This document shows positions 1 through 64,000 of a stretch of DNA of 64,000 nucleotides, piece after piece (the first letter of the stretch is position 1; each line of letters begins with the position of its first letter). A model generated the notes under the pieces. It worked only from the letters and a program-made list of their open reading frames with translations, did not search any database and had not been told where the DNA came from. Source of the DNA: Phyllosticta citribraziliensis. Taxonomy: Eukaryota. The stretch covers positions 1,612,001 through 1,676,000 of the forward strand of contig NW_027117347.1 of assembly GCF_038025025.1 (NCBI RefSeq), read 5' to 3'. The translations under genes were made by a program, and so were the position numbers.

Positions 1-1063
1 CTTCAACACACCAATCGTGTCGATTGTCGTGCTTGGCTCCACGCCCTGTAGATTTCCAATGCTGGTAAAGTTGTACCGAATATCTGGAACATCCGTGTCT
101 TCGGCCTGCTGTCTGTCAGCGCAGTCCTCCCTCGCCAGATGAATACACACCTTTTCGACGATGCTGTCGTTCTGGAAAGTCAGCTCGTAGTCATTGTTGA
201 GATTCGAAAACATCTTCTTGGCCGGTTTGACGCTGCAGTTGGAAATATAGTAGACCTGGCCCTTTTCAAACACATTGTACAGCATGTCACACTGTTCCTT
301 GAACCCGGTTGCACGAATCTCGCCGCTCTCGTCGAGCAAATTGACGCTGAAGAGCTTTCCCTCGCCGTTCTTGTTGTGCCATTCTTTTATGTCGCTCTTG
401 AAGGTGCAACGAGCCTTGATGGTCCACTTGTGAGCATACGGGGATAGAGCCTCGATCGGGTAGAGCTGAGCGAGGCCGGAGGGTGCAGTGGACGGAGTAC
501 GAGTGGTCGCTGCGGGCGTGGGAAGCTGGCCGTTTTGTCGGTTGCCATAAAAGTTGTTGCTAGAGATCTCTGCCGGCTGTGGCTTCTCCTCTCTCTTAAC
601 TTCAAGGGTAGTGTCGAGAGGCTTTGGCTGGCCAAGCTTCTCAAGTTCGCCGTATTGATCGAGAACGTCGAGGTCGAGTACGACGAGGATCCTGTGTCGT
701 GTCAGCGATGAATTTGATTTCCGCGTTGGGCGTCTTACTTGCGGTCCTTGATGACTTGGGGGTTGAACTGCTTGAGGCGGATGACGGAGCCCTTCTTCAA
801 CGCTCCCGACGTGACGATGTTGTTGATTTCTGCGCGTTTGTTAGCAGATCCCAACAGGCAGGACGGTGAGGCCTACGCTGTGCCAGCATGCTCTGGATGA
901 AGTTGTCCATGTCGCTCAGAACGACGCGATATCTCTCCTCTCCGTTCTTGGAGTCCATGGCCTTGATCTGCACGCATTGTAGGATGGGATTTTCGACTTG
1001 GTCCGGGCCATCGACGAAAATGGAGCGCAGGGCTCCGCGGGTGATGGCGCTTTCGGCTGTCAT
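1..1063 (-). CDS. RFA1: Replication protein A 70 kDa subunit (5' part; continues beyond left edge)
   Basis: ATG at 1063 gives MTAESAITRGALRSIF...PILQCVQIK...ERYRVVLSDMDNFIQSMLA (RPA70 N-terminal OB fold). The spliced frame continues into DBD-A (YPIEALSPYAHKWTIKARCT, GKLFSVNLLDESGEIRATGF). Introns at 830-876, 692-738 and 106-150, all GT-AG with branch sites. Confidence 0.95.
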
Positions 1064-1162
1064 GGCGGCTCTTCTGGTGGATTGACAGTTGTCGAGCAGG
1101 CTTTGGAGAGGGTTGGTTGTCGATGGGGTGGAATTTGGTCAAGGTGGCGGACGAGGTGCAGA

Positions 1163-1190
1163 GAAGACGCGCTCGACGCGTCTTCGCGTA
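1163..1190. promoter_or_regulatory. MCB-like element (ACGCGT) inside a 9-bp inverted repeat upstream of RFA1
   Basis: GAAGACGCG-ctcga-CGCGTCTTC, with ACGCGT at 1176-1181 and further CGCG cores, about 110 bp upstream of the RFA1 ATG. RFA1 is an MBF (G1/S) target in yeasts. Confidence 0.5.
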
Positions 1191-1381
1191 AAGCGATGAG
1201 TCGGCGAGGCAGCCGCCAAGCCGCCGGGCTTCTAGACCTGATTCGGAAGGACCCCGGCCCGTCGACCCCGTCACCCCGCCATCAGGTCCGATCGCACTGG
1301 ACGTCCCCGGCCCTGCGTCATTGCATGTGCCCTCTGCTTTCAGACCCTCAGATCGACTTCAATTCTCAACATCGAAAAATC

Positions 1382-2827
1382 ATGGCGGACCAAGACCTGG
1401 CCACCAAGGCGCCCGAGGTTGACGCGCAGGAGGACTCTGAGCAGCCCCAGCCCTCCATGACTGTGAGATTCTCAAAAGCCCCATGCCGGCAATGGCTAAC
1501 GCAGCTCAGGAACATTGCACTAGTGATCGGCCGACTCGTACGTTGAGGCCCTCGCAAAATGCATTGACAAGTGCTAACAAAGTGACAGCCGCCGGAGAGG
1601 TCCCCACGGGCGTACGCTTGATCCGCCCTTGATTGCTGTCCAAAACTTACGTGCAGTAGGAACTCACCAAGCTCAATGGCGTTGACGTAAGTTGCAACAT
1701 CTGAACTCTCGACCTTGCTAATGGGTACAGGTCTACATTGCAAAGCCCAGCGATTACCCTCATGCCCCGTCCAAGCTGCTGCTGCTCCTCACCGGTGGCA
1801 CCGGCCTCAAGTCGACAAACAACCAATTGCAGGCGGACAAGTTTGCCCGAGAAGGCTACTTGGTGGTCATGCCCGATCAGTGAGTCCTGACGTTCGGACA
1901 AAGGACGAGGCCGGATGGCGAAAGTCGTGGCACATTCAGTGCAGTCCGGCGAGTTGGAGCTTAAATGCTCCCTGTCTGCTGCCCTACTCGCAGCGTGCGC
2001 CACGACTGTTGCTATGGAACCTCGAAAGCCACAAAGCTGACTATGTGCAAGGTTCGAGGGCGACATAGCACCCAACACCATCATGCCCGCTGAGGAGCAA
2101 CCCTCGTGGGTCGAGCAAATCAAGCTGGCGGCCGCCCAAACCACCAAGGCCTTCCTCATCGACATGTGGCTGGCGCGCCACACGCCCGAAAAGGTGCTTC
2201 CACTCCTCCACAAGGTCATCGAGGGCGCAAAGGAGGAGTTTGCAGACGCCATTGCCAACGGCGGCGGCATCTACGGAGCCGGCTACTGCTTTGGCGCTCG
2301 CTACATTCTCATCCTGGGTGGCAAGCATGCACACCCGGTTGCCGGGGGCCAGGACAGTAAGCCGCAGGACGATGTGGAGCAGGGCGTGGTTGACAAGGGG
2401 CCGGAAATCAAGGTCGGAGCTGTCGCGCATCGTAAGTCCTCGCATCACGCATGCGGTGCTGACGCTGTGCCACCAACGCCGCTCCGATTGCTAACCACAT
2501 TGCCCCAGCAACCGTCGTGACAAAGGAGGAGCTCGCAGCGATCCAGGTGCCCGTCTCGCTCGCGCTGGTCGACAACGATCCAGTGTTTCCCGACGACGTG
2601 GTCAAGGCTGGCAAGGAGGCGTTGGAGAAGAACGGCGTCGAGCACGAAATCAAGACGTACGCTGGTGTCCCGCACGGTAATAACTGCCCCAGATCACTTT
2701 TTTGCGATTTCATCGTCTGACCTTGTCGCCAGGCTTCGCGGTCATTGGTAGCTACGACGACCAGAACATTGCGTCGGAGCAGCAGGTTGCTTTTGAGCAG
2801 ATGTTGGGATGGCTGCAGGCCCATTGA
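1382..2827 (+). CDS. Dienelactone hydrolase family protein (7 exons)
   Basis: Exons 1382-1462, 1510-1537, 1589-1611, 1660-1686, 1731-1878, 2052-2431, then two 3' exons would make eight segments by my reading; the count is approximate. Motifs VYIAKPSDYPHAPSKLLLLLTGGTG, ADKFAREGYLVVMPD, nucleophile GYCFG and TYAGVPHGFAV. Stop TGA at 2825-2827. Confidence 0.9.
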
Positions 2828-2874
2828 TGATTCGTTCAGAGCAGCAGGCCGCTTCTGAGCAGATGTTGGGATGG
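2777..2874 (+). repeat. 36-bp imperfect direct duplication spanning the DLH stop codon
   Basis: GAGCAGCAGGTTGCTTTTGAGCAGATGTTGGGATGG (2777-2812) versus GAGCAGCAGGCCGCTTCTGAGCAGATGTTGGGATGG (2839-2874). Confidence 0.9.
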
Positions 2875-3445
2875 TCGCGGATAGTTGCAAATGATATACC
2901 CACGAGGGGGCCTATCAATTGGTCTCTTTGATGCCCATTGATTGAATCTCTAAACACTCGAATGGCTGGTGACGCGTATAGTGTAATGGCAACTAAGTCT
3001 TTTGGTTACGTCTTGAGCTTGCCTCCATCTCTATATCTCACAACAAGGCGACCAAACTTTCATAGTGACTGAGTCCACGCTACGCTCAGTTTCCCCCGCC
3101 TGTCGCAGTTGGGACGCTTCTGGTCTCGAGGTTTTGATAAAGAGCAAGCCCTTGTAGCAAAAAATGGGTGCTTGTTAGATTTGTTGAAGTGTTTTTCCTG
3201 GCATGATCTGGCCGGCCCTTTCCGTTTGCCACTGCTTCATTCTCCAAGTGATACCTTACGCCGTGCCCGATTTTTGTGATGGGATGTAAGTAAGTGGGCC
3301 CGTCTACTTGCGCCGTCTTGCCAAACACTGCAATGCATAGCGGGGACATTTGATGTCGTCCACGCCAGCCTACCTACCTACCTACCTACCTCCCAAGGAA
3401 CCCCAAGCACCTACACACGCCACGCCCCACGCCAACGCAATCAAA

Positions 3446-4670
3446 TCAAATCAACTCGACGTCGCCCCTGACAACCCTCTCCGCAACGACGCTCCACCTC
3501 ACAACGAGCACATCGCCGCGGCGCAGATCGACGTCGCGCACCTCGTCCTCGACGGCGCCGACGGCGACGACGCCGCAGTCGCGCAGCACGCGGCAGAAGA
3601 CGGCGGCGTCGGCGTCGGGCGCGTCGACCATGCTGATGCCGCCGGCCTTGTCGTCCAGGCGCTGCAGCTGGGGCGGGAATTGCGCCAGGAAGGAGGCGGC
3701 GTAGTGCGAGGAGAGGAGTGTCTGGTGCTGGGAGAGGTATTGCCGCTCTGGGAGCGAGAGGCGCGAGAGCGTTGAGGGTGTTAGGAGGGTGTGGTGCGGG
3801 TGTTTGTCGATCTGGACGTGGGTGGAGGTCAGTTGGCTTTGCTTTGCGACGTGGGCGGAAGGGGGAGGAGGGTCAAACGCACCTTTGCTATCCGCGCGCG
3901 CAGAAACGACCGCACGAGGAACTTGAAGCGCTCGAGCTCCGTCTGGTACAGTATCAGGCGGAAATTGGCCTTTGGATCCATATTGCCCGTCTGCTCTTCG
4001 ACGAGCTCAATCTGCACGTGTGGCAACGGTGCGTTAGCCTCTGGGTTATTGGGCGATCGACCAGCAAGTAGTCTGGTGGTTGTCTCTTCTCTCTGTCTGT
4101 GTGTCTGTGCTGCTTGTTCTATTTCTGGCGCTGGGGGGGTGTCAAGCGTGCATGCAGATGGATGGATTGCTGGATGGATGCGACAGATGCCACCACCCGC
4201 CCGCCCGCCCGCCCTTTCTGGTCCTTCGATCCATCCCGCTGGCTGCGCGAGTGGACTGACAATTCCTCTCCCGCTCGCGAGTGCGTCTGACACTGCCACT
4301 GACACGGCCGCCGTCTCTGGCTCGATTCACTCTTGTTTCCGGGCCATTCCCAGCCCACCGACTGACTCCCTTTCGATGGCATCAAAACAGGAAAGACAAT
4401 GAAAAGTACGTATTCGGACAAAACATCCATCGGCAAAGCAGCATCAGAAGAACAAGTCCAACATACCTGTCCCCGTATCCTCCGCATCACCCTCTCCATC
4501 AAGTCCTCCGGCCACGGCAGCACCTCTGGAGCCACGCGCTCGGCGACCCAGCGGCGCGTCAGGTCCTGCAAGTCTGCGGCGGCCGAGGCGGCGTCGGGCA
4601 GGCCGCCAGCGGGCCTCGTCTGCGCCGCAAAGGTTTGGTCGACGTCGGCGAGGATATCGTCGATTTCCAT
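3446..4670 (-). CDS. SLD5: GINS complex subunit Sld5
   Basis: [11 protein letters not shown]...[53 protein letters not shown]-terminal [14 protein letters not shown]...[12 protein letters not shown]...GDVELI*. Intron 1 is 4012-4466 (455 nt); intron 2 is about 3812-3882. Confidence 0.92.
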
Positions 4671-6064
4671 GGTTGGCTGGCTGGCTGGCTGGCGGGCCAA
4701 TGTGGGTGCGGTTGGACACTACCGGTAGTGCAGTTTGACGGATGCGGAGCGCGCAGTGACGTCGGGGAAGTGGTACGTCAATTGCAGGTCCCTCTGTGGG
4801 GTGGTGCGCTGGATGATGGATCGTGGGGCGGGCCGCTGCTGGTGCTGCGCTGCGCTGCGATGTGCTGCGCGAGAGCGCGGTACGGGACGTAGGAGCTGCG
4901 ACTGCGTTGGGCTAGGCGCGTGAGGTGCGCGAGTGTGGGGTAAGCAGCAAAGCCAGGCCGTACGTGCGTAACGGAGGTACAGGAATGGTGCGTCGTCTGT
5001 CTGTCGTCTGAGAAGGCAATTCGGTTCGTAATTGAAGTCGAGGAGGACGACGCGACGGGACGCGCGCAACCACGAGCGGGCATGGTCTAGGCGCCCGGCG
5101 GAATCTGGGCGGAGCGGAGCGGAGCGGAGTAGAGGAGGCGGAATCGGCTCGCCTACAGCACCCTGGGTACTCCCTTCAAGTCCCGTTGACCTCGACTTCG
5201 ACCTCGACCTACCCCTGCAAGGCAGCTGTCGGTACCTGACGACACGACCCGGTGTGAGTAAACACAGGCGACCAACTCAACGGCCATCGACGCAGGGATC
5301 CACCGCTGCATCGCGTCGATCCAATTGTCGTCCCATGTCTCGGGCACTCATGGCACAGCACAGCACAACACAACTCATGGCGCAACCCCGCCCTTCACTT
5401 TCGACTGACAATTGTCCATTCATGCCTCACTCACCCGTCCAAGTAGCAGCAACACGGACAAGGATGTGACATTTTTGTTTTACGTTTTCCCATGTTTTAT
5501 CGCTTTTGATTTGTGCAAGGCAACACAAAACGAGGCGAGACGGGACGGCAGGCGGGAGGAGGGCAACGGACCAGCGGACAGGGAGGCCGCTGGCGGGCTG
5601 GCGCGAGACTTTTTTCTCGTCGTTGTCGTCGTGTTGACTCACTCGTCCCCCCCGTTGAGCCAACCACGTAACCAGGAGACGACGAACCAGACGACAAAAC
5701 CAACTGACCGACCAACCAACCATGAAGCATCGTCGTCTGGTGCATTGGCTGGCGGCGGCATGGATGCTTCCAGGGGTAAAAGTATTGACGGAGACGGCCG
5801 CCCTCCTCCGCGTAGTGGGGGTTCGAAGGAACTAACACCTTCTGGCTCTCCGGCTGTATGCGGACGGGGAGCATTCAGTCGCTGCTGCTGCGTGTGAACA
5901 AGGGATATCAAGTACCGATCCCCCAAACACCCTCTCACCATGACCCCACGCGCCGCGCCCCTCGCCGCCTAGCTCTCCTCACCACGAATACCGCGCGTGG
6001 TCAGCTCAGTCAGGGAAGCCAGCCCACTACCAGACGTCGACGAGCGGCGCTTAGTGCGTCTGTC

Positions 6065-6092
6065 ACTGACTGACTGACTGACTGACTGACTG
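6065..6092. repeat. (ACTG)7 microsatellite
   Basis: Read directly from the sequence. Confidence 0.9.
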
Positions 6093-8499
6093 GTGAAGCG
6101 CAGAAGTAAATCGAGCCGCCGACCAAACTATATGCCATGTCGAAGTATGAGGATGAGTCTTTCTCCTATACTTCGCTTGCTTTTCCATGTATGATGCATG
6201 CCTCCTACGCGATTATACACCCCATCCCGTACGGCCATGCATTGCAAATAGAACACGTAGAAGCACCTCTCCATCCGTCCATCTAATCCACCAACCAATG
6301 CCCAACCCCAAAGCCCTTCTTTCCCCCGGCTCTCACTCGCTCTTCCTCTTTCTTCCCAAAGAAAAGAAAGAAAAGAAAAAAAAAGACGCAAAAGACAAAA
6401 CACAAAAGCCTCCAAACAAGCATATCCCCCGCCCATCAGGCCGTGACGGCCGACGGGCCGAAGCTAAACTAAAAAAAACAGTAACCTAGCTCGATGCCTG
6501 CCTGCCTCGCAGCCAGCAAGCGGGGAGGACCCTGGCGGCGGGGAAGACCCTGACAGGAAAAAGAGGAAAACCTGGTTACACGCGCTAGGCGCAACGACGA
6601 CTGACTGACTGGCTGACTGCACAAGAAATTGTGCTTGAGGTGAAGGTGAGGAGGAGGATGACGCCGCTGCGGAAGTGGTAGATAGTAGATAGATGATAGT
6701 AAATTATAGATGAATTTATCTCGACGTCTTTTCTCCTTCTCTCTCTCTCTCTTCTCTCTTCCCTGGTTCAACTTCACCGTCACCAGTCATCCACCCCTCT
6801 CAATCCCCCTTATACCTTACGCTTATACTCCCCCTTTTCTCCTCTTCACTCTTCCCTCTCCCTCTCCTGCTCTTCTTCTCTACGACTGCCGCAACCATCG
6901 CCATCACCATGGCTATTCTACTAGACTAACAGACTAAGAGACTAAGAAACTAAGGTGTACGTACGTACGTACTTACGCACTAAAGAGATAAATAGATAGA
7001 TAGAGAGATGAACAAACGCGCGTGAGTGATTAGTCCGCCTCCCACTGCGCGTCCGCGGCAGCACAATACATGCGTGCTTTTCTTTCCACCTCTTCTCTTC
7101 TCTTTTCGTTTGGCGTCGCGTCGACAACGTCGCGATACAGCGCCAACCACCGCTGTCCGGCGACCGATTAACAGACCTCTTCTTGTGCCTTCTCTTTCTC
7201 GCTAGACATTAAAAGATATGAGAGGGATAGGGGCGGGTAGGACAATAGAGAGCATCAAGCGAGACCAAGGCAGAAAGCATGCGAGAGGGGCGGGGCAATC
7301 GAACAGAGCAGAGCAGACAGACAGATAGACGACGAGGATGCAGCAGCAACAAGCAAGTAAGCGAACGAGCGAAGAGATAACCAACCGAATGAATGAGCAG
7401 CGAGCGGCAAAGGCAAAGGCAAAAAGCAAAAGAAACATTGAGTGTGTGGGTGTGTGTGACTGTGGTGTCTGTCCAACTATGCAAAGGCCCTCCGCAGCAC
7501 CTACCCCAGTGCCCCTTTTTCTCTCACTCTCACTCTCACTCTCTCCTTCTCTTTCTCTTTCTCTTCCCCTCGTCCACTCGACTGATCCGTCGTCAATCAA
7601 ATGCCAGGGGCACACGCATGGCAGGCCGTTCATCAGCTTCTGCACACACGCAACCCACGCGCGTCTCCAAAACGATCAAGATTACCGCATAAAGCCCAAT
7701 ACACACAAATGCCCGCTTGCTTTTGGCACACGCCGAACTCGAGGCGTTGTGTGAGAGCCCCAAACAACGACGTGTGATGCAGCACCAATGAGAAAATGCA
7801 TCGAGGAGGACTCGCAAACTCGCCGTTTTGAATGCAGCCGTTGAATGAAAAACAGAAGGGGAAGAAGAGTGGTGGTCGGAAGAGCGTGGAAGCAATTGGT
7901 TGCCTTTGGAGGGGGGGTTTTGAGTCGTGCCCAAGGACCTCAGATGTCCGCGTCGTTTGTTCAGCGGCGGTGGTGATGATGATGATTCTAGAACAAAGCA
8001 AAATGCTGGATGCAGAATGATGATTGATGCAAGGAAAACAAGAAGAGTGATGGAGCTGGTTGCCCGAGGAGTCCAGCTGCCATTGTCGTATGTACAGCTC
8101 GAGTTCTTTACGCGGTCGTATGCCGGATATCGAAAAGGTTGCACCCGAGGGGCGTGGAGTGAATCAACAAGGAAATGCATCGAGACCAGTGGGGTATGAT
8201 CCGGTAGAGCGCCTGAGACGCCAGGCGCCGAGTCGAAAGGAAGAGAGGATCATCCCAGACTAGAAGGTGTATGGTGGGAACTTGTCCGGGGTGGAAATCA
8301 ACAAAGCCGAGCTATGAAAGTCGTCGTCCGAAGGAAATCGAAACCAAAGGCCGTTTCACAATGGAGCCGTGCAAACGCCGAGGAATGGATAAGGAAAAAA
8401 GGTCGAGTCGTGTGTCGCTATGCAGGGGGACGAGAAGGTTAATCAGTAACGCCGTGAAGAGTCCGGATGGATGCCATGAATTCCGACAAAGTTATTCTG

Positions 8500-10384
8500 T
8501 CAGTATGACGCCATCCTCCGCGCGTGCGCGCGACTACTAGCATTAGAGTCATGCATCGAATCCATCGAAGCCATTGCCGGCCGTGAACGACTGGGAGCAG
8601 TCGGGCTGTCTTCCATGTCACAGCCGTGCTCCCCAAATGCAAATGTCTGAGCCCTGCTCAGCTTGACACGCTGCTTGAGTTTGTGCAGGCCTGCTTCGCA
8701 CGCACGCTCGTGCTCCTCAGACTCCATCCGCAGGTAGTTTTGAGGGAAGCAGCGGGGTTTGAACTGGTCATAAAACGACGAATATCCGCCGTGCAAAATG
8801 TACACTTCAGGATAAGTCAGACGAGGGTAGTTGTCTTCGTTAGCATGACGATCGCGGCTACGTATGAACTCGGCCCTGCGAGGCGATTAGCGTATGAAAT
8901 GGATGGTTGATTGAGTGAACCAACATTCGGGGAGCACGCAGCTCGGAGTATTCGCAGTGAAAGACGAGAAGAGTCTTGCGAGGAGTGTCGTAATCCGTGT
9001 AGGGATCAAACAGCTTATCGGCAAGCGCCTCCCTCTCGCAAAAGTTCACCGCACCATCAATGTGGCCTCCCTCATACTCATACTCGAATCGACAATCAAT
9101 GATTAGAGTCTCGTTGTATGCTTCATTATATTGGCCGTTGAGCACGTCAATCAATGTGGAGCAGTTGATACGGGGCAGGCTGTTGGGCTCGCCGTTGGAG
9201 GGCAGTGTCGGCAGCTTGAGTTGCGGCACGTCGTCCACGTCCATGATCGACGCCAGCCCACCGCCAACCTCCTTTTGGTCCGTGTTCATGACGTCGCCGG
9301 GACTCTCAAACATGCTCATGGTTCGGCGAAACTGCTTCCTGGGCCGGGCAGCTCCCGACTTCCTAATGCCAGGCACGGGGGAGCCGTTGCAACGGTTGAA
9401 CATGGACGAGTTGAAGGTGGGGTGGCGGCCGGACCGTGACCGCTCCTGCAGGTGAAAAGAAAGCCTTCGGTCTTGGACGGGCGAAGGCTTGAAGCATTGG
9501 CTCAGCATGTCTGAGTCTTGGCCAGGAGCGCCGCTGCTGGTATTGAACTGGAACGGCATCGAGTTGTCCTTGGATTGCATATTCACAGTGGCGGACGAGT
9601 AAGCTTTGGCACGAGAAAGGGACGGACGGAGTGGAAAGGTGGGCTTCTTGCGTCTGGGGGCACTGTCAGCGTATCCACCCCGGCATAAAGGGTGGACGGA
9701 GGAGTGCCTTACTCGGGCGCCAGCATGGGGCTATCAAGTAGAGGGTTTGGCGGCGGCGAGCACGGGGGATTCATGTCTTGGTCTTGGGGCTCGGGCGTGG
9801 GCGACTGCACTGTAACCCGAGCGACTAAGCCGTGGGCAGGCTTGTGCGGGAGCGGCGAGATGTCCATGCTGTCGTTGGTAAAACCTGGGGAAGATGAGGG
9901 GATTGGCGGAGTAGTGACGCCTTCCCGCCAGTTGTGGCAAGGTGTGGTCGCGCCTTCTAGGACGAGACGAGTGAGCCACAGTCTCTCATGGGGGTAGAAA
10001 TGCAGCATTGTCGAGGCTTACCCTCTGGTTTTTGGAAAAGATTGGCCGTGAAGAGCGATCGCCTCGGGGTGGGTAGCTGGGGACTGTGGCTTGTAAGTAG
10101 CCTGTTCCGTCAAGGACGTATCAAGATACGGGCCGAACGCACCTCTGGTCGATGGTGAAATTTTGGGCCAGATCCGCGGCAAGGCTCACGGTTGGAGACG
10201 AGCCCCTTGCAGCCTTGGTGTTGAAGTAGTCGGCACTCGACTTCTTCATACTCAAATCCTTGAAATTAAAGCTGTTTGCGCCAAGGGAGCTGAAACGGGG
10301 CCGGGTCGACGCAAGGTCGCGTCTGTATCCCCAAGTGCCAGGCGAGGGCGGTGGCTGCATGACAGCCAGCGGTGAAGACTCCAT
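8500..10384 (-). CDS. MIH1: M-phase inducer phosphatase (Cdc25/Mih1/NimT)
   Basis: MESSPLAVMQPPP start; PTVSLAADLAQNF; rhodanese-like catalytic domain IIDCRFEYEYEGGHIDGAVN...FHCEYSELRAPRM...YPEVYILHGGYSSF; ends RRMASY*. Four GT-AG introns. Confidence 0.93.
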
Positions 10385-11229
10385 GACTGCTTTCCAGCTT
10401 GGCCGTGTCCAATTGTCCTAATTGTGGTGTTGTAGAATGTCGGTCGGTGTGGGATGCGGCCGTAATGGTGGTAGTGGGTGGCAGGGTGGTAGCAGAGCTG
10501 CTCGGGTATGGATGGAGTCCGATCTAAGCAATTGCCCAATTGAAGATGGAGGACCAGGACGTCGACGAGGGAATGGCCCGAGGTCGAAAATGAGGACCGG
10601 GAGGAGAGCGGCGGCGGCGACGGGATAAGAGCGTAGGAGGATGTCGGGCCGGAGGAGAGGAGGAGAGGAGGAGGAGGAGGAGGAGGAGGGAGGGGAGCGG
10701 AAAGGTTGTCGACGTCGCTGGTGCGGGCGGGCAGAGGCAGGGCAGGGCGAGGAGCTATGCCTTCTGGAGGGCGGAGAGAGGCAGGAGCGAGATGGGGACG
10801 GGAGGGAAGAAAAAGGCACGAGGAGGTGGTGGTGAAGAGGTGTCGAAGCAGCACAGCGTTACCAGGGAGATGCTGCTGCGGGGGCCAGGTTCGGTTGATC
10901 GCTTGCGCTTCAGGAACACAAGAGAGCAAGCAGGCAAGCAGGGTCGCTGAGGCTGGAATTATGATTGATTATGCCGGGGCAGACCAGGATACACAGCGCG
11001 ATCAGGCTATTATTCCACTCTGCACTGCTAGTTACGGCACTGTGGGTGCGGTGACGATATGGGACTGCATGTTGCTAGCCGGGGCCCCTGCCGCCATCCA
11101 TGGCCACCCATGACCATGACCGTGACAATTGCTACTCCAAACTGTTCCTCCTTCCTGTGTTCCCGCTGGCTCGTCGCGTGTTGAATCTCCTTGCAGGCGG
11201 CGCTGCGGGAGGAACAAAGGAAGTGGGAG

Positions 11230-11249
11230 GAAAAAAAAAAAAAAAAAAA
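11230..11249. repeat. Poly(dA) tract (about A20) in the cdc25/POL5 divergent promoter region
   Basis: Read directly from the sequence. Confidence 0.85.
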
Positions 11250-13079
11250 GGATTTGGACGAAGCAAGACCAGACCTCCCGACGGCGTTGCCAGGTCAGGC
11301 TGCCATGGCCACGGCGCGCACTCTCCCACCTCACCCACCGACCGAACATCGACGTCGGCTCTGGTCTGCACTCGACGAGATGTGCGCTGTCTCACTGTTG
11401 CAATTGGAAAAGCACCACCGACCGCCCAGAGAGCAACCACCAAAAAAGTTGGCCCCCCCGCATTCTTGCTGCTCGTCCTGTAAGTACTGTGTCATCACCG
11501 ATCGCATCTGCGTTGCCACGCCCACTGTCTGCGCCCGGAACAAGTCCCGCCATCGTGATTCGGCCTCTCGTCAGCTTCCCAGGGAATGCCCACGACCGGG
11601 AACATGTTGCTGAGCGACGCCCTGTGCCATTGGCCCGCCGCCGAATTGCCTCTGCCCAAACCGGCCCATTTGCTCTCCTACGCCCCACCCGGTAGTCGAC
11701 GCCTCCAGCGTTTCCCTAGCACTCGGCCAGGTTAATTCTCCTGCGCCCGCTGACAACCGATACGAACCAGGCTCAGCCCTGTTCGCGCCCATCCGCCCCT
11801 CTGCGTGCAATCGCGAGATGTGCACCCTCCCCGGACGTCATGCCTGCATGAGCGTGCGGAGGTGCTCTCGTGCTTTCTGAGCTGATGTGTTGGGGGGTGA
11901 GACAGACACGACGCCTTTGGACACGTCGGTCTGCCCCACGGCAACACATCAAAACATCAAGCTGCCCTGCTTTGCTTTGCTTTCTTTGTGCTTTGCTTGT
12001 GCTGTCCCTACTGTACGTACATACGCGATTCTGGGGAGCAACAAAGGGGGCCTTGGGGCTTGCTCCAACGGGTCCGGCGCGGCGGCTTCACCGGACGAGA
12101 CCCACCACCAGCACCACCAGACTTGTCGACCTGTGTCAGAATTGCAGGGGCTGCCGTGGGAGGTGGTGGTGGGAGCTAGTCTCTGGCTGCATCTGACCTG
12201 GGCTGACCTTTGCGGCGGATGACGCGCCGGGCCAGAGGTAAACAACACAAACTACCGAAAATGCCCATGCTGATGCCGGGTCCCGTGAGCGCGCGTGGCC
12301 CTTCCTTTCCGCCGGCGGGGCCCTTGGCTGTTGTCCTTTTCCGCCAAAGCCAGCGGAAAGTCAAACCGTACACCATCTGACCATCAACTCTGAGTTCGCT
12401 GTCGAGGTCGCAACTTCGTCGAGGCGAGACATGGCGTTTCACACAAAAAACGGCTCTGTCGACCCAGGAGCCGTGCGACGATACACCGACAAGGCGGCGA
12501 ATCGTCGAGTTTACGTTTTGCTCTTCTAGGAAAAACGTTTGCGTCTTCATCTCCGTCGTCCCTGTGCGCACCGCTTTATGCCGACGAGCTCACGGCTCAC
12601 CCCACGTCCTCTTCTCGTCATAAGAGCACCCTGATTTCTCCGTTGCACACGCGGTTGCTCAGCAGTGGGGACCGCTCTCGCCACGGGTCTTTTCTGGAAT
12701 TCTCATTACTTCGCGACTCAGAGTTTGCTGGCCGTGCCCTCGTCGTCGCCTTTGTCGAGCTGCACACGGACTGCAGCTGTTACGAGGTGCTGGCTGGACG
12801 ACCTCGACTCTCTCCGAAGCCACTTCATCAATGGTGCTTGGTTGCTGCGGTTGAGAGCCTTGTGCGCCCCGGTCGTCTCGTCCACCTCAAGCCGAAATAT
12901 GCAATGTGACGTTTACGGCCTTGGTCCCGCATCCGAGGTCTGAGACGGCCCAGAGACAGAGAGTCGCTCACCTCAGGTGCCAGCCGGAGCAGGGTGCCAG
13001 GGTCCCCAACACGACGCACAGTCCATCCCGGACTAAGGTAGGCCCGTCCCGGTCCCGTTCTGCTTCGCCCGTCGATCCC

Positions 13080-13089
13080 GAAATTTTTC
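13080..13089 (+). promoter_or_regulatory. RRPE-like motif GAAATTTTTC upstream of POL5
   Basis: Resembles the ribosome-biogenesis RRPE element and lies about 190 bp upstream of a ribosome-biogenesis gene. Confidence 0.35.
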
Positions 13090-13275
13090 GTGCAGCCGAG
13101 TCTCAAGTCGCGTCTGCCAGTCGCGCGTTGAGCACCTTCACTTGTCGAAACAACTTCACCACGCCCCTACACCGTGTCATGAGACGCGTCTTGTGAAATC
13201 GCCAACCCTCTGTCAAACCGTCCCCCACGTGCGCGTCCTTGTCCTCAAACTACCGCCCAATTCCCACATTACGTC

Positions 13276-16200
13276 ATGGGGCAGAAGAGGAATCTGGAGG
13301 TCGCGGCTCAGGATGCCTCGACCAGCGCGCAAAAGCGTCGCAGGCAATACACGGAGCAAGATGCCAAATTGGCGAGCATTTTCGACCGCCTGGCAGATGA
13401 AGCCAAGGAAACGCGACTTGCTGCTGCCAAAGAGCTTGTGCTCTTGCTCTCGGATGAAGCCACTGCAGACATTGCTAACAAGGTATTGACACGCCTGATT
13501 AGAGGTCTGTGTAGCCCGCGCAAAGCCGCCCGCTCTGGATTCTTCGTTGCCCTCTCCGAGACTTTGCGTCAGCTCTACGGCCCGTCGACAAAAGAAATTC
13601 CAGACTTTGAGCCAAATCTCCACGGTCTGGTGAAATTGGTGGCCGAGCTCACAACCGCCGAGGGCAAGACCAGTGGACAGGTCCGTACTCGCCTCTGATG
13701 GTCTGGAATCGAATACTGACTAGCAACAGGAGAAGAAAGACCACTTGCTTGGTCGCGTGTTCGGATACAAAGCCCTCATCCAGTCCTCCGTCCTCGTACA
13801 ACCCGCGGCGCCCAAAGAATGCTGGGCGAACGTCTTGGAAGAGCTCTACAAAATTTCGCAGCAAAAGTCATGGGTGCGAGAAGAATGCGCAATGATTTTC
13901 TTTGATGCCGTCAAGGCAATCCACGCTGAGAATGGGGAGGAGAAACTCGTGCGGCAGATTGTCGACGGACTTTGCACCCATGGCTTGGCAAAGACACCAG
14001 AGGGTGTTGCCATCTGGCTGACCGTGCAATCAACATTCCCAAAAATGGAGCTTCCCGAGGGCACATGGCACAAGCAGGATCCGCTCTGCACCAAGGAAAG
14101 GCAAACCCTGGCCAACGTGATGAAGGAGAACTTTGCCAAGACACAAGACACTGAAAGTGGAAAAAAGGTCAAGTCTGGAAGCTCGCAGACTACGCTCAGT
14201 TTTGCTTGGGAGGTCGTGATGGTGTCCTTCATGCAAAGACATGGCGCTGGAGAGTCAGGAGTGACTGAATTCTCAAAGTTCTGGACTGATATTGTAGACA
14301 GTAAGTCTGGCCCGCTTGGCTCCACGTGTGGATTGTTTCTAACATTGGACAGACAACCTATTCTCGGCATCGGCGTCTCCCGAGCAAAAATCCAAGGGGC
14401 TCCAGCTCTTTTCAAGAATGCTTGCCAGTGCTCCCCAGTGGGCACTGCTTCCCCTATTCTCCGCAAACCTTATGCGATGCATTATCAACCAACGGAATGG
14501 TTCGGACCGGTACCTACACAAAGCAGCAGTGACCCCCTTGGACGAGATGCGCGCCAGAGTCAAGAGGAATCCAGACGTTGCTGCCTCGATTGTCGAGGGT
14601 CTGATCACAAGACATGGATCGCTCAGCTTTGACAAAATCACAAAGACAAAGACTGTCGAGGGAGTGCTTGGCCACGCTAGTGGACCAGCACTCGAAGAAT
14701 TGGTCGTCTTCTTCGAGCGCCTAATCTACCGACCCAGCGACGGGGACGAAAAGGCGGTCGAGGCGTACCGCCGCACCATTTCTGATATGCTGGTATCATT
14801 GGTCAGAAGTCGGAACTTGGAAAACCAAATCGGGAAAGATGAATGGCTGCGAACGTTGCTTGACGTCTTCACCAGGCTCGCCTACTTTTCGCCCACTGGA
14901 TCTTCCAAGGCGCAAGATGTGCCAGTGCCATCCATCTCCGAGGCCTCTAGGACCATGTTCCAGCAACGCTTGTCTTCGTGTCTCGCGCATCTCCTCTCTT
15001 CAAAACTCGATACCGAGATGATATATCCAGTGTTGGTGGTGACTGCTATCCAGAACCACAGCGCGTCGGAGACTCTGTCTCTTGCTTTCAAGGCTGAAAA
15101 GAGTATTTCAAAGGCGGTGAAGCAGGCTCACAAGCTATTGAGTGAAGTCTCGACCAAGGTAAGCCGGCTCACGGCCACGCGTTGGAGCAATGCTAATTAT
15201 TCAACAGGAAGCCAAGGCAAAAGAGAAGAAGAAGCCAGCACTCAGAGCCTTCAAACTTCTCTTTTCACTCACCATTATCCAGGTGTACAATGGCGATGCC
15301 GATGCCGTTATGATCCTCGAAGAACTTTCCGAGTGCTACGGCGCGGCCTTCCAAAAAGGTGAAAAGGATGCCAATGCTTTCCAACTACTGACGGAAGTGA
15401 TTCTCGGCTTTGCCTCTAGACCTTCGGTGTTGTTTCGGAAGCTCGCTGAGCAAGTTTTCACTGTGTTTGCATCGGAGCTTACCCCTGAAGGCTTGCAATC
15501 GATGATTGAGATTTTGGAGAAGAAGGAGAGCGCGTCCGGGCAACAGGATTTGTTTGATCAGCAGGGCAGCGACGTGGAGGAAGAGGGCGAGGAAGATGAA
15601 GAGGATGAAGAGGTGGATTCGGATGTGGAGGTGGTGGACGCCGACGGGTCTGACGTGGAGATGGCCGAGAATGAGTCGGAAGACGCTGAATCAGGGGATG
15701 ATGAAGCTGGGGACGGAGACTCCGATGACGAGGAGCTCCAAAGGTTCGACGCCTTACTTGCCGACACGCTCAAGACGTCAGCCCCGAACGGCACAGGAGA
15801 GGACGAGAACAACTCGGACGACGATGACGCAGACATGGACGATGACGAAATGATGGCTCTCGAGCCCCACCTGACGAAGATCTTCCAAGAGCGGAAAAAA
15901 GAAAACAGCAAGAAGAAGGAAAACAAAGACGCAAAAGAAAACATGATCAACTTCAAAAACCGGGTCCTGGATCTGCTCTTCATCTACGTCAAACAGCAGC
16001 ACAGCAACCCGCTCGCCATGGACATCATCATGCCCTTGCTGCAGCTCATTCGCACCACGACCACGAAGCAAGTCAGCGAAAAGGCCGCCAACCTCCTCAA
16101 ACAGTACTTTGAGGTGGCAAAGAAGGGCATGCCAGAGCCAGCCGAGACGGCTCCTGTCTGGGCTTTGCTGAAGGATGTTCACGGCGAGGCGGCCAAGGAC

Positions 16201-16410
16201 GCCTCGAAGCTGTTTGCCGGAGCCTGTAGCCGGGCAAGTCTCTTCTTGGCCAAGATTCTGGTGACCAAGAAGGACAAGAACTTTAAGAAGGTGGTGGACG
16301 TGTACGCGGAGACTATGAAGCAGAGGCACGAGGATTCCAACTCGAAGCTTCATCCGTCCTTTTTCGTCGAGTGGGTCAACTGGAGCTTTGCGCCGAAGAA
16401 GCAAAAGTAG
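13276..16410 (+). CDS. POL5: DNA polymerase phi / rDNA transcription and ribosome biogenesis factor Pol5 (MYBBP1A family)
   Basis: LTRLIRGLCSPRKAARSGFFVALSE, GRVFGYKALIQS, an acidic tract, then MDDDEMMALEPHLTKIFQERK...NFKNRVLDLL. Introns at 13681-13729, 14301-14352 and 15159-15207. Confidence 0.92.
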
Positions 16411-16857
16411 GGGTCTCGTAGATCAAAATGGAGTCGGATTGCTGTATGCGTGCCGAACGGCGGAGTGCTCGTTTACTGTTTGTGAAGGTTGAAATCTCAC
16501 TGTTGCTCTTGCGATAGGAAGTCATCGTATATAGTCAGTGGAGCGTCCAATATATTATGTGTGTACCAAAAAAGCTTGAGTACTCCTACTGCTTTTCAAC
16601 ACTGTAACGCATCTACCTACTCTTTCAACTGCATGGAAGCTTCTTCTCAAAGCAGCATAGGCCTGTTGAGATTCTGCAGGAGTTTATTTGAGCAAACACA
16701 TTGGTCAAACGTGATTGGGCAGGGATTACACGTAGTCGCGTGGTAAGCGTCATGGTCGCGGCTGCCCCGCCGCCGCGATTTCGGCAGACCCCAACTCCAG
16801 GCGTCAGCTACACCTAGACTCCTCCAACCCTTCCAATCACCACGAGCTGTGCAGAAC

Positions 16858-19427
16858 ATGGCTTGTAAACACGTCGACGCCCCAGGTATTTGATCTCATC
16901 CCCACGCGCAGCTCACACGTTGACAATGGCCAGAGCTCCGGGCTCCGGGCCCAACCCAGTCTGTTTACCGCGAAGACTGCACGCAGTGCTTCGACTCGAT
17001 TGTGAGCCTGGCTTCACCTTGCCTCGCCGCCTTCGGCCTCGCGGCTAACGCGTCTGATTCAGGAGGATCCGAGCGGCCTCGACGTCTGCCTGTACTGCTT
17101 CAACGGCGGCTGCACTGCTGAGCGCAACCACGCCCTGCTCCACCACCAAACGCGCAAACACCCGCTCGTCGTCAACATCAAGCGCACGCGGAAGAAGGTC
17201 AAGCGCGATGAGCCCCCGCAGAAGATGTCCAAGCTCGCCATCGCCGCCGAGACGGAAGCCGATCGCTACGATACCACGACGCGGGTCAAGTGCTACGAAT
17301 GCGGCGTCGACGACGTGGACAAGACGGCGGGCAAGCTGCCGCAGGTGGTGGACGCGGTGCTCAAAGCAAATACGTTTGCGAGACAGGAGGAGGTCAAGGC
17401 TTGGGAGCAAGAGATGATTCCGTGTGAGCACACGCTGTGTCTGGAACAGGACGCGTCGAGGACGATTGCGAGCCAGGACCTGGGCCACTGCTCCATGTGC
17501 GATCTGAAGGAGAATCTCTGGCTCTGCCTGACTTGCGGCAACCTTGGATGTGGACGCGCACAATTTGGTGGCATTGGAGGAAACTCGCACGGCTTGGCTC
17601 ACACGGACTCCAGTGGCCATCCGGTAGCGGTCAAGCTTGGCTCCTTGACTGCTGACGGAACGGCTGACATTTACTGCTACGCGTGCAACGAGGAGCGCGT
17701 GGACCCTGAGCTGGTCTCCCACCTTGCAAATTGGGGTATCGACATTGCAAGTCGGCAGAAGACGGAAAAGAGCTTGACGGAGATGCAGATCGAGCAAAAC
17801 TTGAGGTGGGAGTTTTCCATGCAGACGGAGGATGGCAAGGAACTCAAGCCCTTGTTCGGACCCGGTTTCACTGGATTGAAGAACCTGGGCAACAGCTGCT
17901 ATCTGGCCAGCGTTCTGCAGGCCCTGTTCGCCATGCCCGAGTTCCAGCAGCGCTACTACCATCCCGACGAGCAGCCACCGCAGGCGGATGAGCCCGCACA
18001 GGACCTGGAGACGCAGCTGCGCAAGATGGCCGATGGACTGCTTTCTGGCCGCTACTCCAAGCCCGACAGCGACGTCATCGTATCAGAAAACACTCCCGAG
18101 GTTCCTCACCAAAAGGGTCTGGCACCGGCAATGCTGAAGCATTTGATTGGACGTGGACACGCCGAGTTTTCCACCATGAGGCAGCAGGACTCGTTTGAGC
18201 TTTTGCTCCACCTCCTCAAGCTCGTCACCCGGTCCCAGCATGTGGCTCCCCTCAAGGACCCCGTTGACGCGTTTCGGTTTGCCATGGAGCAGAGGTTACA
18301 GTGCATCAATTGCAAAAAGGTCAGCTACAGGACGGACGAAATGGAAAACATTTCTATCCCGGTACCCATCAGGAGAATACCCAAGGACGACAAGATGGAC
18401 ATTACGGATGCTGAAGGCAAGGAAAAGGCAAAGGAGGAGTTTGAGCCGGTCACTCTCAAGGAGTGTCTGGACATTTTCACTGCCGTCGAGGCTGTCGAGC
18501 TAACGTGCGCTGCCTGCGGCAGCAAAGACGGCTTCACAAAGCAGAGCCTGTTCAAGACTTTCCCCGACATCATGGCAGTCAATGCGCGCCGCTTCGAGCT
18601 TGTCAACTGGGTGCCGACTAAGCTCGACGTGCCCGTGGTCGTTGGCGACGAGGCCATCAACTTTGACTCGTACAAGTCTGGTGGACTGCGAGACGGAGAA
18701 GAGCTGTTGCCAGAGGACGCCGACACGGGGTCGTCGACCAAGTTTGTGCCCAACGAGACGGCGCTGGCCATGCTGGAAGCCATGGGATTCCCACGCGTCC
18801 GCTGCGAAAAGGCGCTGCACGCCACGGGCAACGCGGACCCCGAAGCGGCATCCAACTGGCTCTTTGGCCACATGGACGACCCAGACATTGACACGCCGGT
18901 CGACCTGGATGGCGGAAGCAGCGGAGGATCGGGGGCGGTGGACCCCGAGAAGATAGAATCGCTTGGAGCCATGGGCTTTGGGCCTCCGCAGGCGCGTCAA
19001 GCGCTCAAGGAGACGGGCGGCGACATGGAGCGCGCGGTGGACTGGCTCTTCAACCACCCGGAAGCGACGGGCGACTTTGGCGACGACGACGCGGGCGCTG
19101 ACGGTGGAGCTGCTGCTGCTGCGGCGGCGCCCAAGGAGAAGAGAGAGCCGGGCAGCGGGGCGCTGCCGGCCAACTTCCAGCTGCACAGCATTGTGTGTCA
19201 CAAAGGCAGCTCGATTCACGCGGGGTAGGTTCAGCCCCATGACGTTTGGGCGAGCAGGCGGGCACAGCTAACATTGTTGCAGGCACTACGTCGCGTTCAT
19301 TCGCAAGCAGATTCCAGGCGTCGACGAGACGTCTTGGGTCCTATTCAACGACGAAAAAGTAGCCCAGGCGGCTGATGTCGACGAGATGAAGAAGTTTGCA
19401 TACGTCTACTTTTTCCGCCGCGTTTGA
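16858..19427 (+). CDS. UBP14: Ubiquitin C-terminal hydrolase 14 (USP5/isopeptidase T orthologue)
   Basis: MACKHV start; VYREDCTQCFDS; ZnF-UBP LWLCLTCGNLGCGR; Cys box GLKNLGNSCYLAS; two UBA domains; His box HKGSSIHAGHYVAF; ends AYVYFFRRV*. Three GT-AG introns. Confidence 0.96.
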
Positions 19428-20076
19428 GGCGTAGGGTAGGGTAGGGGAGCGGGCAAGGAAAGGCGCAGATGGGCATTGGTGTGGGCGGGTGGGTGGGTGA
19501 GGCTAGCGTTAAAGCCGAAGGAGCATGGACTGGATGGACTGGATGGACTGCTGTTCGGGGTCGCGGTGTCGGGGTTTCGGACGTGAGGTGTCGCTTTGGT
19601 TGGCTGGTGGGTGCGAGATGCATGCTGAGAGTGCGGTCGACTCTCGATCGCAGGCAGGCGTTGGGCGAAGAGGTAGATGCACACGACGAGATCAATTCGA
19701 GTGGTTGACGACGGCGATTCCGCTTGATGGCCGCAATGGCTGGAGTAATTGCAGCGGTGCGATTTGGCAGGGCGTTGTGTTGAGGTCGAGTGTAGGTTGT
19801 GCACGTTCACAAGGTCGCCACCTGTGCAGGGGAGTGGCAGGCCGAAGTTATGACTTAATCGGCTTGGCCGAGACCGCCGCGCCGAGAGCCCGCCCGCCCG
19901 TCATCCTCTCAAATAATCAAAGGGCACAGCAGCACCTCTCTTCACACCTCAGTTCTCGACATCCGCTCAACGAACACTTCAACACGACAACACGACCTCA
20001 GCCTCTGCATCAACCAAACCACCTGCAATCGCCTCGTACACCCTACAGCAAACCCGTCGACACCTCCATCATCGTC

Positions 20077-21039
20077 ATGTTCAGAAGAGTCCTTGCGACC
20101 GCGCCTGCCTCGGCCGGCAAGCTCGTCGCCTCGGCCGCCAGACCTCAGATTGCCTCGCCGCTGCTGCAGCGGACAGGCGCCCCGGCCGTGGGCGGCGCTG
20201 TCGTCGCTCGCCGGAGCTACCACGAGAAAGATGAGTTGCCCTCCTGCTCCTCTTGATGCGACGCGGTCGCTGCGCTGGCTGCGTGGCGGGCGCCTCTGCA
20301 TCGCAGCGCTTTTGCCGAATCTTCGCCCCTCACGCACCTCACTCGCTCACACCCCTCTCTCCACACCCACCTTTGCACCATGCCGTTCCCCAGTTCCGCT
20401 CAGCAGCTAACAGCCTCAGCACTGCTCGACCACTACAACCGGCCGCGCAACGTGGGCAGCATGTCCAAGAACGACGGCGACGTGGGGACGGGCCTGGTGG
20501 GCGCGCCGGCCTGCGGCGACGTCATGAAGCTGCAGATCCGCGTCGACCCGGACTCCAACACCATCAGCGACGTCAAGTTCAAGACGTTTGGCTGCGGCTC
20601 CGCCATCGCCAGCTCCAGCTACCTGACCGAGCTCGTCCGCGGCATGACGCTCGAGCAGGCCGCCCGCATCAAGAACACCGAGATTGCGAAGGAGCTGTGC
20701 TTGCCGCCTGTTAAGCGTGAGTTTTTTCTCCCTCCTTTCTTTCCCTGTCCATCATCATCATCATCATCTTCTTCTTCTTCTTTTTCCGTTGTTCGTTTGT
20801 GCGCCGGTCGAGGGGCCGTCGTATCGCGAGGTCGTTCGGATTGCTGACATTCTTCGCCGCCAGTCCACTGCTCCATGCTCGCCGAAGACGCCATCAAGTC
20901 GGCCATCTCAAACTACTACACCAAGAACCCCAAGGCGCGCGCCACGGACCTCGGCGGCACCGGCGCACCGCTGCCCAAGGTCGAGATCGAGACCGTGACC
21001 GAGTCGCCCAAGGCGGCCACCGCTTCTGCCAATGCGTAA
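20077..21039 (+). CDS. ISU1: Mitochondrial iron-sulfur cluster scaffold protein IscU/Isu1
   Basis: Presequence MFRRVLATA...RRSYHEK, then VLDHYNRPRNVGS...GLVGAPACGDVMKLQI...KTFGCGSAIASSS...LPPVKLHCSMLAEDAIKSA. Intron 1 is AT-AC (20231-20422); intron 2 is GT-AG (about 20717-20863). Confidence 0.96.
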
Positions 21040-22233
21040 GCCAAGCAAAGCAAATCCGAAGGAAGAAAAAAACGAAAATCCCAGAAAAAAGGCGTGGCGG
21101 CCGTCGTCGATGAGCGCCGGCTGGGCTGAAGAGAAAATTGGTGGAGCGTCTGGAGGCGATGAGATCATGTTTCCCTATTCTTTCCCTTTTCTTCTCTAGG
21201 TCTTTTACCTCCTCTTTCCCCGCCGACGTAACCTGGGAAGACGCGCGAGCTTTGCGGCGGGCGAAGAGCGCAACGAACAGAGCGCACACACGAGCGAAAC
21301 ACTCGCTTTTGATTGTCGAAATCGGCCAATCGATCAACAGCGGCGGCGACAGTCCTGGCGGTAGACGATAACCTGGCACGCGTGGCCGTCGACGCCCTTC
21401 TCTCTTCTTCCCCCCTTTTCTCCTTGTACCACCAACCACTACAGTAGTCACCCTAGGCGTTCATCCTGTGTTTGCTTTTCCTCCTTTTCCTCTGCCGTTC
21501 GTGGGTTTTTGCTTTCGGCGCCTACCTATTCCTTTTTCCTGGATTTTTGACGGCCGACTGGCTCGTGGCGTGCAGGCGCTGGAGCGACGGCGGCGGCGGC
21601 GGCGGTGGTGGTAGTGGTGCGCATCGTCGCACATTCGGCCAGTTGAGCAGCAGACGCGTTCTGCGCTGAATGAACGCACGAAAGGAGGGATAGATGGAAC
21701 CGTTCGAATGACGCGTTCGGGGGAGTATATGGGACGGTCGGACGGTTGGATGGCTGGCTACCTCTCTACCTAGGTGCCCTGTCTGTCTGCCTTTTTTCGC
21801 CATGCAATGAAGAAAGTTATAAACCGTCATGTACGCAGCTGCAGTCTGAGCCGCGCGTGGGTGTGTGAAATGACCGTGACCAAAATTCTGCCCAAAGTGT
21901 AGCCCCACGACGATGGCGTGAGTGAGTGATTGAGTGGGTGGATGGATGACTGAGCGAAAACCAAAACAGCAGCAGCAGGATCGCGGGACGGGCAGGCGGG
22001 CAACCGGCACATTTATACGGACGGACGGACAGGGAGATGAGGCGAGGCAAGGCGAAGCAGGAGCATGCGTGGCACCATGGGACAATAGGTAGGTATTCTA
22101 GGCACGGCAGGACTACCACCAGCACCAGCTGAGCATCACGCCACCAGCAGCAATCCACCAAGGTAACTGATCAGAACACGCCGGAGAGTCAGGCAGGCAG
22201 GCAGGCAGACAGGCGCAGGGCGGTAAGGCCAAC

Positions 22234-22315
22234 ATCTGATAAATGTGGTATCTGATGGAGGGGTACTGTAGCTGTAAGGTTTAAGGGGGCGGGCGGGGGG
22301 CTAAGGTTATCTGAT
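22234..22315. promoter_or_regulatory. Cluster of three SreA/Urbs1/Fep1-type GATA motifs (ATCWGATAA)
   Basis: ATCTGATAA at 22234-22242; TATCTGAT at 22249-22256 (ATCAGATA on minus); TTATCTGAT at 22307-22315 (ATCAGATAA on minus). Confidence 0.6.
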
Positions 22316-23486
22316 GCTGGTGGGCTGTGGAGTACCTACTCTGTTATATAGAGACGGGGGTATCTTTTTTTCGTTTCTCCATGACTTCCTTCACATTTTC
22401 TCCCTGCCATCTTTTCTCACGCCCTACCTATACCCATACCTATACCCTTGCCCATATTCCCATACTCGATGCTCTCCCTCCTCTCTCCTCACCTCCCTTA
22501 TCCCCCCATCCCCCATCCCCCATCCCCCCACCTCATCATCATCATCATCCCAACCCTTCCAAGAAAAACTCACCGCACGCCTGCCCGCCGATCACCCCTC
22601 CCCTCACCCAATCACGCCGCACCCATTATACCACTCGCGCGCGCGGCCGCCAGCTCACCGCCTACAGAGTCATGCAGCGGGCGCCGGTGTCGCTGCCTGC
22701 CGCCGTCGCACGTGCGTAGAATTCTTACCTTGTGTAAGGTACTATGCAGTCTTCTTGTGCAGCGCGGCATAAAAAAGCTTGGTTCGGCTTCGGCCGCTCG
22801 GCGGGGATTTCTTTTTACCTCTGTAGTTGTGTGGATTGAAATTGTGACTTGTGCGCGGCCGGGGCTACCTACCTTGGAGAGTAGTGGTGAGTAGTGGTGA
22901 GTACCTACATACCTGGCAGAGTGGCAAGGTGGAGAGGGAGCCAGGTGTGTACGCATGCCAAGGGCGTGGGTAAGAGAGAGATAGATGGTAGGGGTGAATA
23001 GAGGGGTTTGAAGTAGGTTTGAGTGGGCATCGAGGTGGAGGGGATAGAGGTGGCCAAGGCAAGGCAAGGTAAGGACGGAAGGAAATGTCGGGTCAGGCTA
23101 GATTGGCCGTGGGGTGCTTGTATACCTAGGAGCAAGAGAGATGTATATATTTATATACATGTGGGTAGAAAGTGGTGGTGATGGCACCTCTTATCTACAT
23201 TGCCTGCTTCTCGGCTGTCTCTGTAGCTAACGAGCAGTACTCAAGTATTTGCATTGTGTCTGTTGTTTAGACAAGAGTTGCAGTGTCTACTCGCATAAAT
23301 CTTCGTTCATGCATGGCGCGGACTGAGGCCAATCTTGTTTGATTCATTTGATGCTTTTTCAAATTCTCGCCGTCACACGAAGATAAAAGTACTGGTCATA
23401 ATGAGAAAAATGGGAAACTGCACGCTCAAATGCTCACACGGTGCTCGCGCCCAGGAATGGAAAATTCGATAGGGAAGAACTCAAGA

Positions 23487-24599
23487 CTACCGCTTCAGCG
23501 CCGCAAACCTCCTCGCCAACTCATCGACGTCGGGAATCTTACCGCCAGGCCCATCATCCGCCTTTTTGCTCTTTCTAGCCTCGTCGCCCGCCTCCTCGAG
23601 TTTCTTGGCCGCGCGGCTGGCGCCGCCCGACGGCGCGCGCTTCAGCTCCGGCGGGCCCGGCAGCTTGACCTTGGGCGCGACGTTCTCGGAGCTGGGGCTG
23701 GGCGGCGCGACGCGCAGCGGGCTGGCGGGGCCCAGCTTCTTGGGCGGCGTCGCTTTGGCCAGGTCTTCCGTCTCGAGCGGCGCCTCGAGTACCTTTTGCT
23801 TGTGGCCGTCGGACGGCTCGTCGTCGTCGTTGTCGTCGTTGTCGTCGGCCCCGTTCTGCGTCTCGTCCTCGTCCTCGTCGAACCCCGGTATACTGACGCC
23901 GTAGGCGCGCGCTATCTCACGCATGTACGCGTCGACCAGCTCGTCCGACGGCGTCTCGACGCGCAACTTCTTCAGCACGCGCTCTGCGACCCCTGTGCCC
24001 TCCATCGCGCTGAGCGCAAAGTCCTTGCCGAACTTGTCGACCAAGAGAGCGCGCGCGGCGTGCAGCTCTTTGACTTCGGTCCGCGGTGCGGCGTAGATGA
24101 GCGAGCGGACGGCTTCTTCGAGGCCCGGGTCGCAGGTGGAGGACGAGGACGAGCTGGACGGACGCAGCGACGGCGAGGCGTTGGCGGGCGGGTCGAGCAG
24201 CTGGGACCGCGCGAGCAGCAGCTCGCAGTACAGTTCGAGGATTTCGTGCAGTTCGGTGGTTATGTCGCTGCGGATGATGTTTTCGATGCGGATTCGCGCG
24301 CTTTCGAGTTTGCCTTGCTGGGTCGGATTAGTTGGGTTGCCTGTGTTGCGGTGGATGGCTGCTTTTTCGGCCAGAATTCCTGATAGTTCAGGCGGGCAAG
24401 GGACAGACGGACTTCAAGGAGTTGGGCCATGGCACGGCGTGATTGTTTTGCGAGGGCAATGTCTTTTTGTTGCACCATGCGGAGTCGGGATATTGAGAGC
24501 TTCAGCTGGACTTTGAGCTTGGACTGCGTCGGTCGTCAGCGACGTGCAGGAGTCGGATTGGAGGTAAGTACTTGCAACAAGGGACGAGGGAGGAGCCAT
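23487..24599 (-). CDS. IST1: ESCRT-III-associated vacuolar sorting protein Ist1 (DUF292)
   Basis: MAPPSSLV|SKLKVQLKLSISRLRMVQQK...LLE|QGKLESARIRIENIIRSD...ELHEILELYCELLLAR...LEEAVRSLIYAAPRTEVKEL; C-terminal MIM-like PDVDELARRFAALKR*. Intron 1 is GC-AG. Confidence 0.92.
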
Positions 24600-24951
24600 G
24601 GCGACGGATTTCTGTGATGAATAGGTGGTGTGGGTGATGAAGCTGGAGGATGTGGTGAGGTGCCCCGCGACCAGACATGAGGCCGGGGAGCTGGAGGGAG
24701 CTCTGATGATCGACGACCGGGGTGCACCGGCACTGCCCCGCCGCTGAGCACGTTCACTTGTCAACTCACGCGTCGAGGTCCCTGCCCACGTCACTGTCTT
24801 GAATTGACGCCCCGATGGAAGCGCAAAACTTACCTCCCCTTTGATACCGATACAACCTCATGTCGTTGTAATCTGAGCTCCTCGTATCCCGATACGCTCC
24901 CAACGCCGCCTCGACACCTCTCAGATTCGCCGCCTTCACCGTCTGCCCATC

Positions 24952-26127
24952 ATGCCGCTCCATCTGCTAGGGAAAAAGTCATGGAACGTCTACAATCCCG
25001 CAAACATCGAACGCGTCCGGCGTGATGAGGCTGCCGCCCAGGCGCAAGAAGAGGAGGAAGAGCGCCGTTTGGACGAGATTGACGCGCAACGACGGATGGC
25101 CATTCTTCGAGGCGAGAAGCCGCCGTCTCCACCACCGGAGCTGGCTGAGAAGGACGAGGCAAATCACAGCAATCACGACGGCCGGGGATTTGTCAAGAGG
25201 CGAAAGATTCGTGGAGAAGATGACACGGACAGGGACATTCGCGTGGCAGCAGAGGTTGCCAAGCAGGGACAGGACATGCAACAACAGCTGGTCAAATTTT
25301 CGGCGGACAAACAAGCAGATGTTCCTCTGACTGACCATGCCGGACACATCAACCTCTTCCCCATCGATCAGCGTGCCTTGAAAAAGGCCGAGAAGAATGC
25401 TGAGCGGGAGGCGGAAGAGGCAAAGAAGAAGCGCGAATATGAGGACCAATACACAATGCGTTTTTCCAACGCCGCGGGAAGGAATATTTCTGGCCAACCG
25501 TGGTACACCAATTCATCAAAGGCGACCGTAGAACCGGAAGAGGGGGAGGATCTTGAATTGGCCGAGGCGGCCGGCAAGAATGTCTGGGGCAGAGAGGATC
25601 CAATGCGCAAACACCGAGAGAAGACACGAATCACAACCAACGACCCACTAGCCTTTATGAGCAAGGCTCAAGTACAGCTCAAAAAAGCCGAGCGAGATCG
25701 GAAGAGCTGGGCTGCTGAAAGGGAGCGGGAAATGGTGGCTATGAAGGAAGCGGAGGAGAATGAGAGACGACAGCGCAAACGAAGGCACTCTCACAGGGAG
25801 CGTCATCGCAGGGACAAGGACGGCGTGGAGGTGGACGAGCTCGAGGGGTTCAGCCTGGATGCGCCCGGTGGCAATGATTCAAAGTCGCGGCATGAAAGGT
25901 CGCGTGAGCACAGGTCTCGACATCATCGTAGCCACAGGAGCAGGAGTCATAGCAGAGAAAGGCACAGACATCGGTCGCGGCGCAGTAGGAGTCGAGAGAG
26001 GGAGTCGCACAAGTCACATCGGGCGCAGAGTCCCAATGGACATGGAGAGGATGACCGTCACCGTTCGAGCGCCCGCAGACGTCTAAGTCCTGGCGCCGAA
26101 AGAGTCAAGAAGGGTCATGGGGCGTGA
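24952..26127 (+). CDS. Cir_N-domain (CBF1-interacting corepressor N-terminal) protein, LENG1-like, with RS/RH-rich tail; probably spliceosome-associated
   Basis: Single-exon 391 aa ORF; MPLHLLGKKSWNVYNPANIERVRRDE, GHINLF, YEDQYTMRFSNAAG, PWY, NDPLAFM; Arg/Ser/His-rich C-terminus. Confidence 0.8.
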   Translation: MPLHLLGKKSWNVYNPANIERVRRDEAAAQAQEEEEERRLDEIDAQRRMAILRGEKPPSPPPELAEKDEANHSNHDGRGFVKRRKIRGEDDTDRDIRVAAEVAKQGQDMQQQLVKFSADKQADVPLTDHAGHINLFPIDQRALKKAEKNAEREAEEAKKKREYEDQYTMRFSNAAGRNISGQPWYTNSSKATVEPEEGEDLELAEAAGKNVWGREDPMRKHREKTRITTNDPLAFMSKAQVQLKKAERDRKSWAAEREREMVAMKEAEENERRQRKRRHSHRERHRRDKDGVEVDELEGFSLDAPGGNDSKSRHERSREHRSRHHRSHRSRSHSRERHRHRSRRSRSRERESHKSHRAQSPNGHGEDDRHRSSARRRLSPGAERVKKGHGA

Positions 26128-26441
26128 CGCATGTCTGTGTAGAGCAGGACGTGTCAGATAGTCTTTCCATGGTAATTGATACCCGAACTTGGTGTTTTGG
26201 AGCTAGAGCAAGGGCCTAGGCAGTTGGTCGATTGGGTGCTTGACGTGGCAGTGGTTTCCTGCGACCGATTGAATGTGAAGGCAAGACGATGGCTGAGTGA
26301 GTCAGATGGTATTCCAGCACTGCAGAGCAATCAGAATGAAGTCGAGTAATGATGAGCCATGATGAGGGCGAGGTGTCGATGCGAGGGGAATCGAACTGTT
26401 CGCGGGCGCTGGCGCGGGCAAGTCTTGGCGCACAGACCACG

Positions 26442-26449
26442 CACGTGAC
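26442..26449. promoter_or_regulatory. CACGTGAC (Cbf1-type E-box) upstream of RPL19
   Basis: Exact GTCACGTG on the minus strand about 110 bp upstream of the ATG. Cbf1 sites are known in ribosomal-protein promoters of several ascomycetes. Confidence 0.4.
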
Positions 26450-26557
26450 CCGCCCACAAACCGGCAGCGAAACTTTAGCGAGTCTTTCAAATCCCCTCTG
26501 CAACCACGACCCTACTAACGAACCAGGACATCGACCAGCCGACGACAATCATCGAAA

Positions 26558-27468
26558 ATGTAAGAACCGCCCGATACCTCGACGTCGCGTTGCCGGCAGA
26601 GCGAATTGCACTCGTTCAAACGCGGATTCCCTCACGCCCAGGCGTTGCACCGCTCTTCGCCGGCCTCGCCTCGCCACCTCGTCCACAGCGGCCTCACCAC
26701 CTGCACTGAGAGCGTCGCTGACTAGAATGTCTTTGCAGGGTCAACCTCCGTACCCAGAAGCGCCTTGCGGCGTCCGTCGTCGGTTGCGGCCAGCGCAAGA
26801 TCTGGCTTGACCCCAACGAGGTCAGCGAGATCTCCAACGCCAACTCCCGCCAGACCATCCGCAAGCTGGTTTCCGATGGCCTCATCATCAGGAAGCCCGT
26901 CACCATGCACTCCCGTGCCCGCGCCAGGGAGCTCACCGCCGCTCGCCGCATCGGTCGTCACCGTGGCTACGGTAAGAGGAAGGGTACCAAGGACGCTCGT
27001 ATGCCCAGGTAGGCGCCGACCCGAACCCGACCGAGGACCTCGAAAAACCAACAAAAAACCTCGAAAATCTTTGGGACATTCGCTGATGTGGTGGGATTAC
27101 AGCCAGGTTCTGTGGATGCGCCGTCTCCGTGTCCTCCGTCGTCTCTTAGTCAAGTACCGTGCCAGCGGCAAGATCGACAAGCACCTCTACCACGAGCTGT
27201 ACCACCTCAGCAAGGGTAACACCTTCAAGCACAAGCGCGCCCTCGTTGAGCACGTACGTTTTCTTCCCGATGCACCACAGCTCCATCAAAGCGCTTACAA
27301 TTGTTGCAGATCCACAAGGCCAAGGCTGAGAAGCAGCGCGAGAGGATCCTCCAGGAGGAGATGGACGCCAAGCGCGCCAAGACCAAGGCCGCTCGCGAGA
27401 GGAGACAGGAGCGTGTCTCGGCCAAGAGGCTGGCGCTCGCGGCCGACGACGAGGAGAAGAAGGCTTAA
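26558..27468 (+). CDS. RPL19: 60S ribosomal protein L19 (eL19)
   Basis: The start codon is split AT|G by intron 26560-26738. [28 protein letters not shown]...[12 protein letters not shown]...[28 protein letters not shown]; stop TAA at 27466-27468. Three introns. Confidence 0.97.
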
Positions 27469-28006
27469 GCGGCGGCGGCACCATCAACACTACTACTCGG
27501 TTTCGGCAGTTGTGGCACTGGGGAGGTGACGTCGGGCGTGGTTCCTTCATGAAAGGGGAAAATGGGGTCCACCTTTCTACAAATTCTCCATCGGCAACAG
27601 AGGTCACGGTTTCTTCATGTACGTCCCAAATGAGCATTGAACGCTTTCGGACCACCCCACGATGTCCTGTTGCCTGCCTGCTGCATGCTCTCGTCTTTGA
27701 CCGAGGGTTTTCTTCGGTTGCGGATGAGCAGCTGCTGGGCACACATGACAGCACCTGGCGGGTTCGAATTGGTCGGAAGGTTGCGGTTAAAATGCAGGTG
27801 TTGGGGGTTCCAAAAACAATCAACGAGCTTCTGCTTGGTCCATCCTTTTTTGCACTGAATCAGTGATTGATTGACGTCACCGGGTAGGCTTGCCTGAGCT
27901 ACCACGATGCCAAACCTACTTCATGTATTCTCTACATCTTCCACCAGCTCCGCCCATTGCCTTCACCTTCCGCGTCACCTCTCCCTTCCTACTCCCTACC
28001 CACCCA

Positions 28007-28916
28007 TCAAACATAATTCGAAATCCTACACCACGACGTCAGCAAAGCACATCACCCACGGCACAGCAACAAAGTCAAATCACTCACTCAACCAGATTCC
28101 CATCTGGATCCCTCACATACACACTCCTCAGCTTCCCCCTCGCCCCCGTCCGCTGCACCACCACATCACCTTCCTCTCCCTCCGCTCCATCCTCTGTGCC
28201 CTTCCCCTCCCCATCCCCCACCTCCTCCCCCAAAGCCCCAAACCTGAGCAACCGCACTCCCCCGGCTGCCAGTGCTTCTGCCACGCGCTCGACGGGCGTG
28301 TCGGTCAGCAGGCAGAAGTCGGCTGTGCCGGGGAGCGGCGACGAGGCGTGGGGCGCGTAGGGAGAGGACGCTGCGTGCAGGTTTATTTTTTGGGCGCCGA
28401 AGAGGAGGGCGTGTCTGGTTTGTGGGGTGGTTAGTTGGTGTTGAGTTGGGGAGGAGGGTGGCGGCGTCCGTCCATCCGTTTATGCGGGCCGAACAGAAGG
28501 AAAATTAAAGAAGACGGTATGGTATGTATGTAGGGTACATGTAAGGCAGGCACCTAGAAACAACGCCAAAAGAAAAAAAACTCTATCTCTCTATCCGTCT
28601 ATCTGTCAATCATTCAACGACCACGATCCTGTACCCGCTCCTCTCTCCCCCTCTTTTTCCCCCTCTTTTTCCCACCAAAGCCCAAACCCCAAACTCAAAA
28701 CACAAAAATAAAAGAAAACAGAACAGAAAGAAAGCAAACTGACCGAACCTCCCCCTCGCCTCCCGCAGCAGCAGCCGACGTAAAAGCCTGATACCGCATC
28801 CCCAATTGCCTCGTATAAAAGGCGATGCTGGCGTCGACGTCGCGCGCGTAGAGGACGAGGTGGTCGAGCGCGCCGATGGTGAAGGCGGGCGCTGCTGGTG
28901 TAGGTGTTGAGGACAT
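28007..28916 (-). CDS. Glyoxalase/VOC-superfamily protein (GLOD5-like)
   Basis: IGALDHLVLYARDVDASIAFYTRQLGM...R|HALLFGAQKINLH...PGTADFCLLT...VVQRTGARGKLRSVYVRDPDGNLVE|ISNYV*. Introns at 28415-28743 and about 28026-28088. Confidence 0.9.
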
Positions 28917-29316
28917 TGTGTTCTGTAGCTTGGATGTCGCTTGGTCGAAGTTGATTGGTTTCCGTAGGAGGGGAGGAGAGGAGAAGTAGAGGAAGGAGAT
29001 GGAGATGGCTGGTTGTTTGGTTGTTTGGTGTATGACTCGCACGTAGGCAAGTAGTTGCGAGCGTGGTGCCGTGCTAGCCGGGGATGAGGAGGAGGACGTC
29101 TTGCGTCATGCGGCTTCGGTGCTAGCTAGGTGCGTTACCTAGAGGCGGCTGTCCACGTCAATGTAACCAGACCGGGAACTAATGAGGGATGATGCGATGG
29201 CTGGTGGATGCCGGATAGCGATATTGTGCCATAGGGCTGCTTTTTGTATTTCTATACAAATGTATGTGTATGTGTGTCTACACAATATCTACAACAACGC
29301 CAATCCACGCCCAGGT

Positions 29317-32300
29317 TTACCTCTGCTTCTTGCTCCCCCGCCCACCCCTCGCACTCTTCGCGCCCCTCTTATCCCCCTTGGCACCCCCTCCCGCGCCCCC
29401 TCCGCTCTGCACAACCCTCACCTTACCCACAGGCACGACGCCATAGACCTCGCTCTCCTTCCACGCGCGGACAGTCTCGATCTCGCGCGGCCAAATCTTC
29501 TCGACGTCGCGGCTCTCACGATCGACCCAGCGGCTCTCCTTGAACGCAAGGTCCCAGCGCGCCAGAATCTCCTTGACCGCCTTGCCCTTCTTGACCGACC
29601 CGGGCTGCAGCTTGACCTTGTACTTGTACGTCGCGAGCGCGCTCCACGGCGCGCACACGGGGACCGCGCAGACAATGTCGTCGCCGGGCAGCGGGCGGCC
29701 CGTAAACGCGTCAATGTCAATTGTGTGCTGCAGCTCCTCTTCGCCGGCCGCGGTCTCCGGGTCCTCACCCAGCGCGCCCTCGAGCGCCTGTCGCCGCTTT
29801 TCCTCCTGCGCCAGCCCCTTTTCTTGCGCCCGCAGGTGCTGCTCGCGCCGCCGCTGCTTCTGCGCCTGCGCCTCTTCCTCCTTGCTCTGCTTGCTCTCTT
29901 TGGCTTCCGCCTGGCTTTCGCCCGGCTTCTTGACGCCGAGCAGCCGCAGCGCCAGTTCGCGGTCTTCCTCGTCCTGGTCGGCGTACTTTTGGGCCAGCTT
30001 CTTGGCTTTGCCGCGCTTGCCTCGCGGCCGAGGTGCTGGCTTGTCCTGGCCCTTGTCCTTGTTTGTGGTCTGAGTGGTCGTAGATGGAGCCGGTGCGGTT
30101 GAGACCGCGTCGTCTTCGTCGTCGCTGCCGTGCTCTGAGCCGCTTGATGAGGCCTTGGGGATTTCGTCGGGTTTGATGCCCTTCCGGATGAGACGGCGTT
30201 CGCGTGCGGAAAGGTGGCGTTTGCCGGATTCCTTCTTCTCTTCCTGCGCCTTTCCGACCTTTTGAGGAGGCTCGGTGATGACTGGTTCTGGCTCTGCTTC
30301 CTCGTTTACTTTGTCCGCGTCCTCTTCTACACCTTCACCAGGCTCTTCTTTGTTGTCTCCAGCACCGGTAGACTGCAGTGGGTCATTCCGCCCAACCTCT
30401 CCTTCATCTCCACTGTCTTCAGAAGCAGACTCGAGCTTGGCGTCGGGAAAGTCCTCGTCGCTATCACTATCATCGTCGTCCTTGTTCTGCTCTGCCTCAT
30501 TCTCCTGGGCGCTCCCAGAGGGACGGGGAGGGGTGGGACCATCATTGACTCTGTGCTTGACGTGATTCTTCTTGCTTTCTTCGCTAATCTGGAACATGAC
30601 CGCAAACCCAAGAAGGAGCTGGGCAGGGGGCAAAAAGTTCTTTTTCCCCTGGATGGTAAAGCCGCCGGCCGTGAGGTACTCGCCAGTTGGCGCCGTCTTG
30701 CTCACCTGGTCGGCATTCACCCACCAAGCGGACATGACAGCCTTGGAATCCCAGGCGCTAGAAGTGGCGACGGAAAGATTTCCAGCTTGCGAGAGCGTCG
30801 AGGGCGGGATGGGTGCGTCGGGTGTGGCTGGGTTGTTTTTGATGATGACAGACGCGGCGCCTTGCAAATCAGCATGCACGTAGACGTCGCCCTTTGTCAA
30901 ATGTCGCCGGTAGAGGATTTCGTTTTGTGTGGCATCCTTGCCGCTGTGTCACGGGTCAGCGTCGAAATCAAGAACAACTAACAAAACTTACCCAAGCACA
31001 AGATAGCCCTCAGAGGATATAAAGTAGATGAATTTTTCAAACCAAAACTGCTTTCGCACGGGTCTCAGAACCTCCTTTTCTTGGTTCAAACCCTTTTTGA
31101 GTTCAGTCTCAATCTTCTTCTGAGTGCTCTTGAGTGCCTTGTCGGAAGCCTGCAGAGTGCGCTCCTCCTTTTGAGCCGCCGTCTTCTTTTGCTCAAAGTA
31201 AAGCTTTGCGTTTGCCCAAGGCGAAAGGCCGAGATTGATGTCAATTGAGAGCCGCTTGTCGACTGCCTTGACATTTTCCTTGCCTTTGGTCGCACTCTCG
31301 TCCTCCGATTCGCTCTCCGTCTCGCTGCCCTCAAAGTCGTCTTCATCCTCTTCCACACCTGGCTCGGACAGTAGCAAGGTGACGCTGTTTTCGTGCAGCT
31401 TCAACGGGAGCTTAATCATTTCCGCGACTGGATTGTGTTGGCTCTGCTCTCTTTCAATGAGACGAGCGATCTCGACCCAGTCCATGCCCTTTTCGATCAG
31501 ACTGTTCACCGCCGCGACGGCCTCGGAGACCCAGTCGACATTGGCTTGGATGGCTTCGGCTTTTCTGATATTTAGCTCTTGAACTTGCTGCAGACCACCA
31601 ATGCGCTTCTGGTGCTCTTGCTTTGCCTGTTCGAGCTTGCGCTGCGCAGCCAATTCCCTCTCCTGCAAGCGCGACTCCAGCTTTTGGCCTTCTATCGAGG
31701 AAAAGAATTCGTCGACAGTCTTGTTGAACCCTTCAAATTCAAGGAACGCCAGAGATGGATCATTCTCAAACTGCTTGGGTTTGAATGGATGGAAGTCGTC
31801 ATAGAGCAGCTTTTCAGCTGCATTGCCGTCTTGACCGCCATTGGCATTCTTCTTTGCGATGATGAAGCCGCGAGCCGTTTCTGCGCGGGTGATTTCCGCG
31901 TCGACTCGCTTGGCTTCTTCCAACGCCGTCATCAGACTTTCCAGGGTGGCTTCATCTTCAAGCACAAGCTCTGGCTTGGTTTGTCCATCAAAGCCAGTTA
32001 CGTGGAACGCATGGTCGACAAGCATGGGCGGCAACTCCGTAATGCTGGTTGCGAGCGCCCTTCTAAGCGCATCCTTGTGCTTATTCTTCTTGGACTTGCG
32101 GTCCTGCGCCTCTTGTTGTTTTTCCAATGCCTTTTCAAGTCCCTCTTTGACGCGGTTCTTGGTCAACTCGGGTACTCCGTTGTAGTTTTGGCGGAGTGAG
32201 AGGTTGTATTGCAAGCCGACCCTCAATCGCTCGTGCTCGGCACCTTCGTCGACCGTCCGCAGCAGACTCAGAATGTTCAATTCGGCATCGGTCAAAACAA

Positions 32301-32718
32301 TGTTGCCACCGGCGTAGAATTCCAAAAAGAGCCGGTAGAGTCCGTCGGAAAACTGCAGCTCGATTATGCGGTCAGTGCCGACCTGGGAAACCTTGGTGAC
32401 ACGTCTTGTTTTTAGGAATTTGCGCAGCCGAACGACAAAGGGCGATGGGGCGGAGGCGGTGGTCCGCGAGAATTCGGTGAGGTGGCATCGGAAGCCCGAG
32501 TCGACAATGAGCTGTTCGCGGTGGTTCGGTTTTTGGAATTTAAAGAGGAATATGCGCTACATTGTGTTAGAGAACCTGCAGGTCAAGCTGTGGGGGGTTC
32601 CGGGAGTGGGACCTACGGTGGAGAGATCGTAGATGTTTGCTACACGGAGCGAGCAAATGGAGCTGGAGAGCTCGTGAGCGATAACCTTGACGTCTAGAGA
32701 GCTGAATCTCTGCTTCAT
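29317..32718 (-). CDS. RQC2: Ribosome quality control complex subunit Rqc2/Tae2 (NEMF)
   Basis: MKQRFSSLDVKVI...; LEFYAGGNIVLTD; WFEKFIYFISSEGYLVLGGKD; YVHADLQGAAS; QVSKTAPTGEYL; VPVCAPWSALATYKYKVKLQPGSVKKGKA. Two introns. Confidence 0.95.
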
Positions 32719-33055
32719 GTTGCAAGTGGGGGGAGTGGTGGTTGTGAGTCGCGCCGCGGGGTCGAGGTTTGCGCTTCAACCTGTCAAATCGCATGTGCGT
32801 CATCGTCATGGTCAACGCCAAGCCGAGAGCCACCCCCGACGGGAATTATAGAACAACCATAAAAGTGATATCATTCGTCTCCCGCGATCTACGCCTCCAT
32901 ACTGACTGCAGGCCCGTTTTCCTTTGCTATTGAATCCGTGACACCATAATTGAGCTTCGGTCCGTCTCCAACCTGGCCTCACATTCCACCTGGACGGCCC
33001 AGTCCATGCCAGCTCGCGCCCTTCACCATGTCGTATATTCCCAGGCCCGCCAGCC

Positions 33056-33703
33056 TCAACCAAATTGTTGTGCAAGACTTTTGCCAATGAATGATCTCGC
33101 AAACTTCCACCCGTTGACAAGGCCCTGTTCTGAGAGGTCGATGTTTTTGGCGCTAAAGTCTGCCACGGGCGGTGGGCTCACGCGAGCCGCAATGGCGCGA
33201 GGATCCGTCTCGAGAATAATACCGTCGTCTACAATCTCATCGACTGCGAGGGCCACCATGTCAAAGTGCTCGAAGATTGTGCGCTTGTCGGGAGGAGTCC
33301 TGGGCCTGGTCAGCGACTATCAATCAACGATTGGGGAAGCTTACTTTAGCACTTGGAAAAGCGAGTCCCTCAGCGCGAGGACGACGCTGTAGAGCAATAT
33401 CTCATTCTCGCTGGCGTCACCGACCACGTAGCAGATGACGTCTTGGCACTGCTTAAACACAACCAGCCTGTTGTCGTAGAGGATGATGTCGCACTTGTCG
33501 GCCTGGCTGGCGGTCTGCTCGTGCAGCTTCTTTTCAAAGTTCTTCTGGCCTTCTACGGTGGGATAAGGGTTGGCGCCGGGATAGCTTCTGTCCTTGGTGC
33601 CGCTGGGCTTGTGGGGGGCGTCGTAGTATTTTGCGAGGATGCGCGACGCATCGTCCTTGGCGAGGATCAATATGGCATTGACCGAGTACAGCGACAAGGC
33701 CAT
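33056..33703 (-). CDS. RET3: Coatomer subunit zeta
   Basis: MALSLYSVNAILIL...RILAKYY...NPYPTVEGQKNFEKKL...ENEILLYSVVLALRDSL...DKRTIFEHFDMVALAVDEIVDDGIILETDP. One intron. Confidence 0.93.
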
Positions 33704-33891
33704 GGCGGGTTGTGGCGGCGAGGAATCGGTGGAGAGGTAGGAAATGGGGATTCCCCTTGGGCGGAGCGGTAGTGAAGCTCGGTGCAGGTGGCCTCTTGGA
33801 CTGCCGTGGAGAAATCGCTCACCGCCTTTGGCGCTACTCCACCACAGCTCCAGCAGCCGCCGACCTACCTTACTGCCGCAACACCACCTCA

Positions 33892-36057
33892 ATGGCCATG
33901 GCAAGACATTACCCCCTCACGGCGCTGGCATGGCGACGTGCGCCCGCCCTCGTGCCTCGTGCCGCCACCAGGCTCCAGTTCCATACATCCCACATCGCCG
34001 CCAATGACACTGGCACCTCGTCTGCATTTCTGAGCAAAAGAAGACGAGTGGCGAAGCTGGACAAGCGCCCGGGCATTAATATTGCGCAATCTGAGGTTTG
34101 AGCTTTTGCGCCTCCTCGAGAAACCTGCTAATCATTTCAGGACATCGAAAATTTCCTGAGCCTAGCGGAAAAAGCCAAAATCAACGCCGCAAAGCTGCAA
34201 GAAGTCGCCGATCAATACCCCCTCATGGTGGAGAAGGGTGTCGTCCACCAAAGAATGACGAATCTGCTCGCTGAGATGCTTCACACCAATTTCCGCAATG
34301 CGCACCCGGGAAACAAAAATCTTAAACATCCACCGCCCTTCATCTTCGATTTTGCACAACGACTCGCAGAGGATATGCGCGCTGGCAGGATTTGGCCTTC
34401 GCCAGTCGCCACCTTGCGCCTCATCTCCTTGTGCAAGGAGAGCAAACAACCCGAAAAGGGCAAGGCTTACTGGGCCATGCTCGTGGACAAGGAGGGAGCA
34501 GTGGACGCCGGGACGTATGGGAGCTACATTGAATTGCTTGCAGAGGAGGGAGCTACTCCGCTGGCCGAAATGGAGGCCTTGTACCAAGAGGCTCTGGAGC
34601 GATTCCCTGGAACATTTGCGGCCTACCATCTCTCGCCCAATGCTATACTGCCCGACAGGAAAAAGGCGGCATGGTTTACAGGCATGTCTGCCCACCTGCT
34701 GCAGGGCATCACCACCGCCCGTCTCGTCCACGGCGACTGGAAAAATGCATACTTGGCCCTGGACACGGCTTTTCGTGTGTGGGCCACTCAAGTCCCTGCT
34801 CGGTTTTTGCAGCTGTTTCGCGACCATCGACCAACCCCAGAGTCGTATCGCATATTCATGATGGCCTGTCAAGGTGGCTGTCTGGTCCGACCTCGAGACT
34901 GTGTGATCCAGACATCCATGGTTCGTGATGTCTTGAGAGACACGTCAATCGCGGACCGCGGAAAAGTCTTGTTGAGCACATTAGATGCCTTTACCGCTTT
35001 TGTCGGCGCCGGCGGCGCTCCCGTTCATCACTTCGTGACGCTCCTGATGAAGAACTTGGAGGGAGTGGTTCCCTCGCCCTACCAGAGAGAACCGGGAGAC
35101 CAGGAGATTGCCGACCTGGTTGCTCGCACGGGACGCGAAATCTACGAAGACTTTGCCAACGCTGGACTTCCTCCGCGCATGGTCACCTTGGCATCTCGCA
35201 TCCACCTTCTCGGGAAGACATTGAACGCACAAGAGCTTGGCATCGCCATGAAAGACGCCAAGCATCTGCGCTCCGTGGAACTGGGCGTTACCGGCAGCTT
35301 GGAGCGAAATGTCCTGCTCGCAGCGGGCAAAATCAAGCACCGCGATCTGCTTGTCGAGGCGTGGAAGGATCTGGCGGCTACAATGGTTAAACCTAGGTCA
35401 GAGGACTGGCATTGCCTGGCAGTCGCCTGCAGGGACGCCGACTTCAAGTCGTTTTTCACGTCCGAGTTTGCCAGTGCTAGGGACGTCAAACCGCACGAAC
35501 ACAAAGCTATCATGTTCCAGTTGGACTGGGAGTTCCAAAAGTCCACCGGGACCAAGTTCAAGTCCATGTCCGTGGAGGCTACCCAGGAACTCATGGATGC
35601 TGTCAAATCCAAAGTCTCAGCAATCACGGGGATGCTCCGCGCCAACAAGGGTCTCGATTTCAACGCCAGTCCGACGCCTATGGACTTTGACGGCGTGCGT
35701 GTCGGCACACCAGAGGCCATGCGCGAAGTCTACGACAAGCTGACGACGGACCCGCTCGCACCAGCTCCCGTAGAGGACGACGGACAGAAGAAGACGATTA
35801 CAATGAGCTCGACAGGCATCCCGATGGAGGAGCTCCGTTTCCGCAACTGGGTCGGCATGACGGAGCTTCTCAAGCACGCCGAATTGCATGAGCATTACAA
35901 GGTCAATTACAAGGTCTCGAACCAGAACAAAAGCAGTGTTTGGGTTCGGCCACCACCAGAGGCCATGAAGCCCATTGATGACCCGGCCGAGCTGTTGGAG
36001 GAGGTTAAGCGATTGAGGGGCATTACAGAAGTGCCCAAAGCGCCGGATGTTTTGTAA
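33892..36057 (+). CDS. Probable mitochondrial helical-repeat (PPR-like) protein
   Basis: Arg-rich presequence-like N-terminus (MAMARHYPLTALAWRRAPALVPRAATRLQFHTS), intron 34096-34140, then a long open frame with PPR-like segments (GTYGSYIELLA, HLLQGITTARLVHGDWKNAYLALDTAFR). The family assignment is inference. Confidence 0.7.
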
Positions 36058-38320
36058 GTTTTGCGACTTGCACCCGGAAACTATGCTGATTTGCCAGTAG
36101 CCCCTCGTACGAAGCGCGTCGGGAGGAAGTTCGCCGCCAGCACGATCACAAACTCTGAGCGTTCCGTCCCTTCTCTTCCGACCAGTCTGTCATGCTGGAT
36201 GAGCAAGACATGGACAAGGAGAACCCAGGGCAGCTGGCCACACGCGTCGCAAAGCCGGCGGCGCGACCACGCGCAACACGGCGACAACGCGCAGCACTCG
36301 TCCCTCTCCCCACGCCCGCCTCTCCGCCTCGAAATGATGGACTCGCTGCAGTCTCGTCTCGGCAACGCCACACCCGTCCGGTCCGGTCCGGATCGCACCG
36401 CGCAGTGTTGTACATGGATTATACAGTACTAGAAGCGACCCTCCCCTCCTCTCCTCTCCGATATCCTCCTCTCCACCGCAAAGTGTGTGTGCATGGCTAG
36501 CTCGAGCTCCCGCCTGCCTCCATCACCACGGCGCAAACGGGCTGACCCACCCACCTGTACGATTTGAACGAAGCAAAAAGCGACCTGCCCCTATTGTCTT
36601 GAGTTCTATACTCTCCCCAGCCCCTCCTCTCCTCTTTTCGACATGGACGTCTTCTGTCTCGTCTGTCTTCTCCGCTCTTCCTTCTGCTGCACATGTATAG
36701 ACACGCTCGCCGCATGGAAACGAAAGCGTAGTATACCCCCAATTTTCATTTCTTCTTTGTCTCCACACTCCTCTTTTTCACGCGTCTCTCTACTCATACT
36801 GTTGCGCTGTTTGCCTCATACGCGCGTTTTGGCGATATGGCGTTGCGTTGCGTGGTATGGCAGGTCGTGGCGCTGTGTTGCGCATCTGTTGCATTGTCAA
36901 TGTGCATGTACGTATGCATGTATGTATGTACGATTTACCGTTGTCTGGAGCGAGTGAATGAATGCTGTAGAGCGGACGACGAAAGGGCAAGGAAAAAAAG
37001 AGAAGGGGGCGAAGAAATGAGGGGACCACACGATATACCATCTTGGTCAGGACACTGGCGTAGGAAAGAGAAAACAAACAAGAACACGTGAATAGAAATG
37101 AGAAGAATGGAAGGTGAATAGGAGCATGGCGTTCTTGGGAGGCAGGCAGTGAGAGTGCACATTTACCTACCCACTGAGCTACGAACGCCTGATCCCCTCC
37201 GACGATGGTAATGATATGGGATCGTCCGTCATACCATCAAGCCATCATCACATCATGTCCACGAACCAGGAACCCCGGCATTCATCACAAAGTGCGCAAA
37301 CGCAAACGAAGTGAAAAGGGAAAAAGCGACTGATATTGCATCCCTCGCCTTGCCCTGCCTGGCCTGCCTGGCCCAGTCAGTTCTTCGCAGTCCAAGCGAT
37401 ACTGAGCTGTACTGAACTGTACTTTTGAATATGTGCAATTTGGCCCTGCCATGCCGTGCCGTGGCTATGGGTTTTCCATCAACTTTGTCGCCTGATCACC
37501 ACCTCGCCCGCCCGCCCGAGAAAAGAAAGATGGATGAGATAGATGCATGCTCATTAAAGGAGATAGCGAAACGAAAGAGGGAGAGAGACAGAAAGGGGGA
37601 GAGAGAGAGAGAAAGAGAGGTCATGGCCGGCATGCGTGGATGCTTGTAGTAGTGGTAAAATGAAAAAAGTGTCCGAAAATGAGCAATCGTAAAAGGAGGA
37701 GAAAGGAAAATTGAATGCGGCTACTGCTATCTGAGTAGACAAAGAGATGAACGGAGAAGACGAGGACAGACAGGTAGACAAGGCAGGACGACAGCGGTGG
37801 CAGGCGCAAGACAGCCGAGCGAAAGAGAATGCGTTTGTTTGGTGCTGGTCATGATGGTGGTGGTGGTGGTGCATGCCGGTAGAGACAGCGGGTATTTGCG
37901 CGCTGCTTTTATGCGAGAGTGCTGTTTGTTGATGCGCTGGGTACCTGTACCCAGACAACCAACCAGGCAGCCGTGTTTTCCAAGAGTGAGAGGGAAAGAG
38001 GGGGCAAAGTGATTGAGGATGACGGTAGTGGCGGCGATGAGACGCCGGTTTGAGCGACGCGGCAGGTCGGCTCGATGCGAATGATGACGATGAAGATGAT
38101 GATGCCGTGGGATATATGTATCCGACGTATGATTTTGGTGATTTGGTTTGGTTTAGTTTAGGGTGGTTGCATTTAGCGAAGCGTATGTATATCGACGTAT
38201 GCGCCAGCCACGAGGTCGTCGTGTCGTATCAACGAACGCAGCCAGCTCTCCTCCTCTGCGAGCTGGCAAACGAGGTCCAAACGAATGCAGTGATGCTCTC
38301 CAACTTCAACGACGAAAGGA

Positions 38321-38707
38321 CTACTCGCTCCTCGGCTCGCCGCCGCGGCCAAAGCCCCACATGGCCGCGTCGACGGGGCTCGGCGGCGGCGCCTCGATGG
38401 CAACGTCGCGCAGCGCGGCGGCCTTGGCGGACCTGCTGACGCCGGCGTCGTCGATGGGGCCGCTGGCCTTGAGGGCGGCGGCGACGTCGTGGCCCAGGGT
38501 CGAGTGCGTGAAGAGGCTGAGGCGCGAGCGCAGGTACTGGGACGACGAGGAGCGGTGGGGAGCGGGGGAAGTGGATGATGACGAGGAAAGAGAGGGCGTG
38601 TGGAGAGGAGTGGGCCGCGGGCGCGTAGGGTGTGGTGAGGTGGTTGCGGTGGACGAGGGTGAGGAGTTGAAGGGTTGGACGGAGGGGTAGGTTGATGGAG
38701 TGGCCAT
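38321..38707 (-). CDS. Small hypothetical protein (128 aa)
   Basis: Strong start context (AAAAATGG), coding-like GC3-rich 3' half, and the only plausible gene in a low-complexity spacer of about 6 kb. Confidence 0.5.
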   Translation of the reverse strand: MATPSTYPSVQPFNSSPSSTATTSPHPTRPRPTPLHTPSLSSSSSTSPAPHRSSSSQYLRSRLSLFTHSTLGHDVAAALKASGPIDDAGVSRSAKAAALRDVAIEAPPPSPVDAAMWGFGRGGEPRSE

Positions 38708-41058
38708 TTTTTCGAGGTTGTCGAGTTGGATTGGTGGAGTGGACAGGGAGCAGCAGGTGGAAGGGGGTTATCAAGGTCGACGCGTGAGGGTTGAGAGATT
38801 ATCTGGTCAATTGCGTCAGTCAGTCAGAACTTGGGCAGCGAGCAGGAAAATGAAGCTTACAAGTCAGCAGCGCTAGGACGAGACAGGACGAGGTGATGGA
38901 ACGGGGAGCGTTTATGGTGAAGACGGCGGGACAGTGCGACCAGAAGGGCGAAGGGCAAAGGTTCAAGCAGGCCAGTGCTCGGTGGACCAAGTGATGGAGC
39001 GAGGCGGTGTTGAGGGGGGAGAGGGAGAGGGAGAGGAGGAGAGAGTAGGGGGACAATAATTATATCGGCGGTTGCTGCAGGTCGAGCCAATGGAATGTGG
39101 GGAAGACCAGACGTCTCTCATGCATGTTTCCGATTCACCTGGCTCAGCCCTGCCACCCTCCTCCCTGCCCATGCTCTCCTTAACCTTGACCAAACACTCT
39201 GAAAGCCATCTGTCGATCTGGCCTTGGTTGAAACCTCGCTGTTTCAATCCTCGCTCTTCAAGTCTTCGCCGTTTCTATCACCACCACACCACTCGACGCA
39301 CGCCATCCACCAATGACAGTCGCACACCTCGCTGCTCGCAGACCGCTCAACGCCAGGCGCCACGGCATGCACCAGCGTTGGCCCATCTGCAAACCAACTG
39401 GCTAGACTCCAGATTGCATTGCACACTTGTCCTGTAGACTGCTGTACAAGCACGCACCGCCGCCTCATCCGAGTCCCCGTCGCCGCCCTTGGTTCCACCG
39501 CCGTCCGCTATCGGCGAGGAATTGTCCCTCCTCCAGAGTTGCGTGCGTTGCTGCGAAGAATGCTAATCATCCCAACCCCAACCCCAACCGCCGATCGACA
39601 AGCTCTAGTCTCGTCCGGATCCCGCCGGCGCCTGAACTTGGATCCGTCTGGGGAACCACTGGAAAGGAAAAAGAAAAGAAAAAAGAAAACGCGGGGAAGG
39701 ACGCGCGCCACCCCCGACGAGGCTACCCCGTCAACCACCGCGTTCCATTGCAACGTGAACCTTGACCTTGGGACGGATTGCACTCACTCGCTCACTCAGT
39801 CGCTGCGAGCGGAAGTCGACCTGCTTCTTGCCCCAGTCTCGCCCCGGCCGTGTTTCTGCTTCTCCACACTCCGCATTTCCACTCCGCAATCCGACGGGGC
39901 CGGCCCGTTTTCTGTACGTATCCAGACTCCACGCCATCAAGACAGCAGTTTCGCCCTCCCTCTCCACGCTGTCCTCTCATCCTCCCCACCATTTGCGAGA
40001 TGCGACTCTAGTTGCAGCGGCTGTTACCTTAAGATCCTTCCACCCGCCGCTCACCGTGCCGTTCCCCCCATCCCATCCCACCCCTTTCTGCCGACGTTTC
40101 ACGTTCGGCTCGTTTGGATGCTTGCTGGCTTCTGGCTTGCTGGCTGGCTTGCTTGCGTTCAGCGTTTTGTTTCTGGCTCAACCTTACTAGCCTTCCTTGA
40201 ACGGGCGGCCCGCCCGTCACATAGTCAGACAAACCCCCCGGTATCCCAGTCCATGACACGCGCCCAGCCCCAGTTTTGGCTCGCGGTAACGGCAGAGCGA
40301 GGCCTTGCTTTTCACACTTTTTGCTCGTCCCAGGTGCGCAGAGCTGGTCTTACTTTTTGTCTGCTTGCTGGCTGGCCTGCCTGCCCTGCTTTTGCGAAGC
40401 ATGCATGCACGCCCGCACGTACGCCCGCACGTACGCACGCACGCAAGCTCTCTGAATGATGATGCGCATCCGGCGCGTCCGCCTGCCTGCCGCACCGTTG
40501 AGCAGAGGCATGCAAGGGGCGCTCGCTTCCCTCTCCATCATTTCCGGGTCCCAAGTTCCACGTTCCAAGCAACAAGCCTCGACTTGCTTTTGGGCGCGAT
40601 ATGCTTCTTCTTTCTCTTATTCTGCCTCACCTTTATTTCTTTCTTTTCTTTTCCCTGACCCTCCCGTCCATTCGCGTGCTCGCTTGCTTGCGTGATGATG
40701 ATGTGTTGTGGAAGAAGCATGCTTTTTGCGCTACACAGCCACCCCATGCCACGCCTCTATCTATCTGCCTGCCTGCCTGCGTGCATGCCCAATCTGCATT
40801 TTCTCAGGGGCGGAAAGATGGAAGCGATGTTTCACTGTCGACTGTCCTCCGTTCTACATCTCTCTCCAGTTGTCTCTTCAGGTGGTGACGCTCGCTGGGT
40901 GAAAAACAACCACAAACCCCCCTTTTGGCAATCCGTGAGCCGGCCCAGTCTCCCCCCGTCGCACACTGTTCGCAGTTCTCTTGCTGTGCTACAACTACCA
41001 TTCCTCCTCCTCATGCTCATCCTCATCCTTGCCCTTTCACGCCGTCCATCTCATCTCC

Positions 41059-41094
41059 GCTTGCTGTGCTTGCTGTGCTTGCTGTGCTTGCTGT
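41059..41094. repeat. (GCTTGCTGT)4 minisatellite within a microsatellite-rich spacer
   Basis: Read directly; neighbouring (GACA)n and (GCTT)n runs at 41295-41430. Confidence 0.85.
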
Positions 41095-42021
41095 CCTATC
41101 TTGTCTGTCCCACTCCACCCCACCCCACGCCACGCCCCCACGCAACGGGCGCTCCATTCTATATCTTGCGCGTCATATCATACATACCCTCGCTGAGGGA
41201 ATGGATGGACGCACGAAGAACGACGATCTGTTGCGACGCTGCTATCTTTCTTGCCTCGCACGTTTCACGTCTCATGGTGTCGGACAGAGGGATAGATAGA
41301 CAGACAGATTGATGGACAGACAGACAGACAGACAGACAGCCACAGGCGTACGCACGTACAAGCAAGAGCGAAACCGACGACGGCTGTCATTGTCAGTTGT
41401 CTGAGTTTTTGCTTGCTTGCTTGCTTGCTTGCGCTGCGATGCATGCATATATGCATGTATACCAGTACGCTCGGGTGCGTGTGTTGTCGGGAGCCGCGTA
41501 GGGAGGGTGGACGGCCAGCGCGCATGCATGTGATGCCTTGCCCTCTCCCTCGCGTTCGGTCACTGTCAATCCATCGATCAATCATTCACGCAGTCGATTC
41601 ATCGATTCGTCACTGTGTCGACATATCAAGTCAATTCATTCACTTACTTACCTTCGCTCTTGTGTGCTGCTGGCTGGCTACCAGGCCCGCAGGCAGCTAG
41701 ACAGGTCTGTAATGATGTACAATGCTGGAAGCTTTACACACTTCTCCTCGTGTGTCGCGTATGCGTGCGTGCGTGTCGTGGATAGCATAGCGGTATCTAC
41801 TACATCGCCATCACTCGCTCGCTTGGCGGTTGGTGATGGATGGGACGTGTAGGTGGATTAGATGGGGATGGGTTTGTTTTGGATTTTGGATCAACGGTGC
41901 AGAAGAGATGGAAGGGAATGCTCGATTCGGGGGGTTGCATTGTCTGACTGTCGCCTGTTGTTTGCGTCTTCCTATTCACGCTCCCCCTGACACGCCCATC
42001 CACCGCTCAACCCACCACCTA

Positions 42022-43719
42022 CTACTTCCTCATCGCCTCCAAATACGCCGCCGGCCCCACCTCCAACAGCCGCGCGTCCTTCCTGAGCACCTCCTCATGG
42101 TGCTCCTCGTAGAAAGCCCGCAAGCACTTGCGAACCCGCTCGTCCGCCGCCCCCAAGATGCGCGCCGCCAGCAGCGCCGCGTTGGTGCTGTTGTTGATGC
42201 CGACCGTGGCGACGGGCTCGCCGCGCGGCATCTGCACCATGCTGTACAGGCTGTCGACGCCGTCGAGCGTGCTGGCCTTGACCGGCACGCCGATGACCGG
42301 CAGCGTCGTGAGGGCTGCCGCCATGCCGGGCAGGTGCGCGGCGCCGCCCGCCGCGGCGATGATGGCGCGGAACCCGCGCGCTTCGGCGGATGTGACGAAG
42401 CTGTACATCCAGTCCGGCGTGCGGTGGGCCGACGTGATGCGCGTCTCGTAGGGGATTTTGAAGCTGTCGAGGATGCTGAAGGCGGGCGCCAGCACGGGCA
42501 GGTCGCTGTCCGAGCCCATGATGATGGCGACGAGCGGCTGCGGCGCGACGGATTGGGGGACGCTGGGCTCGCGCCCCTTTTGCGCGTCGACGGCCGCAAC
42601 GAGCGGGTTGATGAGGGCTTCGGCGTCGCGCATCGAGGCGGCCGTCACCGTGAGGTGGCCCATCTTGCGGCCCGGCCGCGCCTCGGCCTTGCCGTAGTCG
42701 TGGATGCGCACGCGCGCCGTCTGCTTGGCCCGGTCGTAGATGTCGACGTGGCTGTCGGGCGTGGCGCCGCCGAGCACGTTGAGCATGATGGCGGCCGGCT
42801 CGCGCAGCTGCAGGTCCGCTTCGCAGAGCGGCAGGTCGGTGATGGCGCGGAGGTGCGCTTCGAATTGCGACACGTGCGTGCCTTCGATCGTGTAGTGGCC
42901 GCTGTTGTGCGGGCGTGGTGCGATCTCGTTGATGAGCAGCGTGTCGTCGGCCAGCAGGAACATTTCGACGCCAAAGACGCCCTTGCCGGCGAACGTGGCG
43001 ACGGCCTTTTTGGCCAGGGCCTCGGCCGCGGCGCGTATCTCGAGAGAGACGCCGCGCGCCGGCGTGTAGGTGAGCTTGCAGATGCTGTCTTCGTGGATCG
43101 TCTCGGTCGTCGGGTACGCCAGCGTGCCGTTGCTCGTCTTGACGGCCATGACGGCCAGCTCCATCTTGAACTCGGCCCACTTTTCGGCATACAGCGGCCG
43201 GCTGCCCAGCTGCTTGAGGGCGTCGGGAATGTCGGCCGCGCTCTTGACCGGGTAGTTGCCCTTGCCGTCGTAGGCCTCCGTCTTGGACTTGAGCATAAAG
43301 GGGTAGCCGTACCGCGCGCCAACAGACCGCAAGTCGTCCTCGGTCGCCTGGTCGAGGCTGATGGACTCGGCCACGGCGACGCCGTGCGAGCTGAGGTGCT
43401 CCTTTTGCGCGTACTTGTCCTGGATGGTCCGCACCGTGCTCCAGTGCGGCTCAATGGCGACGGTGCCCTCGAGCTCCTCGAGCACCTTTGTGTTGATGTG
43501 CTCAATCTCAAAGGTGATGACGTCGCAGGCTTGGGCCAGCTTCTTGATCGACTCGGCGTCCTTGAAGGAGCCGTCAATGTGGCCGGCGTGGGCGCTGATT
43601 TGTTTTGCCGGTGCGCCTGGCGCGTCGAGGATGTTGATGGGAATCTTCATCCGGTTGGCCGGCTCGACCATCATGCGGCCAAGCTGGCCACCGCCCAGCA
43701 CGCCCACCGTCTTTGTCAT
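42022..43719 (-). CDS. ADE2: Phosphoribosylaminoimidazole carboxylase (PurK-PurE fusion)
   Basis: TVGVLGGGQLGRMM, KTEAYDGKGN, INEIAPRPHNSGHYT, RPGRKMGH, IIMGSDSDL, SAHRTP, AGGAAHLPGM. A 180-nt intron (43720-43899) ends immediately before the ATG. Confidence 0.97.
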   Translation of the reverse strand: MTKTVGVLGGGQLGRMMVEPANRMKIPINILDAPGAPAKQISAHAGHIDGSFKDAESIKKLAQACDVITFEIEHINTKVLEELEGTVAIEPHWSTVRTIQDKYAQKEHLSSHGVAVAESISLDQATEDDLRSVGARYGYPFMLKSKTEAYDGKGNYPVKSAADIPDALKQLGSRPLYAEKWAEFKMELAVMAVKTSNGTLAYPTTETIHEDSICKLTYTPARGVSLEIRAAAEALAKKAVATFAGKGVFGVEMFLLADDTLLINEIAPRPHNSGHYTIEGTHVSQFEAHLRAITDLPLCEADLQLREPAAIMLNVLGGATPDSHVDIYDRAKQTARVRIHDYGKAEARPGRKMGHLTVTAASMRDAEALINPLVAAVDAQKGREPSVPQSVAPQPLVAIIMGSDSDLPVLAPAFSILDSFKIPYETRITSAHRTPDWMYSFVTSAEARGFRAIIAAAGGAAHLPGMAAALTTLPVIGVPVKASTLDGVDSLYSMVQMPRGEPVATVGINNSTNAALLAARILGAADERVRKCLRAFYEEHHEEVLRKDARLLEVGPAAYLEAMRK

Positions 43720-44039
43720 CTGCGGCGGTCAGACTGGATGGGGGGATATGACGAGAGAGAAGAGGAGAGAGCATGACTGAATTTAAAGACGGAAGTGGAC
43801 GTTGAAGCATGAAAGCGGGACAGTTGGAAAATTTTGAGACTGAACGGTGACTGAAGAGATGTTGACGATGAAATGCTGATGCCACGTAAAAATACTCACC
43901 TTGTATCTTGTCTGGTGGAATCCACGGGGCGTGACGGACAACAAGGTCGTCGGAAGTTGAGCCGGTCGTTGGAGATTTTTTGCCCTGCCGACCCGACCCC
44001 AGACTGACGACAAGTGGTCTGTGCGCTGCTAGCGGGCCC

Positions 44040-44046
44040 GAGTCAT
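44040..44046 (-). promoter_or_regulatory. TGACTC (Gcn4/CpcA- or Bas1-type) site upstream of ADE2
   Basis: ATGACTC on the minus strand just upstream of the first ADE2 exon. Yeast ADE genes are controlled through TGACTC. Confidence 0.35.
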
Positions 44047-45287
44047 GCGCCGCCTATCGACGCTGCAGCGATAACGCACCAAGCCTTGAGCAGGCAATAA
44101 TCACTGCATTGGCACGTCTCCGTGGTGTTGTAGTTGCGTTGGGGATTGATTGATTGAGCGCGCTTGTGCAGTAGAAGACATTTCTTCGGGCATGCCCTGC
44201 GCGGTGGATTGACAAGCCTGCCTACGTCATAATCTTCACCCCACGCCAAACACCAAACACGACTTCGGCAATCAAAACTCTGCATCCCAGAACATGGGAC
44301 AGGGCGAGGATCCAGGGTTGACTGGAGCCAGAGCCAGAGCCAGCGCCAGCGCTTTGGGCGACCATGGCATTGAGAGCGCGACACTACGGCGGACCAGGAC
44401 GAAAGCAAGTACCGCTGTAGGTATTGCATTGCATTGGCTGACCTGACAGAATGAGGCGCGGTTGAAGGAGCAAAAGTGGGTGCGGTGCCAACGCTTGGCT
44501 TCAGACGGAGCAGCTTGTCCTTCTCCCCTATGTGGGAAAACCGACACCGACACATGACGCCCGTGGTGCGACTTAGGTTGCCGGTGGCTGGATTGACAGC
44601 GTGACTTGGTTGTGGACGCCGGGAGTGAAGCTGGGCAGGGGCGACGTTGAGCGCCCTGGTTGGGTTAGGCCTCAAGGCGTCAGGTCTGCTTCAAGACAAC
44701 TCTGAACATCGAGACGAGGTTCCTTGTGTTGCTTGTTGCTGTTGCTGTTGCTGTTGCTGTTGGGTTGCTCTGGCCAGTGCAGGTCGTTGCAAACAACTGA
44801 ACTTGACTCCCGGGCGGCCTAGCCGAAAGCAGTCATCGACACCCGAATCCCCAGACTCTCAGCACTCCACACTCCACACTCTCTCTCCTCTCGCCCATCC
44901 AACACGACACGCCTGCACCGCCCTCCTTGAATGGCCGCTCGACCCTCTCCGCCGACCGACCCCACCTCTTCTCCTCGCTCGCCCGCCGTCTGCGCCCTCG
45001 CACCGCTCCGCCGCACGCAATTGCGCATCAGGCTCTGCTCGTTTACCCGCCGCTGATAACCTCCCGCCGTCCCAGCCGCAATCCTGGTCGCGCTACGAGG
45101 CCTCTTTCTGTGTAGCTGCAGGCCCAGCGGCCAAAGCATCGTGCGCGCCCAGAGTTTGCGCCTCTGAGCTGCGCCGCCGCAAATGTCAAATCCCCCGGCC
45201 ACAACTGAGCCCAGCAGCAAGGTGAGGGGCCTCTGAGTCGCGACTCGCCGACCACCTTCACTCATCCCACACCAGCCGTCGGACGCC

Positions 45288-46378
45288 ATGTCCTCGACAC
45301 CCCCCCAGACGAGGCTCATCCGCCTGCGCGATTTCATGGCCCAGCCCGTCCTCGCCTCCTTCTTCGCTGGCGGTGTCGCCGGCGCCGTGTCGAGAACCGT
45401 CGTCTCGCCGCTCGAGCGCCTCAAGATTCTCTACCAGGTCCAGAGCCATGGACGGAACGAATACAAATTGACAATAGGCAAGGCGCTGGGCAAGATGTGG
45501 CGCGAAGAGGGCTGGAGAGGCTTCATGGCCGGCAATGGGACAAACTGCATCCGCATTGTCCCCTACTCGGCCATTCAGTTTGGCGCGTTCAACTTTTACA
45601 AGCGGGTGAGTGGTGCCGCCGCCAACAGCACTCTGAGGCTAACCAAGACAGTTTTTTGAGAATACCCCCGGAGCCCCCCTAAACCCTCACCAGCGCCTGT
45701 TTTGCGGCGGCTTGGCCGGCGTCACCTCCGTCACCTGCACCTATCCCCTCGACATTGTCCGCACCCGCTTATCAATCCAAACGGCCTCATTCGCCGGTAT
45801 TGCCAAAGACGCTAGCAAACAACTCCCGGGAATGTGGGAGCTGATGATGTCCATGTACAAGAATGAGGGCGGATTCTTGGCTCTTTACCGCGGAATAATA
45901 CCCACAGTGGCTGGTGTTGCGCCATACGTGAGTGTGGTATCTTCAGGGAGCGACAGGTCGCTGATATAATCTAGGTGGGGCTCAATTTCATGGTATACGA
46001 AACCATGCGCAACACCTTCACGCCCGAGGGACAAAAGGACCCGGGTGTCTTTGGAAAGCTTGCGGCCGGCGCAGTATCTGGTGCCGTCGCCCAGACTTGC
46101 ACGTACCCATTGTGAGTTTTTTGGTCCACTCTGCCTTCTCTTGCTAACCGTACAGCGACGTGCTGCGCCGCCGATTCCAGATCAACACCATGAGTGGCAT
46201 GGGCTACCAGTACAAGTCGATCTGGGATGCCCTCAAGACGATTGTCGGCCAAGAAGGCTGGCGGGGGCTCTACAAGGGCATTGCCCCCAACCTGCTCAAG
46301 GTCGCTCCTAGCATGGCCAGCAGTTGGCTTAGCTTCGAGTTGACACGAGACTTTATCCTGTCCAAGAGGACGCCCTGA
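45288..46378 (+). CDS. Mitochondrial carrier family protein (SLC25A42/YPR011C-like)
   Basis: Three carrier repeats (SPLERLKI, YPLDIVRTR, YPFDVLRRR) and GNGTNCIRIVPYSAIQF. Three GT-AG introns. Confidence 0.92.
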
Positions 46379-46807
46379 AGTGCGAACGCTACCAAAAGCA
46401 CTGATTTTACACTTGATGCCCCTTGCAACTGCAAAGGGCAGGCCGCGGCACATGATTAGCAGCGTAGAAAGCTTAGAGTGAACAGGTTTGGTCATGGATC
46501 GGGCGTGAATGTACAGAGGCTGGCGCGCAGAGGTCTTTGCATCGGGGTCACAGGTAGCGGGCGTTTTAGGCGGGCGGCAGAAAGAAAGATGGCGTGAATA
46601 GAGACAAAAATGCAAACATTTGATGGTCCCGATTTGTTGCAGCCGCGGTGGTGAGGCGCAAAGAGCGAGCTTGGCGCTCGCTAAGCGAAGGGCCGCACAA
46701 GCTCGGACCACGTCGCCCTACCTGCAAAATTGACCACCGTCCGCAACACCACCACGACCGACGAGACGACCCCCAACCGACGACCATCGACAACACTCGC
46801 CGCCACA

Positions 46808-47643
46808 ATGGGTACGTGAGCCCTCTTGCCTACGGATGGAGCAGCCAGCATCTGCTCGCCATCGTCGACTGCCACGCCCTGGCTGCGCTCCCGAACAAGT
46901 AGCTGACGTGCCGCCCTCCAGGTATCGATCTCGACAGGCACCATGTGCGGAGCACCCACCGCAAGGCTCCCAAGAGCGACAACGTCTACGTTAAGCTCCT
47001 GGTGAAGCTGTACCGTTTCCTTGCCCGTACGTAGCCTCGGAGGCGCCAACCGCGAAACCCACACGACCTCTAGGCGATAATTCTAACGCACCGCACAAAC
47101 AGGCCGCACGGATTCGGACTTCAACAAGGTGGTCCTCCGCCGTCTGTTCATGTCGCGCATCAACCGCCCGCCCATGTCCATCTCCCGCATCATCGCGACG
47201 GCCGCCAACAAGCACTCTGGCAAGGCCCACGAGGGCAAGACGATTGTCATTGTCGGCACCGTCACCGACGACAACCGCCTGCTCGAGGTCCCCAAGCTGT
47301 CGGTCGCCGCCCTGCGCTTCACCAGCACCGCCCGCGCCCGCATCACGGCCGCCGGCGGCGAGTGCCTGACGCTCGACGAGCTGGCCCTGCGCGCCCCGAC
47401 CGGCGCCAACACGCTCCTCCTCCGTGGCCCCAAGAACGCCCGCGAGAGCGTCAAGCACTTTGGCTTCGGTCCCCACTCGCACAAGGTACGAAGACTGCGC
47501 GGTTTTCCCGGATGGCTGGAAACGTTTTGTCGTTTTCGCTGGATGGCTGCTGACTCCCCTCACAGAAGCCCTACGTCGAGTCCAAGGGCAGGAAGTTCGA
47601 GCGTGCCCGTGGCCGCAGAAGGAGCAGGGGTTTCAAGGTGTAA
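46808..47643 (+). CDS. RPL18: 60S ribosomal protein L18 (eL18)
   Basis: [37 protein letters not shown]...[14 protein letters not shown]...[25 protein letters not shown]. Three introns. Confidence 0.97.
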
Positions 47644-48271
47644 GCGGGGTTGTAGCAGCACTCCTAGCACATCAACGACAACAACCAGGCGCAACAAATG
47701 CTGTTACTGCTGCGAAGGACGACAACAACTACGGTGGTGGCGGACAAACGACAACGGTGATATCAGGCCCGGGGAGTTCCCTTTTTTTCGCGACAAAAAA
47801 AGGCAGGTCAACGACAACATCAACAACGTGGCGATTGTGCGTGTGCATGGTCGGGGCTCCCCTTTTGCTGGCTGGCGAAATGCTCTCTTCTTTTCCTTTT
47901 CGGTTACCAGGGGAATAACAAAAATGATCATGTCCACGCGACTCGCCACAACACTTGGGATCCCGCCGTTTGATGCGCAACGTGTGGCGTGTGATGTGAG
48001 CGGCAGGCTGACCAGCAGAAACCGTGGTGGAGAGAAAAGAGTAATCGTGAGCCGCGGCGTGAGTGAGGTGGATCGAGTTGCTTTGCTCCGCTGTGTCTGT
48101 TCATGTAGCATCAGCGGCGTGTAGCTTTCTGCCTCGTCGATTTCAACATCGCCAGCGCCGTCAACATGACCCGCCAACGCACTCAGCCCACGGTGGTCCA
48201 GCCGCGGGCGTCCGTGTGCACAGTGCCCAAATCCACCCACCCACCCACCGCTCGTGCCTCATCCACAGAAC

Positions 48272-48299
48272 CCAGACTCCAGACTCCAGACTCCAGACT
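48272..48299. repeat. (CCAGACT)4 tandem repeat
   Basis: Read directly from the sequence. Confidence 0.85.
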
Positions 48300-49211
48300 C
48301 CCGAACCCCATCATCTACCACAACCACGCACCCCTTCTCGACTACCCAGCTCACCCACGTCAGAACCCTCACGTGCAAACCACCCGTGTGGTCTGCACAC
48401 AATAACGACAATGTCCTTCCCCGTCCGTGTTTTGAGGTATATGGCGAGGTCAAATGTGCACCACGTTGCCACGCGTGTGTGTACTGCCAACCAATCCATC
48501 GTCCTACCTGTATTGCACCGCAGCATCAACGCCACTGTTAAAATGCCGGCATTACTGGCGGATCGCCCACACTCTCTCTCCCACGCTTATTCTCTCATAT
48601 GGAGTCAAAAAAACCAGAGACTAGTTAAATAGTAGACAGAACATGGCTCGCAGAGTTCATGTCACTTATCGCTAAACGCCAAAAAACTAAAAAACTAGAC
48701 ATGACAAAATGATGAAAAGATGAAATGCCAAATTGTCAAAATGGTGTGATGACACTACCACATCTCCTGCTTCTATCTTCTACCTTGGCGTCCTCTGCTG
48801 AACGCGCCCGTCTGCGCTAGGTGCTCTATCTGTGTATGTGTATCTACATGTGAAGGTGAAGGGGAGGCGGCGTTGAGCTGGGGGCTGTGGTGTGTGTGCT
48901 TCTTTAGAGAGAGGGAGGGAGGGAGGGAGGGGGAGAGAAGACGGCTACATGTTTAAACATGATTCGCCCAAGGCGTAAGTAATAGACGCTGGAGTGGAAT
49001 GACGAGGGAAGACGACACGAGGCAAGTCTAGGCGATATATCTACTATACAGTACAATAAATACAAAAGGGTAGGTAAGGTAGGTTGTTATTGTCTAGTTT
49101 AATTTTTCCAGGATCTCTTTCTCCTCCTCTATCCCCATCTCCCCATTCCCCCCCTCCTTCCCCTCTTCCTCTCCCCTCCCCTCCCCTCCTCACCCCCATC
49201 AAGTCAACCCC

Positions 49212-52180
49212 TCAAAAACCCTGCCCGCCCCCACACCAACACCTCTCAGCGCCCTCGCCCTCCTTCTCCACATGCACGAGCACCGAATCGAGTTTGCGCT
49301 CGCGCAGAAAAGCCTCGGTGCGTTGTTGCACGTCTGCCGCGTCGGCCGAGCGCGCCGCGACGACGTGCATGACGCCGAGGATCTTTTGGGATACGGCGTG
49401 GTCGTGGGAGTGATCGTGAGAGTGGGAATGAGCATGGGAGGGGGAGTGCGAGTGTGAGTGAGAGGGAGAGTGTGAGTGCGAGTGGGAATGGCCGTGGTGG
49501 TCGTGCGAGTGCGACGGCGTGTGCGAGTGCGAGTGACCGTGGCCGTGGTCCGAACAGTTGGAGACATTGGAGTGGCTATGAGCGTGGCCATGGTCGTGAT
49601 TGTTCGTATGAGCGTGCGGATGGTCATGGCCGTGGTCGTGGTCGTGGCAACCGTCCTCGTCATGTCCATGGCCGCGCTCATGCGCCGCGCCCATATCCTC
49701 GAGCCAGAAACGCGGTGCCGAATAGGACACGACGCCACGAATAGAGTTGATGTCCCTCAGCGTGTCCTTGAGCTGGTCCTCGACTTCCTGCGGGTTGCAG
49801 AGCAGCAGCCTCATGCCGGCATTGTAGGTGAGCGGCAGCGCGCTGAAGAAGATGAGCAGCGCGATGATGCACGACGCCAGCGGATCCCAGCCGTTCCAGC
49901 CGTTCCACTTGGTCAGCAGGGTGCTGATGATGACGGCGACGGAGCCGAGCGCGTCGGCCAGGATGTGCAGGAAGATGCCGTGCATATTCTCGTCTCCGTG
50001 GTGGTGATCGTGGCCGCCATGCCCGTGGGCATGTGCGTGGCCCATGGCGAAGAGACCGACAAAGTTGATGAGGAGCCCCAGAATGCTGACAATGAGCAAC
50101 TCGTCCAATCGGCGTAGCTCATGGCCTTCCCAGAGTCGCTCAAAAGCGTCCAGGATGATCTCGAAACTAACAAGACTGCGATTGTTAGCGGCGATCAAGT
50201 CGACTGTCCGCGGAACTTACATGAGAAAGATGCCGTTTCCAAAACCCGACAGCGTGTCCACTTTGCCGTAGCCGTATGGGAATCGAGCGCTTGCAGGCCA
50301 TTTGCTCATTACTGCTGCAATCAGGCCGACTGCCAGCCCTGCGCAATCGAAAAACATGTGGATGCTGTCTGTGAGGAGACCCAGCGAACCTGTCACGAAT
50401 CCGTAGAATGCTTGGACGAGCATGAATCCCATGTTGAGACTGGAGCCATTAGCAACGCTCTCGACTGGGAAGTAGGTTGACTTACCAACCAAAGTATGCA
50501 ATCCGCCGCGAGTCCTTTTCGACGAGAATGCTGTGAAGTAGCGAGCCAGGCTCACATTGCTTGAGAAGAATCCCAGTCAACCTAGAATGCTTGTCGTGCG
50601 CATGAGGCCCATGGTGGTGATGGTGGTGGTGCGAATGAGAAAGGTCCAAATTCAACCCCTTTTCAAACCGAGTGACGCCATATGTTAGGAGCAGGAAGCC
50701 TAGCTCCACCGCCTGCGCCATCCAAGAGTCAAAGTGATTGAGGAACCCACTGATTGCGCCAACTGCGCAACCCGCGGCGACGCCGGCCTTTTGCGTAGAC
50801 CGAAGGGCTGAAGGCTTGCCGAAAGAGTAAAAGCCAGCAGCAGCAAGGGAAACGGCCAAAGAGCAAAAGACTGTCGAGCTTGTGAAGGAAAGGTTGCCTG
50901 TAATGTTGGACGCCACAAACGTAAGAGCAAACAAGATTGCTCCTGAAATCAGTGTCGTGTTCACATCTTCAGGGGACGCCACCAGTGTGGATGCAGTGAC
51001 TTGAGGGAGATGGTAGACGGCAGCTGCCTTCTCTGGGCTTTCAACGACGGGAGAAAGGCCATTTGCAATGCCCGAGTTTAGAGTAGTTTGGGGCGGAGCA
51101 GAGACACTCCAAGTGATTGGGAGCGGAGGTGGAAAGACCAATATCGACACGGCGAGCGCAAGGTAGCCCGTAATGACCTGGATCAGACCAGTAGAAGCAC
51201 CAAATCCTAGAGCATCGCATAGGAAGCCTAGCACAAGGTAGCCCACAAGTAACCTCTTGTCACTCACGAGCCAACGCAAAGCCGTCAAAGGCCTACGTCT
51301 TGGAGTCTCTGCGGCACAGAGTTCAGATGTAATGGCAGCCAGCAACACTGCTCCTGTCCTGACACCACCAAGCTGTGCAGCGGCATAGAAGGGCAGTCCT
51401 ACACCCAAGACTCGGGATGCGACCTGCTGCAATCGACCCCGACTGCCGTCTTTGCCCACACGCCCCGAGCCACCAAAATTCTTTCGCCTGTCCAAAACTT
51501 GTGCGGAAGGTCTTGATCTGGAGAGGAGCGCTGTGAGGATGAGCGTGCCCGAAGCAAGGGCGCACGCCTGAAGAATGGCTGGAGCGCGAGACGGCAACGG
51601 ATTTGCAGCTGGGGCATCTTCGGAAACCGCTGCCCTTAAACGGTCGGAGGGAGATTCGGCGTGGGTATCATTTGTAGGGTGTGAACATGGCGCGCCAAAG
51701 GCCAGGGGAGCCAGGATGTAGGGAAGCGGTATCAGCAAGCCGGTCAGGACTTGGCGCCAGCTATCATCGGGCCTGTTCAGAGTTAGCGAAAGTAGATGTG
51801 TGCGCATGCTGATACACTGACAATGGGTCTGTCTGGTGGGGAAACCCATAGTCGTCGGCTGGGCGCGTCCTATGGGGAGAAGCAGGACGACCAAGGTCCG
51901 ACTCGCCGCGCGGCCGGAGCTTCGGACGGCCCATGGGAGGCGCGAGACGTGTGGTGTCGAGCGGGTCGAGGGGTTGTGGAGGGCCGTCTTCGTAGAGCGG
52001 CGAGGGAGGATTTAAAGAGCCGTGAGAGCGCGCCTTCTTCAAAGCACCAGGGCCGCTCTCGTTGGTGATGGGCCTCGACGACGCAGGGCGTTCGGGAAGT
52101 AGAGAGTGGCTGTAGTGATGGGCATGGCGGGGGAAATTGTCCAGCGGAAGGGCGAAGGTTTGGCTGTGGGCGGAGGCCAT
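49212..52180 (-). CDS. Cation diffusion facilitator zinc transporter, Msc2/Cis4/ZnT5-7-like, with very His-rich C-terminal region
   Basis: EKDSRRIAYF, GSLGLLTDSIHMFFDC, FPYGYGKVDTLSGFGNGIFL, NMHGIFLHILADALGSVAV, WDPLASC; long hydrophobic N-terminal region. Three GT-AG introns. Confidence 0.9.
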
Positions 52181-52784
52181 GCGAAGGACGGCGCGAGCAA
52201 CGAGCAACGTGGGCGAGTTGGAGGAGAGCGAGGTTGGTGGTGATGGGAATATAGGTTGTAGCCAGTGCAGCTGATAACTCGACCTGAGTGCGGACGGACT
52301 GCGGAGAAGCAACCAACGTCAGGGCCCTCGGGCGCTCAGATCAGAGGGCGGGCCTGGGGATTAGTGGGCAGGGTTGGTCACCGAGAGCAGAAACCATTGT
52401 GATATGTAGATACAGACTGACTGCAGTCGAGTCGGGCTGCCAGGTGTTGCAGCACCAGGGGGGTGAAACGCGTCTCGCGGCCCTGGCCTGCCTGTCACCC
52501 GTGGCTCGACCCGTGGTTCCCGCTGCTAGTACAACTCTGCAACTCCACGGCAGACACCGCTTTCGTCGACGCCAACACCATGGTGGTCGGCGATACCGCA
52601 TAGCGACCACGGCTGGCCCACTCCATGTCTCTCGCTCCCTTTCTCATTGGCTGCGCGACTTGACCCCGTTTTTTGACAGCCGCCAGCCATCACGTGTCCT
52701 CTACTCTACCGTACGGCACTCCCTCCGGCCCTTGTCGTATACCATCAATCCGGTCCTTCCGATCATCTCTTTTCCCATCCATCC

Positions 52785-54296
52785 ATGGACTGGCTAATTG
52801 CTCTCCTTGGCGTCTTTGTGCTTGCCGTCGTGTCCCTGCTCCTGCTGCAGCCGACTCGCTACTCTGCCGCCAAAAATGACACCAAAAGAATCCAAATCGT
52901 TGTCCTTGGAGACATTGGCCGTAGCCCGCGCATGCAGTATCATGCCATGAGTCTGGCCAGACTCGGCTACGCTGTTGACATCATTGGCTACAAAGGTCTG
53001 CACCTTCGCCTTTGTATGATGGCTTGGAAGCTAAAACAGAATCCAGAATCTGATATTCACCCGGCACTGGACTCAGACAAAAGGGTCCACATAGTCCCAA
53101 TTCCGCCATGGCCCAGAAAGTGGCAAACCGACGACCGGAGGTTGTTTGTTCTCATGGCTCCCCTGAAAGTCATTTGGCAGACGTGGGGTCTGTTTGCGGC
53201 CATGTCGTATGAGACACGTCCGGCGCGATTTGTGTTGGTACAGGTAATACCTCTTCAATCTTGCTCTCGCATTGCTGTCGAGGAGACAAAAAGGGAACAG
53301 TACCCCTGATGCCCCCTGCCAAGCTGTCCCCATGACAATTCCAGGGCTGACACTATCCAGAATCCACCGTCGATCCCGACTCTGCTTGTCGCCCGAGTCG
53401 CCTGTATTCTCCGGAACACTGCATTCTGCATTGACTGGCACAATTTTGGCCACTCAATTCTTGCCCTGAAACTTGGACAATCGCACCCGCTGGTCCGCAT
53501 CTCGCAGTTTTACGAGTACGCCGTCACCAAAGATGCTCCCATCAACTTCACCGTCACGGCCGCCATGGCGCGTGTACTCCGGGAAAAACATGGTCGCACC
53601 GGTGTGATCCCGCTTTATGACCGTCCGCCAGCACACTTTCAGCCTTGTGCTTCTGCTACTGCCCGAAGAGAAGGGTTTCTTTCCCTTGCCAGGCAGCAGA
53701 ATTGGCCAATCGACTTTCCATCCTCCACGCCCCCAAAAGTCATTGTTTCTTCCACAAGCTGGACTCCTGACGAGGACTTTTCGCTGCTACTTAGTGCCCT
53801 TTCTTCCTACAGCACCACGGCCAAAACCACGTCCCTCCCACCCGTCATTGCAATCATTACCGGGAAAGGTCCTCAAAAAGACCTCTACCGTGACAAAATC
53901 GCAAAGATGGAAAAGGATGGCCAACTCTCGCACGTCCGCATCCTTACTGCTTGGCTTTCGATCGAAGACTACGCAAGCCTCCTCTCATATGCTGACCTGG
54001 GTGTATCATTGCACACGAGTAGCTCTGGTGTTGACTTGCCGATGAAAGTGGTCGACATGTTTGGTGCAGGGCTGCCCGTAGCGGGATGGGACCGCTTCGA
54101 GGCATGGAGTGAGCTCGTGGAGGAAGGTGTCAACGGGAGGGGCTTTGGAAGTGCAGAAGCACTGGGAGAACTGTTGGCGAAGTTGATGAGTGATGATGGA
54201 AAGCAGCTGCAAAGGCTGAGAGAGGGTGCTGAGAAGGAAACGCAGCGCAGGTGGGATGAGGAGTGGGATGAGAAGGCTGGTAGGATCTTTGGATGA
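52785..54296 (+). CDS. ALG1: Chitobiosyldiphosphodolichol beta-1,4-mannosyltransferase
   Basis: N-terminal TM segment, VVLGDIGRSPRMQYHA, VQ|NPPSIPTL, IDWHNFG, LYDRP, SSTSWTPDEDF, SLHTSSSGVDLPMKVVDMFG. Two introns. Confidence 0.96.
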
Positions 54297-54505
54297 GAAC
54301 CACAGTCTCCAGTAAAAATTGATAGTGAATCATTTCAGCAGAGTCAAGTTGATTCTCCAGGACTGCCGGGTTGCCGATTCGGGCAAAAGGCCCGTGCATC
54401 TCGGCTGGAGCTCGGACCACCTGGACGCCCCAGGCACGAGTGACGCGGGCCTCGTCGCGTCTCCAAACATTTCCTTGTCCCCAAATCATCACACCCACCT
54501 TCGCC

Positions 54506-57159
54506 ATGCACGAGGCAATCACTCTCAACGTCTGGCCTTCGACAATCAACTGCTTGAGCTGGTCGCAAGATGGCAACATTGCAGTGGCTGCCGGCGAGAC
54601 TGTTGAACTGCTGGTAAGCCGTCTCCCCCGAACCATGGCCAGCGCCTAACGCCAACAGATTCCCATATTGCATTCTGACACCGAAGCGATTCAATCTACC
54701 CAACACTGGCACAATGTCCACATCAAGACCAATCTCTTCGCCTCGACCGAAGTTCCCACCTTGGATCCTCTCGGTTTCCGCGCAGTGTCGTTTGGAGAAG
54801 AGTTGTCGTTGAGCGATGTTATCGGGTTGGATTGGTCGCCCCCCGGCCTCGCAAAACACTCCAAGTGCGCACTTGCTGTGCTGACCTCGAACCTGACACT
54901 ATCGCTTTGGGCCTCCGACTCGGACTTTAAGAATGGGCGCAGCTGGAAGCGCCTTTTCATTTTCAACCATGCCTTGGACCGATACTGGCAAAAACTAGAC
55001 AATGGCGAGCACAAGGTAGGTGGACTCGACTGGGAGACTCGACGCAGAACGAGCCGGCGCGTCAGGTCCTTTGCCTGGAGCCCACGCGTGCGGCCACAGA
55101 CGGAATCAAGCCAGTCCGTCAAGGACAGTCAACTGCCAATGAGCGGCTTCTTCCTCGCTGTATCCAATGATGCCAATGAGATTGTGATTCTCAGGGTACA
55201 GTCACCTTTTGACTTTTTCAGTCCTGTCGTTTCTCGTTGGTCAGCACACGTCGCCGCGCATTGCAGCGTTGCGCCGCAGATTCAGCTCAAAGTAGACCCG
55301 CCATTCACCCTGTTAGATGAGCATCTTGATGAACAGCGCTATGCTACCAACCTTGCATGGAGCCCTTGGAGTCTTGATGACAAAGAAACCGCCGAATCAC
55401 TTTTGGCCTTTACGACCAACAAGTCGCTGCATATCCGCCGTGTCCGCATGGGCGCATACTCGTTCGACATTTCCATCAGTGCAGAGGATGCATTTGTAGA
55501 TGAATCTGTGGGCACCAGGCTCGCTCACATCGTCCAATGGGCCCCAAGAATTGAGAAACAGACTGCTCATCTTGCCGTATTCTCTCAAAATGGCCTCTTT
55601 TGTTATGAAATTTCTCTTCAGGACACCCTGTCAGTAAACGTCTCAAGGCACAATCTCGACGACAGATGGGACATGATTACCGGTGAGTCGAGAACGGGTC
55701 TGAATTTGTGCAACTATGCCTCTCTTGTTCCTTCTGACTACTAAAAACACACAGGATGTGCCTTCAACAAGCTTGACACAGGAGAGCTTCGAGCTCAATT
55801 TGTGTCTCAGCTCTCTGCTACATCCGCTCCAACGACTGCCTTGACAGTTCCAATAAAAGATAACACCAAAAGGAAGCCATCTCCGTTCCAAAGGAGCATC
55901 GTGGAGAGTAGAAACCTCTTTGGTGCCGAAAACGAGCTCGGCGATGCCGTTCTAACGAAAACTTGGGGTCTGTGCGCTTCGCCCATGGGCGAACTCGTTG
56001 CATCTGCTGTCTGTTTCCACCCTAGCGACATGGTCGAATACACCATCTCAGCTGCCTCACGGACTGAGATCGGTATCCATCCCTTCAGGGACAATCGAGG
56101 TGCATTTTCAATGCCCGAGAATGCGGGCATGTGCCCAATTGATGGTAAGTCTTGTTGCTTGTTCAACATCCAACTCTAACGGCAAGCAGATTTGAGCGCA
56201 GAAGTAATCCTCTTCAGTGCCAAGAGCTGGCTGGAAGAGAATGTGGAAGCAAAGGTCGAGGAGAGCAGTGCTCGCCAGGTCATTATGGACCAACTCGCAA
56301 AGACTTTGGGCCTCGATGAGTCGAATGCATCCGAACCCTTTGCTTCACTGGCTCTGTCAGCAGCAGGTGGTCGAAATCTCAGCCTCAAAGACGAAATCAG
56401 CCTCGTTCAGGAACTGAGGCGCCACATTTACTTTGACCACGACCAAATCCAACGACGATACGGAAGACTTTTGACGCACTTTTTCAACCCCAAGCAGAGG
56501 AATCAGTACGATGATGCTCCAACGGTTCTTCATCTCATCAATCAGGTCCTCAGCATGCTCAAAGCATACTACGTGGACAGCACTACAAGCCAAAAAATAC
56601 GTGCAGTCTACTCCGAGATGAGGACGTGGCTGGGCGACTCCGAGACCGTCAATGCCAATGATGCTGCAGCAACTTCAGAAGCCACGTATGTGGAGCGATG
56701 CGAAATTTGCGACGAGGACATCAAATTCGAGAGTTTTGACTGGGCGAGGTGCTCCCAAGGACACGAATTTGGTGCGCATCCACGAAACCATTCACTCGGG
56801 ATCATGCTGACATCATGACAGTGCGTTGTTCTCTGACATTCCTGGCCATTCAGGCTCCCGGAATCTCCAAGCTCTGCGGAATATGCGGCAAGCGCTTCCT
56901 CAGCGAGCATCACGCCCTCAAGTTGGACACTGTGCTGGATGACGAGGCAAATGGAAATGGTCAATCTCAAGGTACGCATGACCTTTGCAGCGTCCCTGGC
57001 CTCGATACGACCGGCGAGGGCGACTCTTATTTAGTGCTCGAATCTGACAAGCAAGGAGCAGGGGCAAGAGAGCAGGAGCGGCAGCCGGTGACGTTGGTTC
57101 GCCTCCTTTTTGCAGCCTGCAACGTCTGCATCTACTGCGGAGGGAAATTTGTGGGTTAG
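54506..57159 (+). CDS. Transcription factor IIIC subunit (TFIIIC-delta/90 kDa type with C-terminal zinc finger)
   Basis: WPSTINCLSWSQDGNIAVAAGE; WSPPGLAKHSKCALAVLTSN; C-terminal CEIC...ARCSQGHEF|VRCSLTFLAIQAPGISKLCGIC...CIYCGGKF. Four introns. Confidence 0.85.
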
Positions 57160-57419
57160 ATCGGGGCTGCAAACAGATGCCGGAGAGATGAGAAGAATGT
57201 TGTTCATTCTTAGGGCTCGCCCTTGCAGCATCCAAAATACATGCGAGCATCAGCCGAGCATCGACGGGAACATTAGGTCAACTTGCTCTTTTGTTTGGCA
57301 CCCTCTCCCCGGCCAAATCGCATTGTTGTGATCTTGCATTGGCGCTTTTGTTGGTACTAATCACTCGTTGAAAGGAGGGTATTTGACAGGTCTGGTGCAG
57401 GTGCCTTTTGGCAACCACG

Positions 57420-59597
57420 ATGAATTACGAGCCATTGCGCCTCTCTGGTTCGCCGGCCAAGTCGACAAGAATCGTCGAAGGTCCCTCCAGTCCGACAAAG
57501 TCAATCAGCCTCGACATGGATGAGACGTCTCCCGTTGAAACGGATTTTCTAGCTGGCACTGGATCGGCGCGGCGCACCAACTTTTTCGACGACAGCTCCA
57601 TCGACGAGCTCGAGAAACGAGAGTCCCTCAGCTTGTCACTCAATGACCCGCGAAAGACGACACCGACAAAGACGAGTCGAAGAAACAGCCTCACGCGCAA
57701 AGCGGTCGACTACCTCGGAGCTCGGTCGGACGATTACAACTACGCCTGCGGTAGCGATGACCAGAAAAAGACCGACACAGGAGGGAGTTCGACGCCCATC
57801 ACAAGAATCATCCATGATTTGAACAGATCCTCTGGCATTTCTTCCATACATGCACCGTCGGTTGGAGCGAGCAAAGAGAATTTAATTGACAAACATGGGC
57901 AGCAGCCAAGCCATCCAGAGACTGGAACGGAAATGAGAGCAGGTTCGGCCGGCTACGACAACAAGTTTAGAATATCGGCAGCCTTTGAAGACGATCCATC
58001 CACGGAGCTGCAGACTTTGGACTCGAAAACAGACGACAGGATCCTGGGCGTGCACGCCATCACACTGCAAGCTCTGTTGCGAGACGAGGAGGCATTGAAT
58101 GCCAGTGCGAGCGCAAGCACTCGCGGGAAGAGCGTCAGTTCAGAACTGCCTGGCCTCAAAACAGACCCCGCGCTCACCACTCCGCGAACCGATTCGGCCA
58201 TGCTTCCCACGGGCGCCTCGCAGCAGGATTGCTCGCCTCCGCAAGAGAAGAAGAAGGTTCTGCTCGTGCCTCCACATATAGACACGACTGGACAACCTCG
58301 AACGAAGCACTTCAAACCCAAAACACCGTACCCCTTTTACCACCGCAAAGGAAACGCTCTTTTCAGACCGAGTCCCCTCTCTGCCGAGCCGGACGATCAA
58401 TTCTCGCCAACTGATTCGCCGTCGCGCCAAGTGGTGCTTGAAATCCGCCTCCGTCGCCGCGAGGGCGTCTACGCTCCGCGCGTTTCCCGCATCACCATCC
58501 CCAGCGCGGCTCAACTCGCCCAGAACAACGACCAGGAAAGCGAAAAGCATGCGACTCCGTCGTCGTCATCGTCATCCCTTGCCGGCCGGATGAAGAGCAC
58601 CTCTTCTCCTGGCCCAAGCCACCCTTTTACTACTGATGCTTCCCTCGCCGATGCTCTCCGCACCGAATACGCCCACCTCGCCGGCCCGTGGGCCATTCGC
58701 GTCTTCTCGGCGCGCACGCTGCGCCGCATGGATGTCGTAGCACCGCCATCCGCGGGCGCGGCGGCGGGGGGAGCTGGACACATTCGGTTGGCGGGAACAG
58801 AGCTGCTGCGGCTAGTCAGGCGGCCGAGCAGCGGCAAGAGAGAGTCGTACTGGGTCAATTGGTGCGTGCGGGTTGCAGAGAGGGTCAGATTGGCCACGGC
58901 AGGGGCGGCAGGGCGTAGCATGAATTCGATGCGAGCAGGCGACGCAGCAGCAGCAGCGGACAGCGGCTTCAGCGCCCTCTCGCTCCACAACCAGCGGCGC
59001 TGGAGCACGGGGACGCCGCGCACGCCGACGCCCGGCGGCGGCGGCTTTGCTGTCGTTGGAACTGGAGCTCGCAGAACGCCGCCGAGCAGGGCCAGTTCGG
59101 GCGTCTTTGCCGGCGGCAGCTCTGCGACTTGGGACCCGGCGGACCAACAGCATCATCAACACCACCTTCACGTCGAGGGCGCGCGGGACCGCGCCCCGTC
59201 GCACTCGCACGGCTACCGCTACTCGATCCTCTCGCCGCACAGCAGCACGGCGGTCGACGGCGGCGCAGCGTCAGCAGCGGAGCGCGGCGCGCTGGCGTCC
59301 GCCTCGTCTCCGCCTCCCGAGGACGCCGCTGGCGGCGACGAGCAAGTCACGGCGCTCACGGTCGAGTTCGTCGAGTCGTGGAGCGGGCTGCGCATCGCCG
59401 TGGCGCTGCTGCTCGTCCTGGTGCTCGCGCTGGCGGGCATTGCGCTGTGGACGGTGCTGGGCAAGGGCGTCATGGCGGCGGGGTGGCAGGGGCAGGGGGC
59501 GAGGGTCGGCACGGGGGTGCTTGTGGGCGGCGTGGTGTTGATGGTGGGCTGGACGTTGGTTGGCGCGTGGATTGGTGCCAGTTGGTGTGTCGTCTGA
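57420..59597 (+). CDS. Hypothetical protein, disordered N-terminus and two C-terminal transmembrane helices
   Basis: Uninterrupted ORF of about 725 aa; TVEFVESWSGLRIAVALLLVLVLALAGIALWTVLG and RVGTGVLVGGVVLMVGWT hydrophobic segments. Confidence 0.75.
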   Translation: MNYEPLRLSGSPAKSTRIVEGPSSPTKSISLDMDETSPVETDFLAGTGSARRTNFFDDSSIDELEKRESLSLSLNDPRKTTPTKTSRRNSLTRKAVDYLGARSDDYNYACGSDDQKKTDTGGSSTPITRIIHDLNRSSGISSIHAPSVGASKENLIDKHGQQPSHPETGTEMRAGSAGYDNKFRISAAFEDDPSTELQTLDSKTDDRILGVHAITLQALLRDEEALNASASASTRGKSVSSELPGLKTDPALTTPRTDSAMLPTGASQQDCSPPQEKKKVLLVPPHIDTTGQPRTKHFKPKTPYPFYHRKGNALFRPSPLSAEPDDQFSPTDSPSRQVVLEIRLRRREGVYAPRVSRITIPSAAQLAQNNDQESEKHATPSSSSSSLAGRMKSTSSPGPSHPFTTDASLADALRTEYAHLAGPWAIRVFSARTLRRMDVVAPPSAGAAAGGAGHIRLAGTELLRLVRRPSSGKRESYWVNWCVRVAERVRLATAGAAGRSMNSMRAGDAAAAADSGFSALSLHNQRRWSTGTPRTPTPGGGGFAVVGTGARRTPPSRASSGVFAGGSSATWDPADQQHHQHHLHVEGARDRAPSHSHGYRYSILSPHSSTAVDGGAASAAERGALASASSPPPEDAAGGDEQVTALTVEFVESWSGLRIAVALLLVLVLALAGIALWTVLGKGVMAAGWQGQGARVGTGVLVGGVVLMVGWTLVGAWIGASWCVV

Positions 59598-60238
59598 ATG
59601 GCTCGCGGTTGCACTTGGTGGGCGGCATCTTTTTGTCTTGGGTGGTGTTGCGGCGTTGTGTGGTGGGCTGATGATGTTGAGGTTCTAATTCTGGTGATGT
59701 ATATGCGCGGTTGGTGAGCAATCGATTTCTGGGTCCGTCTTTGGGTGCATTTCGTCGGAGAGGAATTCAAAGATTTTCATGCCAGCTTGATGTTGCAAAA
59801 GGGGTTGAGGTTGAACCCTTGTGTCGTTTTACAGCGGGTCAGCCTGTCAACCATGAGAGCGTGATAGGCGAGATATAAATGGCAGCCGTCAAATGATAAC
59901 CAATGTAGCGTGTGTGTGTGGATAGAGTTTGGAGTCTGGGACGTTGAGCGCCGGCGTTGACCCCTGCAGCGCTTGGCTTGGGGGAGCTCGGGTTCGGCCG
60001 TCACGTCCACGGCCATGGCTCTGGACAGCTAATCCATAAACTCGCATCGCCTCGTCGACGTCGTCTCTACACTCCTCCGACGTTTCCTCGCCAGAGCATG
60101 TCCTGTCCGCCGACTCTCGTTTAGCCAGTCACCGTCCGTCTACTGGTCTCCGATTCCCACAGGCCACTTTGCCCATCCGCATCCGCATCCGCACCCGCAT
60201 CGCATCGCATCCCAGTCCCAAAACTTCCGCTCACCACC

Positions 60239-63200
60239 ATGTCCGACTTCTCCATGTACCACGCCCTTGGGGCCCAAGCAGCAGCCTCAAATGGCGCTCA
60301 GCAGCCCCAGCAGCCCGCTGCTCAAAAACCCCGCCCGCCCGTAGCTCCGAGCCCTGGTGGCTACCAACAGACGGGCTCGTACGCTGGCACCCCCGCGAAC
60401 CAATATGCCTCGCCACAGCCGCCCAGCGCTGGATACGGAACACCGCAGCAGGAGCAGAGCTACTTCCCGCAGCAGCCTGGCTTCGAAAACGGACAGGCCG
60501 GCGTCGAGGGATTGACACAACAAATGGGAGCGGTGGGACTCGGGGTGGACACGCAGGGCCACGCGCCGGCGAGGCCAAAGAAGAAGGACAGGCACGCATA
60601 CCACCAGATTGAATCGACGGGTAGCTCGCAGGCCTTCAGCGGCATCCCCCAGGCCGGCGCGGGCACGCCGTCGCAATTCCTCAACCAGGAGCACCCGTAC
60701 GCCGGCCAGGCCATTACTCCGGCCATGAGCCAATTCCCCGCCGCCTCGAGCCAGTTCGCGCCCGCAAATCCCGCATCGTCCATGCAACATGCTGCGCGTG
60801 GCGTGACGCCGCTGAACGGCTCTGCCATTGCGGGCTCGTCGCAGGGCAAGGTCGATCCCGAGGCGATACCCAGCGTGCCCAGGTCGCGAGACGTGCCCGC
60901 GCAGTTTTACCTGGACCACGTCTATCCGACCATGGAGCAGCATCTCCCTCCGCCCGCTGCGATCCCGTTTGTGGCCTTTGACCAGGGCAACTCCAACCCC
61001 AAGTTTGCTCGCTTGACCCTCAATAGCATACCCTCGTCGCAGGACGCCCTGACCTCGACCGCGCTGCCCCTGGGAATGATATTACAACCGCTCGCGGCGC
61101 CGCAGGAGGGCGAGCAGCCGGTGCCGGTCTTGGACTTTGGAGAGGCGGGACCGCCGCGGTGCCGGAGGTGCAGGGCGTACATCAACCCCTTTATGTCCTT
61201 TAGGTCGGGCGGGAACAAGTTTGTCTGCAACATGTGCACGTTTCCCAACGACGTGGCGCCAGAGTACTTTGCGCCGACGGACCCCTCGGGCATCCGCGTG
61301 GATCGGCTGCAGAGGCCGGAGCTGACGCTCGGCACGGTGGATTTCATGGTCCCAAAAGAATATTGGTCCAAGGAGCCCGTCGGCCTGCGGTGGCTATTCT
61401 TGATTGATGTCAGCGCAGAGGCAATCAACAAGGGCTTTTTGGACGGGTTCTGCGAAGGCATCATGAGCGCGCTTTACGGAAGCGCAGGGGCAACACCGGA
61501 GGAGCAAGCAGACGGAAAGAAGCTGCCCAAGGGGGCCAAGGTCGGCATCGTGACGTACGACAAGGAGATTCACTTTTACAACCTGAGCTCGAGTCTCGAA
61601 AAGGCCCAGATGATGGTCATGCCCGACATTGAGGACCCGTTTGTCCCCCTGAGCGATGGCCTTTTTGTCGACCCCGAGGAATCCAAGTCGGTCATTGCGG
61701 CTCTTCTTACCCAGCTGCCAAACATGTTTGCGCAGATCAAGAACCCCGAGCCGACGTTGCTGCCGACGCTGCACGCCGCGATTGACGCGCTCAAGGCTAC
61801 GGGTGGCAAGATTGTGTGCTCGCTGGCATCTCTACCAACCTGGGGCCCAGGCAGGCTGTTCCTCCGTGACGACGGCAAGGTGCACGGCACGGACGCCGAA
61901 AAGAGGCTCTTTACTACGGAGCATCCAGGCTACAAAAAGATTGCGACCAAAATGGTCGAGAGCGGCATTGGCATCGACTTTTTCATGGCCGCGCCGAATG
62001 GCGGATACCTCGACATTGCGACGATTGGCCACGTCTCTGCCTTCACGGGCGGCGAAGTCTTTTACTTTCCCAACTTCCATGGCCCTCGGGATACCCTCAA
62101 GCTTTCCAAGGAAATCAAGCACACCGTCACGCGCGAGACTGGCTACCAGGCTCTGATGAAGGTGCGCTGCTCTAACGGGCTTCAAGTATCCGAATACCAC
62201 GGCAACTTTTACCACCACACGTTTGGTGCCGACTTGGAGTTTGGCGTCATTGACTCGGACAAGTCGATTGGCGTGCTCTTTAGCTATGACGGAAAGCTGG
62301 ACCCCAAGCTCGACGCCCACTTCCAGAGCGCGCTGCTCTACACGACGGCAAGTGGCGAGCGGCGAGTGAGATGTTGCAACTTGGTCGCAAGTGTCAATGA
62401 GAATGCCGTCGATACTATGCGCTTCGTGGACCAAGACGCCGTCGTCAGCATGATTGCCAAGCAAGCTGCAGACCGCATGGCAGAGCGGCCGCTGAAGGAA
62501 ATCCGCTCGGCCATTACCGAAAAGACTGTCGACATTCTCGCCGCGTATCGCAAAAACTTTTCACATGGCCATCCTCCGGGCCAGCTTGTTCTCCCCGAGC
62601 ATCTCAAAGAATTCAGCATGTTCACCCTCGCCCTCATCAAGTCGCGCGCCTTCAAGGGCGGCAAGGAGCCAACCGACCGCCGCGTCTACGAGATGCGCAT
62701 GATCAAGTCCATGGGCCCGCTCGAGCTCTCCCTCTACCTCTACCCTCGCATCTACTCGCTGCACAACCTGGCGGCAGAAGAGGGCTTCCCGACGGAAAAC
62801 GGCCGGCTACGCATGCCGCCGGGTATACGAGCCTCCTTTTCTAAGATCGAAGAAGGCGGCGCATACCTCGTCGACAACGGGCAGCAGGTGCTGCTGTGGC
62901 TGCACGCGGCCGTGTCGCCCAACCTCCTCGAGGACCTGTTCGGGCCCGGCGTGGCGGACCTGCGCCAGCTCGACCCGTTCCTCAACCAGATCCCCGTCCT
63001 GTCGACGCACCTCAACGCGCAGGCGCGCAACATGCTGCAGTACCTCGAGCAGGGCCGCGGCAGCAAGGCCGTCACCATCCAGCTGGCGCGCCAGGGCTTG
63101 GATGGCGCCGAGTACGAGTTTGCGCGCTTGCTGTACGAGGACCGCAACGGCGAGGCGCAGAGCTACGTCGATTGGCTGGTCCATGTGCATCGCAACATTC

Positions 63201-63602
63201 AGCTCGAGGTGAGTTGAGACTCTTTTCCATCTTTCGTCCCCTCCCATCCCCTCCTCTTCCTGCTCCGCCGTCGTCTTTTCCGCCCGATCCAGCGTGCTTT
63301 GATTAAACCTCTTTTCTTACGTCTCCTCTCCTCAAAGCTCGCGCCGCACTCGCACTTCCGCTCCTTCTGATGCGTTCGTCACTGCACCCGTCCTGTCTTC
63401 ACCACACCAACAACTTCTACCCGCCGCCGTCTGCCCCGACCTCTCTCCCCGAGTGAGTCCAGACATCTTTTGCCTATCCAAACGCTGACGCTCTCTTGTC
63501 TCCTCGCCGCAGCTCTCAGGCCACCGCAAGCGCGACGACGGCGCCGACTCGTCCGGCATGGCGTCCACTTTTGCCGGCCTGCGCACGCCGTACTGGGGGT
63601 GA
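60239..63602 (+). CDS. SFB3: COPII cargo adaptor Sec24C/D-type (Sfb3/Lst1-like)
   Basis: Zn finger PPRCRRCRAYINPF...CNMC; FLIDVS trunk domain; ALMKVRCSNGL; HFQSALLYTTASGERRVR; GQLVLPEHLK; gelsolin-like domain. Final intron 63209-63512 leads to LSGHRKRD...LRTPYWG*. Confidence 0.92.
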
Positions 63603-64000
63603 TTCGCGATTGTCGTGATGGTCGTGATGGTCGTGGAATGGAATGGATTAGGTTAAGCGGAGCGTCGTCGTTTCTTGTCCGTGGTGTTTTCTCTGCTTCG
63701 CGTCGTTGTTATTGTAGTTGTAGTTGCCTTTCGTTTTTTTTTTTTTTTTTTGGCCAGCCGCCACAGCTCGGCTCGGCTCGGCTCAGCTCATTCATCTTTT
63801 ATCTGTCTGTTGTCTGTCTGTCGTTGCGCTGCTGCTCCTGCTGCTGCCTTGCTGCGTCTGTGTAGCCCTGTAATATAGCCTTTTCTTGTTTCTTCGGTTT
63901 TTTTGGGTTGTGTTAGTGGTTGGCTGGGGGTTGGTGCGATGCGGTTGGATTGGCAGGTGGGCGTGGGATGGGATGGGATGGGATAGGATAGGATGGCTTT

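Follow-up and report, generated by a model that had tools for sequence, protein, structure and literature searches.

An AT-AC intron with U2-type signals in the Fe-S scaffold gene ISU1 of Phyllosticta, conserved in related fungi

Structure of the ISU1 locus

The window, a 64,000-nt stretch of Phyllosticta citribraziliensis DNA, carries the gene ISU1 with three exons and two introns, the features of which are given in Table 1. ISU1 is an essential mitochondrial Fe-S scaffold gene that often serves as a marker for Fe-S assembly in mitochondria. When intron 1 is removed by an AT-AC splice and intron 2 by a GT-AG splice, translation gives a 207-aa open frame that contains YHEKVLDHY. The first two bases of exon 2 complete the Val codon at the junction, and the remainder of this exon encodes the core of the NifU_N/IscU domain; exon 2 alone matches Pfam PF01592 (NifU_N) with an E value of 1.3e-38. 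The 207-aa Phyllosticta model (P0011) matches the same profile over its full length (positions 2-124 of 127, E 1e-51). The solved structures of yeast Isu1 (5t0v, E 3.7e-44) and human ISCU (E 1e-40) are matched as well, as expected for an ISU1 scaffold. The protein of this locus shares its N-terminus up to YHEK, and its C-terminus, residue for residue with P0007, an annotated protein of Phyllosticta. It takes the AT-AC splice to place the Tyr motif YHEK-V-LDHY at its proper distance from the core, a distance kept in 176 of 255 fungal ISU1 proteins. We take the Tyr of YHEK to be equivalent to the N-terminal Tyr to which a functional role has been assigned in the literature. That role is described in the sections of PMC8617193 used here. 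The interior of intron 2 holds a (CAT)n(CTT)n simple repeat.

Table 1 Features of ISU1, with positions counted from the first letter of the window.
Feature	Position	Strand	Description and basis
ISU1 exon 1	20077..20230	+	ATG, mitochondrial-type N-terminal extension, conserved Y-H-E-K; translation
Exon 1 3' end	20230	+	AAA G, phase 1; G is base 1 of the Val codon
ISU1 intron 1	20231..20422	+	192 nt, AT...AC ends, U2-type signals; RNA contig joints
Intron 1 5' splice site ATGAGT	20231..20236	+	GTGAGT consensus with A at +1
In-frame TGA	20254..20256	+	terminates frame 19513..20256 upon intron 1 retention
Intron 1 branch site GCTAAC	20406..20411	+	presumed branch A at 20410, 12 nt before the final intron base
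Intron 1 3' end CAGCAC	20417..20422	+	AC at 20421-22 is the acceptor in use (RNA contigs)
AG dinucleotides near intron 1 end	20412-13, 20418-19	+	sequence; 20418-19 in frame
ISU1 exon 2	20423..20716	+	opens TG CTC GAC CAC; LDHYNRPRNVG...PPVK
ISU1 intron 2	20717..20863	+	147 nt, canonical GT...AG (GTGAGT...CAG); RNA joints
ISU1 exon 3	20864..21039	+	ends at stop TAA 21037-21039; translation

Splicing of intron 1 in RNA contigs

Splicing was read from the assembled RNA contigs of four runs (X1, X2, X3 and X9). X1 and X2 derive from the same organism, and X9, a labelled RNA-Seq run, holds a relative that is 90-95% similar. Contigs of this kind lose rare forms and cannot give splicing ratios, and in X2, X3 and X9 the region upstream of about 19974-20122 and the inside of intron 1 are uncovered, gaps that are uninformative. 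A contig of X2 joins 20230 directly to 20423, skipping 192 letters that start with AT and end with AC (depth 8389, side 109, both 0), and the same joint is found in X9 (side 255) within a contig of 1038 nt in which both introns are joined. The joint cannot be shifted in either run, with 0 letters fitting either side. In X3, one contig stops at 20230 and another starts at 20423, and their loose ends continue into the opposite exon. Intron 1 of ISU1 is spliced out at its AT...AC ends, that is, at A20231 and C20422. The original prediction had proposed exactly this 192-nt splice of 20231..20422 and had named junctions across 20230/20423 as its check; the joint is there in contigs of three runs, and every coordinate that it gave for intron 1 agrees with the sequence.

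The only contig of X1 (1921 nt, depth 632) still contains intron 1 although intron 2 is gone from it, and X1 has no contig in which intron 1 is spliced. It equals the window with 0 differing letters over 19900-20716, intron 1 included. Since X1 retains intron 1, removal of this intron is at times incomplete and need not be constitutive; this run is the sole hint of variable splicing of this intron. The frame of the retained form runs into the TGA at 20254-20256, as had been foreseen. Intron 2 is joined from 20716 to 20864 (GT..AG) in all four runs, and X2 additionally has a contig that retains intron 2 (20687-20893).

In order to compare the AT-AC pair with its alternatives, we enumerated GT, GC or AT donors in 20180-20261 against AG or AC acceptors in 20330-20444 and kept the pairs that were in frame and free of stops. 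Among the 77 such pairs, AT20231-AC20422 alone yields YHEKVLDHY. No GT/GC-AG pair among the 77 restores it, which bears out the claim that a usable GT or GC donor is absent. The best pair that keeps YHEK, the canonical GT20235-AG20393, gives YHEKDDSAQQLTASALLDHY, and none of the runs has a joint at GT20235. The two AG dinucleotides near the end of intron 1 (20412-13 and 20418-19) had been put forward as competing acceptors, a claim that found no support: the contigs of the four runs hold no joint at either, no protein model uses acceptor 20413 or 20419, and the residue after YHEK is V or D in 219 proteins and A in none.

Conservation in related fungi

Metagenomes were scanned with the pattern TAC-CAY-GAR-AAR-G followed by RTRAGT, in which position +1 was open to A or G. 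Because the pattern demands RTRAGT, orthologues with other donors (e.g. GTATGT) or without the intron could not appear. Among the matches listed, 24 of at least 118 loci encode ISU1 and 94 chance matches were dropped. In all 24 ISU1 loci listed, AT...AC stands directly before T[GC]-CTN-GAY-CAY-TAY. With duplicates merged, the loci represent 16 different metagenome introns among the matches listed, 103-145 nt long and many of them Pleosporales-like. Of the 17 distinct introns among the matches listed, 14 have a distance of 12 nt from the CT[AG]AC branch to the intron end and 3 have one of 11 nt; an AG 3 nt ahead of the intron end is present in 10 of these introns and absent in 7. The termini are constant and the branch spacing nearly so among the matches listed; the intron interiors diverge among relatives.

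Lineages were assigned with correct-model proteins only and with spliced translations; summed tblastn scores were confounded by the multi-domain protein P0001. The nearest protein to locus L048 is from Lecanoromycetidae (96% in exon 2), and those nearest to locus L058 are from Thermoascus, Histoplasma and Coccidioides (95%). When L058 is translated after an AT-AC splice, the product agrees with protein P0204, which comes from a contig of 941 nt, in 144 of 144 residues and with no gap. With the same AT-AC ends and in the same codon position, the intron therefore reaches Lecanoromycete-like and Eurotiomycete-like fungi, and it is old and deeply conserved across at least three classes of Pezizomycotina. 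Conserved AT and AC termini across Pezizomycotina had been named as a further check; this stands for three classes, but none of 25 Sordariomycete and none of 4 Leotiomycete protein models is mis-modelled or gives a sign of the intron, which suggests, as far as protein models go, that it is absent there.

Spliceosome type

The donor is ATAAGT in 15 and ATGAGT in 2 of the 17 distinct introns among the matches listed. All 17 combine an ATRAGT donor with a CT[AG]AC branch, a count to be read with the scan pattern itself having demanded RTRAGT. Positions +2 to +6 of the donor (TRAGT) and the branch (CTRAC) follow the major-type consensus, in the window as ATGAGT and GCTAAC. The U12-type donor [AG]TATCC, and hence the longer [AG]TATCCTT, was found in 0 of the 17 distinct introns among the matches listed, and so was the U12-type branch TCCTTRAY within the last 40 nt. 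For Ascomycota, the sections of PMC2846911 and PMC10639083 used here report neither U12 splicing nor minor introns and describe the minor snRNAs as lacking. From these motifs and the literature on U12 loss in Ascomycota, we infer that intron 1 is removed by the major (U1/U2/U4/U5/U6) spliceosome, in agreement with the original assignment to the U2 type. The absence of U11, U12, U4atac and U6atac snRNAs from the host itself is taken by analogy from the reports on its lineage and would hold to the extent that they apply to it. On the whole, we consider it very probable that intron 1, in the ISU1 gene of a Phyllosticta-like Dothideomycete, is a true spliceosomal intron and belongs to the rare class of U2-type AT-AC introns.

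Comparison to known systems

A small number of animal and plant genes contain U2-dependent ('type II') AT-AC introns. A short, constrained distance from branch to 3' end is typical of U12-type introns. In yeast, Parker and Siliciano reportedly observed in 1993 that a G1-to-A change blocks an intron at step 2 and that changing the final G to C rescues it. The ISU1 intron has the same A(+1)/C(last) combination; the yeast intron was an engineered mutant, whereas this one is natural, conserved and located in an essential gene. Reciprocal suppression between the first and last base is mentioned in the part of PMC4299874 used here.

As in other U2-type AT-AC introns, the AT and AC ends of the ISU1 intron are set on an ordinary major-type donor (ATRAGT) and branch. 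Unlike them, it has held its codon position, its termini and its spacing in at least three Pezizomycotina classes, its use of the major spliceosome being deduced here. Rare AT-AC introns have been seen in RNA-seq of Dikarya, namely in Fusarium graminearum (PMC3577648), Trichoderma longibrachiatum (PMC4324775) and Ganoderma lingzhi (PMC11590231). In Ganoderma they make up 13 of about 92,000 introns and cause wrong gene models (PMC11590231), as the ISU1 intron also does. With U12-type AT-AC introns the ISU1 intron shares the termini and the short, constrained spacing; in contrast to them, it has neither the ATATCC donor nor the TCCTTAAC branch motif, and its host lineage is reported, in the survey sections used, to be without a minor spliceosome.

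The closest system in the same subphylum is Aspergillus TER1, in which, according to the sections of Kannan et al. 2015 (PMC4299874) used here, the ordinary spliceosome acts on an AUA(A/C)GU 5' splice site and the +1 A blocks step 2. The two systems have in common the AUAAGU donor (15 of the 17 distinct ISU1 introns among the matches listed) and the control of step 2 by the +1 A. However, the product of TER1 is the cleaved 5' exon, whereas the ISU1 intron ends in AC and completes both steps. A literature search for AT-AC with Isu1 found no description of an ISU1 AT-AC intron, the supplement of PMC3577648 (28 non-canonical genes), which could name an ISU1 orthologue, lying outside the search; AT-AC with IscU gave only an unrelated human match. 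The conserved ISU1 intron is an addition to the known rare class of U2-type AT-AC introns. Natural and conserved in an essential gene, it illustrates the A(+1)/C(last) pairing rule for a lineage without the minor spliceosome, and it is a concrete locus for following the fate of AT-AC introns after the loss of U12 splicing in Dikarya. These fungi also have a telomerase RNA intron with the same donor that halts after step 1; the two introns form a matched pair for studying both the step-2 decision of the fungal spliceosome and the distance-based choice of a non-AG acceptor.

Mechanism and persistence of the AT-AC pair

In the mechanism that we propose, the major spliceosome would recognise AUGAGU through positions +2 to +6 and branch at the A of CUAAC, and step 2 would be completed by the A(+1)/C(last) pair in place of the usual G/G contact between first and last base. 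By the same pairing logic, which comes from suppressor work in yeast, AUAAGU introns that end in AG would halt after step 1, as in Aspergillus telomerase RNA. The step-2 reasoning behind the original prediction, that a +1 A blocks ligation to an AG and that the first and last bases interact, agrees with what the consulted sections of PMC4299874 say of that RNA. Since the intron offers no terminal AG for selection, distance from the branch probably decides which acceptor is used, and this would explain the nearly invariant spacing of 11-12 nt among the matches listed. This spacing lies within the usual fungal branch-to-acceptor peak (11-14 nt in Trichoderma) and is therefore only suggestive of distance selection. 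A change at one end, to GT-AC or AT-AG, would cripple step 2; in an essential gene, the AT-AC pair would then be mutationally trapped, and such a trap might be the reason for its conservation. The persistence of the pair is explicable without a regulatory role.

A different reason for its persistence would be that slow or conditional splicing sets the output of Isu1, putatively in response to iron, whether because the intron is retained, because splicing stalls after step 1 or because the AG 3 nt upstream competes. We regard this as unlikely. The transcript of X1 fits it when set beside X2, from the same organism, which joins intron 1 and has a retained form for intron 2 only, and retention, with its stop at 20254-56, would lower protein output; but contigs that drop rare forms measure no ratio between states. 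Deeply conserved termini around a diverging interior would also be expected, yet the mutational trap accounts for them equally well. As for competition, the in-frame AG occurs in 10 of the 17 distinct introns among the matches listed; its absence from the other 7 means that the mechanism cannot depend on it in general, and neither AG near the intron end is used in the contigs or in the 219 proteins. Taken furthest, the pair would be a dosage valve on the Fe-S scaffold, working through an inefficient or conditional step 2 or through retention with an early stop and kept for hundreds of millions of years, with the X1 transcript as its 'closed' state, and perhaps also a fossil U12-type intron taken over by the major spliceosome; we give this only a small chance.

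The question of origin is separate. The intron may be a relic, a U12-type AT-AC intron of an early fungus that passed to the major spliceosome as U12 splicing disappeared from Dikarya and that kept its termini and its short branch-to-acceptor spacing. This is compatible with the U2-type assignment at present and is, in our view, a doubtful proposal. The AT-AC ends, the fixed branch-to-end distance of 11-12 nt among the matches listed, the age of the intron (at least three classes) and the loss of the minor spliceosome reported in the survey sections for this lineage are consistent with it. On the other hand, the 17 distinct introns among the matches listed hold no trace of a U12 donor or branch motif, 12 nt is the normal fungal mode too, and a double mutation from GT-AG is another possible origin. 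That a cryptic minor (U12-type) spliceosome splices the intron today is highly improbable and close to refuted: the AT-AC termini and nothing else speak for it, while the donor is ATGAGT or ATAAGT, the branch is CTAAC, U12 motifs occur in 0 of the 17 distinct introns among the matches listed, and the survey sections used report neither minor snRNAs nor minor introns in Ascomycota.

Public gene models

Several public annotations carry canonical GT-AG models of this gene, such as GT20235-AG20393 in the 218-aa P0007, but that such a model is the true one, or that the A at 20231 is the assembly error considered in the original prediction, has next to no probability and is refuted by the RNA contigs: the X1 contig equals the window letter for letter across intron 1, A stands at +1 in 24 of 24 related loci among the matches listed, the AT..AC joint is unambiguous with no GT20235 joint beside it, and the canonical models break or enlarge the conserved YHEKVLDHY.

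Automated mis-modelling of ISU1 had been anticipated and is widespread: 74 of 255 public fungal ISU1 models, and 36 of the 60 named Dothideomycete models, read into intron 1. These errors come from gene callers restricted to GT/GC-AG introns. In the affected classes, a quarter to half of the public ISU1 models have false insertions or have lost the N-terminal Tyr motif, and some of them come from pathogen genomes; the addition of the ISU1 case to training and curation sets would mend them. The mark of the error is visible at both ends of the intron. The 219 proteins have V (166) or D (53) after YHEK and never G, the D resulting from G|AT read through into the intron. At the 3' end, all 74 models that read across it have Leu (CTG or TTG) at the junction codon and not Val (GTG).

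The ISU1 gene and its first intron

A three-exon gene lies on the + strand at about 20.0-21.1 kb of the window. Its exon 2 alone matched NifU_N in Pfam (PF01592, E 1.3e-38) and, among solved structures, yeast Isu1 (5t0v, E 3.7e-44) and human ISCU (6nzu, E 1e-40), and we therefore identify the gene as the mitochondrial Fe-S scaffold ISU1. In protein searches, several Phyllosticta species (Dothideomycetes, order Botryosphaeriales; taxonomy checked) have an ISU1 100% identical to window exon 2, and the N- and C-termini of the three-exon model are those of the annotated Phyllosticta protein P0007. Intron 2 carries a simple repeat at 20738-20793, (CAT)n then (CTT)n, which was passed over as repeat in the contig comparison.

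Features of the ISU1 gene and of its intron 1 in window positions
Feature	Position	Strand	Remark
Exon 1	20077-20230	+	ends AAA G, phase 1
Intron 1	20231-20422	+	AT...AC
Intron 1 donor ATGAGT	20231-36	+	sequence
In-frame TGA on intron 1 retention	20254-56	+	sequence
Branch site GCTAAC	20406-11	+	sequence
Candidate AG acceptors	20412-13, 20418-19	+	sequence
Intron 1 3' end CAGCAC	last base 20422	+	then TG CTC GAC CAC
Exon 2	20423-20716	+	starts TG CTC GAC CAC
Intron 2	20717-20863	+	GT..AG
Exon 3	20864-21039	+	ends in TAA

The original prediction placed an AT-AC intron between exons 1 and 2, and its positions for the end of exon 1, donor, branch site, AGs, AC end and retention stop are all correct on the window sequence. 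GT, GC and AT donors in 20180-20261 were combined with AG and AC acceptors in 20330-20444, and the in-frame, stop-free combinations were kept. Among the resulting 77 combinations, the conserved Isu1 motif YHEKVLDHY is restored only by AT20231-AC20422 (donors named by first base, acceptors by last) and, as predicted, by no GT or GC donor. With the same donor, the product is YHEKALLDHY at AG20419 and YHEKASALLDHY at AG20413. Among the canonical pairs that keep YHEK, the best is GT20235-AG20393, with the product YHEKDDSAQQLTASALLDHY; the public 218-aa model P0007 is exactly this splice.

RNA evidence

Four of 24 public runs were compared with window 19900-21300, all four as contigs rather than raw reads. 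In X2 (organism A), a 416-nt contig of depth 8389 has the joint 20230->20423, labelled AT..AC; its shorter side spans 109 letters, and 0 letters fit either side. X9, a labelled RNA-Seq library from a plant metagenome that is 90-95% like the window, has a single 1038-nt contig with both joints, 20230->20423 and 20716->20864. In X3 (organism B) one contig stops at 20230 and another begins at 20423, and the loose end of the first reads into the start of exon 2 and that of the second into the end of exon 1, which amounts to the same joint. The only matching contig of X1 (organism A; 1921 nt, depth 632) runs unbroken over 19900-20716 with 0 differing letters, keeping intron 1 and skipping intron 2 (GT..AG); since intron 2 is skipped, the contig is cDNA-like. 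The A at 20231 is thus real and not an assembly error. The canonical donor GT20235 has no joint in any of the four runs.

The X1 contig extends about 655 nt past 21300, roughly 900 nt beyond the ISU1 stop codon. A long 3' UTR could explain this, and so could overlap with an opposite-strand neighbour transcript; unstranded contigs fit both. X3 also has low-depth, diverged ISU1-like contigs at 20558-20696 and 20866-20907. Their short pieces each differ at 2-3 letters, and one 69-nt stretch is of equal length but diverged; the sample probably also contains a second ISU1, either a paralogue or the gene of a different organism.

Conservation of the intron

We scanned metagenome loci with the pattern TACCAYGARAARGRTRAGT, that is, the Y-H-E-K codons, G, and a donor with A or G allowed at +1. 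Since RTRAGT and the Y-H-E-K codons were both required, the scan is biased: it reaches only orthologues that have an intron with such a donor. There were at least 118 matching loci; 24 of the 118 matches listed encode ISU1 exon 2 downstream (83-94% identity), and the remaining 94 are chance matches. The AT...AC termini are conserved in all 24 listed ISU1 loci: each has A at +1 (ATAAGT in 23, ATGAGT in 1) and an AC end directly before T[GC] CTN GAY CAY TAY. These loci hold 16 distinct intron sequences of 103-145 nt. Together with the window intron, the 17 distinct introns among the matches listed have unalike interiors, and CT[AG]AC is found in 17/17. Counted from the presumed branch A, the last base lies 12 nt away in 14 introns and 11 nt away in 3. 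This spacing is normal in value yet unusually invariant compared to Trichoderma introns, whose branch-to-acceptor offset is 16.5 +/- 7.0 nt and peaks at 11-14 (PMC4324775). In 10/17 introns there is also an AG that ends 3 nt ahead of the final base (CAGCAC, TAGCAC, CAGTAC); 7/17 lack it, so it is not a universal part of the signal.

Many of the ISU1 loci among the matches listed are Pleosporales-like. Exon 2 of L048 and L002 is closest to a Lecanoromycetidae protein (96%), and that of L058 and L022 equals the protein P0204, with Thermoascus, Histoplasma and Coccidioides next closest (95%), which on sequence similarity makes the latter locus Eurotiomycete-like. We joined exons 1 and 2 of metagenome loci at AT-AC in a script and compared the translations with proteins. 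The L058 translation equals P0204, from a 941-nt contig, at 144/144 residues with no gap; identities were 144/145 for L036 and P0073, 144/145 for L027 and P0107, and 143/145 for L024 and P0057. The source contigs of about 1 kb are probably transcripts, as they are too short to hold introns. At least three classes carry the AT-AC intron. Sordariomycetes and Leotiomycetes, judged from their protein models, probably lack it or have something different there.

Public protein models

Protein searches gave 264 proteins, of which 9 bacterial-like ones were set aside and 255 analysed. YHEK is followed by V-(L/I)-DHY in 176, the intron 3' end is read across in 74, and 5 lack the motif. The residue after YHEK is only V (166) or D (53), never G; D corresponds to G|AT read through, followed by K (GAT AAG) in 35 models, M in 8, N in 4, D in 3, E in 2 and R in 1. 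None of the 74 models crossing the 3' end has Val (GTG) at the junction; all have a Leu codon (CTG or TTG), which means that their last intron base is never G.

The expectation that automated annotation would mis-model this gene was clearly right. By class (assignment checked for Phyllosticta, Coccidioides and Alectoria), the named models are wrong in 36/60 Dothideomycetes, 8/13 Lecanoromycetes, 3/25 Eurotiomycetes (one Coccidioides immitis, two Blastomyces), 0/25 Sordariomycetes and 0/4 Leotiomycetes. Correct, AT-AC-compatible models also exist (e.g. P0011, P0012, P0212), and the splice is therefore implicitly on record. P0128, P0135, P0141, P0142 (MRKIS...) and P0248 (MKKIC...) start at an out-of-frame ATG in the His-Glu codons (C-ATG-AR) and enter the intron; this false start is a second recurrent gene-caller error at the junction. 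The L088/L087 intron is 108 nt long, a multiple of three without a stop, so that read-through inserts 36 residues in frame; P0151 is exactly this read-through product and differs from the spliced form by 1 gap and 1 mismatch.

Intron type and mechanism

Excision is exactly at A...C, with U2-like signals and conserved termini and spacing. The donor departs from the ordinary fungal GTGAGT at +1 alone, and CTAAC is likewise an ordinary branch site. Neither the U12-type donor [AG]TATCC nor the branch motif TCCTTRAY occurs in the 17 distinct introns. According to the relevant passages of two surveys, U12 splicing is missing in Ascomycota and Pezizomycotina (PMC2846911), and neither Ascomycota nor Basidiomycota yielded convincing minor introns (PMC10639083). 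The predicted U2 type is well supported by these motifs and survey passages, from which we infer the assignment itself.

The major spliceosome would use AUGAGU +2 to +6 and the CUAAC branch for step 1, and step 2 would succeed with A(+1)/C(last) standing in for the G/G contact that the first and last bases of an intron normally make. Since there is no terminal AG, the acceptor is plausibly selected by how far it lies from the branch, which would explain the fixed 11-12 nt spacing. Kannan et al. 2015 (PMC4299874), in the portions concerned, describe an Aspergillus telomerase RNA with AUA(A/C)GU in which A at +1 blocks the second step and +1 A to G restores full splicing; they refer to first-base and last-base mutations that suppress each other, and call A at +1 "exceedingly rare among annotated introns". 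By analogy within the same subphylum, this work supports the proposed step-2 logic. The telomerase RNA shares its donor with the ISU1 introns, whereas the ISU1 intron ends in AC and completes both steps, making it a natural complementary case to the step-2 block. GT-AC and AT-AG intermediates would both be expected to perform step 2 badly. In an essential gene such as ISU1 this may trap the AT-AC pair and make its conservation explicable without function.

As far as the consulted parts of the literature go, AT-AC introns are a rare class already recorded in Dikarya: Sanger-confirmed non-canonical sites including AT-AC in F. graminearum (PMC3577648), 69/14305 junctions in T. longibrachiatum (PMC4324775), and 13 introns (0.014%) in Ganoderma lingzhi, one of them Sanger-confirmed and responsible for a wrong gene model (PMC11590231). 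A kingdom-wide survey describes AT-AC as especially rare in fungi and some AT-AC introns as U2-spliced (PMC7072748). Our search found no published literature joining AT-AC introns with Isu1, and AT-AC with IscU gave unrelated human work only. The ISU1 intron is a new, deeply conserved case within a known class and not a new kind. The intron as first observed is confirmed. Its interpretation holds in part: there is support for the AT-AC splice, for its U2-type character and conservation, and for the annotation problem.

Possible regulation

The note proposes that intron 1 could be a tunable, possibly iron-responsive control on Isu1 output, which we regard as unlikely. A single observation speaks for it: the X1 transcript keeps intron 1, with its early stop, and lacks intron 2, while X2 from the same organism has the opposite, including an intron-2-retaining contig (depth 2353 vs 7250 for the spliced form). 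This difference is weak on its own and indicates presence only, because contigs give no ratios and drop rare forms. Against the proposal, the competing acceptors AG20413 and AG20419 are unused in any contig of X1, X2, X3 and X9 and in any protein model.

Intron 1 contains an ATG at 20381-20383 that shares its frame with exon 2 (frame 20257..20847, ...CTMPFPSSAQQLTASALLDHY). A transcript that retains the intron, or one that starts internally, could conceivably yield an Isu1 lacking the presequence and the YHEK Tyr. Among the 16 distinct metagenome introns, an in-frame ATG is visible within the last 40 nt in at least one, that of L057.

Follow-up and report, generated by a model that had tools for sequence, protein, structure and literature searches.

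An abundant RNA and a cluster of candidate iron-responsive GATA boxes in the convergent spacer downstream of ISU1 in Phyllosticta citribraziliensis

Introduction

Iron economy in fungi is explained by a repressor of the SreA/Fep1 type and by HapX/Php4, and in budding yeast also by mRNA decay. In bacteria, the Fur-repressed small RNA RyhB acts on the isc mRNA. The first-pass annotation of the DNA described here named ATCWGATAA as the extended site of the fungal repressors SreA, Urbs1 and Fep1, in agreement with the available part of PMC2610380, where this sequence is over-represented in SreA-regulated promoters and fits the in vivo sites of the orthologues of U. maydis and S. pombe. In the portion of PMC1929147 at hand, isu1 of S. 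pombe is a target of Fep1p that is induced in low iron, and this regulation is conserved in budding yeast (ISU1-2). Excerpts of PMC13729207 place isu1+ among the iron-responsive loci, a set enriched for elevated Fep1 occupancy in iron-replete cells, and describe transcriptional interference by lncRNAs in the nutrient homeostasis of S. pombe at prt/pho1, pho84 and tgp1. Searching the literature by title and abstract, we found among the matches listed neither an iron- or ISU1-linked counterpart of these phosphate lncRNAs nor a GATA-repressed antisense RNA at ISU1.

Here we analyzed a stretch of 64,000 nucleotides (the window) in which boxes of this extended type lie downstream of ISU1. The spacer that holds them had been proposed to give rise to an RNA that is derepressed in low iron, runs antisense toward ISU1 and may be coupled to the slow AT-AC intron. 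If true, an antisense RNA on ISU1 controlled by an iron repressor would be a new regulatory layer and a eukaryotic parallel to the Fur-RyhB-isc circuit.

Results

ISU1 and IST1 converge on a spacer of 2,446 nt

20077-21040, plus strand: coding sequence of ISU1, an IscU-type Fe-S scaffold, with three exons (20077-20230, 20423-20716 and 20864-21040)
23487-24317, minus strand: last exon of IST1, with its stop codon at 23487-23489 (Pfam Ist1, E 3.9e-43; X1 RNA contig)

The spliced translation of ISU1 is an open protein of 207 aa whose exon 2 matches Pfam NifU_N (E 1.3e-38), and both introns appear as joints in RNA contigs, those of run X1 skipping the two with 0 mismatch. The convergence of ISU1 and IST1 on a spacer of about 2.4 kb was confirmed, as both genes carry their Pfam domains and the spacer that begins after the ISU1 stop (end at 21040) measures 2,446 nt. 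Among the 34 reading frames of the window that we scanned, ISU1 was the sole iron-regulon gene recognized.

RNA continues from ISU1 into the spacer

Contigs of RNA from four of 12 listed runs (X1, X3, X4 and X8) were compared; the RNA of X1 comes from the organism of the window itself. These contigs are strandless, and their depth is a poor measure of RNA level. Along the spacer they define the following intervals:

21041-21934, probably plus strand (strandless contigs): transcribed stretch of 894 nt right after the ISU1 stop (X1, X3 and X4 contigs)
21935-22219, strand not applicable: interval between two transcribed blocks, with no X1 contig; such a hole proves nothing and 22180-22219 is a skipped repeat, so that no weight was given to how sharp the edge at 21934 is
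22220-22554, strandless: very low RNA contig over the GATA boxes (X1 record 5, depth 9.3, 0 mismatch)
22702-23456, strandless: moderate RNA contig beside IST1 (X1 record 6, depth 161 vs 3,669 for the IST1 contig, record 7, 23458-24317)

The spliced ISU1 exons had X1 depths of 8,389 and 8,844, and the contigs that lead from the last exon into the spacer had depths of 8,844 (20864-21073), 11,907 (21044-21272), 12,942 (around 21310) and 9,464 (21347-21934). Relative to the ISU1 exons the spacer reached 1.1-1.5 fold in X1 and 0.35-1.2 fold in X4, as far as contig depth can tell. Cover in X1 was unbroken from the last ISU1 exon into the spacer by way of overlapping contigs (records 2, 3 and 4 and the contig around 21310). 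In X3, one contig (record 9) joined 20423-20716 to 20864-21574 with 0 mismatch, and in X4, records 17-20 extended to 21824 in the same layout as in X1, with depths of 8, 5.8, 7.2, 2.7 and 2.8. Although X3 and X4 carry the labels of other organisms, their low-depth contigs are identical to the window, and the independence of the two runs is uncertain.

Run X8, which is true RNA-seq, contained an ISU1 contig of a close relative with 4 differences over the 294-nt exon 2. This contig ran about 300 nt past the stop, where it carried numerous substitutions and, at 21096-21310, indels of 1, 4, 1 and 6 nt, the pattern expected of a non-coding tail. The contigs of the relative stopped short of the GATA boxes.

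Beside IST1, the contig at 22702-23456 showed neither splicing nor a credible ORF and is probably read-through from IST1 or a long 3' form of its mRNA. Pieces of X4 and X8 at 22352-22645 were set aside, since their long unlike ends give them the appearance of low-complexity matches from other organisms. Adapter-like loose ends of X1 contigs (20122, 21073 and 21272) were too few and too short to give the strand, and none of the X1 loose ends listed carried a poly(A) tail.

The transcribed stretch is neither coding nor structured

The first-pass annotation saw no convincing ORF in the spacer, and searches with eight spacer ORFs against Pfam, for relatives and in a collection of 15 billion proteins bore this out: seven of the eight had no Pfam match at E <= 0.1, and none of the eight occurred in the collection. 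The ORF that did match Pfam, of 102 aa on the minus strand, did so twice but weakly (E 0.013 and 0.058), falling well short of the curated cut-offs, and had no relatives among the lengths of 56-179 residues searched. Lacking a reliable family match, relatives or a record, a hidden protein gene in the spacer was rejected. A search of 20900-23600 against Rfam, with E allowed up to 1, returned no RyhB-type family and only two sub-threshold chance matches, located elsewhere in the spacer. Folding of 21041-21934 gave z scores of +2.4 on the plus and +4.5 on the minus strand, both worse than all 20 shuffles, and a structured RNA was likewise rejected for want of excess structure on either strand. 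The stretch also contained no ARE or Puf3-type motifs, whose copies in the spacer were confined to 23142-23199. A scan for promoters and terminators of bacterial type was discounted as not applicable to a fungus.

Signals at the edge of the RNA fit an end as well as a start

21810-21901, plus strand: polyadenylation-type motifs (motif scan), AAGAAA at 21810, TATAAA at 21818 and TGTA at 21830 and 21898
21944-21953, minus strand: initiator-like TCAGTCATCC, 10-19 nt beyond the edge of RNA cover at 21934
22011-22017, minus strand: TATAAAT, 77 nt from the edge of cover, with TCAGTCATCC 58 nt further on
22345-22640, plus strand: TATATA (22345-22350) followed by a pyrimidine-rich tract

The motifs of 21810-21901 lie 36-124 nt before the edge of cover at 21934, are the only plus-strand copies in the distal part of the stretch and are taken by us as 3'-end signals from what is generally known of fungal poly(A) sites. 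Depth similar to that of ISU1, contigs joined to its spliced exons and motifs of the poly(A) type together favor a sense 3'UTR over an antisense RNA; being strandless, the contigs themselves fit either. Against the 3'UTR reading, the edge at 21934, 77 nt below TATAAAT, fits the start of an RNA as well as an end. For a filamentous fungus, a 3'UTR of 894 nt is long.

The minus-strand TATAAAT and the pyrimidine-rich stretch near 21950 that had been noticed in the spacer are both present, the latter as TCAGTCATCC. TATAWA occurs elsewhere in the spacer at 21818, 22345 and 23144-23157, so that a single TATAAAT is weak evidence by itself. A transcript starting near 21950 had been predicted. The stretch expected to be transcribed is indeed covered by RNA, the edge of which at 21934 is no more than about 20 nt away from that start, but a sense 3'UTR of ISU1 is the better reading of this RNA.

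The composition of the spacer flips just right of the boxes, at about 22340, as at a divergent promoter: pyrimidines make up 31-39% of the plus strand (61-69% of the minus strand) at 21940-22340 vs 65-82% of the plus strand at 22340-22640. Closer to ISU1, at 21060-21200, a short A-rich sequence is followed by a T-rich one, an arrangement that could, judged by sequence, be a terminator shared by ISU1 and a convergent minus-strand RNA.

Three GATA boxes cluster 3' of both genes

22234-22242, plus strand: GATA box 1, full 9-mer ATCWGATAA, ATCTGATAA (pattern scan)
22248-22256, minus strand: GATA box 2, ATCAGATAC, matching ATCWGATAA at 8/9 positions, with the 8-mer ATCAGATA(C) at 22249-22256
22307-22315, minus strand: GATA box 3, full 9-mer ATCWGATAA, ATCAGATAA

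The three ATCWGATA(A) motifs reported within 82 bp are there (22234-22315) as two full 9-mers and one 8/9 match, with box 2 in the opposite orientation to box 1 and 5 nt separating these two boxes. With the 64-kb window as the background, the 8-mer ATCWGATA occurred 4 times vs 1.08 expected (at least 4 in 4 of 100 shuffles), the fourth copy lying at 53048. The 9-mer occurred twice vs 0.36 expected, both times in the spacer, in accordance with what the first-pass annotation had judged by eye. In 300 simulations of the window by a first-order Markov model, three sites never fell within 100 bp, and a Poisson estimate for such triples came to about 6e-6 per 64 kb and about 4e-3 per 40 Mb. Plain HGATAR was without enrichment in the window (66 vs 70.9 expected). 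A 21-nt unit (family D8) recurs at boxes 2 and 3 with 16/21 positions identical, and the two sites may therefore not be fully independent. As a sequence feature, the cluster is real and non-random, and it fits the published extended site of SreA, Fep1 and Urbs1.

The cluster is some 1.2 kb past the stop codon of ISU1 and lies downstream of both ISU1 and IST1, not in the 5' region of either. In the 848 nt upstream of ISU1 (19229-20076), we found no HGATAR and no ATCWGATAA even at 1 mismatch. With boxes 3' of both genes and none upstream of ISU1, an effect on ISU1 would have to be exerted from its 3' side, an uncommon arrangement in fungi, whose regulators seldom act downstream of genes.

Searching metagenomes with the last exon of IST1 yielded eight loci at 48-89% identity, the closest of which (L008) ends inside IST1. 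Three of them (L004, L005 and L006) extend 4.6-6 kb downstream of IST1. Neither ISU1 exon 2 (tblastn) nor the box cluster was found in any of the eight, and single 8-mers occurred twice in about 49.5 kb. The absence of ISU1 exon 2 from all eight indicates that synteny is not kept at this distance.

Discussion

We favor, at about an even chance, a reading in which the stretch from 21041 to about 21934 is the 3'UTR of ISU1 and the three boxes form a genuine SreA/Fep1-type cluster of the ISU1 locus. The ISU1 promoter would drive a plus-strand mRNA with an 894-nt 3'UTR that ends near 21934, at a putative poly(A) site following the motifs of 21810-21901. The minus-strand TATAAAT and its initiator would lie just past the end of this mRNA and need not be used. 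At a distance of 300 nt past this end, between the 3' ends of the convergent genes, the three boxes would stand in sequence with very low RNA cover or none, and would most likely serve as a binding cluster for an iron-responsive GATA repressor of the SreA/Fep1 type, with a presumed effect on ISU1.

The original proposal reads the same signals from the other strand: a minus-strand ncRNA would start at about 21935-21953 from the TATAAAT, be gated by SreA and run antisense toward or into ISU1, being either the abundant RNA of 21044-21934 itself or an RNA made only in starvation that overlaps the ISU1 3'UTR. The layout speaks for it, given that boxes 220-300 nt upstream, a TATA element, a pyrimidine-rich leader (on the minus strand, as noted above) and the edge of cover 77 nt from TATAAAT follow each other in the order of a promoter, that the first AUG (21830) opens only the orphan 102-aa frame, and that A-rich and then U-rich elements of the minus strand at 21200-21060 may end such an RNA beside a short ISU1 3'UTR. 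On the other hand, an independent RNA would have to match the depth of ISU1 within 1.5 fold in X1 and about 3 fold in X4, on a measure as poor as contig depth, and a SreA-repressed RNA is expected to be low if the cells were iron-replete, whereas the observed RNA ranks with the most abundant ones here. The RNA moreover has no Rfam match and no stable structure. An iron-sparing role also conflicts with the low-iron induction of S. pombe isu1 and budding-yeast ISU1/2, and the premise that ISU1 is lowered in starvation is contradicted in these two yeasts, in which it was measured, as far as the available part of PMC1929147 goes. Of the proposal, the box cluster and transcription of the predicted stretch held, while the antisense identity, in view of the depth, the joined contigs and the plus-strand motifs, and the low-iron premise did not; we regard control of ISU1 by such an antisense RNA as unlikely and the RNA as most likely an ordinary, if long, 3'UTR. 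A related arrangement would turn the center of the spacer into a cryptic bidirectional promoter gated by SreA, from which low iron would release a minus-strand RNA from about 21935-21953 through the ISU1 3'UTR and perhaps a plus-strand partner into the 3' end of IST1. If the runs came from iron-replete cultures, such an RNA would not show; this, too, we hold to be improbable.

Two further explanations leave ISU1 without an antisense RNA. The boxes together with TATATA at 22345 may instead direct an iron-repressed plus-strand ncRNA from about 22380, antisense into the 3' end of IST1 and not ISU1. TATATA does lie 30 nt right of box 3 and precedes the pyrimidine-rich tract, and X1 contigs cover 22220-22554 (very low) and 22702-23456 (moderate). 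However, the very low contig starts at or left of 22220 and includes the boxes and the TATA element, instead of beginning to their right. Depth does not increase until 22702, which is 350 nt from the TATA element, the leftward fall from IST1 (3,669 to 161 to 9) fits read-through equally well, and no ORF or family was found. We consider this explanation highly improbable. It is possible, though doubtful, that the boxes, lying beyond an RNA that is still the ISU1 3'UTR, are without iron function, having arisen by local duplication, as the relic of a lost promoter or as sites of another GATA factor such as a nitrogen regulator. The 21-nt unit shared by boxes 2 and 3 is what a small duplication would leave, the position downstream of both genes is one where fungal regulators seldom act, an RNA contig of depth 9.3 crosses the boxes, and box conservation was not found in the eight metagenome IST1 loci, the closest of which ends too early. 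Cores of the HGATAR type are moreover common to all fungal GATA factors, according to the accessible portion of PMC2610380. Yet two perfect 9-mers and one 8/9 match in 82 bp are far above what base composition predicts, the inversion of box 1 keeps a simple tandem duplication from explaining all three, and the sole such cluster in 64 kb adjoins the one recognized iron-regulon gene.

What remains of interest on the favored reading, a sense 3'UTR followed by an iron-type cluster, is that striking boxes lie 3' of the orthologue of a fission-yeast Fep1 target whose own promoter here is without them. Should the boxes prove bound and conserved, they would exemplify iron control from a 3' position in a filamentous fungus and offer a simple locus in which to test the action of a repressor at a distance.

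Compared with known systems, the locus resembles RyhB in the proposed logic only, that of an RNA under an iron repressor acting on the mRNA for Fe-S assembly. There is no relation in sequence or structure, and the RNA here, about 0.9 kb long, unstructured and as abundant as ISU1, would be a cis-acting antisense RNA and not one that acts in trans. Eukaryotic precedents, as far as the available part of PMC1929147 describes them, favor induction of ISU1 in low iron. The phosphate lncRNAs of S. pombe offer a precedent for non-coding transcription in cis in fungal nutrient regulons but, in the excerpts of PMC13729207, are phosphate-responsive and lie upstream of the target genes in tandem orientation.

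The RNA shares with the long 3'UTRs of convergent fungal genes its continuous cover, its equal depth, the A-rich and TGTA motifs before its end and, in the relative seen in X8, the character of non-coding and fast-evolving sequence. At about 894 nt it is at the high end for such 3'UTRs, and it differs in ending right beside a promoter-like patch, in which each strand has TATA motifs and an iron-type GATA cluster is present. Although the sites described here are candidates by sequence and lie in a convergent spacer, about 1.2 kb 3' of where ISU1 stops, they are like those of the Fep1, SreA and Urbs1 regulons in having the same extended palindromic GATA site in several copies with an ISU1 orthologue alongside.

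RNA cover of ISU1 and the convergent spacer

The window is fungal nuclear DNA in which ISU1, encoding an IscU/ISU1-type Fe-S scaffold, and IST1 converge, leaving 2,446 nt of spacer between them. The joined ISU1 exons form an open 207-aa protein with NifU_N in exon 2 (1.3e-38, Pfam), and IST1 matches Pfam Ist1 at 3.9e-43. RNA contigs, which carry no strand, were examined from 4 of the 12 runs found: X1, from the same organism; X3 and X4, labelled as other organisms; and X8, recorded as RNA-seq, which contains a close relative whose exon 2 shows 4 differences over 294 nt.

Genes and X1 contigs across the spacer
20077-20230, 20423-20716, 20864-21040, plus: ISU1 exons
20864-21073: contig, depth 8,844
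21044-21272: contig, depth 11,907
~21310: contig, depth 12,942
21347-21934: contig, depth 9,464
21935-22219: gap between contigs
22220-22554: contig over the ATCWGATA(A) boxes, depth 9.3
22702-23456: contig, depth 161
23458-24317: contig, IST1, depth 3,669
23487-23489, minus: IST1 stop

The X1 contigs match without mismatch and skip both ISU1 introns. The first intron (20231-20422, 192 nt) has AT..AC ends, begins ATGAGT and carries a CTAAC branch-like motif 13 nt upstream of its 3' end; exactly this interval is skipped in X1 (depth 8,389), in X4 (8) and in the relative in X8 (223.6), showing that the AT-AC intron is real, spliced and present in the close relative too. The second, with GT..AG ends, is skipped from 20716 to 20864 in X1 at depth 7,250. 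X3 and X4 also hold diverged ISU1 homologues, and their spliced contigs identical to window 20000-21824 (depth 3-11) may reflect mixed samples or carry-over, so that they are not safely independent support.

On the IST1 side, a 95-nt GT..AG intron lies at 24318-24412 (minus), where the X1 contig stops at 24317 and its loose letters rematch the window from 24413. A one-base break in X1 cover at 23456-23458, only 30 nt beyond the IST1 stop, coincides with a drop in depth from 3,669 to 161, and minus-strand TGTA/TATAAA motifs fit for a 3' end occur at 23142-23199, ~300 nt beyond this drop. The leftward fall from IST1 to the contig over the boxes (3,669, 161, 9) fits fading IST1 read-through and fits weak plus-strand transcription equally well. 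Elsewhere, a DNA polymerase phi (Pol5-type) gene (13724-16407, plus) occupies three open frames that overlap (13724-14629, 14343-15359, 15163-16407), presumably exons parted by short introns.

Sense 3'UTR versus antisense RNA

The first-pass annotation had proposed a minus-strand promoter in the spacer, for a candidate antisense or non-coding RNA aimed at ISU1. Its TATAAAT and pyrimidine-rich initiator-like stretch are indeed there, and the sequence to their left is very strongly covered in X1, with the edge of cover at 21934, 10-19 nt from the predicted initiator.

Promoter-like features in the spacer
21944-21953, minus: initiator-like TCAGTCATCC
22011-22017, minus: TATAAAT
22345-22350, plus: TATA motif (motif scan)

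Pyrimidines make up 61-69% of the minus strand over 21940-22340; on the plus strand they account for 31-39% left of ~22340 and 65-82% over 22340-22640. TATA motifs point outward from either side of this flip, which gives the region the appearance of a divergent promoter with its centre slightly right of the boxes, in a spacer expected to need none.

Since the contigs are strandless, sense and antisense were judged by weight of evidence, not proof. A minus-strand start near 21934 would agree with the 77 nt between TATAAAT and the edge and with the pyrimidine flip, and an A-rich then T-rich tract at 21060-21200 could terminate both ISU1 and a convergent RNA. Such an RNA would, however, have to match by chance the abundance of ISU1, among the strongest-expressed genes of the stretch, and if repressed by SreA, a fungal iron-responsive GATA repressor, it should be low in ordinary cultures; we therefore regard an abundant antisense RNA as improbable. 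The RNA at 21044-21934 is real, and most likely it is the sense ISU1 3'UTR, the remaining probability going to other layouts. Relative to the ISU1 exons, spacer depth differs by 1.1-1.5 fold in X1 and by no more than ~3 fold in X4, whose low-depth contigs extend to 21824, and a single X3 contig runs from exon 2 through exon 3 into the spacer as far as 21574 without mismatch. A sense 3'UTR is further favoured by the non-coding, fast-evolving sequence past the stop, where the relative's contig extends ~300 nt and is densely substituted, with indels of 1, 4, 1 and 6 nt, and by the only plus-strand AAGAAA (21810), TATAAA (21818) and TGTA (21830, 21898) of the distal part, 36-124 nt upstream of the edge. 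An antisense RNA made only in starvation and overlapping the ISU1 3'UTR may exist and would be invisible in these runs.

The earlier reading that no convincing protein ORF is present held up: seven of eight spacer ORFs had no Pfam match, the eighth had two weak ones far below curated cut-offs, and none of the eight was in the protein collection; the 102-aa minus-strand ORF opened by the first AUG downstream of the proposed start had no relatives. Scanned against Rfam (E up to 1), 20900-23600 gave just two sub-threshold matches, and on both strands the transcribed stretch folded worse than 20 of 20 shuffles.

A cluster of extended GATA sites 3' of ISU1

A pattern scan recovered all three proposed SreA-type motifs.

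Boxes in the spacer
22234-22242, plus: box 1, ATCTGATAA
22249-22256, minus: box 2, ATCAGATA then C
22307-22315, minus: box 3, ATCAGATAA

The window holds four ATCWGATA sites (1.08 expected) and two ATCWGATAA sites (0.36 expected), both in the spacer, consistent with the first reading by eye, which spotted no 9-mer elsewhere. Plain HGATAR is at background (66 versus 70.9 expected), so the extended site rather than the core stands out. No triple within 100 bp arose in 300 Markov simulations, and a Poisson estimate is ~4e-3 such triples per 40 Mb; a 21-nt unit common to boxes 2 and 3 (16/21 positions identical) slightly lowers their independence. The assignment to the SreA/Urbs1/Fep1 type is sound by the consensus in Schrettl et al. 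2008 (PMC2610380), who find a 5.4-fold over-representation of ATCWGATAA in the upstream regions of 49 genes putatively regulated by SreA; sites used in vivo by the orthologues from U. maydis and S. pombe fit it as well. Cluster statistics and the neighbouring ISU1 together make a real, putative binding cluster for an iron GATA repressor the somewhat favoured reading. Its output may be 3'-side control of ISU1; alternatively, it may gate a cryptic promoter in either direction.

Among 24 long reading frames in the window, the sole other metal-related gene by Pfam is of the cation-efflux (CDF) family (49212-50213, minus, 3.7e-21). It lies ~2-3 kb from a one-mismatch 9-mer at 52269-52277 and from 53048-53055, the only other exact ATCTGATA in the window, inside the open frame of a neighbouring gene. 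In a metagenome scan, 0 of 8 IST1 loci at 48-89% identity had ISU1 or a box cluster nearby.

ISU1 and iron in other fungi

Part of the original interpretation stands: the RNA exists, as do the boxes, for which a link to iron is plausible. An antisense regulator is unlikely, the RNA most probably being the ISU1 3'UTR. None of the papers listed in literature searches concerned, judging by title and abstract, an iron-GATA-controlled antisense at ISU1. The premise of lower ISU1 expression under iron starvation is opposite to what the two yeasts studied show in Rustici et al. 2007 (PMC1929147), where eight new Fep1p targets include S. pombe isu1, a member of a nine-gene core regulated in the same way as the budding-yeast iron regulon. 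A 2026 paper (PMC13729207) counts isu1+ among the iron-responsive loci, within a set in which loci with elevated Fep1 occupancy are enriched when iron is replete. An SreA/Fep1-type repressor has therefore been tied to ISU1 before, the sign being repression in high iron and induction in low iron. A low-iron antisense lowering ISU1 would oppose that sign, and the iron-sparing logic would thus conflict with isu1 behaviour in yeasts. The unusual feature here is the position of the boxes, ~1.2 kb beyond the ISU1 stop codon with none upstream, where 848 nt (19229-20076) hold zero HGATAR and zero 9-mers even with one mismatch.
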